This document shows, one piece after another, positions 1-64,000 of a DNA stretch of 64,000 nt. This DNA is from Escherichia phage ECO340P2. The translations under genes were made by a program, and so were the position numbers. The DNA lies in the sequence record OP172792. The stretch is one strand, 5' to 3'. Each line of letters starts with the position of its first letter. Positions within the stretch are counted from its first letter, which is position 1. The notes below the pieces were generated by a model. The model ran no database searches. It was not told the DNA's origin and worked only from the letters and a program-made list of their open reading frames with translations.

Positions 1-8339: not shown

Positions 8340-8469
8340 TAAATACTAATATTTAAATTCTTTTTAAAATAGCCAGTGTTCACACCACTAACTATGAGTT
8401 ATCGGTAAAGTGGTTACCGCCACTTGCCGAAGATTTACTCTGCTAAAGTAAGCTATATTAAAAAGAACT

Positions 8470-8555
8470 TGGCGGTAGATGTAGGACTCGAACCTACACG
8501 CCGTTTCCGACTACAGTTTAGCAAACTGTCGTGGCTACCATTTCACCAATCTACC
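8470..8555 (-). tRNA. tRNA-Ser (anticodon GCT), type II
   Basis: acceptor GGTAGAT/ATCTACC, G73, anticodon arm ACAGT-TTGCTAA-ACTGT, long variable arm, T-loop TTCGAGT. Confidence 0.85.
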
Positions 8556-8560
8556 TAATC

Positions 8561-8651
8561 TGGCGGAAGGAGGGAGAGTCGAACTCCCAAGGCTCTTTCA
8601 AGCTCGGCGGTTTTCAAGACCGTTTTCGTCGCCACGTCGATTTGCCCTTCC
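8561..8651 (-). tRNA. tRNA-Ser (anticodon TGA), type II
   Basis: acceptor GGAAGGG/TCCTTCC, G73, anticodon loop CTTGAAA, long variable arm, T-arm GGGAG/TTCGACT/CTCCC. Confidence 0.8.
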
Positions 8652-8660
8652 ATACTTATA

Positions 8661-8689
8661 ATCTAACATAAAATAATGTTAGTTGTCAA
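8661..8689 (-). promoter_or_regulatory. sigma70-like promoter (TTGACA-17-TTAGAT) upstream of the right tRNA sub-cluster
   Basis: reverse complement CTATTGACAA motif about 30 nt upstream of tRNA-Ser 5' end. Confidence 0.3.
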
Positions 8690-8884
8690 TAGTTTTTTAA
8701 AACATTTTACCATGAATGGTGACTCCACCAACCCCGTTCTCCACGAACGGTGCTCTTCGAGCATTTATGTCTTCTAATATAACCGTGGCCTTTGTTTATA
8801 ATGTCTGACATACTTGCCTCATTCTCTGCCACCATGATCAGTAGTGGGTTCAAATCACTTGAGCTAATTCATGTTAAAATGTTC

Positions 8885-8959
8885 TGGTGTCTTTACAAGG
8901 AATCGAACCTTGACTAAGAGTTTAGAAGACTCCTGTGCTATCCATTACACCATAAAGAC
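8885..8959 (-). tRNA. tRNA-Arg (anticodon TCT)
   Basis: acceptor GTCTTTA/TAAAGAC, anticodon arm GGAGT-CTTCTAA-ACTCT, T-arm CAAGG/TTCGATT/CCTTG, CCA. Confidence 0.85.
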
Positions 8960-8961
8960 GT

Positions 8962-9036
8962 TGGTGGCCCTGGCTGGTTTCGATCCAGCTACCTATCGGT
9001 TATGAGCCGACAGCTCTCCCATTGAGCTACAGGGCC
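8962..9036 (-). tRNA. tRNA-Met (anticodon CAT; second copy, possibly a different CAT isoacceptor)
   Basis: acceptor GGCCCTG/CAGGGCC, anticodon loop CTCATAA, T-arm GCTGG/ATCGAAA/CCAGC, CCA. Confidence 0.8.
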
Positions 9037-9282
9037 ATAAATGTGGTAACAGAGACGCTGACGATTGTAGAGAACCGCTACATTCTCTAAGACCAAGCCC
9101 AACTTTCAGCGTAAAAGTTCTTGAGCCGAGACTATTCCTTTTCCTCTTTGGTAGCTAACCTCTGAAGAAGTAGTCTCTAACACTACCGCAGTGCAAGCCC
9201 CTCTTAACAAAAGTCAACGACCCTGTTACCACACTTGATGAACGTATCCTAACATATGAAGGATACGTTTGTCAATAGTTAT

Positions 9283-9531
9283 TTAAGCATATTCTGCTAC
9301 TTCTTCACTATCTTTCTTTTCCAGAAGAGCAACAACCAAAGCTTCTGCGTTAAAAGTATTAATTTCAAGATCCATCTCTCGCATCAGAGCCAAGAAATCA
9401 ATAACTTTAACATCTTTAGTGATTACAATAGAAGTTGTACCATTGTTTTCAGATGTGTATTTTTCTGGATGGAAAAGAAAAACTGCATTGCCGTTACCAT
9501 CTTCAAACACGTGTTTTTCTAATAGAGACAT
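9283..9531 (-). CDS. hypothetical protein
   Basis: ATG preceded by AGGAGG; ORF-track N-terminal extension to 9597 lacks an RBS. Confidence 0.5.
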   Translation of the reverse strand: MSLLEKHVFEDGNGNAVFLFHPEKYTSENNGTTSIVITKDVKVIDFLALMREMDLEINTFNAEALVVALLEKKDSEEVAEYA

Positions 9532-9539
9532 TGTTCCTC

Positions 9540-9791
9540 CTAATCTGTTAGTTGTTCGTCCTCTACCAAGTTTGACACGAGAACGTCTGTTATACATTGA
9601 TGCTGATAAACCCTTTCGGGACTATCATCAAAAGCCAAACCTGTGCAAATAGAACAGAGGTCTGATTCCTTGATGACTCCATTTTTATCACGTCTGGAGT
9701 GGTTTGTCAAATGCCTATTACAAGCACGGCACCTAAAATAAAAGCTATTTTGCATATATCCTTCGAACCCCAAATGGGGAGTGATCGGCAT
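9540..9791 (-). CDS. hypothetical Cys-rich protein (zinc-finger-like CxxC pairs)
   Basis: 83 aa ORF with CRACN and CSIC motifs. Confidence 0.45.
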   Translation of the reverse strand: MPITPHLGFEGYMQNSFYFRCRACNRHLTNHSRRDKNGVIKESDLCSICTGLAFDDSPERVYQHQCITDVLVSNLVEDEQLTD

Positions 9792-9828
9792 CTCCTCACT
9801 TCTAGTTTAGCACGAAGGATATCTTAAG

Positions 9829-10014
9829 TCAACTAGGAATAATTTTATCCTTTTTGGTTTCATAACCAGTCCAATCTAAATCCTCCCAGCCTTCATCATC
9901 GTCTAACACATTGTCATCATCATAAGATGCAATGTTATAAATAGAACGTGGATTACAAGACATACAATCTTTAATAGGCACATGATGCCATTTGCACGGA
10001 TTCTCGCTAATCAT
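9829..10014 (-). CDS. hypothetical acidic small protein
   Basis: 61 aa ORF, last gene before the divergent AT-rich region. Confidence 0.45.
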   Translation of the reverse strand: MISENPCKWHHVPIKDCMSCNPRSIYNIASYDDDNVLDDDEGWEDLDWTGYETKKDKIIPS

Positions 10015-10495
10015 TACACACCTCCATTCTTGTTAAGATGTTCCGTACTGTACTTCATACTGATCTATAGATCAAGTATTATTTATAATAATTTATTATT
10101 TTATTTTTAATTGATAGAAGTTGATCTGTACGTACCAGTTCTGATACACTGTACCTGTTTGTTAGATCTAATAATTATTTATTATTAATATTTAATAATT
10201 ATTAATCTAGTACGGAGTACAGTACTTGAGTACAGAGTACTACATCAACAACCTAAAACCTTAACTCGCTGCGCTCGTTAATAGATTTCTAGGGTAGCAT
10301 ACTTCGAACACAAAAGTCAAGAGTTTTATTAAAAATTATTTTCTGTGTGCAAAAACCTTGCTTAAACAGGTAGCAATAGTATAGCCTATAACATAAGCTT
10401 CATAAGAGGCTCGTAGAGCAAGTTCACTTACTAGGTAAGGTGATTTATCATCTTATATATAAAAAGTGCGTCAGAGACGCGTTTAGGAGGTTAGA

Positions 10496-10819
10496 ATGAG
10501 ATTTACAAGACAAGAGGTAGTTGTGCTGGACGAAGCAATGACAATGATCGTCTTTTACTATGAGGATATCTTCTGTGCAGCATATCATTTAAATGACATT
10601 CAGATTGAATGGCAGCAGATAGCATTCCTGTTGGACAAGAGTAATCATTTGGATGGCTTTGAGTATTTGGAGTGGGATGGTGCAAAGGAAGTTAAAATTG
10701 TAGGGTTAAATCACGATCAGATTGTTGACATGCAATGTAAGTTGTGTCATTATCAGTTCTCAAACAAGGTCAAACTCGAAAGACAATTGGAGGTGGTTAA
10801 AGATGATAGCACTGATTAG
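10496..10819 (+). CDS. hypothetical protein
   Basis: first gene of plus-strand block; GGAGG 8 nt upstream of ATG. Confidence 0.55.
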   Translation: MRFTRQEVVVLDEAMTMIVFYYEDIFCAAYHLNDIQIEWQQIAFLLDKSNHLDGFEYLEWDGAKEVKIVGLNHDQIVDMQCKLCHYQFSNKVKLERQLEVVKDDSTD

Positions 10820-10919
10820 TGAGAATCCAGTCCTGGCAACAATTGTTCTGATTTTTGCCTTATGTGTGGTTCACGATATTCTGGTAAGCTATTTTGACAA
10901 TAAAGGAGGTAAGAAATGA
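10803..10919 (+). CDS. hypothetical small membrane protein
   Basis: GGAGG RBS then ATG; 38 aa with one hydrophobic helix. Confidence 0.4.
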   Translation: MIALISENPVLATIVLIFALCVVHDILVSYFDNKGGKK

Positions 10920-11110
10920 AAGACGTTATTCAAATGGTATTCCGTGTAACTCTAGATGGTATACACGTTGTTAAAGGCACACAGAACTACACAGAAGCGA
11001 AAGAACACTTCTTAGAGTGGATTGATACACTGAAGACACAAGATGTGTCCTACAGCCGTGTTACGCTTACTGGCGACCACACCCCAATCATGGAGTACGT
11101 AAAGAAATGA
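10916..11110 (+). CDS. hypothetical protein
   Basis: 64 aa ORF; start overlaps previous stop (ATGA). Confidence 0.55.
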   Translation: MKDVIQMVFRVTLDGIHVVKGTQNYTEAKEHFLEWIDTLKTQDVSYSRVTLTGDHTPIMEYVKK

Positions 11111-11346
11111 GCAACTATCCAATTACAGGCGTAACCTATTCTTGTGTAGCAAAAGGTGGTTTATATACGGTAGTGGAATTTCCAAAACCTGCCGGAATAT
11201 CTAAAGTGTTTGATCCTGTGGTTATCTATGAAGATCTTAGAACAGGTCAACGTTACTGGAGATTTGTGAATGACTTTTTAGATCGTATGGAGGTAGTAAG
11301 TGGCGAAAACACCGAAGAAGTTATCAAAGCCAAAGAACGTTACTAA
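11107..11346 (+). CDS. hypothetical protein
   Basis: 79 aa ORF; start overlaps previous stop. Confidence 0.55.
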   Translation: MSNYPITGVTYSCVAKGGLYTVVEFPKPAGISKVFDPVVIYEDLRTGQRYWRFVNDFLDRMEVVSGENTEEVIKAKERY

Positions 11347-11653
11347 GAAACCGAAAAACGAGGTTCTCAAAGTAGCTAAATCAGTTCCTAAGAAAGATAA
11401 ATTTGATACGGAGGCATTCGTCTTTGACACACCAATCGAGAAGATTGAAGAAGCGTTGCAACGTCTTGAGGAGCAGGAGGCAGATCCAATGGCTGAACCA
11501 CTCACGGCAGACCAAATTTATTGGTGGGGAATATGGACTTTGCAACTGCCAGAAGCAAAAAGAAGAGGAATGACTTCAGTTCCTACTTGTGCAAAAGAAG
11601 CGGCTGTGTTAGGTTTGTATGAGAAATCTAAAAAGAGGAGCAAAAAGAAATGA
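11300..11653 (+). CDS. hypothetical Lys-rich basic protein (possible nucleic-acid binding), GTG start
   Basis: 117 aa; N-terminus KTPKKLSKPKNVTKKPK; GTG after GGAGG. Confidence 0.45.
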   Translation: MAKTPKKLSKPKNVTKKPKNEVLKVAKSVPKKDKFDTEAFVFDTPIEKIEEALQRLEEQEADPMAEPLTADQIYWWGIWTLQLPEAKRRGMTSVPTCAKEAAVLGLYEKSKKRSKKK

Positions 11654-11931
11654 TCAAGACTTTTCTGAAGTGTGTAAAAGCAACAGATAATGAGTGGTAC
11701 TCTGGATTATTCACTGCTGGCAAGAAATACGAGATCCTCAACGGGACAGGCAAGAAGTTTTCTCTCGTTGTAAACGATGAAGGCACGAAGCAAATGGTAT
11801 TTGCTGAAAGTTCTGTTTATGGTATTTTTGAAGTAGTGCAAGAAGGCTCTCCAATGATTCTGGAGTATCATGGCACTAATAAACCATATACTGCTATGGA
11901 TGTTATCAACAACAAGAGGAATGCAAAATGA
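11650..11931 (+). CDS. hypothetical protein
   Basis: 93 aa ORF, overlapping start/stop. Confidence 0.55.
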   Translation: MIKTFLKCVKATDNEWYSGLFTAGKKYEILNGTGKKFSLVVNDEGTKQMVFAESSVYGIFEVVQEGSPMILEYHGTNKPYTAMDVINNKRNAK

Positions 11932-12110
11932 TTTTACTCTATTCCGGTAAGGCAAAATACATGCAAGGTGTTAAACGTGTAGAGGTTACTAAGACAGTAA
12001 CAATCGGGAAATCTTTTATCGTTTATTATTTCCTTGTTAATGGGAAGGAGTATGCTGTAGCAAAGACCTTGGTTGATAAGGGTAAAACGTGGAAAGTGGA
12101 GGCACTATGA
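11928..12110 (+). CDS. hypothetical protein
   Basis: 60 aa ORF. Confidence 0.5.
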   Translation: MILLYSGKAKYMQGVKRVEVTKTVTIGKSFIVYYFLVNGKEYAVAKTLVDKGKTWKVEAL

Positions 12111-12313
12111 TCCCTGTAGCTGGGTGGGTGGTATTGGCAACACTTAATGGGAATGTTACTGTGGAGACTAAAACCATCTTCAAAGCACCAGAAGATTGCT
12201 ATAACTCCTTGGTAACTTGGCCTCGTGATGAGGATGATAAGGCAGAGTATCAGTGTTTTTACATTGAGGGTAAGCCTGTAGAATTTGAGGTTAAAGTGAA
12301 GGAGGAAAAATGA
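12107..12313 (+). CDS. hypothetical protein
   Basis: ATG after GGAGG; ORF-track start 12089 is probably too far upstream. Confidence 0.45.
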   Translation: MIPVAGWVVLATLNGNVTVETKTIFKAPEDCYNSLVTWPRDEDDKAEYQCFYIEGKPVEFEVKVKEEK

Positions 12314-12780
12314 GAATTAAAGTAAATAAAGCTTACGATGATAACCCGAAGTTTATCTCTTTGAATAAGAGTTATGGTGTCGAAAACGGCGATGAGTTCG
12401 AGGTTATCGATCTTTTTGAGGATCACGGGTATATTGTCAAAGCCCCAATCACAGAGCAGCCTCTTATCATCTTACGCACAGAGGCTGTTGAGGTAGGTTC
12501 TGATGAGCCTCAATATGACAGCCCATACATGACAGAGTGGATTGTGGCTGTAGATGTTGGAGGCAGGGTTTCTGTATTGAAAGCTCCTAATCTCCATCCT
12601 AGTTTTACAGAGAACGGTTTGACAGCTTTGGATTACGGGTTGCCAGAAGATGTTGAGAATACACCGCCAGGTATGTACCGTTGGATTTGCTCTTTCCATG
12701 AAGAGAAGGATTGGGAATCAGGTCTTGTGGAGGATTGGCATTTTGAAGTGGAGAGTTCTTTTTTAATCATGCCAGCTTAG
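12310..12780 (+). CDS. hypothetical protein
   Basis: 156 aa ORF, RBS GGAGG. Confidence 0.55.
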   Translation: MRIKVNKAYDDNPKFISLNKSYGVENGDEFEVIDLFEDHGYIVKAPITEQPLIILRTEAVEVGSDEPQYDSPYMTEWIVAVDVGGRVSVLKAPNLHPSFTENGLTALDYGLPEDVENTPPGMYRWICSFHEEKDWESGLVEDWHFEVESSFLIMPA

Positions 12781-12790
12781 AGGAGGTTAT

Positions 12791-13135
12791 ATGAAAGTTT
12801 GGATAGATGATATGCGTAACCCAGCCGACTATGGACAGGAAGATGCAATTTGGTTTAAAACGTCACAAGAAGCTATGGCTTTTCTCAATGATCCTGCTAA
12901 ACTGTATCGAAGAGTAACCGAGTGGTCTTTTGACAATGATTTAGGTATGGAGTCAGACCAAGATGGGTATGATGTTTTCCTGTACCTGGAAGAACTTCTG
13001 GCGTTTGGTAAACCTTGCTTTGGTTCACCTACCATTTTCGTGCATACTTCTAATCCCGCCGCTGGGGATAAATTCATGCTTGCAAAAGAATCCATGCTGC
13101 GTTATGGTATTAAAATGATTCGTGTGCACTATTAA
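12791..13135 (+). CDS. hypothetical protein
   Basis: 114 aa ORF, RBS GAGGAGG. Confidence 0.55.
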   Translation: MKVWIDDMRNPADYGQEDAIWFKTSQEAMAFLNDPAKLYRRVTEWSFDNDLGMESDQDGYDVFLYLEELLAFGKPCFGSPTIFVHTSNPAAGDKFMLAKESMLRYGIKMIRVHY

Positions 13136-13144
13136 GGAGAGAAC

Positions 13145-13288
13145 ATGCATCATTCGGTTTGGTCGGAACAAGAAGAGGACGAAGGTTACTTTATCTACCG
13201 AGAAGAAGAGGATTGGCCCGACACAAGTAATGATCTTTTACTTCCAGATACTAGTTTTTTCGAGGATAACTTAAGAGAGGAGGGTTAG
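13145..13288 (+). CDS. hypothetical acidic small protein (47 aa)
   Basis: AAGGAGA RBS 5 nt before ATG; fills a gap the ORF track missed (below 60 aa). Confidence 0.4.
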   Translation: MHHSVWSEQEEDEGYFIYREEEDWPDTSNDLLLPDTSFFEDNLREEG

Positions 13289-13294
13289 GAAACA

Positions 13295-13651
13295 ATGAGT
13301 GGTATTGAAAACAATATTTGTTACCAACCTCTTACCTGGATTGGTGAGGGTCATTATGCGCAACGTGTTATCGTCTGTGCTGCAAATAAGTATATTTTGA
13401 ATAATGGTGAAGAGTTAATTATTCCTTGTGTTCGACATGCAAATCCTGTACTATATGCACAGTTAAACGTGTTGAAAGAAGCAGGTGTAATCAACAAAAC
13501 TTTGTGCACACCAGATAATCAAGGCTTTATCGATCAGTATTACAATTGGTGGAGTCGTGCGGATGCTTATATCATCGCGGAAAATGCTGACCAGATCGAC
13601 CATGAGCGTAATGGTCACGACCATGAACTATTTAGCGAGGGATTATACTAA
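13295..13651 (+). CDS. hypothetical protein
   Basis: 118 aa ORF, RBS GAGGAGGG. Confidence 0.55.
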   Translation: MSGIENNICYQPLTWIGEGHYAQRVIVCAANKYILNNGEELIIPCVRHANPVLYAQLNVLKEAGVINKTLCTPDNQGFIDQYYNWWSRADAYIIAENADQIDHERNGHDHELFSEGLY

Positions 13652-14202
13652 TGTTTATTACAAGTGATTTGCATTTTATGCACAAACGTATACGAGAGTT
13701 TGCTCCTGAATATCGACCGTGGGAAGATATGGACCACATGACAGAAGCACTGATCGAAGCATGGAATAAATGCGCTACGAGTCCAGGTGTCAAGATGTGG
13801 CATTTGGGTGACTTCTGTTTCGGGACTGAAGAAGATACCCGTAAGATTGCTTCCCGCCTCCAAGGGGATATCACTTATTGTGTTGGGAACCATGATTACA
13901 GCAAACACCGAGAAGTGCTTGCAGAGTATGGAGAAGTGGTGTATTATGACGAAGTGAAATATCAGAAGCTGTTCTTCGTCTTAAGCCATTACCCTATGGC
14001 CTCCTGGAATAAGCAAGGTCGTGGATCAATCATGCTACACGGGCATTCCCACGGATCTTTCCCTGATGAAGCTTATGGTAAAATGTTAGATGTGGGTTGG
14101 GATGCACACGGAAAAATCTTACATTTTGATGAGATAATTTCTATGATGAGTAAACGAGATATCGTAACTGTAGACCATCACAAAATAATCAAAGGAGAGT
14201 AA
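13651..14202 (+). CDS. calcineurin-like metallophosphoesterase (candidate RNA 2',3'-end phosphatase)
   Basis: motifs DLHFMH, GDFCFG, GNHD, GHSHG; directly upstream of RNA ligase and kinase. Confidence 0.7.
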   Translation: MFITSDLHFMHKRIREFAPEYRPWEDMDHMTEALIEAWNKCATSPGVKMWHLGDFCFGTEEDTRKIASRLQGDITYCVGNHDYSKHREVLAEYGEVVYYDEVKYQKLFFVLSHYPMASWNKQGRGSIMLHGHSHGSFPDEAYGKMLDVGWDAHGKILHFDEIISMMSKRDIVTVDHHKIIKGE

Positions 14203-14203
14203 T

Positions 14204-15136
14204 GTGGCTAAATTTAATTGCGACGATTTAGTTGAAAAAGGTTTAGTTCATAAGAAAACATATAAAGAAGGAGAGTATTCTGGTCTATCTGTTCTTAAGT
14301 ATAAGAACAAAGTTTTCTGGGATAACCTATGGAACATTGATTCTCGTCTTCTAGAATGTCGCGGAATCGTTGTTGACGCTGATGACAATGTTGTTATTTG
14401 GCCTTTCACTAAGATTTTTAATCGTTTTGAGAATGGCACAGATCTACCAGCGGATGAATTTGTAGATGTTGTTCGTAAAGTAAATGGTTTTATGGCCTCT
14501 GTAGGTGTATATAAAGGTCAACTTATCGTATCGACAACAGGAAGCCTTGAATCAGATTTTGCAAGTATTGCAAAGAATCATATTGTTTCAGAGTGTGATG
14601 ACATAGAACACTTCATCAAATGGACAGAAAGTGCAAAAGCAACTTTCCTTTTTGAAATCTGTGATCCTTCTGATCCGCATATTGTCGAAGAAGAACCAGG
14701 TGCATACTTAATTGGTGCCAGAATTCAAAACCCTGATGGGACAAGTTTTATGTTACCTGAAGGTGCTCTTGATGGAATTGCTTCTGTCACCAAATTTAAG
14801 CGTCCTGAAGTTCATCCGATGGTTAAGTTTTCAGATGTTGTTGAAATGTCTAAAGATTGTAAACACGAAGGGTTTGTAGTTCGTGAAACAAACTATCCGT
14901 TTAACTTACTCTTAAAGATTAAGTCACCATACTATCTTACTAAGAAGTTTCTTATGCGCGGTGGAGATAAAAAGTGGGATCTGATTTGGGATAATCCAAA
15001 AAATGCCAAACAAATTGTTGACGAAGAATATTACGCTTTGTTAGAATGGATTCGAAATAATTTTACGAAGACTCAATGGGTTGCTTTAAATCAGCAAGAG
15101 CGACGTGAAAAAATCGAAAACTTCTTTGGAGGATAA
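14204..15136 (+). CDS. rnlA: RNA ligase 1 (T4 RnlA-like)
   Basis: 310 aa; ECRGI, KIFNRFENG, KVNGFMASV (nucleotidyl-lysine motif), TTGSLESDFA match recalled T4 Rnl1 blocks. Confidence 0.75.
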   Translation: MAKFNCDDLVEKGLVHKKTYKEGEYSGLSVLKYKNKVFWDNLWNIDSRLLECRGIVVDADDNVVIWPFTKIFNRFENGTDLPADEFVDVVRKVNGFMASVGVYKGQLIVSTTGSLESDFASIAKNHIVSECDDIEHFIKWTESAKATFLFEICDPSDPHIVEEEPGAYLIGARIQNPDGTSFMLPEGALDGIASVTKFKRPEVHPMVKFSDVVEMSKDCKHEGFVVRETNYPFNLLLKIKSPYYLTKKFLMRGGDKKWDLIWDNPKNAKQIVDEEYYALLEWIRNNFTKTQWVALNQQERREKIENFFGG

Positions 15137-15541
15137 ATGAAACAACTTATCATTTTACGTGGCGTTTCAGGTGCTGGTAAATCTACAGTAGCAGAAATTA
15201 TTTCTGAAGGTTATTGGCCTATCTGTGAGGCAGATCAATATCATTACACAGAAAGTGGTGTTTACGATTGGAAGCCAGAAAATGTAGGTAAAGCACACGC
15301 ATGGTGTCAGAGTATTGTTCGTGATGCTATGGCATCTAATCTTAACAAGATTATTGTTTCTAACACTTCAACCACAGAGAAAGAACTTAAACCTTATCTA
15401 GCTCTTGCTGAAGAGTTTGGTTATCAAGTTATCTCTTTAGTTGTTGAAAATAGGCACGGTAATGATTCAATTCACGAGGTTCCACAATATATCCGTGATC
15501 AGCAAGAGAAACGTCTTCGTGGTTCACTTAAACTTCAATAA
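15137..15541 (+). CDS. P-loop kinase, polynucleotide 5'-kinase-like
   Basis: Walker A GVSGAGKST at N-terminus; 134 aa, size of Pnk kinase domain; adjacent to RNA ligase. Confidence 0.6.
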   Translation: MKQLIILRGVSGAGKSTVAEIISEGYWPICEADQYHYTESGVYDWKPENVGKAHAWCQSIVRDAMASNLNKIIVSNTSTTEKELKPYLALAEEFGYQVISLVVENRHGNDSIHEVPQYIRDQQEKRLRGSLKLQ

Positions 15542-15550
15542 GGAGAAATA

Positions 15551-15877
15551 ATGCAGATTTATACAGATGATCGTAAATATGAGACAATTTTAGATGAAGA
15601 TACTGGACGAATTACCGTTCTCCGTCACGGTGAAGAGTGGCGTGATGAAACGGGAGACAATTATATCTTGTCTCTGATTCATCTTATTGAACAAATGCGT
15701 GATGATTACGCTGAACTGCATTATGAAAATGAGGCTAATAAAGTAAAATTTGAAAATGAATTAGAAGAGAAAGAATCCGAAATGGTATATCTAAAAGAAG
15801 AGATCTCCCGTTTGGAGGAAGAGATTGATGCTCTTCAAGAAGAGATTTACGAACTCAACAACGAACTTAACGCTTAA
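15551..15877 (+). CDS. hypothetical coiled-coil protein
   Basis: 108 aa; Glu-rich heptad repeats at C-terminus. Confidence 0.5.
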   Translation: MQIYTDDRKYETILDEDTGRITVLRHGEEWRDETGDNYILSLIHLIEQMRDDYAELHYENEANKVKFENELEEKESEMVYLKEEISRLEEEIDALQEEIYELNNELNA

Positions 15878-15886
15878 GGAGGGATT

Positions 15887-16078
15887 ATGAAAAAAGATAT
15901 CGTTGTTGTTGGTTGGCTGACTTGCCCTTGTGGTAGTAATGACATAACTGTAAACACAGAGGGTGATAAAAATTATTTATTCTACGGGGATAAAATCACT
16001 TGCAATACCTGCGGACGTGTTGGTATTATAGAAACCGATGATTGTTGTGCTTTTGAATCTTGGGATGAAGAAGAATGA
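15887..16078 (+). CDS. hypothetical zinc-ribbon protein
   Basis: 63 aa; CPCG ... CNTCG cysteine pairs. Confidence 0.5.
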   Translation: MKKDIVVVGWLTCPCGSNDITVNTEGDKNYLFYGDKITCNTCGRVGIIETDDCCAFESWDEEE

Positions 16079-16296
16079 GTACTGCATTTTATGTTCGTAG
16101 CGGAGACGAGGATTTTCTAGCTACTTTTGATGACGGTGATCTTGAAGATATGTATGAAGATATGTTTGACTATGCCAAAGGGCAAGGTTTCACAAGCATT
16201 GATTACATGTTGGCAACATCTACAACGTTACTCGACGCAGATTTGGATGAAGTGTGTAACAGATTGAAAATTTCAGTTTTTAAATGGGAGGACTAA
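16075..16296 (+). CDS. hypothetical acidic protein
   Basis: 73 aa ORF. Confidence 0.5.
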   Translation: MSTAFYVRSGDEDFLATFDDGDLEDMYEDMFDYAKGQGFTSIDYMLATSTTLLDADLDEVCNRLKISVFKWED

Positions 16297-17411
16297 TGCA
16301 ACAAACAAATCAAACGCTGTATGGTAAAGATTCAAAAGGAAAACTTAAACAGTGGACAGTGTATACAGATGGTGCAGTTGTTACTGTAGCTCATGGAAGA
16401 GTAGGTGGAAAAATCACAGAAAAATCTTATACAGCAGAAGCAAAAAACATTGGTCGTTCCAATGAAACAACACCGGAAGAACAAGCTGAACTTGAAGCTT
16501 TTGCCAAATGGACAAAACAGTTAAAGAATGGCTATTATAAAACAAAAGAAGAAGCTGAAAACCATGTTCCTTCCACACCAATGAAATGCCAGGATTATAA
16601 AGATTATCCTGAAAGGGTTGTGTTCCCTGGTTATGCACAATACAAACTGAACGGGTTACGTTCTATGATTAACATGAAAGGAGAGTGTTTATCAAAAGCT
16701 GGGGAAGTGTATAACCTGCCACCTCATTGGAAAGGTATTCCAAACTTTATTAGTGAAGTTGTTGGTCATCCTCTTGATGGTGAAGTGTTTGCTGGGTTAG
16801 GTGTCCTTAGTCTGCAACAAATTAACAGCGCCTGGAAGAAGCATAATGCAAATACACCTTTGCTGAATTATTACGTATACGATATTCCAGTTCCAGATCT
16901 ACCGTTTGAAAAACGTGTTGATGTTCTTGCTGCTCTTAAGGCAGTAGTTGAAGATTATGGTCTTGATGAGCTTATTTGTGTAGTTCATACAGAGTATATT
17001 GAAAACCAAGAACAGTTTGATGCTTTCTATGAAAAAGCTTTACTTGAGAAAGCTGAAGGTGTAGTATATCGTAATGCTCACGGAGTTTACGAATTTGATA
17101 AACGTTCTTATGACGTTATTAAACGTAAGCCTCGCCATACCCTTGAAGTTAAAGTAACAAATTCAAAAAGTGATAAAAATGGCGATGGAGTGTTGACAGG
17201 TGAGATGGAAAATGGTAAAGTAGTCGAATTCTTAATGCGTAAAGATGCTCATGAGACTATCAATTATCGTAAAGCAGAGAATGCTTCTACCTTGATTAAT
17301 CAGTTCGTTGAAATAGAATATGAAGAATTTTCAGATGAAGGTATTCCAACAAAACCTGTTGGTGTTCGTATTCGAGAAATGATCCCAGGCACTTGGGAAC
17401 CAGCAGAGTAA
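16296..17411 (+). CDS. ATP-dependent DNA ligase
   Basis: adenylation motif KLNGLR, motif III PLDGEVF, motif V EGVVYR, motif VI VIKRKP; ATG after GGGAGG (ORF-track start 16284 is 4 codons earlier). Confidence 0.75.
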   Translation: MQQTNQTLYGKDSKGKLKQWTVYTDGAVVTVAHGRVGGKITEKSYTAEAKNIGRSNETTPEEQAELEAFAKWTKQLKNGYYKTKEEAENHVPSTPMKCQDYKDYPERVVFPGYAQYKLNGLRSMINMKGECLSKAGEVYNLPPHWKGIPNFISEVVGHPLDGEVFAGLGVLSLQQINSAWKKHNANTPLLNYYVYDIPVPDLPFEKRVDVLAALKAVVEDYGLDELICVVHTEYIENQEQFDAFYEKALLEKAEGVVYRNAHGVYEFDKRSYDVIKRKPRHTLEVKVTNSKSDKNGDGVLTGEMENGKVVEFLMRKDAHETINYRKAENASTLINQFVEIEYEEFSDEGIPTKPVGVRIREMIPGTWEPAE

Positions 17412-17464
17412 GGAGGAAAAATGTTCTTAGCCTATCATTGTGCAAAATACCTGGAGGCATTTTT

Positions 17465-17647
17465 ATGATAATTTTAGCAACAATTCTTATGATGTTGATA
17501 GCAATTGCTATTGTAATTCTGGCATCTTTTCCGGCTGATAAATGGTATTTCAATATTCCACGTATGCTTGTTTTCGGTTTCGCAGGAATTTACATGGGTG
17601 AGACTGTAGTAAATATTAGCAACTTTCTAGAAAGCTATTTTAAATAA
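17465..17647 (+). CDS. hypothetical small membrane protein
   Basis: 60 aa with two hydrophobic helices; RBS GGAGG. Confidence 0.45.
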   Translation: MIILATILMMLIAIAIVILASFPADKWYFNIPRMLVFGFAGIYMGETVVNISNFLESYFK

Positions 17648-17656
17648 GGAGTTATA

Positions 17657-18382
17657 ATGATCGAGAATTTTTTTAAAGATATTAAATTCGATACTGAATT
17701 TTTCAAAAATGCAGCAAAGCACGTGATTGATTGGAATGCCAAAGCACGAGGTGGTGAACAACCTGAATTCACTCAAGAGCTATTTATGTCTCAAATCGGG
17801 TTCGTTCGTGAAGAGCTTAAAGAGTATGAAACAGCCGCGAAAGTAAACGATCATGTAGAACTCTTGGATGCAGCAGCGGATATTTTTGTAGTATCCAGTT
17901 ATCTGACTTACATGTTCTTTGGTGAAGAACATACGATGAATTTCTTGGACTATGCTGTAGGCGATGTTTTTACTCCAACTGTGTATACCGATTTCGATGC
18001 TTTGGAACAAACATTTACAGAGCCAGTTCAAATGGCGCTAATGGCTGCGGGTATTATGCGTATGTCTCGTGACACTCTAATCCGTTCAAAATATCCAGAA
18101 AAGAAAGTTATTAAAGAGGTATTGAAAAGTAATGATTCCAAGTATCCAACTAAACAACAGTTGCTGAAAACTTGGAAAACTTCAGATATCGATTCAGCCA
18201 TTGCACAAGAATGCGCTGCAATTGAAGAACGAAATGCCAATCGTCCAGAAGGGGCATACACTGGTGTTCATGCCGTTTATAATGAAAAACAGAAAGTGTA
18301 TGTGTTCTTTGATGATAAAGGTAAGATCATGAAACCATCGACCTTTGTCAAACCTAATATTGCAGGTATTATTAACAAGTAA
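17657..18382 (+). CDS. hypothetical protein, possible MazG-like nucleotide pyrophosphohydrolase
   Basis: 241 aa; EELKEYETAAK...ELLDAAADIFVV resembles the MazG EExxE...D pattern; weak. Confidence 0.45.
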   Translation: MIENFFKDIKFDTEFFKNAAKHVIDWNAKARGGEQPEFTQELFMSQIGFVREELKEYETAAKVNDHVELLDAAADIFVVSSYLTYMFFGEEHTMNFLDYAVGDVFTPTVYTDFDALEQTFTEPVQMALMAAGIMRMSRDTLIRSKYPEKKVIKEVLKSNDSKYPTKQQLLKTWKTSDIDSAIAQECAAIEERNANRPEGAYTGVHAVYNEKQKVYVFFDDKGKIMKPSTFVKPNIAGIINK

Positions 18383-18438
18383 TGTTGTAAGCCGCCCTTT
18401 ACGGGCGGTAATGTGAGATGTATTAAATAGGAGGAAAC

Positions 18439-19317
18439 ATGTTTGTAAAATCTTTTAAATCCGCTCTGCCTATGGTTGTTGGTGACGATGCTTCTGTAGC
18501 ATCCCTTAACAGCATTACAGATATTCCTCTGGAATTTGTAACAGCAGAAGGCTCCCAGTCACACACTATCGGTCTTGTTCGTTTCGAAGATGACTCCAAA
18601 TTTGTAAAAGAGTTTTCAGATCTTGAACTGCTTAATGTAGGTCAATCTGTGAAGAAGGTAGATAAAAAGAAAGTTAAACGTATTCTGAATGAACGTCTAG
18701 AAGAAATGCGTCAGGATATGGAGAGCGAGGGTAAAGAGTTTTATGTCGATAAAGAAGTAGTCAAAGCAATGAAGGAAGATATTGAATTTGCACTATTGCC
18801 TGAAACAGAACCTGAAGATTTCTTTAACTATGTTGTCTTGGATAAAACTACGAATCTTCTTTATGTTCTTAATGGAAGTAAAAAGGTCGCAGAAGAGATT
18901 ACTTCTTTCCTCCGTTCCGTTCTGGGGACTTTCCCTTCGGTAGGTTTTAGTGTGCACGAAGAAGCTATTGTAAAAGGTTTTGGTGAATTGCTGGAGAATC
19001 ACGAAGCAGATCGTATTACTCTCGGAAATTATATCAAAATGGAGGATAGCGAGGGCGTTGTTGTTTGGAGTAAAGAATCCCTATACGAGTCTAAAGCTGT
19101 CGAACTAAAAGAAGATGGTAAAGATGTGGTTGCAATCGGTCTTGAATATGACGGTGTTGTAGATTTTGTAGTGGATAAAGAGTTTAAACTTTCTAAACTA
19201 CGTTTTCCGAAATATTTTGCAGACGAAGAAGGCAGTATTGAAGCTTCAGTCCTTCTGTGCTTCAATGAGATTCGAGGTCTGATGGAAGATTTAACCAAAG
19301 CAACAATCCTTAAATAA
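18439..19317 (+). CDS. hypothetical protein
   Basis: 292 aa ORF, strong RBS AGGAGG. Confidence 0.55.
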   Translation: MFVKSFKSALPMVVGDDASVASLNSITDIPLEFVTAEGSQSHTIGLVRFEDDSKFVKEFSDLELLNVGQSVKKVDKKKVKRILNERLEEMRQDMESEGKEFYVDKEVVKAMKEDIEFALLPETEPEDFFNYVVLDKTTNLLYVLNGSKKVAEEITSFLRSVLGTFPSVGFSVHEEAIVKGFGELLENHEADRITLGNYIKMEDSEGVVVWSKESLYESKAVELKEDGKDVVAIGLEYDGVVDFVVDKEFKLSKLRFPKYFADEEGSIEASVLLCFNEIRGLMEDLTKATILK

Positions 19318-19321
19318 GTTC

Positions 19322-19350
19322 TTGACTTGCGGGATTAGTTATGATATTAT
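19322..19350 (+). promoter_or_regulatory. sigma70-like promoter (TTGACT-17-TATTAT)
   Basis: good consensus match; followed by hairpin CCTACCT..AGGTAGG + TTTTTA. Confidence 0.45.
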
Positions 19351-19389
19351 GCCTACCTACTTAATGAGGTAGGCTTTTTAGGAGGCGTT

Positions 19390-19599
19390 ATGAAAAAGAT
19401 TCTGACAGTCGTTCTTTTAGCTTTTAGTTTCACAGTAGCAGCAGGTCAAATTACTTTAATCTTGTCTGATTCTGAAGTTAATGGCAACACAAAATATTGC
19501 TACTATTCTAACGCTAACCAAGATGAAGTTATAGCAATCCCGAAAAGTCGTCAATGTCCGTATACTAAAACATTCTCAACAGAGGATGACGATGAATAA
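19390..19599 (+). CDS. small secreted protein (signal peptide)
   Basis: 69 aa; N-terminal MKKILTVVLLAFSFTVAAG; RBS GGAGG. Confidence 0.55.
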   Translation: MKKILTVVLLAFSFTVAAGQITLILSDSEVNGNTKYCYYSNANQDEVIAIPKSRQCPYTKTFSTEDDDE

Positions 19600-20040
19600 T
19601 TAGGGGGAAATATTAGCGGTTATATTTTAATTAAACCTGAAGATCTTCATTTATATGTCAACGAAGAAACAATAGCTGCAATTGATTATGATCAAATCGC
19701 TTTCCAAGCAGCGTCTGCATTAGAGAAAAGAACAATCATTGCGAAGCACATCCCTTCAGGTGCTCAAAAGGAATTTAAAAATAAGACAGAGTTTTGGGGT
19801 AAAAGCAAGACTAAAATTGGAGGTTGGCTAGGAGATACAAATGCAGAAAGAGCCTCCAAAAACAAACGTCCCTTCACAAAGGAAGAGTTCGAAATCATTG
19901 ATAAGCAATACCCGCCAGAAGATATCGGACACACCTTCCAAGCAGCTAAAACAAAAGTCTTAGGTATTCTAAAACATCTACGTTTAGAAAAATATTGCGG
20001 AGTTATTGGCGTAGGAAAAACTTTCAGACACGCCTTCAAA

Positions 20041-20730
20041 ATGCCTGTAGAATATAAGTCTGAACGATTAGATATCAAACCACTTCAGCTTTCAGAAACC
20101 AAAGATTATCTTGTGGAGTTCCACAATGGTGATGTTGTTACTGTAATAGAGGCTGATGATGAGTTAGAGAAGTATGGTTTCCAAGGTTATAAAGATTATA
20201 AAAGGACGGGTAAATTTTCTTATATCGTAGTGTCTATAGATAAAGATAGTTTACATACTCCTAGTATCCTTTTTAATTTCTACAAAGAGGATGGAGTATT
20301 TAAAAATCCAGATATAATTCTTATTGACGAGTCTATTGGCGATATATGGATCGTAGATAAAGGTAAAAAGAAAGAAGTTAAAGGTTGGGGCAGTTACTGG
20401 TTAGCATATCAGATGCTAATGGGAGATAAAACAGATAGTATCCGACCTTATCAAGATTTTGATATTAAGTTCGGAGATATTACTTGTTTTAATCTTCTTT
20501 CAGCTTGTAAAACTCAAGCAGAACTTTTCCAAACAGTTAAAGATACTTACTACTCATGGTTCCCAGATGGTGTTAATTTTACTTCTTGGGATGGAGAAGA
20601 AGTCCATATGACAACAGATGAATGGATAGAAACAATTTTCCAGTTGGTATACATGAAACGCTGGGATAATGACGATACAACATTTGAGAGTATGCTTCAG
20701 TCATACATCTCGCAACAGGAGGCAGAGTGA
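20041..20730 (+). CDS. hypothetical protein (frame stays open upstream to 19600; true start may be non-canonical)
   Basis: 229 aa from first ATG; 147 in-frame upstream codons have no stop and no ATG/GTG/TTG. Confidence 0.5.
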   Translation: MPVEYKSERLDIKPLQLSETKDYLVEFHNGDVVTVIEADDELEKYGFQGYKDYKRTGKFSYIVVSIDKDSLHTPSILFNFYKEDGVFKNPDIILIDESIGDIWIVDKGKKKEVKGWGSYWLAYQMLMGDKTDSIRPYQDFDIKFGDITCFNLLSACKTQAELFQTVKDTYYSWFPDGVNFTSWDGEEVHMTTDEWIETIFQLVYMKRWDNDDTTFESMLQSYISQQEAE

Positions 20731-21686
20731 GCAGATTAACAGAAGAGCAGAAAGCAGATATCCTTAGTATGAGTGCAGAGGGTATGTCTTCTCGCAATAT
20801 TGCAGCAATTGTTTTAGGTAGTCCAACAAGAAAAAGCACAGTAAATGATTTCCTTGCACGTTTCGGTGCAAGTAAACAAGAGCCAGTTAAAAAGAAACAA
20901 CCAGTTATTAAAATTATTGATGTTGAAACTGCACCAGAGATTGCATATACTTTCCGTCGATTCAAAGCCTTCATTTCTCCAGACCAGGTAATTCGTAGGG
21001 GTTATTTGTTATCTTACTCTTCTGCTGATTTGTATACAGGTGAAGTAGAAGGTAAGAACTTATCTTCTTATCCTCTTTTCGATATCGATCATACAGATGA
21101 TTGGGAACTTTGCCAAGATCTTTGGAATCTTCTGAATGAAGCTGATGTTGTTGTGGCTCACAACGGATATAAGTTTGACCGTGCATACATTAACCAACGA
21201 TTTGCATATCACGATATGGCTCCTCCTTCTAATTATGTAGTTGTTGATACATTGAAGGCAGCTAAGAAGCAATTTGCACTTCCTTCCAACTCCCTTAAAG
21301 AAATGGGAGCATATTTCGAAACAGAAAGTGAAAAACTGGATAACGAGGGGTTCCCTTTATGGAAAGCATGTTGTGAAGGTGATCGTGATGCTTTTGAACG
21401 TATGCAGATTTACAATGATGGTGATGTTGTTTCACTCCGTGATTTGTATATGAAAATCCTTCCGTGGATTCCACAGCATCCTAACTTATCCGCTTATTAC
21501 CCAGATGAGAAGGTCCGTTGTTCTCGTTGTGGCAGTGATCACGTTCACGTTGTTACTGGTAAACAATACCACACTGCGGTAAGTTCTTTCGATATCATTC
21601 GTTGTGAATCTTGCGGAGGTTTGTCACGTAGTAGAGCAAACACCAGATCCAAGGATAAACGAGCAGCAACTATTATTGGAATCTAA
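20727..21686 (+). CDS. DEDD-type 3'-5' exonuclease-like protein with N-terminal HTH and C-terminal zinc ribbon
   Basis: IDVETA (Exo I-like), HNGYKFD (Exo II-like), sigma-like HTH at N-terminus, CSRCGS...CESCGG. Confidence 0.5.
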   Translation: MSRLTEEQKADILSMSAEGMSSRNIAAIVLGSPTRKSTVNDFLARFGASKQEPVKKKQPVIKIIDVETAPEIAYTFRRFKAFISPDQVIRRGYLLSYSSADLYTGEVEGKNLSSYPLFDIDHTDDWELCQDLWNLLNEADVVVAHNGYKFDRAYINQRFAYHDMAPPSNYVVVDTLKAAKKQFALPSNSLKEMGAYFETESEKLDNEGFPLWKACCEGDRDAFERMQIYNDGDVVSLRDLYMKILPWIPQHPNLSAYYPDEKVRCSRCGSDHVHVVTGKQYHTAVSSFDIIRCESCGGLSRSRANTRSKDKRAATIIGI

Positions 21687-21691
21687 TAATC

Positions 21692-21716
21692 AGGGAGCTT
21701 ATTGCTCCCTTTTTTA
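21692..21716 (+). terminator. rho-independent terminator
   Basis: GGGAGC-TTATT-GCTCCC hairpin followed by TTTTTTA. Confidence 0.55.
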
Positions 21717-21745
21717 TTGACAAAAATTTAATATTAGTGTATACT
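21717..21745 (+). promoter_or_regulatory. sigma70-like promoter (TTGACA-17-TATACT)
   Basis: directly abuts the terminator T-tract (TTTTTATTGACA). Confidence 0.45.
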
Positions 21746-21772
21746 CTGCTAACCACAATAAAAGGAGGAAAT

Positions 21773-22000
21773 ATGAGCATTACATTAACAGGTAACGAAA
21801 TTTTCGAACTGTTTGAAATGTTAGGTTTAAACTATACCATCGAGAAAGACCCAGATTTACTTGACGTTGAAATAACAATTCAAGAAGATACAGCAATCTA
21901 CAATGATGATGGTGATGTTATCTATCAAGGTAGGGTAGCTTATTATACAGATTACCCAGAAGAAGGCGCAGTAGGAATTCAGGAGGAAAATTATGTCTAA
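21773..22000 (+). CDS. hypothetical protein
   Basis: ATG after AAGGAGG; ORF-track start 21737 lacks an RBS. Confidence 0.5.
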   Translation: MSITLTGNEIFELFEMLGLNYTIEKDPDLLDVEITIQEDTAIYNDDGDVIYQGRVAYYTDYPEEGAVGIQEENYV

Positions 22001-22394
22001 TGCTTTTGATAATCAGGTTGACGGTGATCACTACACAAAAATGGCAATGCAACCTATTGAACTAGCTTATTTGGTTGGTGGCACACCTTGTTTTTGCAAA
22101 TTGGCAAAATACGCAACACGTATTAAAGGTGAACGTCAGATTAACCTAGATAAAGCTATTCATTGTATTGAACTAGAAAGAACCCTTATGCAAAATAACA
22201 CGTATATGGTTCGTGAAAATTATCCATCTATGACAAATGCAGCTAAACATGATCAAGCTATGCTTCTTATTGATTTCTTCACAAAAGATCCTTTAATCCG
22301 AGTGGCACTGAAACACATGTATAACTCTTCTTATGTAGATGCAATTGAAGCTATTAAACAACTTAAGGAACGTATTAGTGGCGAGCAATACTAA
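21993..22394 (+). CDS. hypothetical protein
   Basis: 133 aa ORF, RBS GGAGG. Confidence 0.5.
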   Translation: MSNAFDNQVDGDHYTKMAMQPIELAYLVGGTPCFCKLAKYATRIKGERQINLDKAIHCIELERTLMQNNTYMVRENYPSMTNAAKHDQAMLLIDFFTKDPLIRVALKHMYNSSYVDAIEAIKQLKERISGEQY

Positions 22395-22484
22395 ACAATA
22401 TGGAGCAGGAGAAGTTTATAAAATATTCAACCGAAAAGGTGATAAACTTTTACTAACTTTGACTATTCCAGAAACAATGTGCAA

Positions 22485-22512
22485 GGCGGGGTTAGACCGC
22501 CTTTTGTTTTTT
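22485..22512 (+). terminator. rho-independent terminator
   Basis: GGCGG-GGTTAGA-CCGCC hairpin followed by TTTTGTTTTTT. Confidence 0.5.
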
Positions 22513-22561
22513 AAACACAATATCCCACCAGGGGAATATACAGCTAAAAAGGTGAGCAATA

Positions 22562-23137
22562 TTGGCAGGTGAACCAAAAATAATGTGGGGTGAAGGAACA
22601 CCCTGGAAAACACAAGCTGAATTTTATACTTATCTTAGGGGATGTTTTAGAAAAGCATGGATGAGACACCCTAATAAAATTAAGGTTATCAATGCAAGGC
22701 GTTTTAAAGTTGATCGAGTAGATAAAGACGGCAATGTGATGATAGACAAGAAAACTGGAAAACCAAAACAAGTTTGGAATTGTGAGTGCGAAATATGTGG
22801 ACATAGAGGAGGAATGAAAGACTTCCAAGTGGATCATATTCACGCAGCAAAACAACTTCAATGTTTTGATGATATTCCTCTTTTTGTTTTCCGTTTAATC
22901 TATGTGAAAGAAGAAGATTTGCGAATGGTTTGTAAATTGTGCAACTCTATTCTTGCTTATGCAGACAAGCAAGGCATATCTTTTGAAGAAGCAAAAGCTG
23001 AAAAAGAAGCAATAGCTTTGTGTAGAGCTAAGAAAGATAAAGCTTGGTTGAAGAAGCGTAAAATAGAACCTGAAAGCACAGTAGCAAAACGCCGTAAACA
23101 AATAGTCAAAATCTTATTGCAGAAAATTGAAAGTTAG
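22562..23137 (+). CDS. HNH endonuclease-like protein
   Basis: CECEICGH ... VDHIHA ... CKLCNS arrangement typical of HNH nucleases; Lys-rich C-terminus. Confidence 0.55.
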   Translation: MAGEPKIMWGEGTPWKTQAEFYTYLRGCFRKAWMRHPNKIKVINARRFKVDRVDKDGNVMIDKKTGKPKQVWNCECEICGHRGGMKDFQVDHIHAAKQLQCFDDIPLFVFRLIYVKEEDLRMVCKLCNSILAYADKQGISFEEAKAEKEAIALCRAKKDKAWLKKRKIEPESTVAKRRKQIVKILLQKIES

Positions 23138-23173
23138 TATAAGATAACTATACTAAAAGAGAGAGGAGGTTTT

Positions 23174-23782
23174 ATGCAGATAGTATGTGATTGGGATTTA
23201 GTTGTGGCTCCATTAGATGTGGCTTGGTTAGAATGGTTGAATAAGATTAGTGGCCTTGGTGTTAAAATCGACACATTCACAAAAAATGCAGATTATGATC
23301 TTACCAACTATTTTCCTGGTTTCAGAGAAGAGTTCAATATAGATCCTTACGGATTTCTGGATAATCCTCATCTCTATGATACAATGGGTTTTGTTCCAGG
23401 TATGCCAGATTTCTTAAAGTATGTTTCAAGGAAAGGTAGCAACCTTTTGATCGCAAGTGTGACAAAAGGTGGTCACTTAAGTTCTAAACATAAGCATGTT
23501 TTAAGAACATTAGATACGATTGATTTTAGCAAAGGATCTGGCAACGGCTTTTTTGCTACGAAAGAAAAATACTTATTGCCTTGTGATATAGCAATAGATG
23601 ACAGGGCTGATAACCTACTATATTTTCCAGATGAAGTGGTTAAAATATATTTTAATACGCCTTATAAAGATAACCATCTAGAAGAACTAAAGAAAAAACC
23701 AAATGTTGTGATCACAGGTTTAGAAGATCAGTGGCTAACATGTTTGGATGTTTTTAACACTTTGAACAATTTTAAAAACTAA
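23174..23782 (+). CDS. 5'(3')-deoxyribonucleotidase (NT5C-like HAD phosphatase)
   Basis: N-terminal VCDWDLV (DxD nucleophile motif) and C-terminal IDDR resemble NT5C family. Confidence 0.55.
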   Translation: MQIVCDWDLVVAPLDVAWLEWLNKISGLGVKIDTFTKNADYDLTNYFPGFREEFNIDPYGFLDNPHLYDTMGFVPGMPDFLKYVSRKGSNLLIASVTKGGHLSSKHKHVLRTLDTIDFSKGSGNGFFATKEKYLLPCDIAIDDRADNLLYFPDEVVKIYFNTPYKDNHLEELKKKPNVVITGLEDQWLTCLDVFNTLNNFKN

Positions 23783-23791
23783 GGAGAAAAA

Positions 23792-24790
23792 ATGACAAAA
23801 CAGATTTCGGCTAGTATTATTGCGCATTCCATCACTGAAGACGGAAAAGAGATTGTAACTTTTGAACTAGAATATCCACGTATTATTCATTCAGAATTGA
23901 TGACTCACCGCCTGTTCAGTCGTAATGCTGCTTCTAGCCGTGCTATACCTGTTAAAACACTGATTGAAATGGTGCGAAATCAACCTGCTCGTCCTTATCG
24001 TTTTGGGGCTAACCAACCTGGTATGCAGGATAAAGGTGTTGATCACGATGCTCTTATTGATGCAGGTTATACTGCTCAAGAGTGGTGGGATCTTGCCGCG
24101 CTTAGTGCAGCACGTTTTGCAGAAGAATTCTCTTTGGCAGGGTACCACAAACAAGTTGCAAACCGTCTTCTGGAACCTTTCCAACGAATTAAAACAGTTC
24201 TGACAGCAACAGAATATGAAAATTTCTGGTGGCTACGTGATGACAAAGAAGCCGATCCTACTATCGAAGCTTTGGCTAAAGAGATGCACAAAGAGTATGA
24301 AGGATCTACACCAGAAGTGCTGAAACCAGGGCAATGGCACACACCTTATGTAGACCATTTCTATGATACTATTGGCACAGAAGGTGACGATCATTTTGTT
24401 TTTGGTGGATACTATGTTCAAGATGAATCTGGAGAAGTTGTTGTGCTTACTTTGGAAGAAGCCAAAGCTATTTCAGCTTCGTGTTGTGCACAGGTTAGTT
24501 ATCGTCGTTTAAATGCAACTAAAGATAAAGCTTTAGATATCTATGGTCGCTTGCTGACTGGGCGCAAGGTTCATGCTTCTCCGTTTGAACATCAAGCCAC
24601 TCCAATGCAAGAAACATACGAACAATATGGAGAGAACTGTTTTGAAGATTTGTTTATCAATGCTCCTTGGGATTTTAACTCTTGGGAACCAGGTATTACC
24701 CATGTAGATCGTAATGGTAAGTTTTGGTCTGGCAATTTCAAAGGTTGGATTCAACATCGTCAACTTTTAACAAATCACACTAAATGGTGA
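23792..24790 (+). CDS. ThyX-like protein (flavin-dependent thymidylate synthase family, atypical)
   Basis: THRLFSRNAASSR closely matches the ThyX signature RHR-x7-S-xR but with Thr for first Arg; PFEH element near C-terminus; 332 aa is long for ThyX. Confidence 0.45.
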   Translation: MTKQISASIIAHSITEDGKEIVTFELEYPRIIHSELMTHRLFSRNAASSRAIPVKTLIEMVRNQPARPYRFGANQPGMQDKGVDHDALIDAGYTAQEWWDLAALSAARFAEEFSLAGYHKQVANRLLEPFQRIKTVLTATEYENFWWLRDDKEADPTIEALAKEMHKEYEGSTPEVLKPGQWHTPYVDHFYDTIGTEGDDHFVFGGYYVQDESGEVVVLTLEEAKAISASCCAQVSYRRLNATKDKALDIYGRLLTGRKVHASPFEHQATPMQETYEQYGENCFEDLFINAPWDFNSWEPGITHVDRNGKFWSGNFKGWIQHRQLLTNHTKW

Positions 24791-24806
24791 TCTGTTTAAA
24801 TAGTTA

Positions 24807-24834
24807 TTGACTTTAGTATTAGTTTTAGTATAAT
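24807..24834 (+). promoter_or_regulatory. sigma70-like promoter (TTGACT-16-TATAAT)
   Basis: near-consensus boxes upstream of the 24889 gene; followed by GGGAGGA..TCCTCCC hairpin. Confidence 0.5.
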
Positions 24835-24888
24835 ATAGCACAATACTGGGAGGAGGTGAGTCCTCCCATTCAAAATGAAGGAGAAAAT

Positions 24889-25299
24889 ATGTCATTAGTA
24901 AATACTACAACTTGGGCTACCGTAAGCATGTCTACTGTAATGTCTACCCCTATCTGGAAACTAGAATCAAATAAACACAATGGTAATATCCCACACGAGA
25001 AACAAAATGCTGTTATTAGAGCGTCGCTTGTAATGCTGGGTATGGCTGAAGATTCACACTATTCTGTTGAGCGTAATGTGAATATCCGAAGCAATAACGA
25101 TAAGCGAGTAGTGTTTGCAAATACAACGCTTTTCACTTTCCCTGTTTCACCTAATTGTGGTTTTAAACGAATCTACCAAGAAAATGATATTTTTCATTTT
25201 GGTGATGAAGAATTTACAGGTTGGGGTGCGTCACATATTAAGATGGATGATTTCGGTAACTCTTATGATCCTGCGAAAGCAGATGATACTAATCAATGA
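24889..25299 (+). CDS. hypothetical protein
   Basis: ATG after AAGGAGA; 136 aa. Confidence 0.5.
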   Translation: MSLVNTTTWATVSMSTVMSTPIWKLESNKHNGNIPHEKQNAVIRASLVMLGMAEDSHYSVERNVNIRSNNDKRVVFANTTLFTFPVSPNCGFKRIYQENDIFHFGDEEFTGWGASHIKMDDFGNSYDPAKADDTNQ

Positions 25300-25550
25300 G
25301 AGGGACAATGACTGATAATAAATATGAAGGCTGTGAAATCGAAGTCTATTTTGATGAAACTGTTGGTTGTAATGTAACTGTAATTCTAGACACTTCAAAA
25401 CGTTTATCTCCTAAAAGACAAGAAGCAGACCGTCGAGCAAAAGCAAAAGGGTTTGATGACATAACTCATTTTGAAGGTTTTCTATATGCTAATGGACTTT
25501 TTAATGAAATGAAGTTCGGTTATGATGTAGATGTTTTGAATATGCATTAA
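25296..25550 (+). CDS. hypothetical protein
   Basis: 84 aa ORF overlapping previous stop. Confidence 0.5.
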   Translation: MRGTMTDNKYEGCEIEVYFDETVGCNVTVILDTSKRLSPKRQEADRRAKAKGFDDITHFEGFLYANGLFNEMKFGYDVDVLNMH

Positions 25551-25566
25551 TAATAGGGAGGAGAAG

Positions 25567-27807
25567 TTGATTCGTTTTGTAACTAAATCTAACGGTAAGA
25601 CAGAGGAGTTTAATCCAGAAAAACTTCGCAAGTGGTCTGAATTTGCAGCAGGTAAACTAAACTGGTCTGAAATTGAATTAGAAGCTGTGAAGCGGTGTTA
25701 TGACGGTGTGTCTACACGTGATCTGCATAAAGCAATGATTGCAGCGTGTATTGACAAGAAAACACAAGCTTACAGTGATATGGCAGGAAGACTTCTTCTG
25801 GGTATGATTTACAAACAGGCTCATGGGGGATACCACAGTATCCCTTCACTGAATACCTTTTATCATGATATGGTAGAACGTGGACATTGGGCTAAAATGG
25901 ATTATACTGATGAAGAGATCAAAGAAATCGGTAAGATTGTAAAGCATAATAAAAATCTAACTTATGGTTATTCTGTTTTACGTCAGATGGTAGATAAATA
26001 TCTTATTCGAGATGCAGTAAACGATGTTGTGCATGAGTCTCCACAGTTTCTTTTCATTGGTATCGCAATGAAGGTTATGGAGATCCAACCAAAAGAACGC
26101 CGTATAGAAGATATTAAAAAACTTTATACTTATGTTAGCGATCTTAAGATTAATCTGCCATCGCCGTATCTGACAACTCTACGAACTCCAATCAAAGGAA
26201 GTGCGTCTTGTTGTTTATTCCGTGCAGACGATACGGCAGAGTCTTTAGCCATTGCTAACTACTTAGCTCATGAGTATACGTTGAATAACGCAGGTATTGG
26301 TGTTAATCTTCAAACCCGTGCCACAGGTCAAGGTGTTAAGAATAATCGTATTATTCATGGTGGTCTTCTTCCGTATCTGAAATGGATGGAAGATAGTGTT
26401 GGAGCTTCGAAGCAAGCAAGCCGTGGAGGTAGTGCTACAGTTACCTTTACCATACTTGAACCAGATTTCGACGATCTGATTCGACTGAAGAATCCAACAA
26501 CACCTATAGATAAACGAGTAGACAAACTGGATTATTCTATTGTTGTTAACCGTTCATTCTTGCGTCGAGCAGCAAAAAACGAAGATTGGATGTTAGTTAG
26601 TTGTGATGATGCTCCTGAACTTTATGAAGCTTTGTATAAAAGTGAAGAAGAGTTTGATGCAGTTTATGACAAAGTAAGCCGTCGTCGCATTAAGAAAAAA
26701 TTTGTTAAGGCTCGTGATCTTCTGACAGAGATTATTGTTCAACGTGCAGAAACAGGACGTATTTACATGTTCTTTGCTGACAACGTTAACAACCATACAC
26801 CTTTCCTGGATACGGTGTATCAATCAAACCTGTGTCAAGAGATTTTCTTACCGACTAAAGCTTTCCACAATATGCCGGATCTCTTTACTGGTGAGAATAC
26901 TGAAGATCAAGAATTGGCTTTATGTTTCTTATCTTCTATTGTTGCTGGTCGTGTATTACCTGAAGAATATGAAGATGTTGCATACTACACTGTATTGACA
27001 ATTGACAACGTTATTGAAACAATGGATTATCCATTTAAACATAACGAAATAACTGCTAAAGCACGTAGATCTATTGGTGTAGGCATTACAAACTTAGCGC
27101 ATTACTTGGCAAGTAATTTTGTAAATTATTCAGATGCTTATGCTAAAAAATTAATGCATGAACTTGCAGAACGTCATTACTTTTGGTTGGCAAAAGCCTC
27201 TCTGCGTCTGGCTAAGGAAAAAGGTAATGCGGAGTGGATCGATAAGACCAAATGGCCTCAAGGTTGGCTACCAATTGACACTTATGTTAAAACAGTAGAT
27301 AGTATCGGTAATTTTGATCTTAAAATGGACTGGGAAGGCTTACGTGCTGAAATCATTGAACAAGGTGGTATCCGTAACAGTGTCTTGGCTGCTATTGCAC
27401 CTAATGAGTCCAGCAGTTTGGTAAGCAATACTACTAACTCTCTGTATCCTGTTCGTGATACCATTATGTATAAACAAAGTCAGAAAGGCAGTGTATTATT
27501 TATTGTTCCAGACTATGAAAAACTGAAAATGTTCTACCAATCTGCCTGGGATACTCCGGCTAAAGATCTTGCAGAAATGTATGGTATCTTTACCAAGTTT
27601 ACGGACCAAGGAATTTCTTGTGATTCTTGGTTAGATTATTCTAAATTGGTAGGGGGACGTTTATCAGTTAAAGAAGAGATGAAATTTATTTTGAACTTTG
27701 CTAGACTGGGTGGTAAGTCATTGTATTACCTTAATAGTAGAACAAAATCAGCAGATTCTTTAGCACAAGAAGATTCTGATGGTGGTTGTGAAGCTTGCAA
27801 GATGTGA
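25567..27807 (+). CDS. nrdA: ribonucleotide reductase large subunit (class Ia NrdA), TTG start
   Basis: 746 aa; N-terminal ATP-cone-like region, active-site NLCQEI, C-terminal tail ending CEACKM; RBS GGGAGGAG. Confidence 0.85.
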   Translation: MIRFVTKSNGKTEEFNPEKLRKWSEFAAGKLNWSEIELEAVKRCYDGVSTRDLHKAMIAACIDKKTQAYSDMAGRLLLGMIYKQAHGGYHSIPSLNTFYHDMVERGHWAKMDYTDEEIKEIGKIVKHNKNLTYGYSVLRQMVDKYLIRDAVNDVVHESPQFLFIGIAMKVMEIQPKERRIEDIKKLYTYVSDLKINLPSPYLTTLRTPIKGSASCCLFRADDTAESLAIANYLAHEYTLNNAGIGVNLQTRATGQGVKNNRIIHGGLLPYLKWMEDSVGASKQASRGGSATVTFTILEPDFDDLIRLKNPTTPIDKRVDKLDYSIVVNRSFLRRAAKNEDWMLVSCDDAPELYEALYKSEEEFDAVYDKVSRRRIKKKFVKARDLLTEIIVQRAETGRIYMFFADNVNNHTPFLDTVYQSNLCQEIFLPTKAFHNMPDLFTGENTEDQELALCFLSSIVAGRVLPEEYEDVAYYTVLTIDNVIETMDYPFKHNEITAKARRSIGVGITNLAHYLASNFVNYSDAYAKKLMHELAERHYFWLAKASLRLAKEKGNAEWIDKTKWPQGWLPIDTYVKTVDSIGNFDLKMDWEGLRAEIIEQGGIRNSVLAAIAPNESSSLVSNTTNSLYPVRDTIMYKQSQKGSVLFIVPDYEKLKMFYQSAWDTPAKDLAEMYGIFTKFTDQGISCDSWLDYSKLVGGRLSVKEEMKFILNFARLGGKSLYYLNSRTKSADSLAQEDSDGGCEACKM

Positions 27808-27814
27808 TAAAACT

Positions 27815-27838
27815 AGGGGCTTCGGCCCCTTTTTATTG
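27815..27838 (+). terminator. rho-independent terminator
   Basis: GGGGC-TTCG-GCCCC hairpin followed by TTTTTATT. Confidence 0.6.
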
Positions 27839-27851
27839 AGGAGAATTTTAA

Positions 27852-28937
27852 ATGGCAGCAATTAATTTACACAATGAAGTTTACAAAACAGGAAAATATC
27901 CAGTATTTTTGGGGGAGCAATTAGGGATCTTTGATTCTGTTAACGTAACTTATCCAGAAATGCACAAACTCTACAAACTTCAAAAAGCACAAGATTGGGA
28001 TGAAAACGAAGTTAATCTGGATCAGACACGTAAAGATTTCGTAGCTTGTTCTAAAAACAACTATGATGTTATGATTAAAAACTTATCGTTCCAATGGGAA
28101 AATGATTCTCTTGCAAAATCAATCATCACTTTGTTCTCTCCATTCTTGAGTAACAATGAAGCCTGTGCTATGATGATGAAGCAGAGTGAAATGGAAGTTC
28201 TCCATGCGTTAACGTATTCTGAAATAATCCGTCAATGTACTCCAGATCCAATTGAAGTCATCAATCAGATTATGATTAATGATAAAATTTTCAATCGTAT
28301 GGGTATCATTGCTGATATCATGGGTCAGTTGGAAGAAGCTGGTCATAAGTATGCTCTAGGATTGATTGAAGCTAACGATGAACTTCGCTTGCTGATTCTT
28401 AAAGGGATGGTAGCCCTGATTGGATTAGAAGGTATTCAGTTTATATCTTCCTTCTCTGCTACTTTTGCTATGGCAGAACAACAACTGTTTGTTGGGGCTT
28501 GTAAACTGATCCAGAAAATTATGCTAGATGAAATCTTGCATGTTAAGATGGACTATGCTGTAATTGATGCATTGATGCATGACCCAATTTGGCGTAAAAT
28601 TTACGAAGATAATATTGAAGAGTTGACTTTGATCCTCGACACTGTTGTTGAACAAGAGGAACAGTGGTGTGACTACCTGTTTAGTGAAGGTCGTTTTATT
28701 GTAGGTCTTAACGCCGAATTGTCTAAACAGTGGGTTTATTTCAATGCTGCTCCTATTTATCGTCGATTGAAAATGAAAGCCAAGTTTAAAGCACCTAAAC
28801 ATAGTCCTTTAGCTTGGATGGAAAAATGGTTGAATCCTGATTTGATTCAGTCAGCAGCCCAAGAGATTCAGTTAACTAATTACAAATTGAATTCAGCTAA
28901 CAAAGATCTCTCTGATGATGAGGAGCTTGACTTCTAA
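27852..28937 (+). CDS. nrdB: ribonucleotide reductase small subunit (class Ia NrdB)
   Basis: 361 aa; ferritin-like helices with conserved E/H positions; acidic C-terminal tail DDEELDF; next to nrdA. Confidence 0.85.
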   Translation: MAAINLHNEVYKTGKYPVFLGEQLGIFDSVNVTYPEMHKLYKLQKAQDWDENEVNLDQTRKDFVACSKNNYDVMIKNLSFQWENDSLAKSIITLFSPFLSNNEACAMMMKQSEMEVLHALTYSEIIRQCTPDPIEVINQIMINDKIFNRMGIIADIMGQLEEAGHKYALGLIEANDELRLLILKGMVALIGLEGIQFISSFSATFAMAEQQLFVGACKLIQKIMLDEILHVKMDYAVIDALMHDPIWRKIYEDNIEELTLILDTVVEQEEQWCDYLFSEGRFIVGLNAELSKQWVYFNAAPIYRRLKMKAKFKAPKHSPLAWMEKWLNPDLIQSAAQEIQLTNYKLNSANKDLSDDEELDF

Positions 28938-29146
28938 TGATTTTGAGATGTGTTGGTATAATCGACACATTCAAAGACGTTTTTGACAAAGGGGCTTCTT
29001 ATGAAGCCTCCGAAATGAAGAATGGTTTTTGTGATGTATTCGGTAAACGCCTGAAGAAAAACGGCGATCCTTGGCTAGGAGTTATGTCTTGTGGTCATAT
29101 TATTGTAAATGGTGTTGCCAAGTTTGAAATAATTAAGGAGGAATAA
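28937..29146 (+). CDS. hypothetical protein
   Basis: 69 aa ORF overlapping nrdB stop. Confidence 0.5.
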   Translation: MILRCVGIIDTFKDVFDKGASYEASEMKNGFCDVFGKRLKKNGDPWLGVMSCGHIIVNGVAKFEIIKEE

Positions 29147-29298
29147 TGGCTGAAAAACTTATTTTTTGTCCTGTGTGTGGTGGGACTGGACAGATGGAAG
29201 TGGAAATTATGGTAACATTTCCTTGCCTGAATTGTCATGGTGAAGGACGAGTAGTAGTCTTTGAAAAAGAAGGGTTGGAGGTAGAAGATGGAGAGTGA
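29146..29298 (+). CDS. hypothetical zinc-finger mini-protein (DnaJ-type CxxCxGxG repeats)
   Basis: 50 aa; CPVCGGTG and CLNCHGEG; AAGGAGG RBS; start overlaps previous stop (TAATG). Confidence 0.4.
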   Translation: MAEKLIFCPVCGGTGQMEVEIMVTFPCLNCHGEGRVVVFEKEGLEVEDGE

Positions 29299-29452
29299 AA
29301 AAGAGTATGTCCGAATTCCACGAGAATTAACAGATCACATTGCAGAAGCAATAGCTTTCGAAGCTAGATGTTGTGGAGGCATTGCTTACGATATTTATGA
29401 AGCAATTATTAAAGCTGCTCAAGAAGAGGAGGAGATGAAAAATGGGTATTGA
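29288..29452 (+). CDS. hypothetical small protein
   Basis: 54 aa; GGAGG upstream; bridges two annotated genes with overlapping stops. Confidence 0.35.
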   Translation: MESEKEYVRIPRELTDHIAEAIAFEARCCGGIAYDIYEAIIKAAQEEEEMKNGY

Positions 29453-29768
29453 TATCGAATGGCGTATGTTACAGGGTGCACCTTTTAATAAGTGGGAAGA
29501 GGTTGTAGGAGAAGATCCTAGAATTGAAGAAGAATTTGATGGAGATTTTAACTGGTTCTTACAAGAAGGTCTTGATTTAAGTCGTATCTCTCCTTTCTAC
29601 GATGCTGATGAGTCTTATTGCATATATGGTATTTATTTAGAAGGCGGAGAAGGAAGCGTAGCTGTAGATCTTGAGCAAGTAAATGAGAATGCAAAAGAAG
29701 CCTATGCAGAGCTACTTGAAAAATATAACATTAAAACGGAAACTATTATTTCTCAACACGTCTGGTAA
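29442..29768 (+). CDS. hypothetical acidic protein
   Basis: 108 aa ORF. Confidence 0.55.
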   Translation: MGIDIEWRMLQGAPFNKWEEVVGEDPRIEEEFDGDFNWFLQEGLDLSRISPFYDADESYCIYGIYLEGGEGSVAVDLEQVNENAKEAYAELLEKYNIKTETIISQHVW

Positions 29769-29777
29769 GGAGAGAAA

Positions 29778-30344
29778 ATGAAAGTAGAAAAAACAAAAAT
29801 TGAAGGTGCGGTAATTATCAAACCAGACGTTTATAAAGATGATCGTGGTTTCTTTTTAGAAACATACAATGAACAAAAATACGAAGATATCATTGGTAAA
29901 CAAACTTTCGTTCAAGATAATATGTCTAAATCAAACTTCGGTGTTTTGCGAGGAATGCACTTTCAAACAAATAACCCGCAAGGTAAGCTTGTTCGTTGTG
30001 TAAGTGGAGAAGTATTGGATTTCGCTGTAGATTTACGTAAAGATAGTCCAACTTACGGTGCTTGGGACGGTGTTGTTCTTCGTGCACGACACCATACGCA
30101 GTTTTGGCTTCCCCCTGGTTTGGCACATGGTTTTATAGTTTTGAGTATGGACGCTATCTTTGAATACAAATGCACAACTCCATACGACCCTTCTAGCGAA
30201 CAAAGTTTACGTTGGGATGATCCTGACATAGGGATCGATTGGGGCTTCGATATGATTTTTGACGAAGGTTTTAAACCTATCTTATCAACAAAAGATGCAA
30301 TGGCTAAATCTTTTCAACAGTTGCGTAGTGAGGGTGTATGCTAA
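29778..30344 (+). CDS. rmlC: dTDP-4-dehydrorhamnose 3,5-epimerase (RmlC-like cupin)
   Basis: 188 aa; FxETY...GVLRGMHFQ block and size match RmlC/RfbC. Confidence 0.75.
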   Translation: MKVEKTKIEGAVIIKPDVYKDDRGFFLETYNEQKYEDIIGKQTFVQDNMSKSNFGVLRGMHFQTNNPQGKLVRCVSGEVLDFAVDLRKDSPTYGAWDGVVLRARHHTQFWLPPGLAHGFIVLSMDAIFEYKCTTPYDPSSEQSLRWDDPDIGIDWGFDMIFDEGFKPILSTKDAMAKSFQQLRSEGVC

Positions 30345-31180
30345 CATATCTGGTATTGGGTGGTAATGGACAACTGGGACAAGCTTTACGTAAAGTGGTT
30401 CCTTCAAATGTATCTTTAATTTATCCTAAAGAACGTGTAGATATTACAAATTTTGAAGCTGTGCGAAACGCTATTGTTGAAGATTATGTAGACGGTGTTA
30501 TTAACTGCGCTGCTTATACGGCTGTAGATAAAGCAGAACATGATTTTGCTACTGCTTTGGCTGTTAATGCGTATGGACCTGCAAATATTGCGGCAGTGTG
30601 CAGCAAACTTAAAATTGATTTTGTGCATATTTCTACAGACTATATTTTTAATTATTCTCACCCTATTTTTGAAGATACTACACCTAACCCAATAAACAAT
30701 TATGGGTATACGAAAGAACTTGGTGAAAAAATGGTGCGAGGAGTTAACCCAAATGCATATATTATTCGAACAGCCTCGGTATATAGCGAATTTGGAAATA
30801 ACTTTCTAAAAACGATGTTGTCTCGCTATAACGATGGACAACGTGATTTTATTATTGTTGCTGATCAGTTCTCTTGTCCAACATATGCTCCAGATTTAGC
30901 AGAAGCTATTTTTGAAGTATTAAAAACAGGTTGGTCAAGGTCTGTTAAGACTTACCATTTTGCAGGAAGCCATTTTATTTCTTGGGCGGAGTTTGCGGAA
31001 AAGATCTTGACACAGATGCCAGAACCTGTTAAGATATCGGCGGTATCAGCTTCAACCTATAATGCTCCAGCAGCACGTCCGGTGAAGTCACAACTAGTAA
31101 CCAGTCACTACCTTACAAAATCAGATTTAAATAAAGGTATTGAACAGTCTTTAGCAGTATTACTTAATAAGGAGAGGTAA
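30338..31180 (+). CDS. rmlD: dTDP-4-dehydrorhamnose reductase (RmlD-like short-chain reductase)
   Basis: 280 aa; N-terminal Rossmann LVLGGNGQLGQAL; YxxxK-type context; adjacent to rmlC. Confidence 0.7.
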   Translation: MLTYLVLGGNGQLGQALRKVVPSNVSLIYPKERVDITNFEAVRNAIVEDYVDGVINCAAYTAVDKAEHDFATALAVNAYGPANIAAVCSKLKIDFVHISTDYIFNYSHPIFEDTTPNPINNYGYTKELGEKMVRGVNPNAYIIRTASVYSEFGNNFLKTMLSRYNDGQRDFIIVADQFSCPTYAPDLAEAIFEVLKTGWSRSVKTYHFAGSHFISWAEFAEKILTQMPEPVKISAVSASTYNAPAARPVKSQLVTSHYLTKSDLNKGIEQSLAVLLNKER

Positions 31181-31440
31181 TGGAATTTGTAATTTTTGGT
31201 AAACCTAACTGTCAATTTTGCGAAATGTCAAAACAACTATTAACCATGCGCAATAAACAGTTTGAATATTTAAGTCTTGATCAAGACTATGATTTAGAAT
31301 CAATGACTAAAACAGTTGTTGATCTTACCGGAGTTCCTCCACGCACATTTCCACAAATTCTGTCTGAAGTGAACGGGGAGGTAACATACGTAGGCGGTTT
31401 TACCGAACTGCGTGATCTCATGGCTCAAATTGCGGAGTAA
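31180..31440 (+). CDS. glutaredoxin/NrdH-like redoxin
   Basis: 86 aa; N-terminal FGKPNCQFC (CxxC active site) in thioredoxin-fold context. Confidence 0.7.
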   Translation: MEFVIFGKPNCQFCEMSKQLLTMRNKQFEYLSLDQDYDLESMTKTVVDLTGVPPRTFPQILSEVNGEVTYVGGFTELRDLMAQIAE

Positions 31441-31445
31441 CAATT

Positions 31446-31595
31446 ATGAAAAGTAAACAGAAACGTAAGATCTTTTCTCGTGCTTTGGCAAATGAGCTGA
31501 AGTCCAACATAAAGAAAACGAAACCAAAACGTGAAACTTCTCCAGAACATCTGTTGTTTAACGAGTTGGATCACGGAGTAGGAGACGACGAATAG
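31446..31595 (+). CDS. hypothetical small basic protein (49 aa)
   Basis: ATG 5 nt after previous stop; fills gap before lysozyme; weak RBS. Confidence 0.35.
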   Translation: MKSKQKRKIFSRALANELKSNIKKTKPKRETSPEHLLFNELDHGVGDDE

Positions 31596-31602
31596 GAAGT
31601 AA

Positions 31603-32103
31603 ATGGCTAAAGTAGTAGATGAGTTTGATATGCTACGAGTCGATGAAGGACTGAAGCTTACTGTTTATCAAGACCATCTTGGTTATTGGACAGTCGGCAT
31701 AGGACACCTTCTGACTAAAATAAAAGATAAAGCAAAGGCTATTCAAATCTTAGATAATCTTCTTGGTCGTAAGACTAATGGAGTTATTACAGAAAAAGAA
31801 GCCCGTCAAATCTTTGCTGACGATGTTGCAAAAGTGAAGAGAGACATAAAAAACAGTACTATCTTATCACCAATCTATGATAAGGTTAGTGATACTCGTA
31901 AATTGGGAATAATCAACATGGTTTTCCAGTTGGGGTTAAAAGGTGCTGAAGGGTTTCAAAATAGCTTGACTTTAATCAGCAATGCATATTATACTCAAGC
32001 AGGTAAAAACATGCGTAAAAGCCGATGGTATAGCCAGACGCCAAACCGTGCTGAACGAGTAATTAAAGTTCTGACTTCTGGAACTTTAGATGCTTACAAC
32101 TAA
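31603..32103 (+). CDS. endolysin, T4-type lysozyme (GH24)
   Basis: 166 aa; EGLKLTVYQDHLGYWTVGIGHLL matches the T4 lysozyme catalytic region. Confidence 0.85.
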   Translation: MAKVVDEFDMLRVDEGLKLTVYQDHLGYWTVGIGHLLTKIKDKAKAIQILDNLLGRKTNGVITEKEARQIFADDVAKVKRDIKNSTILSPIYDKVSDTRKLGIINMVFQLGLKGAEGFQNSLTLISNAYYTQAGKNMRKSRWYSQTPNRAERVIKVLTSGTLDAYN

Positions 32104-32140
32104 TAAAGGGGCTTCGGCCCCTTCTAAAAGGAGTGCTACT

Positions 32141-32899
32141 ATGGGAAATAAAACCGCAGCTAAAACACAACGGCAGAAACTGGCTAATTCAGCAAAGATT
32201 GAAAGCCGTTATGCAGCAAAAGCGGTAGGTAATGACGATTACCGTTTAGATGAATTTATGCCTGAAGGGGACCAAAATAAGATTGTTCAAAGCATGATTT
32301 GGAATGATCTGACTGTTGTAAATGCTCCGGCAGGGACTGGTAAAACCTCTGTTGCTTTATGGAAAGCTTTGCAGATGCTTCGTTCAGGAGACTTCCGTAA
32401 ACTACTTTTTATCAAGAACCCTACTGAAGTCGGAGATGATCAGATTGGTTTCTTGTCGGGGGATAAAACAGATAAACTAGCAGCACACTATGAATCTACA
32501 AAACGTATTTTCCAGCAATTCATGACAGCCAACAAATTGGAAAACGATATTGGATCAGGTAAGATCGAATTGAATATTCCTAACTATTTGTTAGGGGCTA
32601 CCCTGGATAATACAATTGTCATTATTGACGAAGCACAACTTATGTCAACAGAAACACTTAAACTTCTTATTGAACGTGCAGGTATTAATACGCATGTTAT
32701 TGTATTAGGCGATGTTCGCCAGACATATGCAATTAAAAAACGTAGCAATGGTCTGCATCAAATTTTGGAACTTTTATATCCAGAAAATGAAGAAGGTGTT
32801 CGTGAGCCAATTGTAGATTTTATTGGATACGTTGAACTGACAACGGACGATAATAAACGTGGACGTTTGTCTAAACTGATTACTGAAGTGTTTATTTAA
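32141..32899 (+). CDS. phoH: PhoH-like ATPase
   Basis: Walker A PAGTGKTS, Walker B IIDEAQ; ATG after AAGGAG (ORF-track start 32090 overlaps lysozyme). Confidence 0.75.
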   Translation: MGNKTAAKTQRQKLANSAKIESRYAAKAVGNDDYRLDEFMPEGDQNKIVQSMIWNDLTVVNAPAGTGKTSVALWKALQMLRSGDFRKLLFIKNPTEVGDDQIGFLSGDKTDKLAAHYESTKRIFQQFMTANKLENDIGSGKIELNIPNYLLGATLDNTIVIIDEAQLMSTETLKLLIERAGINTHVIVLGDVRQTYAIKKRSNGLHQILELLYPENEEGVREPIVDFIGYVELTTDDNKRGRLSKLITEVFI

Positions 32900-32931
32900 T
32901 AACATGGCAGGGAAGCCATTTATAAGGAGGA

Positions 32932-33435
32932 TTGATGGGTGTAGCAACAATAGCTATCGGAAGAAGCGGTATAGATGAGTGCTATCAAACGGGACTCGTA
33001 AAACCTAACGAATTTCGTCAAATTTGTGTAAACCATATTGAAAAAGAGATTGCTCTTACTTTAGAGAATATGACCCTCCGAGATAAACTGGAAATGTTTA
33101 AATGTTGGTGTCTAGGAGAAGATTGGCTTTTAAACCATTTTCAAGAACTTTCTGATAGTAAAGAAAGCTTGTTTGATTGTATAATAGGAATAGCTGGCTC
33201 CGATCCTACCCTTCTGCACATAACAGAAGAAGAGGCGAAGTTACTGTTCTTAAGTAATTTGTTTAATAAGAAAGCACTGCTTGTTCGTGATTGCAGTGAT
33301 CTTCTTAATAACCCGCTCGCAACGTCTGATCAAATTTTTGTTGACAAAGAGACACTACGTGCGATAGAATACATCTGCAAATATGTGAATGGCGGGAAAG
33401 CGGTTCTTAAAACATTAACAGAGGAGGAAGAATAG
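32932..33435 (+). CDS. hypothetical protein
   Basis: 167 aa ORF, RBS AGGAGG. Confidence 0.5.
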   Translation: MMGVATIAIGRSGIDECYQTGLVKPNEFRQICVNHIEKEIALTLENMTLRDKLEMFKCWCLGEDWLLNHFQELSDSKESLFDCIIGIAGSDPTLLHITEEEAKLLFLSNLFNKKALLVRDCSDLLNNPLATSDQIFVDKETLRAIEYICKYVNGGKAVLKTLTEEEE

Positions 33436-34127
33436 TGACGACAATTATTGCAACCAAAAATAAGATTTTGAGTGACGGTAAGGTAACTTTTGGTGGACGT
33501 GTAGATTCTATTAATTTCAAAAAGGTCCGAAAAATTGGAGATTACCTTGTAGGTGGTGCTGGTCGTCTGACCTCCGTGCTTTCTTTCTTTCAATGGTTTG
33601 AACAAAATCTACAGTGCGAAGCAGCACGTGATGCTGTCCCTGGTTTGATGATTCACTCTGATCCAGATAAAGAAGATGAAGAGTTTATTGCACTTGTTGT
33701 TCATCCAGACGGACGTATTTTCCTGCACGAAGGTAACAACCCAACACGTGCATATCCGATTGATGAAGAATATTATGCAGTAGGGAGTGGGTCAGATTTT
33801 GCTTTAGCTGCTCTTGATGCAGGGGCAACACCAGAACAGGCTATGGAAGTAGCTAAAAAGCGAGATGCTTTTTCTGGTGGTGAAACATTTATTGAAGAAC
33901 AAGACGAGATTATTGAATTAACAGATGATGATTTAGAAAACTTCTCCAAAGAAGAATTGATCAATCTTTTGAAATTCGGTAATCCCTACGGTGAAGAAGA
34001 ACCTCGTAACGTGGCAGGTAACGAGGCGGATACTGAAGAAAAATCTGTTGCAGAAAACAACTTGACTTCTAAATCTGAAAATATTAATCTCGTAAATGTG
34101 GCGGATTTCGAAGGAACCGCTATTTAA
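33435..34127 (+). CDS. HslV-like N-terminal nucleophile peptidase (proteasome beta-type fold) with acidic C-terminal tail, GTG start
   Basis: mature N-terminus TTIIA, KVRK, VGGAG and AVGSGSDFALAA align with recalled E. coli HslV blocks. Confidence 0.65.
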   Translation: MTTIIATKNKILSDGKVTFGGRVDSINFKKVRKIGDYLVGGAGRLTSVLSFFQWFEQNLQCEAARDAVPGLMIHSDPDKEDEEFIALVVHPDGRIFLHEGNNPTRAYPIDEEYYAVGSGSDFALAALDAGATPEQAMEVAKKRDAFSGGETFIEEQDEIIELTDDDLENFSKEELINLLKFGNPYGEEEPRNVAGNEADTEEKSVAENNLTSKSENINLVNVADFEGTAI

Positions 34128-34172
34128 CAAACTGCCCCTTCGGGGGCATTTCTTAAACATAGGAGATTAATA

Positions 34173-34607
34173 ATGTTACAAGTTCCTGCTAAGTTTGTTG
34201 AAGGCGCTATCCACTCTTACCGTCAAACATGTAAGAGGGCAAGAAACTGTTTAGATGGTCTGGTGGCAAAAACCTATACTGTTGAAAAGAAGAAACGTTG
34301 GTTTGGCAAAGATGTTTATGAAGTTAATATTTTTGGTGAACATAAACTAAACCATGACACTCCTGAAAACATGTTAGAAATATTTCTAAGAGATGACAAA
34401 ATATCTCCTATGGATTACCAACTTTTAAAATTTTATGATTCTTCTTTGGCTATTGATAAGTTTGTTGAAGATATTCTGTCTAGAAAAACAGATAAAAACA
34501 CTTATCCTCTAGAAGCTGATCAAATAGGATTATTAAACGAGATTTCATCCTTTAAAGAGTTGGATAATATTACAAAAGAGGAGATTTTAGATGGCATTAG
34601 ATTATGA
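34173..34607 (+). CDS. hypothetical protein
   Basis: 144 aa ORF. Confidence 0.5.
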   Translation: MLQVPAKFVEGAIHSYRQTCKRARNCLDGLVAKTYTVEKKKRWFGKDVYEVNIFGEHKLNHDTPENMLEIFLRDDKISPMDYQLLKFYDSSLAIDKFVEDILSRKTDKNTYPLEADQIGLLNEISSFKELDNITKEEILDGIRL

Positions 34608-35100
34608 TCGCCCAACGAGCGATTATTATCCGACACCGCAAAAAGCAATCAATAGTTTGTTTAGTGTTATAGATTTCAAAAATCTAAAGGAAGAAGGTTG
34701 GGTTTTTGCAGAACCTTGCAGAGGTGAAGCTGAAGCGATTTATCGCCATTTTCCTGAAGGTTCAGAATATTGCGAACTTGAAGAAGGCAAAGATTATTTT
34801 AGTCATGAATGGGAAAATCGTCCCGACATTATAATCACAAATCCTCCATTTAAGTTAGCAATGGAGTTCTTGGAAAAGAGCTTAAAAGAGGCGGATGTTT
34901 GTGTTTATCTTCTTCGGTTGGGCTTCTTGGAGTCAAAGAAACGACGAGAGTTCCATCAAAAGAATCCACCAACAAACCTTATAGTCCTTTCAGAACGGCC
35001 TTCGTTTGTTGCAGGTGGAACAGATAAGACAGCATACGCTTGGTATGTATACGACCCAAAGAATCGTTTGGGCCTCTCTCAACCATTTTATTTTGTTTAA
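34591..35100 (+). CDS. DNA N6-adenine methyltransferase (small phage Dam-like)
   Basis: 169 aa; YYPTPQ near N-terminus and catalytic NPPF motif. Confidence 0.65.
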   Translation: MALDYDRPTSDYYPTPQKAINSLFSVIDFKNLKEEGWVFAEPCRGEAEAIYRHFPEGSEYCELEEGKDYFSHEWENRPDIIITNPPFKLAMEFLEKSLKEADVCVYLLRLGFLESKKRREFHQKNPPTNLIVLSERPSFVAGGTDKTAYAWYVYDPKNRLGLSQPFYFV

Positions 35101-35112
35101 GGAGTGTGAACT

Positions 35113-35349
35113 ATGGGTAAACTAATTATGACAGTGGCTATTGATTTTGATGAAGTAGATGAGAGCCTCAACCTTTCACTTTCTACTGACGTAGATGGCG
35201 AAATGGATAATATTGAAGCAGCTACTGCTCTTTTCTTCAAAAAAGCCATTGAAGTTTATGCCGAACATGCTGCAAATCAGGCAGTAGATTACGGTGGTAT
35301 CGTGCGAGCTTTAGTTCACTCTACCGAGGGCAATGACTGGGAAGATTAA
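35113..35349 (+). CDS. hypothetical acidic protein
   Basis: 78 aa ORF. Confidence 0.5.
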   Translation: MGKLIMTVAIDFDEVDESLNLSLSTDVDGEMDNIEAATALFFKKAIEVYAEHAANQAVDYGGIVRALVHSTEGNDWED

Positions 35350-35552
35350 TGGCTTACAATTATTACTGCATTTATGCACATGAAAAGAAAAAAGGTGACA
35401 CTGGGACTAACGTTTATGCGGAGTCCGAATCTCATGCAAAAGAGATTGGTGCTATCCTTTTATCACGCTGGACTGGAAATAATTACAGTGCAGAAGATAT
35501 GTTTGCAGAAGTGGATTCTAGTATACAAGAAGACAACATAACAACTACGTGA
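35349..35552 (+). CDS. hypothetical protein
   Basis: 67 aa ORF overlapping previous stop. Confidence 0.5.
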   Translation: MAYNYYCIYAHEKKKGDTGTNVYAESESHAKEIGAILLSRWTGNNYSAEDMFAEVDSSIQEDNITTT

Positions 35553-35561
35553 TATACTTAT

Positions 35562-35586
35562 ACTCCCTTTTCGGAGGGAGTATTTT
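35562..35586 (+). terminator. rho-independent terminator
   Basis: ACTCCC-TTTTCGGA-GGGAGT hairpin followed by ATTTT. Confidence 0.5.
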
Positions 35587-35597
35587 AAGGAGGGATT

Positions 35598-35792
35598 ATG
35601 CAGAGCGGAGAAGAACTTTTAGAGAAACAATTCTCAACGCGTCAACAAGCTTTAAGTTATATGGTTTTTCTAAGCAATCTTGATGTGAATGAGATACTTT
35701 TACGGCGCGAAGGTAATTTCTGGAGCGTTAAATATCATGCAACAAGGTCTGTAATCTACCTAGAAGAGGCGGAATTCTCTTTGGTAGAATGA
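35598..35792 (+). CDS. hypothetical protein
   Basis: 64 aa ORF, RBS AAGGAGGG. Confidence 0.5.
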   Translation: MQSGEELLEKQFSTRQQALSYMVFLSNLDVNEILLRREGNFWSVKYHATRSVIYLEEAEFSLVE

Positions 35793-35806
35793 TCCGAGGA
35801 GTAGTT

Positions 35807-36379
35807 ATGCGTTCAACTTTCACTGGCAAAATAAATGCTGGTTTGATTTTTACAGCAGTAAGCATTCTTAGCAAAAAGTTTAAAGTTGTTAACTTACCTG
35901 TGTGTGTCGATTTCGATCATGTTTTTGATCCTTCGAACCCCACTCGTTGCATAGTAAGGAGTAATGTTGAAAACCCAACAGAAAATCTTTTTTATGTAAC
36001 AAAACCATCTCAAAGCATACTTAACCAGGTTGAGGCGAAATTGATACCTAACGGTAAATATTACTCCTTTTTACCTTGTAAGTCGGTTGAAGTAGAGAAT
36101 AGCAATACTTTCGCTAATAACTTGTCTGTATTCGTTTTCTTTGTTTCACAGGAAGACGAAACAGATGAAATGGTAGCAACAGTGAGATCACTTTATGACT
36201 CTTTAGGGGTTGTTTATAGTCAACAAGTGTGCGAAAATAATAAAGCCTGTGTAGATTTCATTATCAACGGTATTTGTGTTTGTAGAGTAGAATCTTTTTG
36301 GCTGCACGATACATATGTGACTGTAGCAGAGGTTATATCTGAACCAAGATTTAGTCATGCGGTTTCGTTAATAATTTGA
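35807..36379 (+). CDS. hypothetical protein
   Basis: ATG after GAGGAG; ORF-track start 35789 overlaps upstream gene. Confidence 0.5.
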   Translation: MRSTFTGKINAGLIFTAVSILSKKFKVVNLPVCVDFDHVFDPSNPTRCIVRSNVENPTENLFYVTKPSQSILNQVEAKLIPNGKYYSFLPCKSVEVENSNTFANNLSVFVFFVSQEDETDEMVATVRSLYDSLGVVYSQQVCENNKACVDFIINGICVCRVESFWLHDTYVTVAEVISEPRFSHAVSLII

Positions 36380-36389
36380 GGAGGAAGGA

Positions 36390-36719
36390 ATGGAAATTAC
36401 TACAGAACAAGCCCTTATCGACGAGGGTCGTAAAATCTTAGAAAAGTATTTAGGGGAGATTCATAAAACCCCTGGCTATTTGGGTTGGAGAATTGTTGAA
36501 GCTGTAGATTTCCTTCCTCGTAACAGTAAAAACGTCGAAATGCGATCTCTTTTCTTATTAGTAAAGGTGGATGGGGATACGCCTTTTAAAGATGCCGCAG
36601 AACATATTGAAAAAGTTGAAGAGAAAGCTTATGCAGAATTTGCCGATCTTGTTTTAGAACAAGAGATTGAAGGAAAGGTGAATATTTTTATTTTCTTAGA
36701 TTTTGAGGAGGATAAGTGA
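36390..36719 (+). CDS. hypothetical protein
   Basis: 109 aa ORF, RBS GAGGAGG. Confidence 0.5.
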   Translation: MEITTEQALIDEGRKILEKYLGEIHKTPGYLGWRIVEAVDFLPRNSKNVEMRSLFLLVKVDGDTPFKDAAEHIEKVEEKAYAEFADLVLEQEIEGKVNIFIFLDFEEDK

Positions 36720-37459
36720 TCATACACAGAGAAATTACTGTTAAAAGCGATCAAGATCTTTTTATAATTGGAGATCTACACGGTTGTTATAATTTGTATG
36801 AAAAAGGAAAGGCAAAGTTAGGTATCCGAGATACAGATGTGGTTGTATCTCTAGGAGATCTTACTGACCGTGGAAAGCAAAACTTTCGTTGTGTTTTAGA
36901 ATTTACTCGTAAACACAATCGCTACGCTATTCGTGGCAATCATGAAGACATGATGATTAAAGGTATGCTGGAAGGAGATCGTAGCTACTACGAGTGTTGG
37001 TATCAAAATGGAGGATATACGGTCTTTGAAGAATGTGGTGAAGAAGGAGCTACAGCCTTAGCAATGATGACAGAAGATTTACCTGTTGTTCTCATTGTTA
37101 ACTACAGAGGCATGAAACTTGCGTTTATTCATGGTGGGTATCCATCTTCTTTGGAATATCTCCCTGTAACAGATATTCCAGAATACATTTCGAAGATGAC
37201 AAAAACACAGGAAAACCGTTTTGCTGAAGCACTTATGTGGGACAGAGATATGGTAGACTGTGCTAAAGAGGGAATGAAACTTCCTGTTGTGATGGGTGTG
37301 GATTATGTGTTTCATGGACACTCTTATGTAAAAACACCTATTATCAATGCGAATCGTGTTTATATGGATACTGGATCTGTGTTCAATAATAACTTAACAT
37401 TTGCTTATTTCGATATGGACGGTGGTCTTCAATTTTATTCAACTCTTGAGGAGGATTAA
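36716..37459 (+). CDS. Ser/Thr protein phosphatase (PPP-family metallophosphatase, lambda PPase-like)
   Basis: GDLHGC, GDLTDRG, RGNHE motifs in canonical order. Confidence 0.75.
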   Translation: MIIHREITVKSDQDLFIIGDLHGCYNLYEKGKAKLGIRDTDVVVSLGDLTDRGKQNFRCVLEFTRKHNRYAIRGNHEDMMIKGMLEGDRSYYECWYQNGGYTVFEECGEEGATALAMMTEDLPVVLIVNYRGMKLAFIHGGYPSSLEYLPVTDIPEYISKMTKTQENRFAEALMWDRDMVDCAKEGMKLPVVMGVDYVFHGHSYVKTPIINANRVYMDTGSVFNNNLTFAYFDMDGGLQFYSTLEED

Positions 37460-37767
37460 TGTATAAGATTACAATTATTCAAAGTGTAGGTAATATCCGT
37501 AAAGAAGTTATCTTAGAAACAGAAGATGTTAATCTTGTTCGTGAGATTGTTCTTAAGGAAGATAACCTGCAAGCTGTAGAATCAGATGCACCGAATCTTA
37601 TGGTGGATCAAGAATATTCTGAACTTCGTCGTATTTTTGAAGAGATTCAGAAGAAAGAAACACAACCTACCATAAAACCTTTTGGCCCTTATGATCCGAG
37701 CAATCCTAGCAGTCCTTGGATCATGAGAAATACGGAACCCTATACACCTTTTGAAATTACTTGTTGA
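37459..37767 (+). CDS. hypothetical protein
   Basis: 102 aa ORF. Confidence 0.5.
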   Translation: MYKITIIQSVGNIRKEVILETEDVNLVREIVLKEDNLQAVESDAPNLMVDQEYSELRRIFEEIQKKETQPTIKPFGPYDPSNPSSPWIMRNTEPYTPFEITC

Positions 37768-37774
37768 GGTGATT

Positions 37775-38356
37775 ATGGCAGAACTGTTCTATACGGGAGT
37801 TGGAAGTAGAGACATATCCGAAGAAGAGTGGGCTTTGATGGTAGGTATAGGGAAATGGCTTTCAAACCTTGGGTTTAAATTAAGGTCTGGGAAGGCAGAG
37901 GGTAGTGATTCTGCTTTTGAAACAGGTGTCCAAGAGTCTGAAAATCCTACTAACAAGGAGATTTATGTTCCTTGGGAAAATTTCAAAGGTAATCAGATTC
38001 CAGGGGATGTTATTGTTCTTGCAAAACCAGATACAATGAACTATGCTATCTCTGTGCAGTGGATCAAAGATGTTCACCCAGCCTATGAAAAGCTTAAGCA
38101 GGGTGCCAGAAAATTGCACCAACGTAATGTGCATCAAGTGTTAGGTAGAGATTTGGAGAATCCTGCTCCATCATGTTTCTTGTTGGCTTGTGCTAATACT
38201 GATAAACATGGAGATGCAAAAGGTGGAACAGCTACGGCTTGGAAGATAGCTAAAGCCAATAATGTTCCTTGTTTAAACATTCGTGGGAAAACAAAACAAG
38301 AGATTTACGATTTTCTACGACCTTTGGTAATGAGGGCAATAACAAGTGATTCCTAA
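37775..38356 (+). CDS. Rossmann-fold protein, DprA/SLOG-like
   Basis: YTGVGSRD ... LRSGKAEGSDSAFETG resembles DprA/LOG-type nucleotide-binding loops; ATG after GAGGTGA. Confidence 0.4.
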   Translation: MAELFYTGVGSRDISEEEWALMVGIGKWLSNLGFKLRSGKAEGSDSAFETGVQESENPTNKEIYVPWENFKGNQIPGDVIVLAKPDTMNYAISVQWIKDVHPAYEKLKQGARKLHQRNVHQVLGRDLENPAPSCFLLACANTDKHGDAKGGTATAWKIAKANNVPCLNIRGKTKQEIYDFLRPLVMRAITSDS

Positions 38357-38858
38357 ACGTAAACGTGGTGAACAAAGAACAAACTTGGCAGAAATCTTAG
38401 ATTACAACATGGTTAATGATGTGACAAAAGAAATTCTGCCTGTTGTAGAAGATATTCTTCAAAGAGGATTACGATTCTGCTCGGATCGGGTGCATTTCAT
38501 GTGGACACATAAAAGTGACTCCGCTTTGAATTTCTATCCTTTGGATTATACTCTGAACAATACAGAGATGAAAGATATCAACAAATACTTAATGGGATAT
38601 AAAGATATAACCGAAACCGTTCTTGGAGAATTGGCAGAAATCTTGGCTAACGATATCCTTAGAAATATTAATAAGGCTCTTGACAGAAGCCCAGCAGGAG
38701 TAGTAGTATCTTTTGCTGTGCCAGATATGGTTAAATATGAGTCTACAATACCTAATAAAGCTTATGCCTTTCTTCGGAGAGACGTTCGTGGAAATGTGTT
38801 GGAGATGGAGTCAAACTACAAGATTGAGGAGGTTTTATGGCAGAGTTCGGATCAGTAA
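38346..38858 (+). CDS. hypothetical protein
   Basis: 170 aa ORF. Confidence 0.5.
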   Translation: MIPKRKRGEQRTNLAEILDYNMVNDVTKEILPVVEDILQRGLRFCSDRVHFMWTHKSDSALNFYPLDYTLNNTEMKDINKYLMGYKDITETVLGELAEILANDILRNINKALDRSPAGVVVSFAVPDMVKYESTIPNKAYAFLRRDVRGNVLEMESNYKIEEVLWQSSDQ

Positions 38859-39127
38859 CAAGTTTTGAAAGTAACTTCGTTACCGCTTGGGAAGCTTGGG
38901 ATGAAATGGGTGTTGGTGAACTTTATTTTTACAATGTAACACTACGTCCAGAGTATGCTTATCTGGTACCAGAAGGAACAGTTCAAATTGGCATGTATCT
39001 GTCTTCTCAAGACGGTGTTGTTCAATTTGAGTTTTATTCAAACACAACGGACAACGAATTTACATATCGTGCATTTCATGTCAACATGTCTTTAGGAGAG
39101 GAGAAATTTTATGACGACCAAGTTTAA
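38837..39127 (+). CDS. hypothetical protein
   Basis: 96 aa ORF. Confidence 0.5.
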   Translation: MAEFGSVTSFESNFVTAWEAWDEMGVGELYFYNVTLRPEYAYLVPEGTVQIGMYLSSQDGVVQFEFYSNTTDNEFTYRAFHVNMSLGEEKFYDDQV

Positions 39128-39308
39128 AACAGTAGAAGAAGCCGTAAAAGCAGCTTATGAGGCTTTAGCGGAAGCAGAGCAGTTAGCAGATGAGACTGGT
39201 AAAGGTTTCCGTTTCTCCCCTGAATATGGGATGGGTGGCTATTATGATCCAGAAGATGAAAATGAGAATACTGGAACAAATTGGCATCCATCTTCTTTAA
39301 GTTGTTAA
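39111..39308 (+). CDS. small protein, WxSS..C C-terminal family member 1
   Basis: 65 aa; ends GTNWHPSSLSC. Confidence 0.5.
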   Translation: MTTKFKTVEEAVKAAYEALAEAEQLADETGKGFRFSPEYGMGGYYDPEDENENTGTNWHPSSLSC

Positions 39309-39319
39309 TAGGAGGTAAA

Positions 39320-39595
39320 GTGGGAATCGAAGATATCAAAGGTTATAAGGCGCATACTGACGATAAGATTGGCAAGGTTAACGCTATTAAAGATGCAGAA
39401 GAGCGTTTAGGTTTAATCTTCAAAGCTTTAGAGGAAGAGTATTGTGAAGCATATCATGGGTCTTTTGACGGCACAGAAAAAGAATTAGATTTTGCATACG
39501 AACGTATTGATCAAATCCGTTGTGCTATTAAACATTTAAAAGAAGCTAGTATGTGGGCTTGTCGTTCAGTTTTCCAACCAGAGGAGAAATATTAA
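39320..39595 (+). CDS. hypothetical protein, GTG start
   Basis: GTG 4 nt after AGGAGG; ORF-track TTG start at 39281 has no RBS. Confidence 0.4.
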   Translation: MGIEDIKGYKAHTDDKIGKVNAIKDAEERLGLIFKALEEEYCEAYHGSFDGTEKELDFAYERIDQIRCAIKHLKEASMWACRSVFQPEEKY

Positions 39596-39813
39596 TGAGT
39601 GATCGTAATGTTGAAGAATTAACTGAAAAAGCCCAAGCTATTATGGCTTTAGTTGACGAACTTACAAAAGAAGCTGAAGATGCTGGTTTTGGTCTTAGTT
39701 TAGAAGATAATGCAATCTGTTTTGAAGATTGGCAATCCTCTTCTTGTTATGGTGAAGGTGACGATGGTTTCGTTGTTAATTCTCAAGGCGTTTGGCACAG
39801 TAGTAGCTGTTAA
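39595..39813 (+). CDS. small protein, WxSS..C C-terminal family member 2
   Basis: ATG after GAGGAGA; ends GVWHSSSC. Confidence 0.5.
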   Translation: MSDRNVEELTEKAQAIMALVDELTKEAEDAGFGLSLEDNAICFEDWQSSSCYGEGDDGFVVNSQGVWHSSSC

Positions 39814-39822
39814 GGAGAGATT

Positions 39823-40095
39823 GTGGAGTCTGAAGGCGAACTGCTGATAAAAAAGAAAGTTAAAGAGATGGAACAAGCACAAAGAAAGTTTCGTAAAGAG
39901 ATTGAAGAACTTTGTGAACAATTTCAGGAACAAGCTTGGATTGGTGACTATGATAATGGAGAAACTTATTACCCTACCGGAACACCAGCCGCAGACCACT
40001 ATATTGACTTTATTTGTGAAGATTATGGTGTAGAGTTAGATGAAAATGGTTTAACCACAAGAGGTGTTTGGGTCTCTTCTTCATCAATGTGTTAG
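39823..40095 (+). CDS. small protein, WxSS..C C-terminal family member 3, GTG start
   Basis: ends GVWVSSSSMC; RBS AAGGAGAG. Confidence 0.5.
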   Translation: MESEGELLIKKKVKEMEQAQRKFRKEIEELCEQFQEQAWIGDYDNGETYYPTGTPAADHYIDFICEDYGVELDENGLTTRGVWVSSSSMC

Positions 40096-40104
40096 TAAAT
40101 AATA

Positions 40105-40126
40105 ACCCGCTTCGGCGGGTTTTTTA
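40105..40126 (+). terminator. rho-independent terminator
   Basis: ACCCGC-TTCG-GCGGGT hairpin followed by TTTTTTA. Confidence 0.6.
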
Positions 40127-40155
40127 TTGACAGAGATAGGGAAGCTTGATAAACT
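40127..40155 (+). promoter_or_regulatory. sigma70-like promoter (TTGACA-17-TAAACT)
   Basis: abuts terminator T-tract (TTTTTATTGACA), same arrangement as at 21717. Confidence 0.4.
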
Positions 40156-40185
40156 TGATCTATCAACCAATAGAGGAGAAATATT

Positions 40186-41127
40186 ATGGTGTTAATTGGT
40201 AGCCGTGCATTACAAATTCATGCTATGGATATGGGAAAAGACTTGTATCGCCCTTGTGTAGATTTAGATTACCTGTGTACAGAACAAGAGTGGGAAGAAT
40301 TATCAAAAATGTTCTCTCAAGAGGAGTTTGTTGAACTTGTAGAACGTAAAGGGAACAAGGGCCATGTCAAAATGATAGCTGGTGCACATTTGGAATACGA
40401 TATTGCTTCTCAAGGAGATAGCACAGAAGCTTTGATTAGTTATTGTGAAGAGTCTGATGATATTCGTCGAACTTACGCTGGACATGTTGTTGCTCCTTTA
40501 GATGTGCTCTACCTTCTTAAAATGAGTCATCGTTTTAAAAAGGATAGTCCTCACTTCTTTAAAACTATGAAAGATATTCATTTCATGCGATCACTGGGCG
40601 CAAAGATCCCAGAAAATCTTAAGAGTATTTATGAGTTGCGTGAGAAAGAAACATACACTTACTCTCATCCAAACTTAAACGTAAAAAGTAAAGACTTCTT
40701 TAAAGGTGATGAGGTTCCGTATGTTTATGATCATGATTCTATCCACGAAGCCATTGCGGTAATGGATGCTCCAGCATATAAATCTTATATGAAAGATGGA
40801 AGTGAAGTTATGACCAGCAAAGAAAAGTTTTTTGCTCAACCAAAACATGTGCGCCTGTTAGGTGTTTATGAAGAAGCGTGTGTTTTGGCTTTGGAACGTT
40901 CACAAATTCCTTTCGGTGAAGAGATCGGAGGTCCAACACCTAAGCAAAGTTTTATGATGGCTTTATCTAAAGTTTGCACATCCATTACTAGTGGTTGGTT
41001 TAGGGAATATGCCTGGGAGAACTTTTACGTTGTTACTAAACTATATGAAAACATGGGTGAAAACGACTATGTTGAACGTTTTAAAGCTAATCGCCATGTA
41101 GTAAAGCCTTTTGAAGGAGGTTATTAA
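40186..41127 (+). CDS. hypothetical protein
   Basis: 313 aa ORF, RBS AGAGGAG. Confidence 0.55.
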   Translation: MVLIGSRALQIHAMDMGKDLYRPCVDLDYLCTEQEWEELSKMFSQEEFVELVERKGNKGHVKMIAGAHLEYDIASQGDSTEALISYCEESDDIRRTYAGHVVAPLDVLYLLKMSHRFKKDSPHFFKTMKDIHFMRSLGAKIPENLKSIYELREKETYTYSHPNLNVKSKDFFKGDEVPYVYDHDSIHEAIAVMDAPAYKSYMKDGSEVMTSKEKFFAQPKHVRLLGVYEEACVLALERSQIPFGEEIGGPTPKQSFMMALSKVCTSITSGWFREYAWENFYVVTKLYENMGENDYVERFKANRHVVKPFEGGY

Positions 41128-41128
41128 T

Positions 41129-41524
41129 ATGTGTGGATATCTTTCAGAAAGTTATTTCAAAGTGACCCATGAGGATTTAGAAAAAGCACGATTGAAATTG
41201 ACAGCTATTATTGAATACTCTAATACTGTTGATCACAGATTAAAGACTACTAAAGTATCTGTTCCTTGTTGGTTAGGTTTACGGCATAAAACAATGTCTC
41301 AACATGATCATGTTGTTCGAGAGATGCATGGTTGGTGTTGGTTTCACGATGTGGCTCTGCATTTTGGTTATATTACAGAAGAAGAACATAGATTCTGTGA
41401 GCTAACATATCGTATTCCAACCCTTCACGATTTAGATTTGTGGAGGAAAGCAAGTGAGATCTTTCTGACAGAAAGTGATTGGCGTAAAGTTATGGCTTGT
41501 CTTGAATGGAGGGGCAATGAGTAA
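41129..41524 (+). CDS. hypothetical protein
   Basis: ATG after GGAGG; ORF-track start 41111 is inside previous gene. Confidence 0.5.
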   Translation: MCGYLSESYFKVTHEDLEKARLKLTAIIEYSNTVDHRLKTTKVSVPCWLGLRHKTMSQHDHVVREMHGWCWFHDVALHFGYITEEEHRFCELTYRIPTLHDLDLWRKASEIFLTESDWRKVMACLEWRGNE

Positions 41525-42200
41525 AACAGTTTTGTCTATGTTTGACGGATCTGGTATCATGGTGTTACGTTATGCCGAAGCAGGTCACAAGTGTTTTTGT
41601 GTAAACGCTGATGAAGGGGACCACGGTAAATACGAGGTCAGGATGGAGCACCCAAACATAACCTATGTGAATGCTTGGATAGATTCTACATTCAACCCTG
41701 AAGATCACGGAATACCTAAACCCGATATTATTTTTGGATTTCCACCTTGCACTATGTTAGCAGGTAGTGGTAGCAAACACGAACGTAGCACAGAGGAATT
41801 AGATGAAGCTTTAGCTAATATTCGTGTAGTGGAAGCTTTGGGTAACAAATACAATGTTCCTTGGATGATTGAGAACCCAGTAGGTAAACTTTCAACCTTA
41901 TGGCGTAAACCTGATTTTTACTTTGATCCTTATGAGTATGGTGGGTATTTGTTTGAAGAGGAAGGAAGCTTTCATCCTAAAATGCCTACCCGCGATGGAT
42001 ATACAAAGAAAACTTGTATCTGGTACGGAAATGGTTTTGTTCAACCAGTGAAGAAACCAGTAGATCATATAGGCTGTTTCTGGGGTTGGAAAAGCTTGGG
42101 TGGAGCTAGTGCAAAAACAAAACAACTTAGATCGCTAACAGCACGTGGTTTTGCTCGTGCAGTGTTTTTGTCTAACAATCTTCTAGATAAGGAGAAATGA
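41517..42200 (+). CDS. compact DNA (cytosine-5) methyltransferase-like protein
   Basis: motif I-like MFDGSG, motif IV-like FGFPPC, motif VI-like WMIENPVGKL; only ~227 aa, no obvious target-recognition domain. Confidence 0.45.
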   Translation: MSKTVLSMFDGSGIMVLRYAEAGHKCFCVNADEGDHGKYEVRMEHPNITYVNAWIDSTFNPEDHGIPKPDIIFGFPPCTMLAGSGSKHERSTEELDEALANIRVVEALGNKYNVPWMIENPVGKLSTLWRKPDFYFDPYEYGGYLFEEEGSFHPKMPTRDGYTKKTCIWYGNGFVQPVKKPVDHIGCFWGWKSLGGASAKTKQLRSLTARGFARAVFLSNNLLDKEK

Positions 42201-42853
42201 TGTCAAATTCAAAACAATTAGTTGCTTATCAAGTAGATCGTAATGATGGGGAAGGAAGTGTTGTTATTTTCAGTACACACGGTCTTGAGGCTCGTCGAAA
42301 AGGTGCATATCGTTTAGAATGTGAGTTTGAAGACTGCACAAGCCACCGTGTCAAACAATTCGATCAATATGCTGATAAAGGCTTCGTCCCTATCAAAGCC
42401 TTACTGGAAGATGGTTGGTGGGTATATTCTGCTTTTGATTACTCAAAACTGGAGGAGTCAGCTTCGTGCGCCTCCGAGATCGAATATGATGATTACTATG
42501 ACACTCTCTACCTTCCAGAATGGCTTGTCTTTTCTCCTGATGAGAGAAGTGTCTGGAAAACTTGGGAAGAAATGGAGAGACATGCATATAGCATCAATGA
42601 AGCCTTAGATCGTAAAGCTTGGTTTATTGAGGCAGTAAAGGCGGCATACCCTCAATTCTCATTTTGTGATTTCACTGGTGGCCCAGGATACATTACACAT
42701 ACAGCCTCTTTTGAGTTCCCTGGCTCACGTTATAAAGGTAATGTTTATTGGGATTGGGATGAAAATAAACAACCTTCGGCTCAAGACTTCCGTTGCTATG
42801 TTTGCCAAGGTGATCAAGAAGCCCTTGACAAATACCTTCAAAGTCTGATATAG
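42197..42853 (+). CDS. hypothetical protein
   Basis: 218 aa ORF overlapping previous stop. Confidence 0.5.
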   Translation: MMSNSKQLVAYQVDRNDGEGSVVIFSTHGLEARRKGAYRLECEFEDCTSHRVKQFDQYADKGFVPIKALLEDGWWVYSAFDYSKLEESASCASEIEYDDYYDTLYLPEWLVFSPDERSVWKTWEEMERHAYSINEALDRKAWFIEAVKAAYPQFSFCDFTGGPGYITHTASFEFPGSRYKGNVYWDWDENKQPSAQDFRCYVCQGDQEALDKYLQSLI

Positions 42854-42870
42854 TGTCAACATCTGAACAA

Positions 42871-42897
42871 AGCCCCCTGTTTCAGGGGGTTTTTCTT
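42871..42897 (+). terminator. rho-independent terminator
   Basis: CCCCCTG-TTTC-AGGGGG hairpin followed by TTTTTCTTT. Confidence 0.55.
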
Positions 42898-42910
42898 TAT
42901 AGGAGGAAAT

Positions 42911-43396
42911 ATGTTTCAAGTAAATGTCAATGTGCATAATAGTTACTCTGATTGTGAAACGTGTGGCTATAGTTCATCTAATGTTGTTCGTATCAGTGGT
43001 GATTTGGGAGAAGCTTCTTTTGGAGAAGAAGCAAGTTGCTTTAGCGGTATGGATGCAGAATGGAATGATATTGCACATTGGTTGGTGAGCAAACTAAAAG
43101 AAAAAGAGAAACCATTTCCTACTCTGCTTGATCGTTCTCTTGTAGAAGACGCAGGTAAAGCCTATGCAGATTACGCTTATGCAGATGGGAAGTACTTGGA
43201 AGATGACAAGGCTAACCATTTGCTTTATGTTTACTATGAAGCTGAAGCTGCCTATGATAATTATTATAGTATGTCCAATATCTTACGGCTATTTGCAGAG
43301 TTTGATATCTATTTTGAAGTAGAGTTTTCAGAAGATGATACTTACGAGTATGATTCTTATGATCCATTTGAGGAGGAAGAATGCCAAGACGAGTGA
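42911..43396 (+). CDS. hypothetical highly acidic protein
   Basis: 161 aa; Asp/Glu/Tyr-rich C-terminal half; 3' end overlaps the Sir2 gene start. Confidence 0.5.
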   Translation: MFQVNVNVHNSYSDCETCGYSSSNVVRISGDLGEASFGEEASCFSGMDAEWNDIAHWLVSKLKEKEKPFPTLLDRSLVEDAGKAYADYAYADGKYLEDDKANHLLYVYYEAEAAYDNYYSMSNILRLFAEFDIYFEVEFSEDDTYEYDSYDPFEEEECQDE

Positions 43397-44196
43397 TTTT
43401 TGTAAGTGGTGCAGGTTTAAGTGCAGACAGTGGGATTCGAACATTCAGAACAGACACAGATAGCGGTCGTGCTTTATGGGAAGAATACGATTTAGAAGAG
43501 GTCTGCAATATTGGAGCTTTCCAAGCAGGTTATCGTGTGAGAACATCTCCAGATCTTCCGGTGGTTGGAGGTGTAGACGAGAACGGTATAGATTTATATG
43601 CCAAAACACACGAATTTTATAACAAAAGACGTGTTGAGCTTAAAAACGTACAACCTAATGCTGCGCATCTTCAAATAGCCAAATGGTTTAAGGAATATCC
43701 TAACCAGGTAGTAAACTTGACAACAAATGTCGATGATCTACTAGAGCGAGCAGGGGTAGACAGGGACTCGGTTGTTCACGTGCACGGTTATCTTCCTGAA
43801 GTAGTCTGCCGTATGCACCCTGGAGATTACAAAACACTGGTGGATATTGGTTACAATAGTATAAACATAGATGATTATAACTGGGTGAAGCCTAATGTAG
43901 TCTTCTTTGGGGAAGCTGCTCCACTTTACACGGATATGTATCATATTTTTGATACATTGACGTCTCAAGATATGGTGATTGTAGTAGGCTGCTCTAATCA
44001 AGTTATCAATTTTAACTGGGAGCTTTTTCCTGCTCTTAACATCGGGACAAAAATGGTCGTAGTTAATCCAGGAGTTAATTACGAAGAAACACTTCTCTAT
44101 GAAGATCGTGGAGTTTTTGTTTACCGAGAAAAAGCTGTAACAGCCTTCAGTAATGAAGGTTTCATTAAAATGGTCGAAGACCACTTAAACAAATAA
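43381..44196 (+). CDS. Sir2-family (sirtuin-like) NAD-dependent protein
   Basis: N-terminal VIFVSGAGLSADSGIRTFR matches the sirtuin NAD-binding signature GAGxSxxSGIPxFR. Confidence 0.7.
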   Translation: MPRRVIFVSGAGLSADSGIRTFRTDTDSGRALWEEYDLEEVCNIGAFQAGYRVRTSPDLPVVGGVDENGIDLYAKTHEFYNKRRVELKNVQPNAAHLQIAKWFKEYPNQVVNLTTNVDDLLERAGVDRDSVVHVHGYLPEVVCRMHPGDYKTLVDIGYNSINIDDYNWVKPNVVFFGEAAPLYTDMYHIFDTLTSQDMVIVVGCSNQVINFNWELFPALNIGTKMVVVNPGVNYEETLLYEDRGVFVYREKAVTAFSNEGFIKMVEDHLNK

Positions 44197-44207
44197 ACCA
44201 CTCAAGG

Positions 44208-44228
44208 GGCTTCGGCCCCTTTTCTTAT
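44208..44228 (+). terminator. rho-independent terminator
   Basis: GGGGC-TTCG-GCCCC hairpin followed by TTTTCTT. Confidence 0.55.
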
Positions 44229-44240
44229 TAGGAGAACAAA

Positions 44241-44513
44241 ATGACTGAAGAAATCCGTGATTACTACCTTGCACATTACGTTTACTACTTTGCCAATGCT
44301 ACACAAAAAGGGGAAGGTAATCTTTACTTGGCAACAGGACATGGAACAGGTGTTAGGAAATCAAATATTGATAACGCTTTGGCTCAAGTAGCGGCTGGGC
44401 TAGAAGATAAACTTCAAACCCCTGTAGTTGTAGTGATGCAAAATATAAGTTACCTAGCAAGTTGTACTGAAACCGAATTTAACGCGTCTGAAACGCAATC
44501 TAACGAAGAATAA
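44241..44513 (+). CDS. hypothetical protein
   Basis: 90 aa ORF, last gene of the plus-strand block. Confidence 0.5.
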   Translation: MTEEIRDYYLAHYVYYFANATQKGEGNLYLATGHGTGVRKSNIDNALAQVAAGLEDKLQTPVVVVMQNISYLASCTETEFNASETQSNEE

Positions 44514-44548
44514 AACAAAGGCACCCAAGTGGGTGCCTTTTCTGTTTT
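44513..44548. terminator. bidirectional rho-independent terminator between convergent gene blocks
   Basis: 7 bp stem GGCACCC/GGGTGCC, loop AAGT, flanked by AAAACAAA on the left and TTTTCTGTTTT on the right. Confidence 0.6.
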
Positions 44549-44582
44549 AGAGCGTCTCTGTTCGATTTAGGCGGGTTCTAGC

Positions 44583-44813
44583 TTATTTGTGTAGTGCTCT
44601 CTCGTATAACTCAATAATCAATTCATCTTCTACTGTAATACGCGCCATTTGATCCGTCTTAAGGATTGTTGGTTGGTAGTGATGCATTTCACTATTGATA
44701 CTACAATCCCATTCATCATTACCTAAATACTCTCCTACGTGGACCTTAACCATAAACGGAAACGGGTTATCTACCAAAAATGCCATACAACCTTCTTCGA
44801 TTTTATTTAACAC
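44583..44813 (-). CDS. hypothetical protein
   Basis: 76 aa ORF; start codon at 44813 reads GTG (reverse complement); first gene of minus-strand block. Confidence 0.45.
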   Translation of the reverse strand: MLNKIEEGCMAFLVDNPFPFMVKVHVGEYLGNDEWDCSINSEMHHYQPTILKTDQMARITVEDELIIELYERALHK

Positions 44814-44837
44814 ACGACCTCCTATTGCTACAGATAT

Positions 44838-44861
44838 GAAAAAACCCGCCGAAGCGGGTTC
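44838..44861 (-). terminator. rho-independent terminator (leftward)
   Basis: reverse complement AACCCGC-TTCG-GCGGGTT followed by TTTTTT. Confidence 0.5.
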
Positions 44862-44904
44862 TATTGCTACGATAGGATTACTATCCTACAGTATTGTTTC
44901 TGTG

Positions 44905-45186
44905 TCAAGCCTTAGCGTAGAAAAACTTCTCATATTCAGCTTTTGTTACGATTGTGGGGCAATCTTTTGTTCCATATTCAATAACAGGGGCTTCTACCAT
45001 TCTGGTGTTGAATAAGCAATAAGTCCCACGCATGTAAATACCAAATTTTGTTTCTACGATGTATTCTTTACTTAAACTAGAGAACTTAATCTCACCATCG
45101 GAGTCTCTTATAGCAATAAGAGCATGTTCGGGCCAATCTTTTCCTTTTGCGCCTAAAGCATTATACAATTCTTGAACGAGTTCCAT
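44905..45186 (-). CDS. hypothetical protein
   Basis: 93 aa ORF. Confidence 0.5.
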   Translation of the reverse strand: MELVQELYNALGAKGKDWPEHALIAIRDSDGEIKFSSLSKEYIVETKFGIYMRGTYCLFNTRMVEAPVIEYGTKDCPTIVTKAEYEKFFYAKA

Positions 45187-45198
45187 GTGACCTCCTTA

Positions 45199-45399
45199 TT
45201 AAATAACAAATTTTTCTTCTTCTGGCTTATCGTAATCTGGAGAATAAACATGTGCGGGATTAAAACCTTTAAAACTTCCTCGACCTTTACGTGGACAATT
45301 GAATGTGCGAGCTTGATGATCCCCAAAAGATTTCCCACAATGCATACATTTAAAATCAGTGCGTTTAGTCATGCTATATCTCCTTTTAAAAGGCTGCAC
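45199..45399 (-). CDS. hypothetical zinc-ribbon protein
   Basis: 66 aa; CMHCG ... NCPRKG; RBS AAGGAGA. Confidence 0.5.
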   Translation of the reverse strand: MQPFKRRYSMTKRTDFKCMHCGKSFGDHQARTFNCPRKGRGSFKGFNPAHVYSPDYDKPEEEKFVI

Positions 45400-45424
45400 C
45401 TATTGAAGATGCAGCTTTGATAGA

Positions 45425-45526
45425 TTATTTAGATGAGTCTAAAATGTCTTTTACTTTTGCCGTGATAACGTCTTGGTATTTGTTAATGAGATAGCCTACA
45501 ACTACACCTGCGATAAATGAAACCAT
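45425..45526 (-). CDS. hypothetical small membrane protein (33 aa)
   Basis: GGAGAAATA then ATG directly after upstream stop; single hydrophobic helix. Confidence 0.3.
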   Translation of the reverse strand: MVSFIAGVVVGYLINKYQDVITAKVKDILDSSK

Positions 45527-45535
45527 TATTTCTCC

Positions 45536-46144
45536 TTACTTAAGTGGTGAGAGAACAATCTCTCGGTTTTTTAAGAACCAAAGCATGTCATCTTGATCAT
45601 AGTCTGATCCCTCTGTAGTCGAATTTTTGATAGAATCAAAAAACCAACGAGGTATACCAAAACAACTCCCAGATGACTGCACGTCTTTCTGCGACATTTT
45701 AAATGTGATTGGAAAATCACAATTCTCAATCTCTCGGATATCCGCTGAAGATAAGATTGTAACTTCAACCAGTTCGTCGTTAGATGTAGTATCGTTGTCT
45801 TCCTGAATAATGTCAAATGCTTTTTGCACATCTTTTGCATCCAATGTTAAGCCTGTGGCTTTCTGAAAAGCAGAAACAAAAATGAGAGCTTCTTCAGAAC
45901 AAGGGGCTTCCAGCAAATGCGCCATAATAGGTGACAAGCAGATGTTAAGATCTTCGTCATACCAACGAACAATCCACACAGGCGTTGATCCGTTTTGTTT
46001 GTCACGAGCCAAAATTGTAACGTGCTGACCTTCTTCTGGTATATGATACAAACCAGAAAAACCAGGACCTGTAATGGATTTTTTGACACGCACTACATGT
46101 CCCACTTCTAAAGGATCTTTACCATCCCAAATCTTCTCTTCCAT
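45536..46144 (-). CDS. hypothetical protein
   Basis: 202 aa ORF. Confidence 0.55.
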   Translation of the reverse strand: MEEKIWDGKDPLEVGHVVRVKKSITGPGFSGLYHIPEEGQHVTILARDKQNGSTPVWIVRWYDEDLNICLSPIMAHLLEAPCSEEALIFVSAFQKATGLTLDAKDVQKAFDIIQEDNDTTSNDELVEVTILSSADIREIENCDFPITFKMSQKDVQSSGSCFGIPRWFFDSIKNSTTEGSDYDQDDMLWFLKNREIVLSPLK

Positions 46145-46152
46145 ATAACCTC

Positions 46153-46416
46153 CTAAATAACATCTTTGAAATAGTGAATCACTTCAATGTTATGATACAA
46201 AGTGCTTCGCTCTTTTGTGTACTCTGTTTTAGTAACAAACACTTTTGCAATACCATACTTATGTGCAGGTAGGTTTGGATTGGTTTGCATAATCTCTTTC
46301 ACAACACTTATAGTTTCGTGCTCGGATTCCCAATAAGTGAAGTAACCCTCACTATCAACGATTAAAGACTCGTTTTCAAGATCTACAAAACAGAAAAATA
46401 TTGACGGATGGCTCAT
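46153..46416 (-). CDS. hypothetical protein
   Basis: 87 aa ORF. Confidence 0.5.
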   Translation of the reverse strand: MSHPSIFFCFVDLENESLIVDSEGYFTYWESEHETISVVKEIMQTNPNLPAHKYGIAKVFVTKTEYTKERSTLYHNIEVIHYFKDVI

Positions 46417-46580
46417 TCTTTTTCTTCAACCTTCCTCAAAGCTTTTTGATCGAATATGGCGTGTTGTAACTCCCCGTTTTCATCGAACCAAGTTACTTTA
46501 CAAGATTCACCATAACTTTCTATTACTGTCATTTGTTTGTTTGCACCTTTAAGACAAACCACATCACCTACTTGCATCAT
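46413..46580 (-). CDS. hypothetical small protein (55 aa)
   Basis: ATGA overlaps at both ends with neighbouring genes; missed by ORF track (below 60 aa). Confidence 0.4.
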   Translation of the reverse strand: MMQVGDVVCLKGANKQMTVIESYGESCKVTWFDENGELQHAIFDQKALRKVEEKE

Positions 46581-47026
46581 GATTGAGTTCCTTTTTGTTT
46601 TTCAATAGCTGCACGAATTTCTGCTAAAGGCTCTGCTACCAAATCTTCAACTTCTTGGATTTGTTCATTCATTACGTCACGAACCATTTGAATCCGCTCT
46701 TCAAGGGAAACAGCAAGTTCATCTGCATAAGCCATATTAAGAACGTGGTAGAAATTTTCTTGTGCACTTAGAGCACCAGATAACAAGTAATCCTGATCTT
46801 CCTCTGGTAAAAGCATGTGTTGCTCATATTCAGCAAAAGTGTTTTTGTTAATCTCAAGCAAAGCACCCATCATAACATCATACTGATAATCTTTATGATC
46901 GGGATTGTTTAAAACAACATCTTCAAAGATATTAAGAAGAATCTTAGTAACAAAAGCATTGTTTTCAGCACCTTCCATCTGACGGATTACCGTAATTACT
47001 TCTCTTTCTTTAGCGTTTTGGCTCAT
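46577..47026 (-). CDS. hypothetical protein
   Basis: 149 aa ORF. Confidence 0.55.
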   Translation of the reverse strand: MSQNAKEREVITVIRQMEGAENNAFVTKILLNIFEDVVLNNPDHKDYQYDVMMGALLEINKNTFAEYEQHMLLPEEDQDYLLSGALSAQENFYHVLNMAYADELAVSLEERIQMVRDVMNEQIQEVEDLVAEPLAEIRAAIEKQKGTQS

Positions 47027-47216
47027 AGTGTTTCTCCTCTGGCTCTATTTGGATGTAACCCGTGGTTTTGCACGGATTACACTCGTAAATTTGACCTACA
47101 TCCGCCATAACATAGCCTGCACCACCGCAGTAGGGGCAAGGCATAGGAGGACAAGGTATGGACGTAGTAATTGTTACAACATTGTCAATTGCCAACATTT
47201 TCGCCATTATTACCAC
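47010..47216 (-). CDS. hypothetical zinc-finger mini-protein (DnaJ-type CxxCxGxG repeats)
   Basis: 68 aa; CPYCGGAG and CNPCKTTG. Confidence 0.5.
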   Translation of the reverse strand: MVIMAKMLAIDNVVTITTSIPCPPMPCPYCGGAGYVMADVGQIYECNPCKTTGYIQIEPEEKHYEPKR

Positions 47217-47458
47217 TCCGCTATTAATGTTAGACCAAGTGCATCGTTAAAACGTTCAACATTCGAGTATAGGTATGGAGGGGTTATTTGCTCTAAAATT
47301 TGTGCTGCTTCCACTTGGTGTTCTATGTTTTGAGAAGTTCGGGCATAAACTAAGACACCCATTTTATTCAAAATAAAAACAGAATCAGACCCATCCAGCT
47401 TATCAACGGCTGCATACATTTTAGTCATGTTTTCTCCTAGATTACCATTCAGCAACAA
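47210..47458 (-). CDS. hypothetical protein
   Basis: 82 aa ORF. Confidence 0.5.
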   Translation of the reverse strand: MLLNGNLGENMTKMYAAVDKLDGSDSVFILNKMGVLVYARTSQNIEHQVEAAQILEQITPPYLYSNVERFNDALGLTLIAEW

Positions 47459-47657
47459 GATTAGGATTTATAGCAAAAGCTTTGAAAGTTGTTATGTCAT
47501 GACTAACATTAAAACTAACGCCTTTTACTTTCTCTAATATTTGAACTTTCGTCTCTCCGTCCCACGGTAGGATGATAACACCATCTCCTGTGATCAACCA
47601 CCAATGGTTCTCTCCATCTCGTGAATCTTTTGCTTTGTATAGAAAATTGGAACTCAT
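47442..47657 (-). CDS. hypothetical protein
   Basis: 71 aa ORF; RBS GGAGGA. Confidence 0.5.
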   Translation of the reverse strand: MSSNFLYKAKDSRDGENHWWLITGDGVIILPWDGETKVQILEKVKGVSFNVSHDITTFKAFAINPNLVAEW

Positions 47658-48017
47658 TTTTCCTCCTGTTCGGTATTATTCGCCTGTGAGACACAATGTA
47701 ACACAAGCCTTGTGAGTTTGTCAAGGATCTAATTACATTCTACAGAAGAAGGTGATTAATAACCATAGGAATAGTCTCACTATAGGTGTAAGATAAGGTA
47801 AGAGTTAGATTGATAGGTAAGACTTATCTTAAACAGATAATTGATAGGTAAACCAGCATTGACTTTTTCAAAAAAATATGGTACCCTAAACATATGTTTA
47901 CGAGCGATAGCGAGTAGTAGATTTCTATATAATAATGTTTCATGTTACTCACGATAGTGAGGTATGAAACGTAAGTGAAGGTAGATAAACTATGATCATC
48001 TATCTACCATCTATTAA

Positions 48018-48227
48018 TCAATATAGATCTAATGTTAGACTAACAGTTATCCAACAAACAATAGCAGTCCATATAACAAGTAATGATCTACAAACTACAT
48101 CCCATTCAAATACATTGTATGTTAACCATTCTCCCATCACAACAGAAGAACCCAACCAACATCCAACAACAACTATAATCCAATAAAAGAATCCTACAGT
48201 AGAGTATACAGCAAAAGCTTTTAACAT
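48018..48227 (-). CDS. hypothetical small membrane protein (two predicted TM helices)
   Basis: 69 aa, strongly hydrophobic; GGAGG upstream of ATG. Confidence 0.4.
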   Translation of the reverse strand: MLKAFAVYSTVGFFYWIIVVVGCWLGSSVVMGEWLTYNVFEWDVVCRSLLVIWTAIVCWITVSLTLDLY

Positions 48228-48640
48228 CTTTCCTCCAGAAGTTGTTCAACAGTTTGACGAGTATGATTGTCCCAGTAAACCTTAGTGAAGTCAAGAGTTC
48301 CTTGTTCGTTTCTCTTAGTTTCGAAGAAGTATCCGCCTTCTCTTTCTACTCTGTCTCTAATGTGCTCTATGAGGTGCTTTTTAGAAGATGCTGATAAACA
48401 GTAGTCATACTCCCCACGAAGTAACGCTATAGCTGCAAGCCTGTTATCACCAACTTGAGATATTGTCCAAGAAAGCATACTACCTTTTATACCTAAAGGT
48501 GTTTGTCGAATGGAATATCCACCATGCCGACTGATAGAAATTATGGCAAGTGGTTCTCCTGTTAGGGTTCTTCCTAATGCACCTTCTGTTGGACTTCCTT
48601 CGATAATACGTTTGAAAAAGGCTTTGATCTTACCTAACAT
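48221..48640 (-). CDS. hypothetical protein
   Basis: 139 aa ORF; RBS AAGGGGGA. Confidence 0.55.
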   Translation of the reverse strand: MLGKIKAFFKRIIEGSPTEGALGRTLTGEPLAIISISRHGGYSIRQTPLGIKGSMLSWTISQVGDNRLAAIALLRGEYDYCLSASSKKHLIEHIRDRVEREGGYFFETKRNEQGTLDFTKVYWDNHTRQTVEQLLEERC

Positions 48641-48657
48641 AAGTCCCCCTTAAAAAT

Positions 48658-48792
48658 TTACTTGTTTAAAGTATCTCTTACTTGTTCTGCTTGACGTTTA
48701 GTAATAAAAGTCCCAACCGAAACGTTAAACTCATTGACTACAGAGAACGATCCATCACGGTTCTCACGAATATTAAACAATTTCTTACTCAT
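48658..48792 (-). CDS. hypothetical small protein (44 aa)
   Basis: AAGGAGG RBS then ATG overlapping upstream stop; missed by ORF track. Confidence 0.4.
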   Translation of the reverse strand: MSKKLFNIRENRDGSFSVVNEFNVSVGTFITKRQAEQVRDTLNK

Positions 48793-48988
48793 TTCTACCT
48801 CCTTCAATGCTTTGTGCCGTACCATCCCAAGCCATTAGAATGTTTTCCAATAGTTCACGAGGCTCTTTAAACCAAACTTCCATTTCATCAAGGATCTCGT
48901 CCGTGTCGTAAGTATAACCTGGAACACCAAGTTCACATTTCTTAAGATAGCTTTCTAACCAGCGGTGATAATTCTTAACCCCATTCAT
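48785..48988 (-). CDS. hypothetical protein
   Basis: 67 aa ORF. Confidence 0.5.
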   Translation of the reverse strand: MNGVKNYHRWLESYLKKCELGVPGYTYDTDEILDEMEVWFKEPRELLENILMAWDGTAQSIEGGRNE

Positions 48989-49361
48989 ACTGTGCTACCT
49001 TTTCTTTTACCCAATCTACACGATCTTTATCATAATGTTGAGTGCCAAGGAAAAGACCATTGTGGAAACTTTCCTCACCGAAAGGATAAATTGGATCTAA
49101 ACCATCTTCTTCAAACAACATTTTTAATCGATTTGATGTAGATTTCTTAGTTTCTGAATTGTAGTTTGTGGTTATAAGCCAATCTTCCAAACAACGACAC
49201 AAACCTTGACGAGAATCCCAAGGAAAAACACAATCTCCGACAGGAGCTTGTTCAGCCCATTTCAACCAGCCTTTAAAAAAGTTATACAGTATGTAGTCTT
49301 CAGTGTAATACATTAGCGCCTCCTTTACATATACAATAACACCCCGCAGAACGGGGTGCAA
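48975..49361 (-). CDS. paralog family A member (FY..W..GLC..FPF..WV small protein)
   Basis: shares FFKGWL, GLCRCL, YPF and RVDWVKEKV blocks with six other ORFs in this block. Confidence 0.55.
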   Translation of the reverse strand: MHPVLRGVIVYVKEALMYYTEDYILYNFFKGWLKWAEQAPVGDCVFPWDSRQGLCRCLEDWLITTNYNSETKKSTSNRLKMLFEEDGLDPIYPFGEESFHNGLFLGTQHYDKDRVDWVKEKVAQYEWG

Positions 49362-49364
49362 CTA

Positions 49365-49976
49365 TTATTTAATCTGTTTAAAAATTTCGTTTGGAACGGT
49401 ACCGTTTAAAATACCTTCTACGATCTCTTGTGCAGATGTGTAAGAGAGTCCAAAAGAAGCTACGCCTAAAATTGCCTCCTTCAAAGGATCTGGCAGGGGT
49501 TCAAAATTACCTGCAACAAAGCCACCTGCACAAGCAGCGCCTTCATCATCCCAGAAAACAACTGCTACATCGTTACCATGCGAAGTTGTGCGATGTGCAA
49601 TAACTTCAACTTCTGTTCCTTCTTTAGGAACAGAATAAGAACTGTCCCAAGAATATCTTTCCAAATCAGGAACAAAGATAACCTTTTCACCTACTGGCGG
49701 CAGTTCACAACGATAATACCAAGAATTTTTTTCGTTCATTGTTTTATTTTCCTCCACGTCTTCAAAAGTAACGATCCAATCGTAGCCGTAAGAAAACGGA
49801 TATTTTAGATCTAAAGAATAAGTTTGACCTAGATCGTCCTCAACAAGAACCATCCTGTCAAAGTTTGCGATGTTAGGATTATGTTTAATGATAGGGTATG
49901 TTTCCCCTACAGTAAATTGCCCCAAATGGTAAAGGTCATCTCTCCAAGTAATTTGGATATGAGTGCATTGAATCAT
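49365..49976 (-). CDS. hypothetical protein
   Basis: 203 aa ORF. Confidence 0.55.
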   Translation of the reverse strand: MIQCTHIQITWRDDLYHLGQFTVGETYPIIKHNPNIANFDRMVLVEDDLGQTYSLDLKYPFSYGYDWIVTFEDVEENKTMNEKNSWYYRCELPPVGEKVIFVPDLERYSWDSSYSVPKEGTEVEVIAHRTTSHGNDVAVVFWDDEGAACAGGFVAGNFEPLPDPLKEAILGVASFGLSYTSAQEIVEGILNGTVPNEIFKQIK

Positions 49977-49980
49977 AAAA

Positions 49981-50253
49981 TCACCCCCAAGAAATATTTA
50001 TATATCTTACAATGTTTGCACTGTCTAAAGCCATGTTTGCACCACACCCACGCTCGCGCCAGTAACTAACAATACCTTCACAGATACTCTCTTGTATCTT
50101 CTTATCACTTGGCATTTCTAGTATAAGACTTGGGTTGTGGATGTTTATGTTATAATATCCTTCCTCTGCGGCTTGAGCTACCAATTTACTTACTTTTTCA
50201 AAGTACGGGGAATTAGTGGCATCTGCCATTGTTTTTAAGGTTTGTCTATCCAT
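49981..50253 (-). CDS. hypothetical protein
   Basis: 90 aa ORF. Confidence 0.5.
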   Translation of the reverse strand: MDRQTLKTMADATNSPYFEKVSKLVAQAAEEGYYNINIHNPSLILEMPSDKKIQESICEGIVSYWRERGCGANMALDSANIVRYINISWG

Positions 50254-50618
50254 TATTCTGCCTCATCATAGAAGAAATCCAACTCTTGTTCCAGTTGTTT
50301 AACTTGATCCTTAACCCACTGTACACGTTTTTCATTAAACATGCAACGTTTTTCCTTACACTCTTGCTCAAAAGATTTTGCTGTGTTAAATGGGAAAGTT
50401 GTATCTAAGCCAGCGTTTTCAAAACTGGCTAATTGCATACCATAAACAGAATATGCTAAAGAATGCTCTGCCCGAAATTCATCACTTATATACATACGCA
50501 GACCTCGGCATAAGCCAACATCAGCGTAACCACTTTCTCTTGGAAAGAGACGGAGGTGTTCTAACCAATTATTATAGAAATCTAAAAGAATCCTCTTACA
50601 CTTCAAATCGATTGTCAT
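50253..50618 (-). CDS. paralog family A member
   Basis: LDFYNNWL, GLCRGL, FPF, RVQWVKDQV; ATG after GAAGGAG (ORF-track start 50708 overlaps upstream gene). Confidence 0.5.
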   Translation of the reverse strand: MTIDLKCKRILLDFYNNWLEHLRLFPRESGYADVGLCRGLRMYISDEFRAEHSLAYSVYGMQLASFENAGLDTTFPFNTAKSFEQECKEKRCMFNEKRVQWVKDQVKQLEQELDFFYDEAE

Positions 50619-51018
50619 AAAAAGTTTCTCCTTCATCAAACAAGTTGGCAAGATTGTTAACGGCAATCTGGGTGGAAAGAAGACAACTGTTTGCAGACAC
50701 ATAAGCACGAGCTATTTTGTAAACATAAACTTTCGTATTACAATTGTCTAGGATCGGAAGACTTTCGTCGATAGCATCTATAACACTAAACATCACATCT
50801 AAAACTTTAATGGTGAGTGTTGTATTTGTATCTTCGTAACCTTTTTCAATCAGACCTGAATAGAAGGTATAGTCCTCAACAGTTCGTCGTTTAAATTGGC
50901 GCATAAAATCGGAACCATCTGTAGCAGAATTGAACAAATTTTCAAAAAATACGTCCCATCCTGCAAAAAGGGCTGACAGCATGATTAAGTGATCTACAGA
51001 TTCATTTTCTTGTTTCAT
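50596..51018 (-). CDS. hypothetical protein
   Basis: 140 aa ORF. Confidence 0.5.
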   Translation of the reverse strand: MKQENESVDHLIMLSALFAGWDVFFENLFNSATDGSDFMRQFKRRTVEDYTFYSGLIEKGYEDTNTTLTIKVLDVMFSVIDAIDESLPILDNCNTKVYVYKIARAYVSANSCLLSTQIAVNNLANLFDEGETFYDNRFEV

Positions 51019-51026
51019 ATCCTCTC

Positions 51027-51704
51027 CTATTTAATGTTAAGTCTGGCACACAAACGAGAAACAGTTTTAGCATCCCATTTACCACCACGTGCTGTTGCTA
51101 TTTTCTTACTATTGAATTTTTCAGCAATAGTTTTGTAAGGTGTATTTAAATCTCTAAGGATCTCCAAACGTTCACGGAATGTCTCTGCAAAAGCGTCTGC
51201 TTTAACAGAGTTGTATTCCATTTTTCCTTTTCTACGTGCAGCGGCAGTTTTAGGATTAGCACTACCTAATAAAACACCTTTGCTTTTTGCTACAGCAAGA
51301 CCCTTTTTAATACGATCAGCAATACCTCTAACTTCTTGTTCAGCCAGAACAGACAGAAGCTGTATAACCATTTTATCTGCGTCTGGCATAATGGCTATCT
51401 TAACATCGATCATTTCTAGAAGAGTTGCTACGGAGGCGTTGTTACGACCCAAGCGGTCAACTTTAGCTACCAATAAAGTTGCTCCGGTAGCTTTACACAT
51501 TTCAACCGCTTTGACCAGTTCCTTACGTTGCTTCCAATCGCCCTTACCCGAATAGTATTCAGAAAATTGACCAATAACTTCAGCATCAGGCACAGAGTCT
51601 AAGAAGTAACGGATATCGTTCTCTTGGCTCTCCATACCATATTGTGCCTCACCTTTTTTCTGTTTAGAAAGACGACTGTAAACAACAAACTTTTTCATAA
51701 CCAC
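51027..51704 (-). CDS. serine recombinase (resolvase/invertase family)
   Basis: 225 aa; N-terminal YSRLSK catalytic-serine region, VDRLGRN block, C-terminal HTH-like region. Confidence 0.7.
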   Translation of the reverse strand: MVMKKFVVYSRLSKQKKGEAQYGMESQENDIRYFLDSVPDAEVIGQFSEYYSGKGDWKQRKELVKAVEMCKATGATLLVAKVDRLGRNNASVATLLEMIDVKIAIMPDADKMVIQLLSVLAEQEVRGIADRIKKGLAVAKSKGVLLGSANPKTAAARRKGKMEYNSVKADAFAETFRERLEILRDLNTPYKTIAEKFNSKKIATARGGKWDAKTVSRLCARLNIK

Positions 51705-51727
51705 TCCTAAACTATTGCTGTATTCTC

Positions 51728-51756
51728 ACTTTACAAAACGAATAAACACTTGTCAA
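51728..51756 (-). promoter_or_regulatory. sigma70-like promoter (TTGACA-17-TAAAGT) upstream of the recombinase gene
   Basis: reverse complement of the intergenic region gives both boxes with 17 nt spacing. Confidence 0.4.
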
Positions 51757-51768
51757 GGTATTTATTAT

Positions 51769-51981
51769 TTACAGCCATTCTACTCTTAAGCAGTATTCCT
51801 CGACATGTTGTTTACGCTTGTTTTTGTCTATGTAAGTGTATTCAACAAATGTCCCAAGATAGTCCTTGTCTACATTGTGTGGGCTATTGATTGGACATTT
51901 AGTACGACAAACCCGTTGCCACTGACGAAGAATTACGGCTTTGTTTTTAGGATCAAAGGGATGAGGGTAATGTGCCTTCAT
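51769..51981 (-). CDS. hypothetical protein
   Basis: 70 aa ORF. Confidence 0.5.
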   Translation of the reverse strand: MKAHYPHPFDPKNKAVILRQWQRVCRTKCPINSPHNVDKDYLGTFVEYTYIDKNKRKQHVEEYCLRVEWL

Positions 51982-52305
51982 TCACGACTCCTGTTTTAGT
52001 CGAAAAATATTTTGAATAACGAGAGATGTATAATTATCACTTAGTTCCATAAGTTCTACTTCCAAGTTTCGAATATCTTCCACTGTAGGAGGATATGTTG
52101 GTAAAAATGCTTGAGCGTTACCAGACCCCACCTCATTGCTGTAAGCAGTTGTAAAATTGTAAGATACAAAACATGAAACACCTTTTTGTCGGTACCCGAT
52201 TAATCGACGAATACACCAGATAAGAGCCAAACCTATGAGGACACCTCCTAAACCAGCTAACAAGAAGGATAAGTTCATAATAGCTTCGTTAACAACTGCT
52301 TGCAT
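51982..52305 (-). CDS. hypothetical membrane protein
   Basis: 107 aa; N-terminal hydrophobic helix LSFLLAGLGGVLIGLALIW. Confidence 0.5.
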   Translation of the reverse strand: MQAVVNEAIMNLSFLLAGLGGVLIGLALIWCIRRLIGYRQKGVSCFVSYNFTTAYSNEVGSGNAQAFLPTYPPTVEDIRNLEVELMELSDNYTSLVIQNIFRLKQES

Positions 52306-52315
52306 TCTTTTCTCC

Positions 52316-52615
52316 TTAGTTATGTAAACCCAAATGTGCTACAACTTCTCTACGATAAGATAACTGCATAGCGATTTTATAGCCAGGATGAAAACCATTT
52401 ACATCAATGTCATCAAACCAAACCTCAAATGAACCGTGTTTAAGAGTCATTAAGTTAATATACCATTCAATAGTATAATGATCGTCAGCAATACCTTCGA
52501 TGTAAAACTCTCGGCAACAGTGAGATAAATCTTCACTTGTTTCACGTTTCCAATCCTTAATAGCCCCTTTCTCTTTGGCTTGATTCAAAATTTTGATCAG
52601 GTCTTCAACTTGCAT
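52316..52615 (-). CDS. hypothetical protein
   Basis: 99 aa ORF; RBS AAGGAGA. Confidence 0.5.
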   Translation of the reverse strand: MQVEDLIKILNQAKEKGAIKDWKRETSEDLSHCCREFYIEGIADDHYTIEWYINLMTLKHGSFEVWFDDIDVNGFHPGYKIAMQLSYRREVVAHLGLHN

Positions 52616-52643
52616 ATCTATCTCCTTTGTGGTTAATCTTTAT

Positions 52644-52672
52644 ATTTTAAATATTGTACCGTCTTCTGTCAA
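52644..52672 (-). promoter_or_regulatory. sigma70-like promoter (TTGACA-17-TAAAAT)
   Basis: -35 overlaps the stop codon of the upstream gene; drives the 52316-52615 gene. Confidence 0.4.
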
Positions 52673-53082
52673 ATAGCCTCTTTCTCTAAAACAACCCTTT
52701 GGATCACAACATCTTCAATGTTTGCCAAACAATGACCCAAAGTCAATCCTGCCTTGAAAGGTGCTTGTAGTTTGGATTCAGCTTCTACGCGAACAGAATG
52801 TTCCGCTCCGCACATGGTGTAATCTACACGGTAAACGTTTAAACCTAAGAACATAGATTCTTCTTCCTCACAACAAGGATTGAGTTCAGCCCAGTCCCAA
52901 GCATCTCCTTCTAAAGCAAATGGAGTATTGTAATTGAAGAAAGTGCAGCGCGGATATTCCCCGTTGAAAGAATCTTTCAGCAGAATATATTTCTTACCGT
53001 TTGCATGGAAGAGTTCTCCTTTGATAACTTTACCTACAAGGATATCACTGTTAGTGGAACGGGTGCAAATAAACTTTTTCAT
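52669..53082 (-). CDS. hypothetical protein
   Basis: 137 aa ORF; RBS GAGAGGAGAA. Confidence 0.55.
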   Translation of the reverse strand: MKKFICTRSTNSDILVGKVIKGELFHANGKKYILLKDSFNGEYPRCTFFNYNTPFALEGDAWDWAELNPCCEEEESMFLGLNVYRVDYTMCGAEHSVRVEAESKLQAPFKAGLTLGHCLANIEDVVIQRVVLEKEAI

Positions 53083-53111
53083 GATTTTCTCCTCTCTGTT
53101 TCGATGAGATG

Positions 53112-53140
53112 ATTATGACAAAGACAGATCCTTCTGTCAA
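53112..53140 (-). promoter_or_regulatory. sigma70-like promoter (TTGACA-17-CATAAT)
   Basis: -35 overlaps stop codon of upstream gene, same arrangement as at 52644. Confidence 0.4.
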
Positions 53141-53463
53141 CCAATTATTTCTTCTGCTACACGTTCTTTTACCCAGTTCACACGATCCACATTCAAATGA
53201 CAACGGCTTTTTTCCGCTTCTAAGGTGTACTTTCCAAAATTACTGTTGAAAGGCAACACCATAACCAAATCTTTGAGGTAGAACTGCTCATGCATTTCAT
53301 CCAGTACATGTTGGTATCGTTCGCTTTCTCCCATGTCGTAAAAATCATAGAGGTTCGTGCACAAACCTGTGCAACGGGTGAACGGTTCACCTTCAGGAGC
53401 ACCAGCTTCCAACCATGCCAAATACGTGCGGTAAAATGTTAATAGTTCTTCGCTCATTTCCAT
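53137..53463 (-). CDS. paralog family A member
   Basis: FYRTYLAWL, GAPEGEPF, GLCTNL, LPFN, CHLNVDRVNWVKERV. Confidence 0.55.
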   Translation of the reverse strand: MEMSEELLTFYRTYLAWLEAGAPEGEPFTRCTGLCTNLYDFYDMGESERYQHVLDEMHEQFYLKDLVMVLPFNSNFGKYTLEAEKSRCHLNVDRVNWVKERVAEEIIG

Positions 53464-53666
53464 TCTCCTTCGTGATAGTAAACCTCAAAAGAATAGTAAG
53501 TGAACATGCTCATTGTAACACCTGCCATTTCTGGATCAAAGGGGGTGTTGTTATACATGTCAACTACTGCCTGACCCGCTGCTTTGGCATGTGCTGCTGA
53601 ATCACAGGCACAAACATCTTTCTCCCACGGAAACTTACCATCATACTTAAGACGGACAATCCACAT
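53454..53666 (-). CDS. hypothetical protein
   Basis: 70 aa ORF. Confidence 0.5.
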   Translation of the reverse strand: MWIVRLKYDGKFPWEKDVCACDSAAHAKAAGQAVVDMYNNTPFDPEMAGVTMSMFTYYSFEVYYHEGEWK

Positions 53667-53668
53667 GC

Positions 53669-53896
53669 TTATTCCTCCATCTCAAACCATTCAGGGAACA
53701 CTTTATGGAAGACACGGGTTGTTTCCAAAAGGAATTCCAATTCTTTTTCCAGGTCTGCGTTCCAATCGTGCACTTTAACATTGATTGCCAATGCACTTGC
53801 ACGGCGACTTAATTCTTGACAGATTGGATCACACAGAACTATTGAGTCGTAAAACTGACAAACGGCCTCAAGTTCATACCAGTTATAATCCGACAT
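53669..53896 (-). CDS. hypothetical protein
   Basis: 75 aa ORF. Confidence 0.5.
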   Translation of the reverse strand: MSDYNWYELEAVCQFYDSIVLCDPICQELSRRASALAINVKVHDWNADLEKELEFLLETTRVFHKVFPEWFEMEE

Positions 53897-54222
53897 TATT
53901 CATCCTCCTCTGCAATACGATCTCTTACCCAATTAATCCTGTCCACGTTCAGGTGACATACCTCTGCATCTGATTCTAAGACATATGCATCGTAGTTCTC
54001 ATTGAAAGGGAGTTCTTGACTCAACCCTTTGTAGTAAAACTGTGAGTGCATTTCGTCTGACAAGGTTGTTATAAGGAGATTGTAGCCATCTGCGTGCACA
54101 TAATCGAACAAGTTGGCACACAAACCGCAATCTCGCCGAAAAGGTTTACCATCAGGAGCACCAACATCAATCCATGCTAGATAAATTTTATAAAACTCCA
54201 TCAACCCTGCGCTTGTTTTCAT
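53896..54222 (-). CDS. paralog family A member
   Basis: FYKIYLAWI, GAPDGKPF, GLCANL, LPFN, CHLNVDRINWVRDRI; closest to the 53137 member. Confidence 0.55.
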   Translation of the reverse strand: MKTSAGLMEFYKIYLAWIDVGAPDGKPFRRDCGLCANLFDYVHADGYNLLITTLSDEMHSQFYYKGLSQELPFNENYDAYVLESDAEVCHLNVDRINWVRDRIAEEDE

Positions 54223-54460
54223 TTAGCCACCTCGTTAGTTTTTCTTGCTCTTTGTTTGCGCGTTCTAAGCTTCTAAACTTTAAACAAAGGGAACGAGAAT
54301 CCCTACCCATGCACAAGCTTTCATCTAAGCTGTGCTCCCCAACCAACCAAAGAGAATATGTTTGAACATCTAACCCATAGTTTCTGTCTTTCCATAATCT
54401 CACCCCAAGAACATCAAAAGGCGCTTCCGCGACTAAAGAAAGAAACCGATCTTTATTCAT
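54188..54460 (-). CDS. hypothetical protein
   Basis: 90 aa ORF; RBS AAGGTGG. Confidence 0.45.
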   Translation of the reverse strand: MNKDRFLSLVAEAPFDVLGVRLWKDRNYGLDVQTYSLWLVGEHSLDESLCMGRDSRSLCLKFRSLERANKEQEKLTRWLNENKRRVDGVL

Positions 54461-54522
54461 ATTACACCACCTTGCTCACGTTGATAATGTATGTATACCA
54501 TACATAAAATAAATGTCAAGGC

Positions 54523-54723
54523 TTATCGACACAGATAGTTGTAACGATCTGCTTTATCCTCTGCTTCAGCAAAGTCAGCAATCAAGGAAGTTTTGAGTTC
54601 TTCCAACTCTTTCACCCAAGAGTCGTAATCGTCCTGTGTTTCTCCAATAGTTTGGAGAAAACAATCGTCGTAGCCAATAGACATGGCTAACTCGATAATA
54701 CGTTCCAGTTTTTCTTCCATCAT
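54523..54723 (-). CDS. hypothetical acidic protein
   Basis: 66 aa ORF. Confidence 0.5.
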   Translation of the reverse strand: MMEEKLERIIELAMSIGYDDCFLQTIGETQDDYDSWVKELEELKTSLIADFAEAEDKADRYNYLCR

Positions 54724-55082
54724 TTCTCTCCTTCTACAGGCTTCTGTTTAACATAAAAGTAAGCACCACGAGCAAGATACAAATCATGTTCAATATCGCT
54801 CACAGGAAAACCATCTGGATTTTTAAAACCATCTTCTACAGCCAAAATGAGAGATCGTAAACTGATAGCTAACAACTCCATTTGATCTTGTAGTTTTCTA
54901 TTTTCTGCGTAAAGGTTTTTGCATTTTTGTTCTGCATTTTTCCATTGTTCTAATGCATGATCATAGCGGTGCATAAGAATAGCTTTTTCTTGTTCACGCT
55001 TAAAAGTTTCTTCGCAAATGAAACCTGTGCCTAAACCAGTTTCTTCGTCTTTGACAAACACTTCAACAAAATCTTTAGACAT
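54720..55082 (-). CDS. hypothetical coiled-coil protein
   Basis: ATG after AGGAGA; ORF-track start 55202 overlaps upstream gene. Confidence 0.5.
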   Translation of the reverse strand: MSKDFVEVFVKDEETGLGTGFICEETFKREQEKAILMHRYDHALEQWKNAEQKCKNLYAENRKLQDQMELLAISLRSLILAVEDGFKNPDGFPVSDIEHDLYLARGAYFYVKQKPVEGEK

Positions 55083-55083
55083 A

Positions 55084-55347
55084 TTATCTCCTATTTGCTT
55101 TCGGATACTCCCAACCCTCTGGGAGATCTTCTTTACACATCCACTCAAAAGGCCAGCGACAATAACTGTGCCACTTTCCATTGAGATACAAACAATCTTC
55201 ATCTACTGGTCCACAAGGGTTGATAACTACAACACACCCTTTTGCTCGCCAATATTGAACTATTTCAGGGTAAAAACAAGAAACGTCGGTCCACTCCCAA
55301 ATACGTTCATCATTCAAACGGTATGCTGCTGGCAATGTCTCTTTCAT
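55084..55347 (-). CDS. hypothetical Trp/Cys-rich protein
   Basis: 87 aa ORF. Confidence 0.5.
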   Translation of the reverse strand: MKETLPAAYRLNDERIWEWTDVSCFYPEIVQYWRAKGCVVVINPCGPVDEDCLYLNGKWHSYCRWPFEWMCKEDLPEGWEYPKANRR

Positions 55348-55351
55348 ATTA

Positions 55352-55798
55352 TTAAACCTCTGTCAAAGAGAAACGCCAATCCTTACTACTACCTACGCCA
55401 AGGAAGATATAGTCTCCGGTACTAACGGAAATACGCCAAGCGGGAATCCAATCAGGAATCTCTGGCTTATGGCTGTAACCATAACGATCACCATCCGAGT
55501 CTGTTGCAATATAATTAACAAATTCAGGAACATCTAAAGTTTCACCTTGATACTCTACACGCTTGAAGCCATCTTTCACTTCTTTCTCACCTTCTACCAG
55601 ACAAGCAAGAAGTTTGATGTGAGGGCAAGTGAAATCTTGTCCTGGATAACGTGAACGGATATCAGTTAACAATGCGATCACAGCATCCGATAACTCTTTA
55701 TAATCCTCATATCTTACAAATGTGCCTTCTGTCGGATCATCAGGACACAAACGCCAAGCATCGTTGCAGTTTACAGCATAATGTCGCACTTTAGTCAT
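55352..55798 (-). CDS. hypothetical protein
   Basis: 148 aa ORF. Confidence 0.55.
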   Translation of the reverse strand: MTKVRHYAVNCNDAWRLCPDDPTEGTFVRYEDYKELSDAVIALLTDIRSRYPGQDFTCPHIKLLACLVEGEKEVKDGFKRVEYQGETLDVPEFVNYIATDSDGDRYGYSHKPEIPDWIPAWRISVSTGDYIFLGVGSSKDWRFSLTEV

Positions 55799-55808
55799 AA
55801 ATACCCCC

Positions 55809-56207
55809 TTATCGTTGCGTACAATCGGCTTCTAGAGTAAGAACATTCGTTATTGTTTTATCATTTTTTAGAAATGCAAACCAAGCTAAAGTGTCTCGAT
55901 ACTCTGTGCGCATCATCACAACTTCAGTAGTGCCAATAAATTGTTGTGAACCGTACATAGCACTACCATCTTTACTTTTTTCTCCTGTGTGTTGCAGAAT
56001 GCCACTCATCAAAGCACCACCTGAATTTTTAAGGATAAAGGAGTTATCTTTATTAATGACAACAGAAGCCATTTTCTTAGGACCAGAAATCACTTCACCT
56101 TTCAGATTTTTAACAACCACATCTGACACACACTCATAAACTTGAGACGCATTTGCTGTTCCAAGTGATGCAATGAGTAACAAGAAACCTACAATGATCT
56201 TTTTCAT
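55809..56207 (-). CDS. secreted protein (signal peptide)
   Basis: 132 aa; N-terminal MKKIIVGFLLLIASLGTANA. Confidence 0.55.
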   Translation of the reverse strand: MKKIIVGFLLLIASLGTANASQVYECVSDVVVKNLKGEVISGPKKMASVVINKDNSFILKNSGGALMSGILQHTGEKSKDGSAMYGSQQFIGTTEVVMMRTEYRDTLAWFAFLKNDKTITNVLTLEADCTQR

Positions 56208-56303
56208 ATAAACTCTCCTCTTTATTTACCCGACGCGCCCCCTGTTGGGCGGAAAGGGTTGTACGCAAAATTTTTAGCTCCAATCGTCGGGTGTCCCGAC
56301 TCC

Positions 56304-56510
56304 TTACGCTTTTAATGTTTTAACAGAATGACAAGCTTTGCAAACCATAACCGGAACAAGTTCGTCTCCATTATCCGCATAAATCACTGTTTTCTTCATT
56401 CTGCCACCACATGAACAATACTCTGTATGATCCACTGGAATATTAAATATTCCGTAATCACTTTCATATTGTTTCTTACATATGGACACTGCTTTTGTAA
56501 AACAAGACAT
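56304..56510 (-). CDS. hypothetical zinc-ribbon protein
   Basis: 68 aa; CSCGG ... CKAC. Confidence 0.5.
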   Translation of the reverse strand: MSCFTKAVSICKKQYESDYGIFNIPVDHTEYCSCGGRMKKTVIYADNGDELVPVMVCKACHSVKTLKA

Positions 56511-56512
56511 AC

Positions 56513-56734
56513 CTACTCCGAAAGAACATTCACTTCATCAGAGAAAAATACGTAATCACAACCTTCCCAAACATCTTCTTCAAACCACTCCCATCCCTCA
56601 ACTTTGGACATTTCTTCTATCGTAACAAAGAATGTTGTCATATCATCGCTAACAAGATGTGCTTCAACAACAAAAGGAATCTGAACATTCTCAAAACCAA
56701 CATAACCCAATACATCGCAAACTCTAATTTTCAT
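56513..56734 (-). CDS. small acidic protein, EWF..DYVFF pair member
   Basis: VEGWEWFEEDVWEGCDYVFFSDE resembles the 62019-62249 product. Confidence 0.5.
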   Translation of the reverse strand: MKIRVCDVLGYVGFENVQIPFVVEAHLVSDDMTTFFVTIEEMSKVEGWEWFEEDVWEGCDYVFFSDEVNVLSE

Positions 56735-56735
56735 A

Positions 56736-56936
56736 TTATGCTCCTTTGTAGATTATGTTGGTGCGTTCACACTCTGCCACCAGCAAGCGATTAGCAATGT
56801 TGTCCATAGGAACATCAATCTCTACGCTCCAGGCATTGATATACACTTCTTCAATCTTTGCTCCAAGCGTTTGTGCGATCAGAGCAACAGCCCCAGCATA
56901 TTCAAGTTTAATCTCAATTACCATTTTGCACCTCAA
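56736..56936 (-). CDS. hypothetical protein
   Basis: 66 aa ORF. Confidence 0.5.
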   Translation of the reverse strand: MRCKMVIEIKLEYAGAVALIAQTLGAKIEEVYINAWSVEIDVPMDNIANRLLVAECERTNIIYKGA

Positions 56937-56938
56937 GG

Positions 56939-57139
56939 TTATTTATCTTGCTTGTATCTTACAAGGCGATCACACTCTAGGTCAAGAAATTTCTCCGCAT
57001 TTCGTTCATGTTTGAGCACAATACATTGTTCTTTCCAGTCTGTAGCTCTTTGCTGCGCTGCTCCTGGGTCAAAATCCCAAAGCCATGCCGCGAAAAGAAC
57101 AACCATAACAATTATCAAGAAACTAAACACTATTGGCAT
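56939..57139 (-). CDS. hypothetical small membrane protein
   Basis: ATG after AGGAGGA; hydrophobic helix IVFSFLIIVMVVLFAAWLW. Confidence 0.45.
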   Translation of the reverse strand: MPIVFSFLIIVMVVLFAAWLWDFDPGAAQQRATDWKEQCIVLKHERNAEKFLDLECDRLVRYKQDK

Positions 57140-57444
57140 TGCACATCCTCCTGTGTAGCATGATCTTTTACCCATTTTATACGGGCAGCATTCAAATGCA
57201 ATAGCCCGTTTCTTTGTGCAAAATCATATTTAAACCAGTCTCCGTCATCAAACGGGTATTCTTCAGACAACCCTGCTTCTCGAAATTGCATTTGCATTTC
57301 ATAATTTAGATCATCGTAACCACCAGTCCAAAGGTAGAGGCAACTACATAATCCTTTATCATGCCAGAAAGGATTATTATCTGGAGCACCAGTTAATAGC
57401 CAGTTATGATATGCCTGATAAAATTCTTTAAGTTCTTCTGACAT
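57130..57444 (-). CDS. paralog family A member
   Basis: FYQAYHNWL, GAPDNNPF, GLCSCL, YPF, RIKWVKDH. Confidence 0.55.
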   Translation of the reverse strand: MSEELKEFYQAYHNWLLTGAPDNNPFWHDKGLCSCLYLWTGGYDDLNYEMQMQFREAGLSEEYPFDDGDWFKYDFAQRNGLLHLNAARIKWVKDHATQEDVQCQ

Positions 57445-57621
57445 TTAACCTCCTGTATACAGTGTTGAAAGATACACAGCAAAAGCATTCTCGGCTGTTT
57501 TCACCTCCTCTTCAAGATCTTCACGCTCTGCTGGCGTTAATGCATTCCGCACAGCAGCGTCTGCTTCTCGGATTTTTCTTACTAAACGTGAAACATCTTT
57601 CAATTGTTGAAAAGTAGCCAT
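57445..57621 (-). CDS. hypothetical small protein (58 aa)
   Basis: AGGAGA RBS; stop TAA immediately abuts the next ATG; missed by ORF track. Confidence 0.4.
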   Translation of the reverse strand: MATFQQLKDVSRLVRKIREADAAVRNALTPAEREDLEEEVKTAENAFAVYLSTLYTGG

Positions 57622-57636
57622 AATCTTTCTCCTGTT

Positions 57637-57921
57637 TTAGTTAGTGTCACGCCATTCGGCAATCTCTTCGGCTAAACGATCACAAGAATCGAAAGCCACT
57701 TTACCTTTAGTCTGATTTTCATATCGCACTTCCTTCAATGCGAGTAATGCATTCACCAGATTATCAACACCTTGATCATCCAGTGCAATAACATCAAAGT
57801 TAAACCCTGTATCAGTTGGGACTTTACGTTTTATAGTGTAATAGTCTCCTTCATGACGTTCAACATCCGCGTATGGGTAACTGCTGTTTGGATCATGTTT
57901 TACGCGAATAGATGTTTTCAT
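57637..57921 (-). CDS. hypothetical protein
   Basis: 94 aa ORF. Confidence 0.5.
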   Translation of the reverse strand: MKTSIRVKHDPNSSYPYADVERHEGDYYTIKRKVPTDTGFNFDVIALDDQGVDNLVNALLALKEVRYENQTKGKVAFDSCDRLAEEIAEWRDTN

Positions 57922-58391
57922 GTTTTGTTCTCCTCTTTAATTGCAACACGGAACTTATTAGCTTCTCTCACCTGGTGCATGAAGTCTTTCTTCTTCATAA
58001 TCCCGATGGACATTTCATCCAGTTCTTCTGGGTGAATCTGAAGATTACGGCGATCAGACAGGAACCAAGTTTTCTCCCACCAGAAGCGTTGATCCTCCTC
58101 TTCGTGATATTTATATGTCTCTTTTTCTTCTTCTGTGAGAAGTTTGAATCGGTTTTTCGCTTCGTACCTCATTGGGGTATGAAAAGGAATGCCATTATCA
58201 CCATTATACACCGCAGACGTACCCAGACAATAACCAGTTTCTGCGTCGATCATTTGGTAGTGAAACTCACACTCCAGTTCAACATACTCTAAATCCCCAT
58301 AAAAATCACTAATCAAGAAAGCAATGTAAGTTTCACCGTGTTCGGGAACAAATTCTTGCTTTGTCAACATCTCCAGTTTCAAACCTGCCAT
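57918..58391 (-). CDS. hypothetical protein
   Basis: 157 aa ORF. Confidence 0.55.
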   Translation of the reverse strand: MAGLKLEMLTKQEFVPEHGETYIAFLISDFYGDLEYVELECEFHYQMIDAETGYCLGTSAVYNGDNGIPFHTPMRYEAKNRFKLLTEEEKETYKYHEEEDQRFWWEKTWFLSDRRNLQIHPEELDEMSIGIMKKKDFMHQVREANKFRVAIKEENKT

Positions 58392-58403
58392 TGCTTTCTC
58401 CTT

Positions 58404-58655
58404 TTAGTCAAACCAGTTGTATTCAGAAGGGTAACGAGCGTAGTTTGGCTTGTACCCCAGCCTTTTCATCTTGACAGACATACGAGTGAAGCCAAAGGTT
58501 GTTTTGCCCTTAGACATAAACTTCTTCCCACTCTTCATTGGCTTCTTAGGGTCTTTGATCGTCTGGTGTAACGCTCGCGCAAGCCATAAAGTGTATGCGC
58601 TCGGCACTTGATTAACTTTCATCTTGTTACCTTTCATCATTTCACCTCGGACCAA
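58404..58655 (-). CDS. hypothetical basic protein
   Basis: 83 aa; Lys-rich. Confidence 0.5.
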   Translation of the reverse strand: MVRGEMMKGNKMKVNQVPSAYTLWLARALHQTIKDPKKPMKSGKKFMSKGKTTFGFTRMSVKMKRLGYKPNYARYPSEYNWFD

Positions 58656-58936
58656 TCAATAGTGATCCACTCGTATGCCCCGTTCAGATCCATTTCTTTA
58701 TAAACAACAAGCCCACGCTCACGAAGAATTGCTACTGCTTCATCCATCCATTTCACCTGATTGTAGATTTCCCCTGGGTGAGTAGGAGAATTATCCAAAC
58801 CAAAATCAGATGGTGTGAAATTTCTTGAAGAGTTCCCCGCTCGTGCTTCAGCAAAACATGTCTCGATCACTTCTTCAACAGGGAAGTTGAAGGAAGCTTC
58901 TTTTGCAATACGGCGTAACTGTTCAGTCAGATTCAT
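58637..58936 (-). CDS. hypothetical protein
   Basis: 99 aa ORF. Confidence 0.5.
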   Translation of the reverse strand: MNLTEQLRRIAKEASFNFPVEEVIETCFAEARAGNSSRNFTPSDFGLDNSPTHPGEIYNQVKWMDEAVAILRERGLVVYKEMDLNGAYEWITIDWSEVK

Positions 58937-58963
58937 CTTATTCTCCTTTCGTTGTGTGAAACA

Positions 58964-59401
58964 TTACAGCAGATCTAATGCTTTCAACTCTTCTTTCAAT
59001 GATTCAGGCAGGTCACATTCAATGTCAATCAGAGATAACAAGTGACCAACAATGCCTTCCAGATGTTGATACTCACTATAACTTATAAATTCAGAATTGT
59101 AAACAGAAACATCCTTAGTTTCTTTCACAACTTCCCCCGCAGACACGCACATAAAAAAGTTACGCTCTCCGCGAGCTAACAATATCTCCCAACTCCTGAA
59201 CGGATACTGTCCAGCTTCAATAATATCCCCGCTGTCCAATAAAGTCAATGAGCAAACAGACCCTGATTCACTAACATCTTCGACGCGGAAACAAGACCCT
59301 TCAATCAAAGCTGCCATTTTGAAATTTTCATCAGAGATCATAGAGTAAGCTTCACATGCAGCTTTGCTTTTGAAACAGTAAACAGCATTAGCTTTGAACA
59401 T
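58964..59401 (-). CDS. paralog family B member (MFKxG..Y.FKS N-terminus)
   Basis: MFKANAVYCFKS; tandem with three related ORFs. Confidence 0.55.
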   Translation of the reverse strand: MFKANAVYCFKSKAACEAYSMISDENFKMAALIEGSCFRVEDVSESGSVCSLTLLDSGDIIEAGQYPFRSWEILLARGERNFFMCVSAGEVVKETKDVSVYNSEFISYSEYQHLEGIVGHLLSLIDIECDLPESLKEELKALDLL

Positions 59402-59410
59402 AATAACTCC

Positions 59411-60196
59411 TTATTTTATTACCGCAGTAGGCTCAATACTAACAACACCAATACGCTCATAGATCTCAACAGTAGAAACTGGGTATTCTTCCTTCATCTT
59501 TTTTGCTTCTGTGGCGATCTCTTCGTAAGAATGTGACACCAGTTGGACATTCATACCTTTAACAATAGCATAGTGTTTAAAATTCGCTGCGGGTTCCTCT
59601 TGTTTAGGCTCAACAACATCTTTAATATTTTTAAAATAAGGGTTATCACTTTTGATTAGCAGCGCACAAGCTTCCTTGAACCAACCTTCACCTGCTACAT
59701 GATTTGTATTACATACAAGCCTACGGATTGCTGTTACATCTTGTCCAACCATCTTTGTGATCACGAAAGGATCATCACCAATAAGATCGGAAATTTTTCG
59801 GTTTACATTGTTTGTCGTTTGTCCGCCGTCAATATAATTGGCGAAAAGCTTACGATCTTGTTCACTTGCAAACTTATAGACACCACCTTCTACAAAGACA
59901 CAGCCCCCTGTAGGAGAATCTTCATAATCTTCAGGGGTATGTTCTTCAAAACGAGCATAATCCATGCAACTTACAAGCTTATAACCTTCAGGGAAAAGCC
60001 CAGAACCACCTTCGATGATTTTATTTGTGTCTAATACCTTCACCTTGGACACAGAACCAAGAAAATCAACATCCAAAACTTTAAATTTACTGTCTTGAAT
60101 GCAACCTACAAAGAAAGCGTTACGAATACTAGCTTTACCAAAATTGTTTTTGGTATCCTTTGATTTGAAATTGTAAACAAAACCTACTTTAAACAT
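59411..60196 (-). CDS. paralog family B member
   Basis: MFKVGFVYNFKS ... VSTVEIYERIGVVSIE. Confidence 0.55.
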   Translation of the reverse strand: MFKVGFVYNFKSKDTKNNFGKASIRNAFFVGCIQDSKFKVLDVDFLGSVSKVKVLDTNKIIEGGSGLFPEGYKLVSCMDYARFEEHTPEDYEDSPTGGCVFVEGGVYKFASEQDRKLFANYIDGGQTTNNVNRKISDLIGDDPFVITKMVGQDVTAIRRLVCNTNHVAGEGWFKEACALLIKSDNPYFKNIKDVVEPKQEEPAANFKHYAIVKGMNVQLVSHSYEEIATEAKKMKEEYPVSTVEIYERIGVVSIEPTAVIK

Positions 60197-60208
60197 AACA
60201 TTCCCCTT

Positions 60209-60667
60209 TTAAACAAAAGATACGCCGATGGTAGCAACAACCAAACGTTTATAAACTTCAACCTCTTCTGTAGGATTAGCCATTTTATGCTCTGCTGCTT
60301 CTTTCAAAGCTTCTTCATAACTTTCAAATCCAGAGATACAGGTGTCATCAGTCATTACAACATACCACTCTTCTTTTGTTGTATCAACAGGTTCTTCTTG
60401 AGGTTTTCCACGACCACCACGAACACCACCGTCAACAAAATAATCTATATGAGCAGAATTGATTATGTAACGATCCCCATCGCCAGCAGTGATAATACCG
60501 TCTCTCATACCTATCACAACCATTGACAAGATATTACCATTTGCATCAGTGCTCAACACCTCGAAAAAATTCTCTCCAATGATAGCAGCAATACTGTTAT
60601 CAAAGGTAGAATATAGTCGCATATAATCTTCATCCTGGAAACGGTAAACATGACCTTCTTTGAACAT
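60209..60667 (-). CDS. paralog family B member
   Basis: MFKEGHVYRFQD ... EVEVYKRLVVATIG. Confidence 0.55.
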   Translation of the reverse strand: MFKEGHVYRFQDEDYMRLYSTFDNSIAAIIGENFFEVLSTDANGNILSMVVIGMRDGIITAGDGDRYIINSAHIDYFVDGGVRGGRGKPQEEPVDTTKEEWYVVMTDDTCISGFESYEEALKEAAEHKMANPTEEVEVYKRLVVATIGVSFV

Positions 60668-60673
60668 TTGGCT

Positions 60674-61129
60674 TTACTCCTTATCAATAGTGATTGTGGC
60701 GTTTGCTACTGCAACACGAGCGTAAATCTCAACCGTCTTCGACGGATAATCCTTCTTAGCTTTTGTAGCGACTTCAGAAGCTTTTTCAAAACTAGAACAA
60801 ACATCTACACACTCTGATCCTACGATCACAACATGCCATTGTGGTTCTGCTTTACCCATTGTTTCCTCCTTTACTTCTTCAAAATATTTAAATTCTTCGT
60901 TATCAATCAAATAAGTATACGAATTAAATCCTGGGGTAACACCTGCTGTATAGAGGGTACCATTGACATAAAACTCAAGAACATGACCATACTTATCATC
61001 TGTATTCATAACTTTGAAAACTTCGTTTCCAATCGCTTGGCAAACAGCAATATTTGCTTTGTCATGTGTTGCCATATCTCCTTGGTCAGCAACGCTTTTG
61101 AATTTATAAGTAAGCCCTACTTTAAACAT
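60674..61129 (-). CDS. paralog family B member
   Basis: MFKVGLTYKFKS ... KTVEIYARVAVAN; ATG after AGGAG (ORF-track start 61210 overlaps upstream gene). Confidence 0.55.
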   Translation of the reverse strand: MFKVGLTYKFKSVADQGDMATHDKANIAVCQAIGNEVFKVMNTDDKYGHVLEFYVNGTLYTAGVTPGFNSYTYLIDNEEFKYFEEVKEETMGKAEPQWHVVIVGSECVDVCSSFEKASEVATKAKKDYPSKTVEIYARVAVANATITIDKE

Positions 61130-61316
61130 GATGTGCTCCTTCTTGTTCAAGAGTAAAAGGAATGATCTCACCATAGCTGTATTGCATGGCATCCACTTCT
61201 GCTTCTGCACGTTGTGCTAGTTCTAATGTTGCACAGATCTTGTAAGGGACAGTGCTGCATTGGCTCCAGCCTGGGGTATTCTTTGTTACTAAATATACAG
61301 TAGTTCCTTTATTCAT
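61122..61316 (-). CDS. hypothetical protein
   Basis: 64 aa ORF. Confidence 0.5.
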   Translation of the reverse strand: MNKGTTVYLVTKNTPGWSQCSTVPYKICATLELAQRAEAEVDAMQYSYGEIIPFTLEQEGAHHV

Positions 61317-61770
61317 AACTTTCTCCTCCTAGTTCATCATACCATTTCAAAGCGTCTTTTGGAAGCATACCAAAATCTTCTTTCAGTTCTTTTTCAATCT
61401 CTTCTTGCATTTCCATCAGTGTTTTCAGTTGACGGACTTTTTTATGCATAGCCACATTCCTTTCATTAAGGTTTGTCACTACATTATTTGCACGACTCGG
61501 TGGAAATGACAAAGGTTTCACGGGAAGATAATCTTCGATATTATCTAGTGCGTTACGAAAATTATGATCCAAGAAACGCACATCTACACGATTGTAATCG
61601 GCAGCTACAACAGTGAACACTTTAAACGGCACATTGGATAAAGTATGTTGCACATAGACAGTACCCATATTACCTTCAATTTTACTATTAACTTCCAGCA
61701 AACCTGTATGAGCACTAACATAATCGTGAACACATTGCACATAAGCTGCCAGTATAGTGAATTGTCTCAT
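61309..61770 (-). CDS. hypothetical protein
   Basis: 153 aa ORF. Confidence 0.55.
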   Translation of the reverse strand: MRQFTILAAYVQCVHDYVSAHTGLLEVNSKIEGNMGTVYVQHTLSNVPFKVFTVVAADYNRVDVRFLDHNFRNALDNIEDYLPVKPLSFPPSRANNVVTNLNERNVAMHKKVRQLKTLMEMQEEIEKELKEDFGMLPKDALKWYDELGGESYE

Positions 61771-62015
61771 TTTCTACCTCCCCATAATGCTAACATTTTA
61801 TTGAAAATGGAAACGCGTCGTGCGCGAGATGCCATATCATAATTCATTCTTTCCGTCTCTGCAAGAAATTGATCTACTGTAATCAACGCTTTTGTCTTCT
61901 CTTTCAGAGTTTGCATATTCATCCATTCACATTCAGAATACCAATTATCGAAATACAAACTATCAAGAAGATCCATTGCTGCTTCGTTCTGTTGTGGTGT
62001 GATCATTGCACACAA
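61767..62015 (-). CDS. hypothetical protein
   Basis: 82 aa ORF. Confidence 0.5.
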   Translation of the reverse strand: MCAMITPQQNEAAMDLLDSLYFDNWYSECEWMNMQTLKEKTKALITVDQFLAETERMNYDMASRARRVSIFNKMLALWGGRK

Positions 62016-62018
62016 CCT

Positions 62019-62249
62019 TTAATAGACAATTTCATATTCGTGAGGAAAGAAAACATAATCTTCCCCTTCTCGTGCATCTATCTCGTCCCAAAACCATTCC
62101 TGCACTTCCATCATCTTCGAGAATCGCACATGAGCAAGCCCACTGTATTCCACCGTAGCTTCCAGCACAAGTGGAAATTTTGCATGTGCCAATCCTTTAT
62201 AACCACCATCATTCTCAATACGAATTTTCATGCGTTTCATATTATGCAT
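62019..62249 (-). CDS. small acidic protein, EWF..DYVFF pair member
   Basis: EVQEWFWDEIDAREGEDYVFFPHE. Confidence 0.5.
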   Translation of the reverse strand: MHNMKRMKIRIENDGGYKGLAHAKFPLVLEATVEYSGLAHVRFSKMMEVQEWFWDEIDAREGEDYVFFPHEYEIVY

Positions 62250-62451
62250 CCTTCAGACTCTTAATGAAGTGACGAGCAACAGGGTTCCCGTAGAAATATT
62301 CATTAATGAAATCGATAACACACGTTTCACTGCCTGTCACAACGGATGGTGCAAAGTTTTGGAACTGCACAGTTACACGACTTGCTTTAGCAAGGGTGTG
62401 CACACGATCAGTGTTAGCTAAATACAAAGATACAGTTTTCATATTTGACAT
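62242..62451 (-). CDS. hypothetical protein
   Basis: 69 aa ORF. Confidence 0.5.
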   Translation of the reverse strand: MSNMKTVSLYLANTDRVHTLAKASRVTVQFQNFAPSVVTGSETCVIDFINEYFYGNPVARHFIKSLKDA

Positions 62452-62510
62452 TTCAATCTCCTCATTGGCTATCTGTTATGCGCGGTATGCAAACCACTAT
62501 ACAGACATTT

Positions 62511-62879
62511 TTATTCAATGCAAGCATTATTTGCATCTTCAATGCGATCTTTCACCCATTGAAGACGTAACGTGTTGGTATGACACGCCAAGTTTATACA
62601 CTCTGAAAGGTAATCCATGCAATCTGCATTGAACGGAAGATTGTAGTCCAGCCCTGCACATGTAAATTGTTTCCTCATTTCATATTTCAAACGGTCCAAC
62701 AAACTATCCCGCCATCTTCTATCTTCTTCTCTAGTTGTCTCACCAACAAAATCATCTACATAATCCACCAGACAACCACATAAGCCACTCGTTGTGCGAT
62801 TCATTGCAGGATAGTTGGCAATCCATGCTTTATAGAAGCGAAGCAATGTTGCACTGCTCAACGGAATACTATTTGTCAT
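62511..62879 (-). CDS. paralog family A member
   Basis: FYKAWIANY, SGLCGCL, LPFN, RLQWVKDRI; ATG after AAGGAGA (ORF-track start 62894). Confidence 0.5.
   Translation of the reverse strand: MTNSIPLSSATLLRFYKAWIANYPAMNRTTSGLCGCLVDYVDDFVGETTREEDRRWRDSLLDRLKYEMRKQFTCAGLDYNLPFNADCMDYLSECINLACHTNTLRLQWVKDRIEDANNACIE

Positions 62880-64000: not shown

Follow-up and report, generated by a model that had tools for sequence, protein, structure and literature searches.

The closest described relatives of the genes reported here are GoF (ComC-alpha), Frd.2 and MotB.1, Tevenvirinae early proteins that form a family with an 'LSm-like fold'; for GoF, FeoA was already published in 2025 as the closest solved fold (Kim et al. 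2025, PMC12152347). Early expression, abundance and non-essentiality in laboratory conditions are traits of the GoF family, while only mutants of GoF are known to suppress rho-mutant restriction or to have an effect at the mRNA level (Kim et al. 2025, PMC12152347). RNA was stabilised only by the mutant GoF(D25Y), which acted on a reporter mRNA, whereas neither wild-type GoF nor MotB.1 had more than a small effect, and GoF itself was the sole partner recovered in pull-downs (PMC12152347). [quoted passage not shown]

We analysed a window of 64,000 nucleotides from Escherichia phage ECO340P2 (sequence record OP172792), a Phapecoctavirus of the Stephanstirmvirinae and not a member of the Tevenvirinae, which carries four adjacent genes of this kind; the window matches Escherichia phage ECO340P1 at 100%. 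The first-pass annotation had drawn attention to four neighbouring minus-strand open reading frames (ORFs) of 145-261 amino acids, and we recovered these at exactly the same coordinates:

60674..61129, minus strand: gene D, 151 amino acids, ORF with ribosome-binding site (RBS)
60209..60667, minus strand: gene C, 152 amino acids, ORF with RBS, phrog_3710 match at E 4e-34
59411..60196, minus strand: gene B, 261 amino acids, ORF with RBS
58964..59401, minus strand: gene A, 145 amino acids, ORF with RBS
61122..61316, minus strand: ORF of 64 amino acids (phrog_24303), directly 5' of D with an 8-nt overlap

The four genes are packed as in an operon, with gaps of 6-12 nt between them, and each is preceded by an AAGGAG or AAGGGG Shine-Dalgarno-like motif 6-8 nt 5' of the gene. 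Promoter-like and terminator-like sites at the locus were no more frequent than in shuffled sequence. The start codon of D is ATG, and GTG in two relatives. A longer D from an upstream GTG at 61210, annotated in some GenBank records, was rejected in favour of the MFK start because the latter has the RBS GAAGGAG, agrees with the family alignment and gives the 8-nt overlap with the stop of the upstream ORF. A-D lie close to the left end of the Phapecoctavirus genome in a run of small minus-strand genes, and their neighbours all belong to PHROGs of unknown function; in phi92 the single copy, gp003, closely follows the terminal repeat, at 1.3 kb from the left end. Gene position alone suggests that the four genes are expressed early.

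All four proteins have in common an N-terminal domain (N-domain) of about 88 residues, present twice in B, in which the MFK start and the residues Y8, F10, F38 and F83 are shared by A-D; the conserved residues belong mostly to the hydrophobic core, and the loops around them vary. The family had originally been defined by the signature MFK-x-G-x-x-Y-x-F-[KQ]-[SD], of which the MFK start is indeed common to the four proteins, but the glycine position is occupied by asparagine in A. The similarity is not limited to these first residues and extends over the whole N-domain. In leave-one-out searches, in which a profile built without one protein was run against the 671 six-frame ORFs of the window, the omitted protein was found with an E-value of 5e-11 for A, 4e-16 for B, 9e-9 for C and 2e-10 for D, while the top unrelated ORF scored 0.3-0.9. 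Profile-profile comparison with hhalign of the A-type against the C/D-type alignments gave a probability of 98.9% (E 1e-17, 88 columns), and A, B, C and D all match phrog_3710 (E 2e-5 to 5e-41). Judged by these profile comparisons, the paralogy of A-D is real, and no further family member was found in the window beyond these four. Scans of the four proteins with Pfam and NCBIfam returned no significant family, the Pfam signals to FRD2, DUF7336 and DUF2782 being weak and sub-threshold; the hits of a PDB sequence search were limited to a designed repeat protein and, by chance, a toxin component, and an IMG/VR scan with protein A found no match. An exhaustive profile search also listed giant repeat proteins of 614-3266 amino acids (all but one 1184-3266), most of which match profile positions 41-84 only, many times over; since the full domain is never covered, we rejected them as repeat or compositional artefacts.

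Beyond the N-domain the proteins are built differently, and the following parts could be delimited:

60866-61129, minus strand: N-domain of D (residues 1-88), followed by a disordered acidic linker
residues 99-137 of D, minus strand: C-terminal domain of D, beta-beta-alpha-beta, carrying VEIYARV
60422-60667, minus strand: N-domain of C (residues 1-82), followed by a Gly/Arg-rich linker
end of C, minus strand: C-terminal domain of C, carrying VEVYKRL
59906-60196, minus strand: first N-domain of B, N1 (residues 1-97)
59597-59905, minus strand: second N-domain of B, N2 (residues 98-200)
59414-59596, minus strand: C-terminal domain of B, carrying VEIYERI
59135-59401, minus strand: N-domain of A (residues 1-89)
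58967-59083, minus strand: C-terminal tail of A (residues ~107-145), two predicted helices

A C-terminal V-[ET]-[IV]-Y-x-R block, earlier credited to all four proteins, is present in B, C and D, but A ends in an unrelated helical tail with the motif SY..Y..LEGI.GHLLSL.D..CD.P..L..EL, which is conserved in the alignment with 40%-identical orthologs. Likewise, the supposed 'variable middle' of B proved to be another complete N-domain: BLASTP aligned B residues 100-257 with D 1-147 (E 3e-8) and B 1-44 with D 1-44 (E 2e-4), the profile yields two domain hits in B, and the PHROG matches of B fall in two stretches. The same N-N-C layout occurs in a distant homolog of 27% identity (P0015). All four proteins are acidic, with pI values of 4.4-5.7 and net charges of -4 to -15.

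AlphaFold2 (AF2) predicted the N-domain as a five-stranded beta-barrel of FeoA/SH3/LSm-like type. The model of D has a mean pLDDT of 87.8, and in that of A the N-domain exceeds 90 and the tail reaches 45-72; pLDDT falls below 50 at residues 90-93 of D and 90-106 of A, marking a flexible linker, and the C-terminal domain is modelled as beta-beta-alpha-beta in D and as two helices in A. The alignments behind these models were only 12-14 sequences deep owing to the poor recall of the word-indexed protein searches, which gave 12, 8 and 5 proteins. The nearest solved fold of the N-domain is FeoA; IdeR, ScaR and DtxR, through their SH3-like C-terminal domains, are also among its best solved neighbours. 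For the C-terminal domain of B, C and D, the ClpS adaptor, with its alpha/beta core and N-degron pocket, was considered as a candidate relative because of a possible ClpS-like resemblance.

The N-domain could be connected to the T4 proteins at the level of profiles. A profile made from the window N-domains alone matched residues 5-91 of T4 GoF with 29.9 bits, and an expanded profile gave 54.9 bits for GoF, 25.7 for Frd.2 and 11.6 for MotB.1. By hhalign the N-domain matched GoF with 98.1% probability (E 9e-14, 89 columns) and Frd.2 with 92.7% (E 4e-7), while the match to MotB.1 was marginal, at only 60%. An intermediate family member, P0042, has a direct tblastn match to Tequatrovirus goF/comC-alpha, and B and D match the goF-labelled phrog_13003 and phrog_2980 ('goF mRNA metabolism modulator'). 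These alignments show homology of the N-domain with the N-terminal domains of T4 GoF and Frd.2. The resemblance includes the homologous ~88-residue N-domain (for GoF and Frd.2), the predicted five-stranded barrel with FeoA as its nearest fold, a flexible linker leading to a C-terminal domain of variable structure, and small, acidic proteins, several to a genome, whose genes are surrounded by small ones of unknown function. There are also differences: the four genes are adjacent here whereas those of T4 are dispersed, B carries the barrel twice, and the residues equivalent to D25 and G84 are not conserved in A-D, since the positions aligning with these GoF suppressor sites are H22 and K81 in D and differ among the paralogs. 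Thus, A-D are new members of a known family without known function and not a new kind of system. As for the PHROGs, phrog_3710, phrog_622 and phrog_5347 (unknown function) as well as phrog_13003 and phrog_2980 are automated clusters with no tested function, and phrog_22975 is A's own cluster, specific to the phage group of A. We observed that some GenBank records of sister phages have already been labelled 'goF' by pipelines; in the literature library searched, we found no paper naming both Phapecoctavirus and goF.

The full two-domain layout is shared with uncharacterised proteins of T4-like phages, among them Proteus phage PM2, Pectobacterium phage PM2, Yersinia phage TG1 and Aeromonas phages Aeh1 and phiAS5, to which Foldseek aligned it over ~150 columns with E-values down to 1e-9. 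These proteins, too, occur several per genome, but their identity to A-D is only 15-25% and none is characterised; some of the profile matches have two or three barrels.

We then considered the age of the paralogs. Mutual identity among A-D is 25-40%, and in a neighbour-joining tree of N-domains the four do not cluster together: A groups with an A-like protein of another contig (L015, bootstrap 88) and D with a D-like protein (L004, bootstrap 99), and A, D and B each have nearer counterparts in other phage contigs. Based on the tree and these identities, the paralogs are ancient, and the proposal that they arose by local duplication has to be revised, since the duplication is neither recent nor demonstrably local; a recent local event is rejected because A-D are not monophyletic. 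Among 7-12 Phapecoctavirus orthologs per gene, which differ by few substitutions, gene-wide pooled pairwise dN/dS was 0.14 for A, 0.10 for B, 0.17 for C and 0.49 for D, values that point to purifying selection on all four genes, with a looser constraint on D. Diversifying selection on an interaction surface, as the first-pass annotation had suggested, left no sign in these gene-wide values of 0.10-0.49.

What does vary among related phages is gene content. A is found in 61 phage records and is a core gene, C is near-core (57 records at at least 90% identity), and the accessory genes D and B are found in 23 (tblastn) and 16 records, respectively; all four occur together in only 4 records. The arrangements in related phages are C-A, C-B-A, D-C-A and D-C-B-A, and copy number ranges from 1 to 4 at the syntenic position between flanks that are 70-87% identical in DNA. 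Related contigs carry substitute members of just 27-40% identity in place of the cassette, next to flanking genes that are still 70-87% identical in DNA. D and the 64-amino-acid ORF are gained or lost as a pair, whose counterpart in phi92 is gp002 and gp003. Many relatives naturally lack B and D, which are therefore dispensable. Such changes fit a flexible accessory locus but do not show that a surface is under positive selection.

The junctions of several of these changes could be mapped to the following sites:

60186..60196, minus strand: start of gene B, ATGTTTAAAGT, one microhomology arm for the gain or loss of B
59391-59401, minus strand: start of gene A, ATGTTCAAAGC, the other microhomology arm
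60657-60667 and 61119-61129, minus strand: starts of C and D, which begin like those of A and B
60390..60403, minus strand: stretch of C that encodes the linker, CCTCAAGAAGAACC, where crossover gave the phAPEC8_0024 chimera
about 59592-59605, minus strand: stretch of B matching the C linker, CAAGAGGAACCC

In the B-less relatives examined (BI-EHEC, dw-ec, iGC_EC001, tuntematon and ESCO5), which are all alike, A begins with ATGTTTAAA and is preceded by the 3' end of C and the upstream sequence of B, so that the boundary of the gain or loss lies within the ATGTTYAAAG sequence common to the gene starts. The second type of junction is seen in phAPEC8_0024 (protein P0004), a chimera of the N-domain of C and the C-domain of B joined in the linker; by blastn, nucleotides 1-278 of C and 595-786 of B were placed on phAPEC8. 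As read from these junction sequences, gene content changes through recombination, either where genes start or within the linker between the domains: the array grows and shrinks because its members have a near-identical first 11-14 nt (ATGTTYAAAG...) as well as common linker and C-domain sequence, which act as crossover points.

Taken together, we favour, with a probability of roughly 0.6, the explanation that the locus is a copy-number-variable tandem array of early genes of the GoF/Frd.2 superfamily, whose barrel binds a host target. A-D would be co-transcribed early, and each barrel would act as a scaffold that binds a host macromolecule during takeover, the paralogs differing in specificity. 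By analogy with goF genetics, the target would most likely be a host protein that may act in mRNA turnover or Rho-dependent termination, and direct RNA binding would be less likely. [quoted passage not shown]

The strongest competing explanation, though one we consider doubtful, is a sharper form of the idea in the first-pass annotation: the array would serve in an arms race as a store of counter-defence or host-range genes, each paralog would inhibit a host defence or host factor of its own, and the hosts encountered would determine which members are gained, lost or replaced. The near-universal A and C next to accessory B and D, the swapping of the cassette for distant members between well-conserved flanks, and the location of the genes near the first-injected genome end are in line with it, as is the acidity of A-D, many phage inhibitor proteins being acidic. 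The dN/dS values (0.49 for D and far lower than 1 for the other three genes) argue against it, and the Pfam, PHROG and NCBIfam scans revealed no known anti-defence family. In PADLOC-DB there was nothing significant either, the only matches being short stretches with E-values of 0.036-0.037, but this says little on anti-defence since that library consists of defence proteins and not of phage inhibitors.

Considerably less probable is that A-D are Hfq-like (LSm) RNA chaperones, rings that bind phage or host RNA directly and control mRNA stability. The 'LSm-like' name of the family and the stabilisation of a reporter mRNA by GoF(D25Y) (PMC12152347) would speak for such a role, and automated annotation gives Phapecoctavirus homologs the name 'goF mRNA metabolism modulator'; however, the negative net charge of every one of the four proteins argues against basic RNA-binding faces, and A-D have no Pfam LSM/Hfq match (Sm1/Sm2 motifs) with an N-terminal helix and five strands. 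A FeoA-like or metal-related function, for example modulation of iron uptake or of metal-dependent repressors, is highly improbable: although FeoA and the SH3-like domains of IdeR, ScaR and DtxR are the best solved structural neighbours, the resemblance to FeoA and DtxR/IdeR is one of fold only, with no sequence-level match, absent metal-ligand residues and an unrelated genomic context, as A-D have no Pfam match to the FeoA model PF04023 and lie in a phage early-gene block with no feoB linkage. Finally, chance or compositional similarity, or non-coding ORFs, for which only the weak BLASTP similarity of A-C alone (E 0.002, 4-sequence database) could be cited, is refuted by leave-one-out E-values of 9e-9 to 4e-16, the hhalign result, conserved orthologs with dN/dS <0.5, an RBS for each gene and confident AF2 models.

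Returning to the array of GoF/Frd.2-superfamily genes, a more speculative thought is that the MFK starts, together with the linker and C-domain sequences common to the genes, may be not just leftovers of shared ancestry but built-in recombination joints that shuffle, fuse, duplicate and swap GoF-like modules and so generate new host-targeting specificities, a fast-reassorting early toolkit for takeover or counter-defence; the N-N-C fusion in B, the phAPEC8 C/B chimera, the hybrids P0008 and P0009, and the arrays of 1-4 genes are examples of such module shuffling. The locus represents use of the GoF-type barrel outside T4-like phages, in four adjacent copies comprising five domains, and the mapped crossover points provide a concrete case of how small early-gene families gain and lose members in phages. 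Moreover, the natural, isogenic-like variants with two, three and four genes are a ready-made allelic series, and comparing their host range, defence sensitivity or mRNA stability could reveal the role of the family.

The first-pass annotation had called four adjacent minus-strand paralogs, and ORF calling confirmed them exactly. They are named A to D here, opposite to their order of transcription:

60674-61129, minus strand: gene D (151 aa), first in transcription order
60209-60667, minus strand: gene C (152 aa), second in transcription order
59411-60196, minus strand: gene B (261 aa), third in transcription order
58964-59401, minus strand: gene A (145 aa), fourth in transcription order

Since the intergenic gaps measure only 6-12 nt, an AAGGAG-like ribosome-binding site precedes each gene, and promoter-like and terminator-like sites turn up no more often than in shuffled sequence, we infer that A-D are part of a single long transcription unit. 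From ~44.5 kb to the window end nearly all ORFs are small and on the minus strand, and the GC skew is reversed across the same stretch; its sign flips near 10 kb and 44 kb, the latter at the start of the small-gene block. The 2.3-kb A-D region is 100% identical in Escherichia phage ECO340P1 and ~97% identical in many Phapecoctavirus genomes (Stephanstirmvirinae). Over 58900-61200, MG065650.1 ('Campylobacter phage B15') and OP562383.1 ('Acinetobacter phage vB_AbaM_ABPW7') share ~97.5% identity with E. coli Phapecoctavirus, and their host labels look doubtful. GenBank annotation of D varies (window 60674-61210; loci L005, L008 and L013), giving 456 nt or, from an upstream start, 519 nt; in DIJ07P1 and dw-ec its start codon is GTG, not ATG.

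Pairwise BLASTP connected A, B, C and D through their first ~65-90 residues and aligned C with D over the full length (E 3e-15). As B residues 1-64 align with A (41% identity) and residues 100-257 with full-length D and C, the ~88-residue N-terminal domain is present twice in B, and what had been taken for the 'variable middle' of B is, by BLASTP and profile domain matches, this second copy. The C-terminal VEIY.R block, at first ascribed to all four proteins, holds for B, C and D but not for A, whose tail differs; it sits within a ~55-residue C-terminal domain confined to B, C and D. In leave-one-out profile searches of the 671 six-frame window ORFs, the left-out protein was regained at E 9e-9 to 4e-16 and the next-best ORF scored E 0.3 or worse; profile search found no further family member in the window. 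The proposed homology also extends well beyond the first few residues, since profile-profile comparison by hhalign of A-type with C/D-type alignments matched 88 columns (E 1e-17) with a probability of 98.9%. The AlphaFold2 model of D (mean pLDDT 87.8) predicts five strands, the first of them followed by two inserted helices (residues 1-86), a disordered linker (87-98) and a beta-beta-alpha-beta unit (99-137), and A is predicted to have the same N-domain (pLDDT >90) followed by a two-helix tail of lower confidence. The invariant N-domain residues F2, Y8, F10, I33, F38 and F83 are hydrophobic.

Pfam, NCBIfam and PADLOC scans of A-D returned nothing significant. Among the PHROGs, phrog_3710 matches all four proteins, and B and D additionally match families labelled 'goF mRNA metabolism modulator'. 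A profile built solely from the window's five N-domains matched residues 5-91 of the T4 early protein GoF (ComC-alpha) at 29.9 bits; after expansion by exhaustive search it scored 54.9 bits against GoF, 25.7 against Frd.2 and 11.6 against MotB.1, two further T4 early proteins. The corresponding hhalign probabilities were 98.1% (E 9e-14, 89 columns), 92.7% and 60%. Moreover, P0042, a protein of the same two-domain build from a T4-like Proteus phage, matches Tequatrovirus goF/comC-alpha directly in tblastn. Like GoF (pI 4.6) and Frd.2 (pI 4.4), A-D are acidic (pI 4.4-5.7, net charge -4 to -15); the equivalents of GoF D25 and G84 are H22 and K81 in D and vary among the paralogs. A-D very probably belong to the GoF/Frd.2 family. 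The exhaustive search yielded only 59 representatives at E <= 1e-3, some with two or three barrels. Eight repeat-rich, adhesin-like proteins of 614-3266 aa (P0016, P0019, P0024, P0035, P0040, P0048, P0062 and P0067; all but one 1184-3266 aa) match a short profile stretch, mostly positions 41-84, between 4 and 16 times apiece (lowest E 2.5e-26), and were judged a probable repeat or compositional artefact.

Copy number varies across relatives: A is present in 61 Phapecoctavirus records and C in 57, against 23 for D and 16 for B, and only 4 records carry all four genes.

Gene arrangements observed
D-C-B-A: this window, ESCO37, REC, DIJ07P1
C-B-A: ev052, ESCO13, ESCO25, ECML-183-2
D-C-A: BI-EHEC, tuntematon, iGC_EC001, dw-ec
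C-A: ESCO5
C/B chimera then A: phAPEC8

A 64-aa ORF upstream of D (61122-61316, minus strand; phrog_24303, without assigned function) is confined to D-carrying genomes, and the two behave as one module. The type phage of the sister genus, phi92, has a single copy (gp003), preceded by a 58-aa gene resembling the 64-aa ORF; gp002 and gp003 are the equivalent of this pair, and gp003 sits immediately behind the terminal repeat, 1.3 kb in from the left end. phiWec179 has two copies. In a neighbour-joining tree of N-domains, whose deeper nodes lack resolution, A-D do not form one group: A clusters at bootstrap 88 with an A-like protein of metagenomic contig L015, and a D-like protein of contig L004 joins D at bootstrap 99. 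L015 encodes a B-like N-N-C protein (27% identity to B) directly followed by the A-like protein (40% identity to A, same conserved tail), and the B-A pairing is therefore older than the split of these phages. Flanking genes of L015 and L004 share 70-87% DNA identity with the window, yet the cassettes show no DNA-level alignment to it except a 70%-identical D stretch in L004. Judged from these comparisons, the window paralogs are old.

In every B-less genome examined, the 3' end of C and the upstream sequence of B precede A, which starts ATGTTTAAA, the start of B joined to the body of A, whereas in B-containing genomes A follows the 3' end of B and starts ATGTTCAAAG. The boundary of the B indel therefore lies within an 11-nt MFK-encoding microhomology. 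Start codons are also the joints of the module formed by D and the 64-aa ORF. The phAPEC8 chimera, phAPEC8_0024, joins C nt 1-278 to B nt 595-786, its crossover falling within the common linker sequence CAAGA(A/G)GAACC, and another hybrid, P0008, carries the barrel of D with a different C-domain. In the metagenomic protein P0009, whose contig is 1.3 kb long, residues 1-53 of a 62019-like protein are joined to B residues 143-261 at a common 'EGWF'; it may be a genuine recombinant between families or an artefact of assembly. The minus-strand ORFs at 62019-62249 (76 aa) and 56513-56734 (73 aa) are mutual paralogs (E 3e-12). A second minus-strand family in this gene block, with a common 'SGLC.CL' motif (BLASTP E 2e-31, 2e-13 and 1e-9), comprises 62511-62894 (127 aa; matching phrog_2510, without assigned function), 62869-63213 (114 aa) and 57130-57444 (104 aa).

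Divergence of the paralogs had been read as suggesting diversifying selection on an interaction surface. Pooled Nei-Gojobori dN/dS (7-12 orthologs, 25-53 segregating sites) was 0.14 for A, 0.10 for B, 0.17 for C and 0.49 for D; purifying selection is maintaining each paralog, D being least constrained. Such sparse data leave room for episodic or site-limited positive selection, with which they are compatible and which may act on A-D.

T4 GoF is an abundant, dispensable early protein of an 'LSm-like fold' family; gene 41 mRNA stability was increased by its D25Y mutant only, wild-type GoF and MotB.1 had little effect, and GoF pull-downs recovered nothing but GoF itself (Kim et al. 2025, PMC12152347). 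The frd.2 gene scored as a fitness gene in a CRISPRi screen. By analogy A-D would be early host-takeover proteins using the barrel as a binding scaffold, with a host protein as putative target, possibly in mRNA turnover or Rho-linked processes. Direct Hfq-like RNA chaperoning is less favoured than host-protein binding because all four proteins are strongly acidic and contain no Sm motifs. Added to the established homology, predicted fold class, modular build, acidity and recombination junctions, this host-binding function is tentative at best, and we give the explanation as a whole, homology and function combined, a probability of roughly 0.6.

The 2025 description of the GoF-type family is confined to Tevenvirinae; it mentions neither phi92, phAPEC8, Stephanstirmvirinae nor paralogs and uses 'tandem' solely for a reporter assay (PMC12152347). 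Our literature search found no paper naming both Phapecoctavirus and goF, although annotation pipelines have already placed the 'goF' label on some of these genes in GenBank. What is new is modest: family membership beyond T4-like phages, four genes with five barrels in tandem, the VEIY C-domain common to B, C and D, and the mapped crossover points underlying copy-number variation. The resulting natural allelic series, from two to four genes, could help find the function of the GoF-like family.
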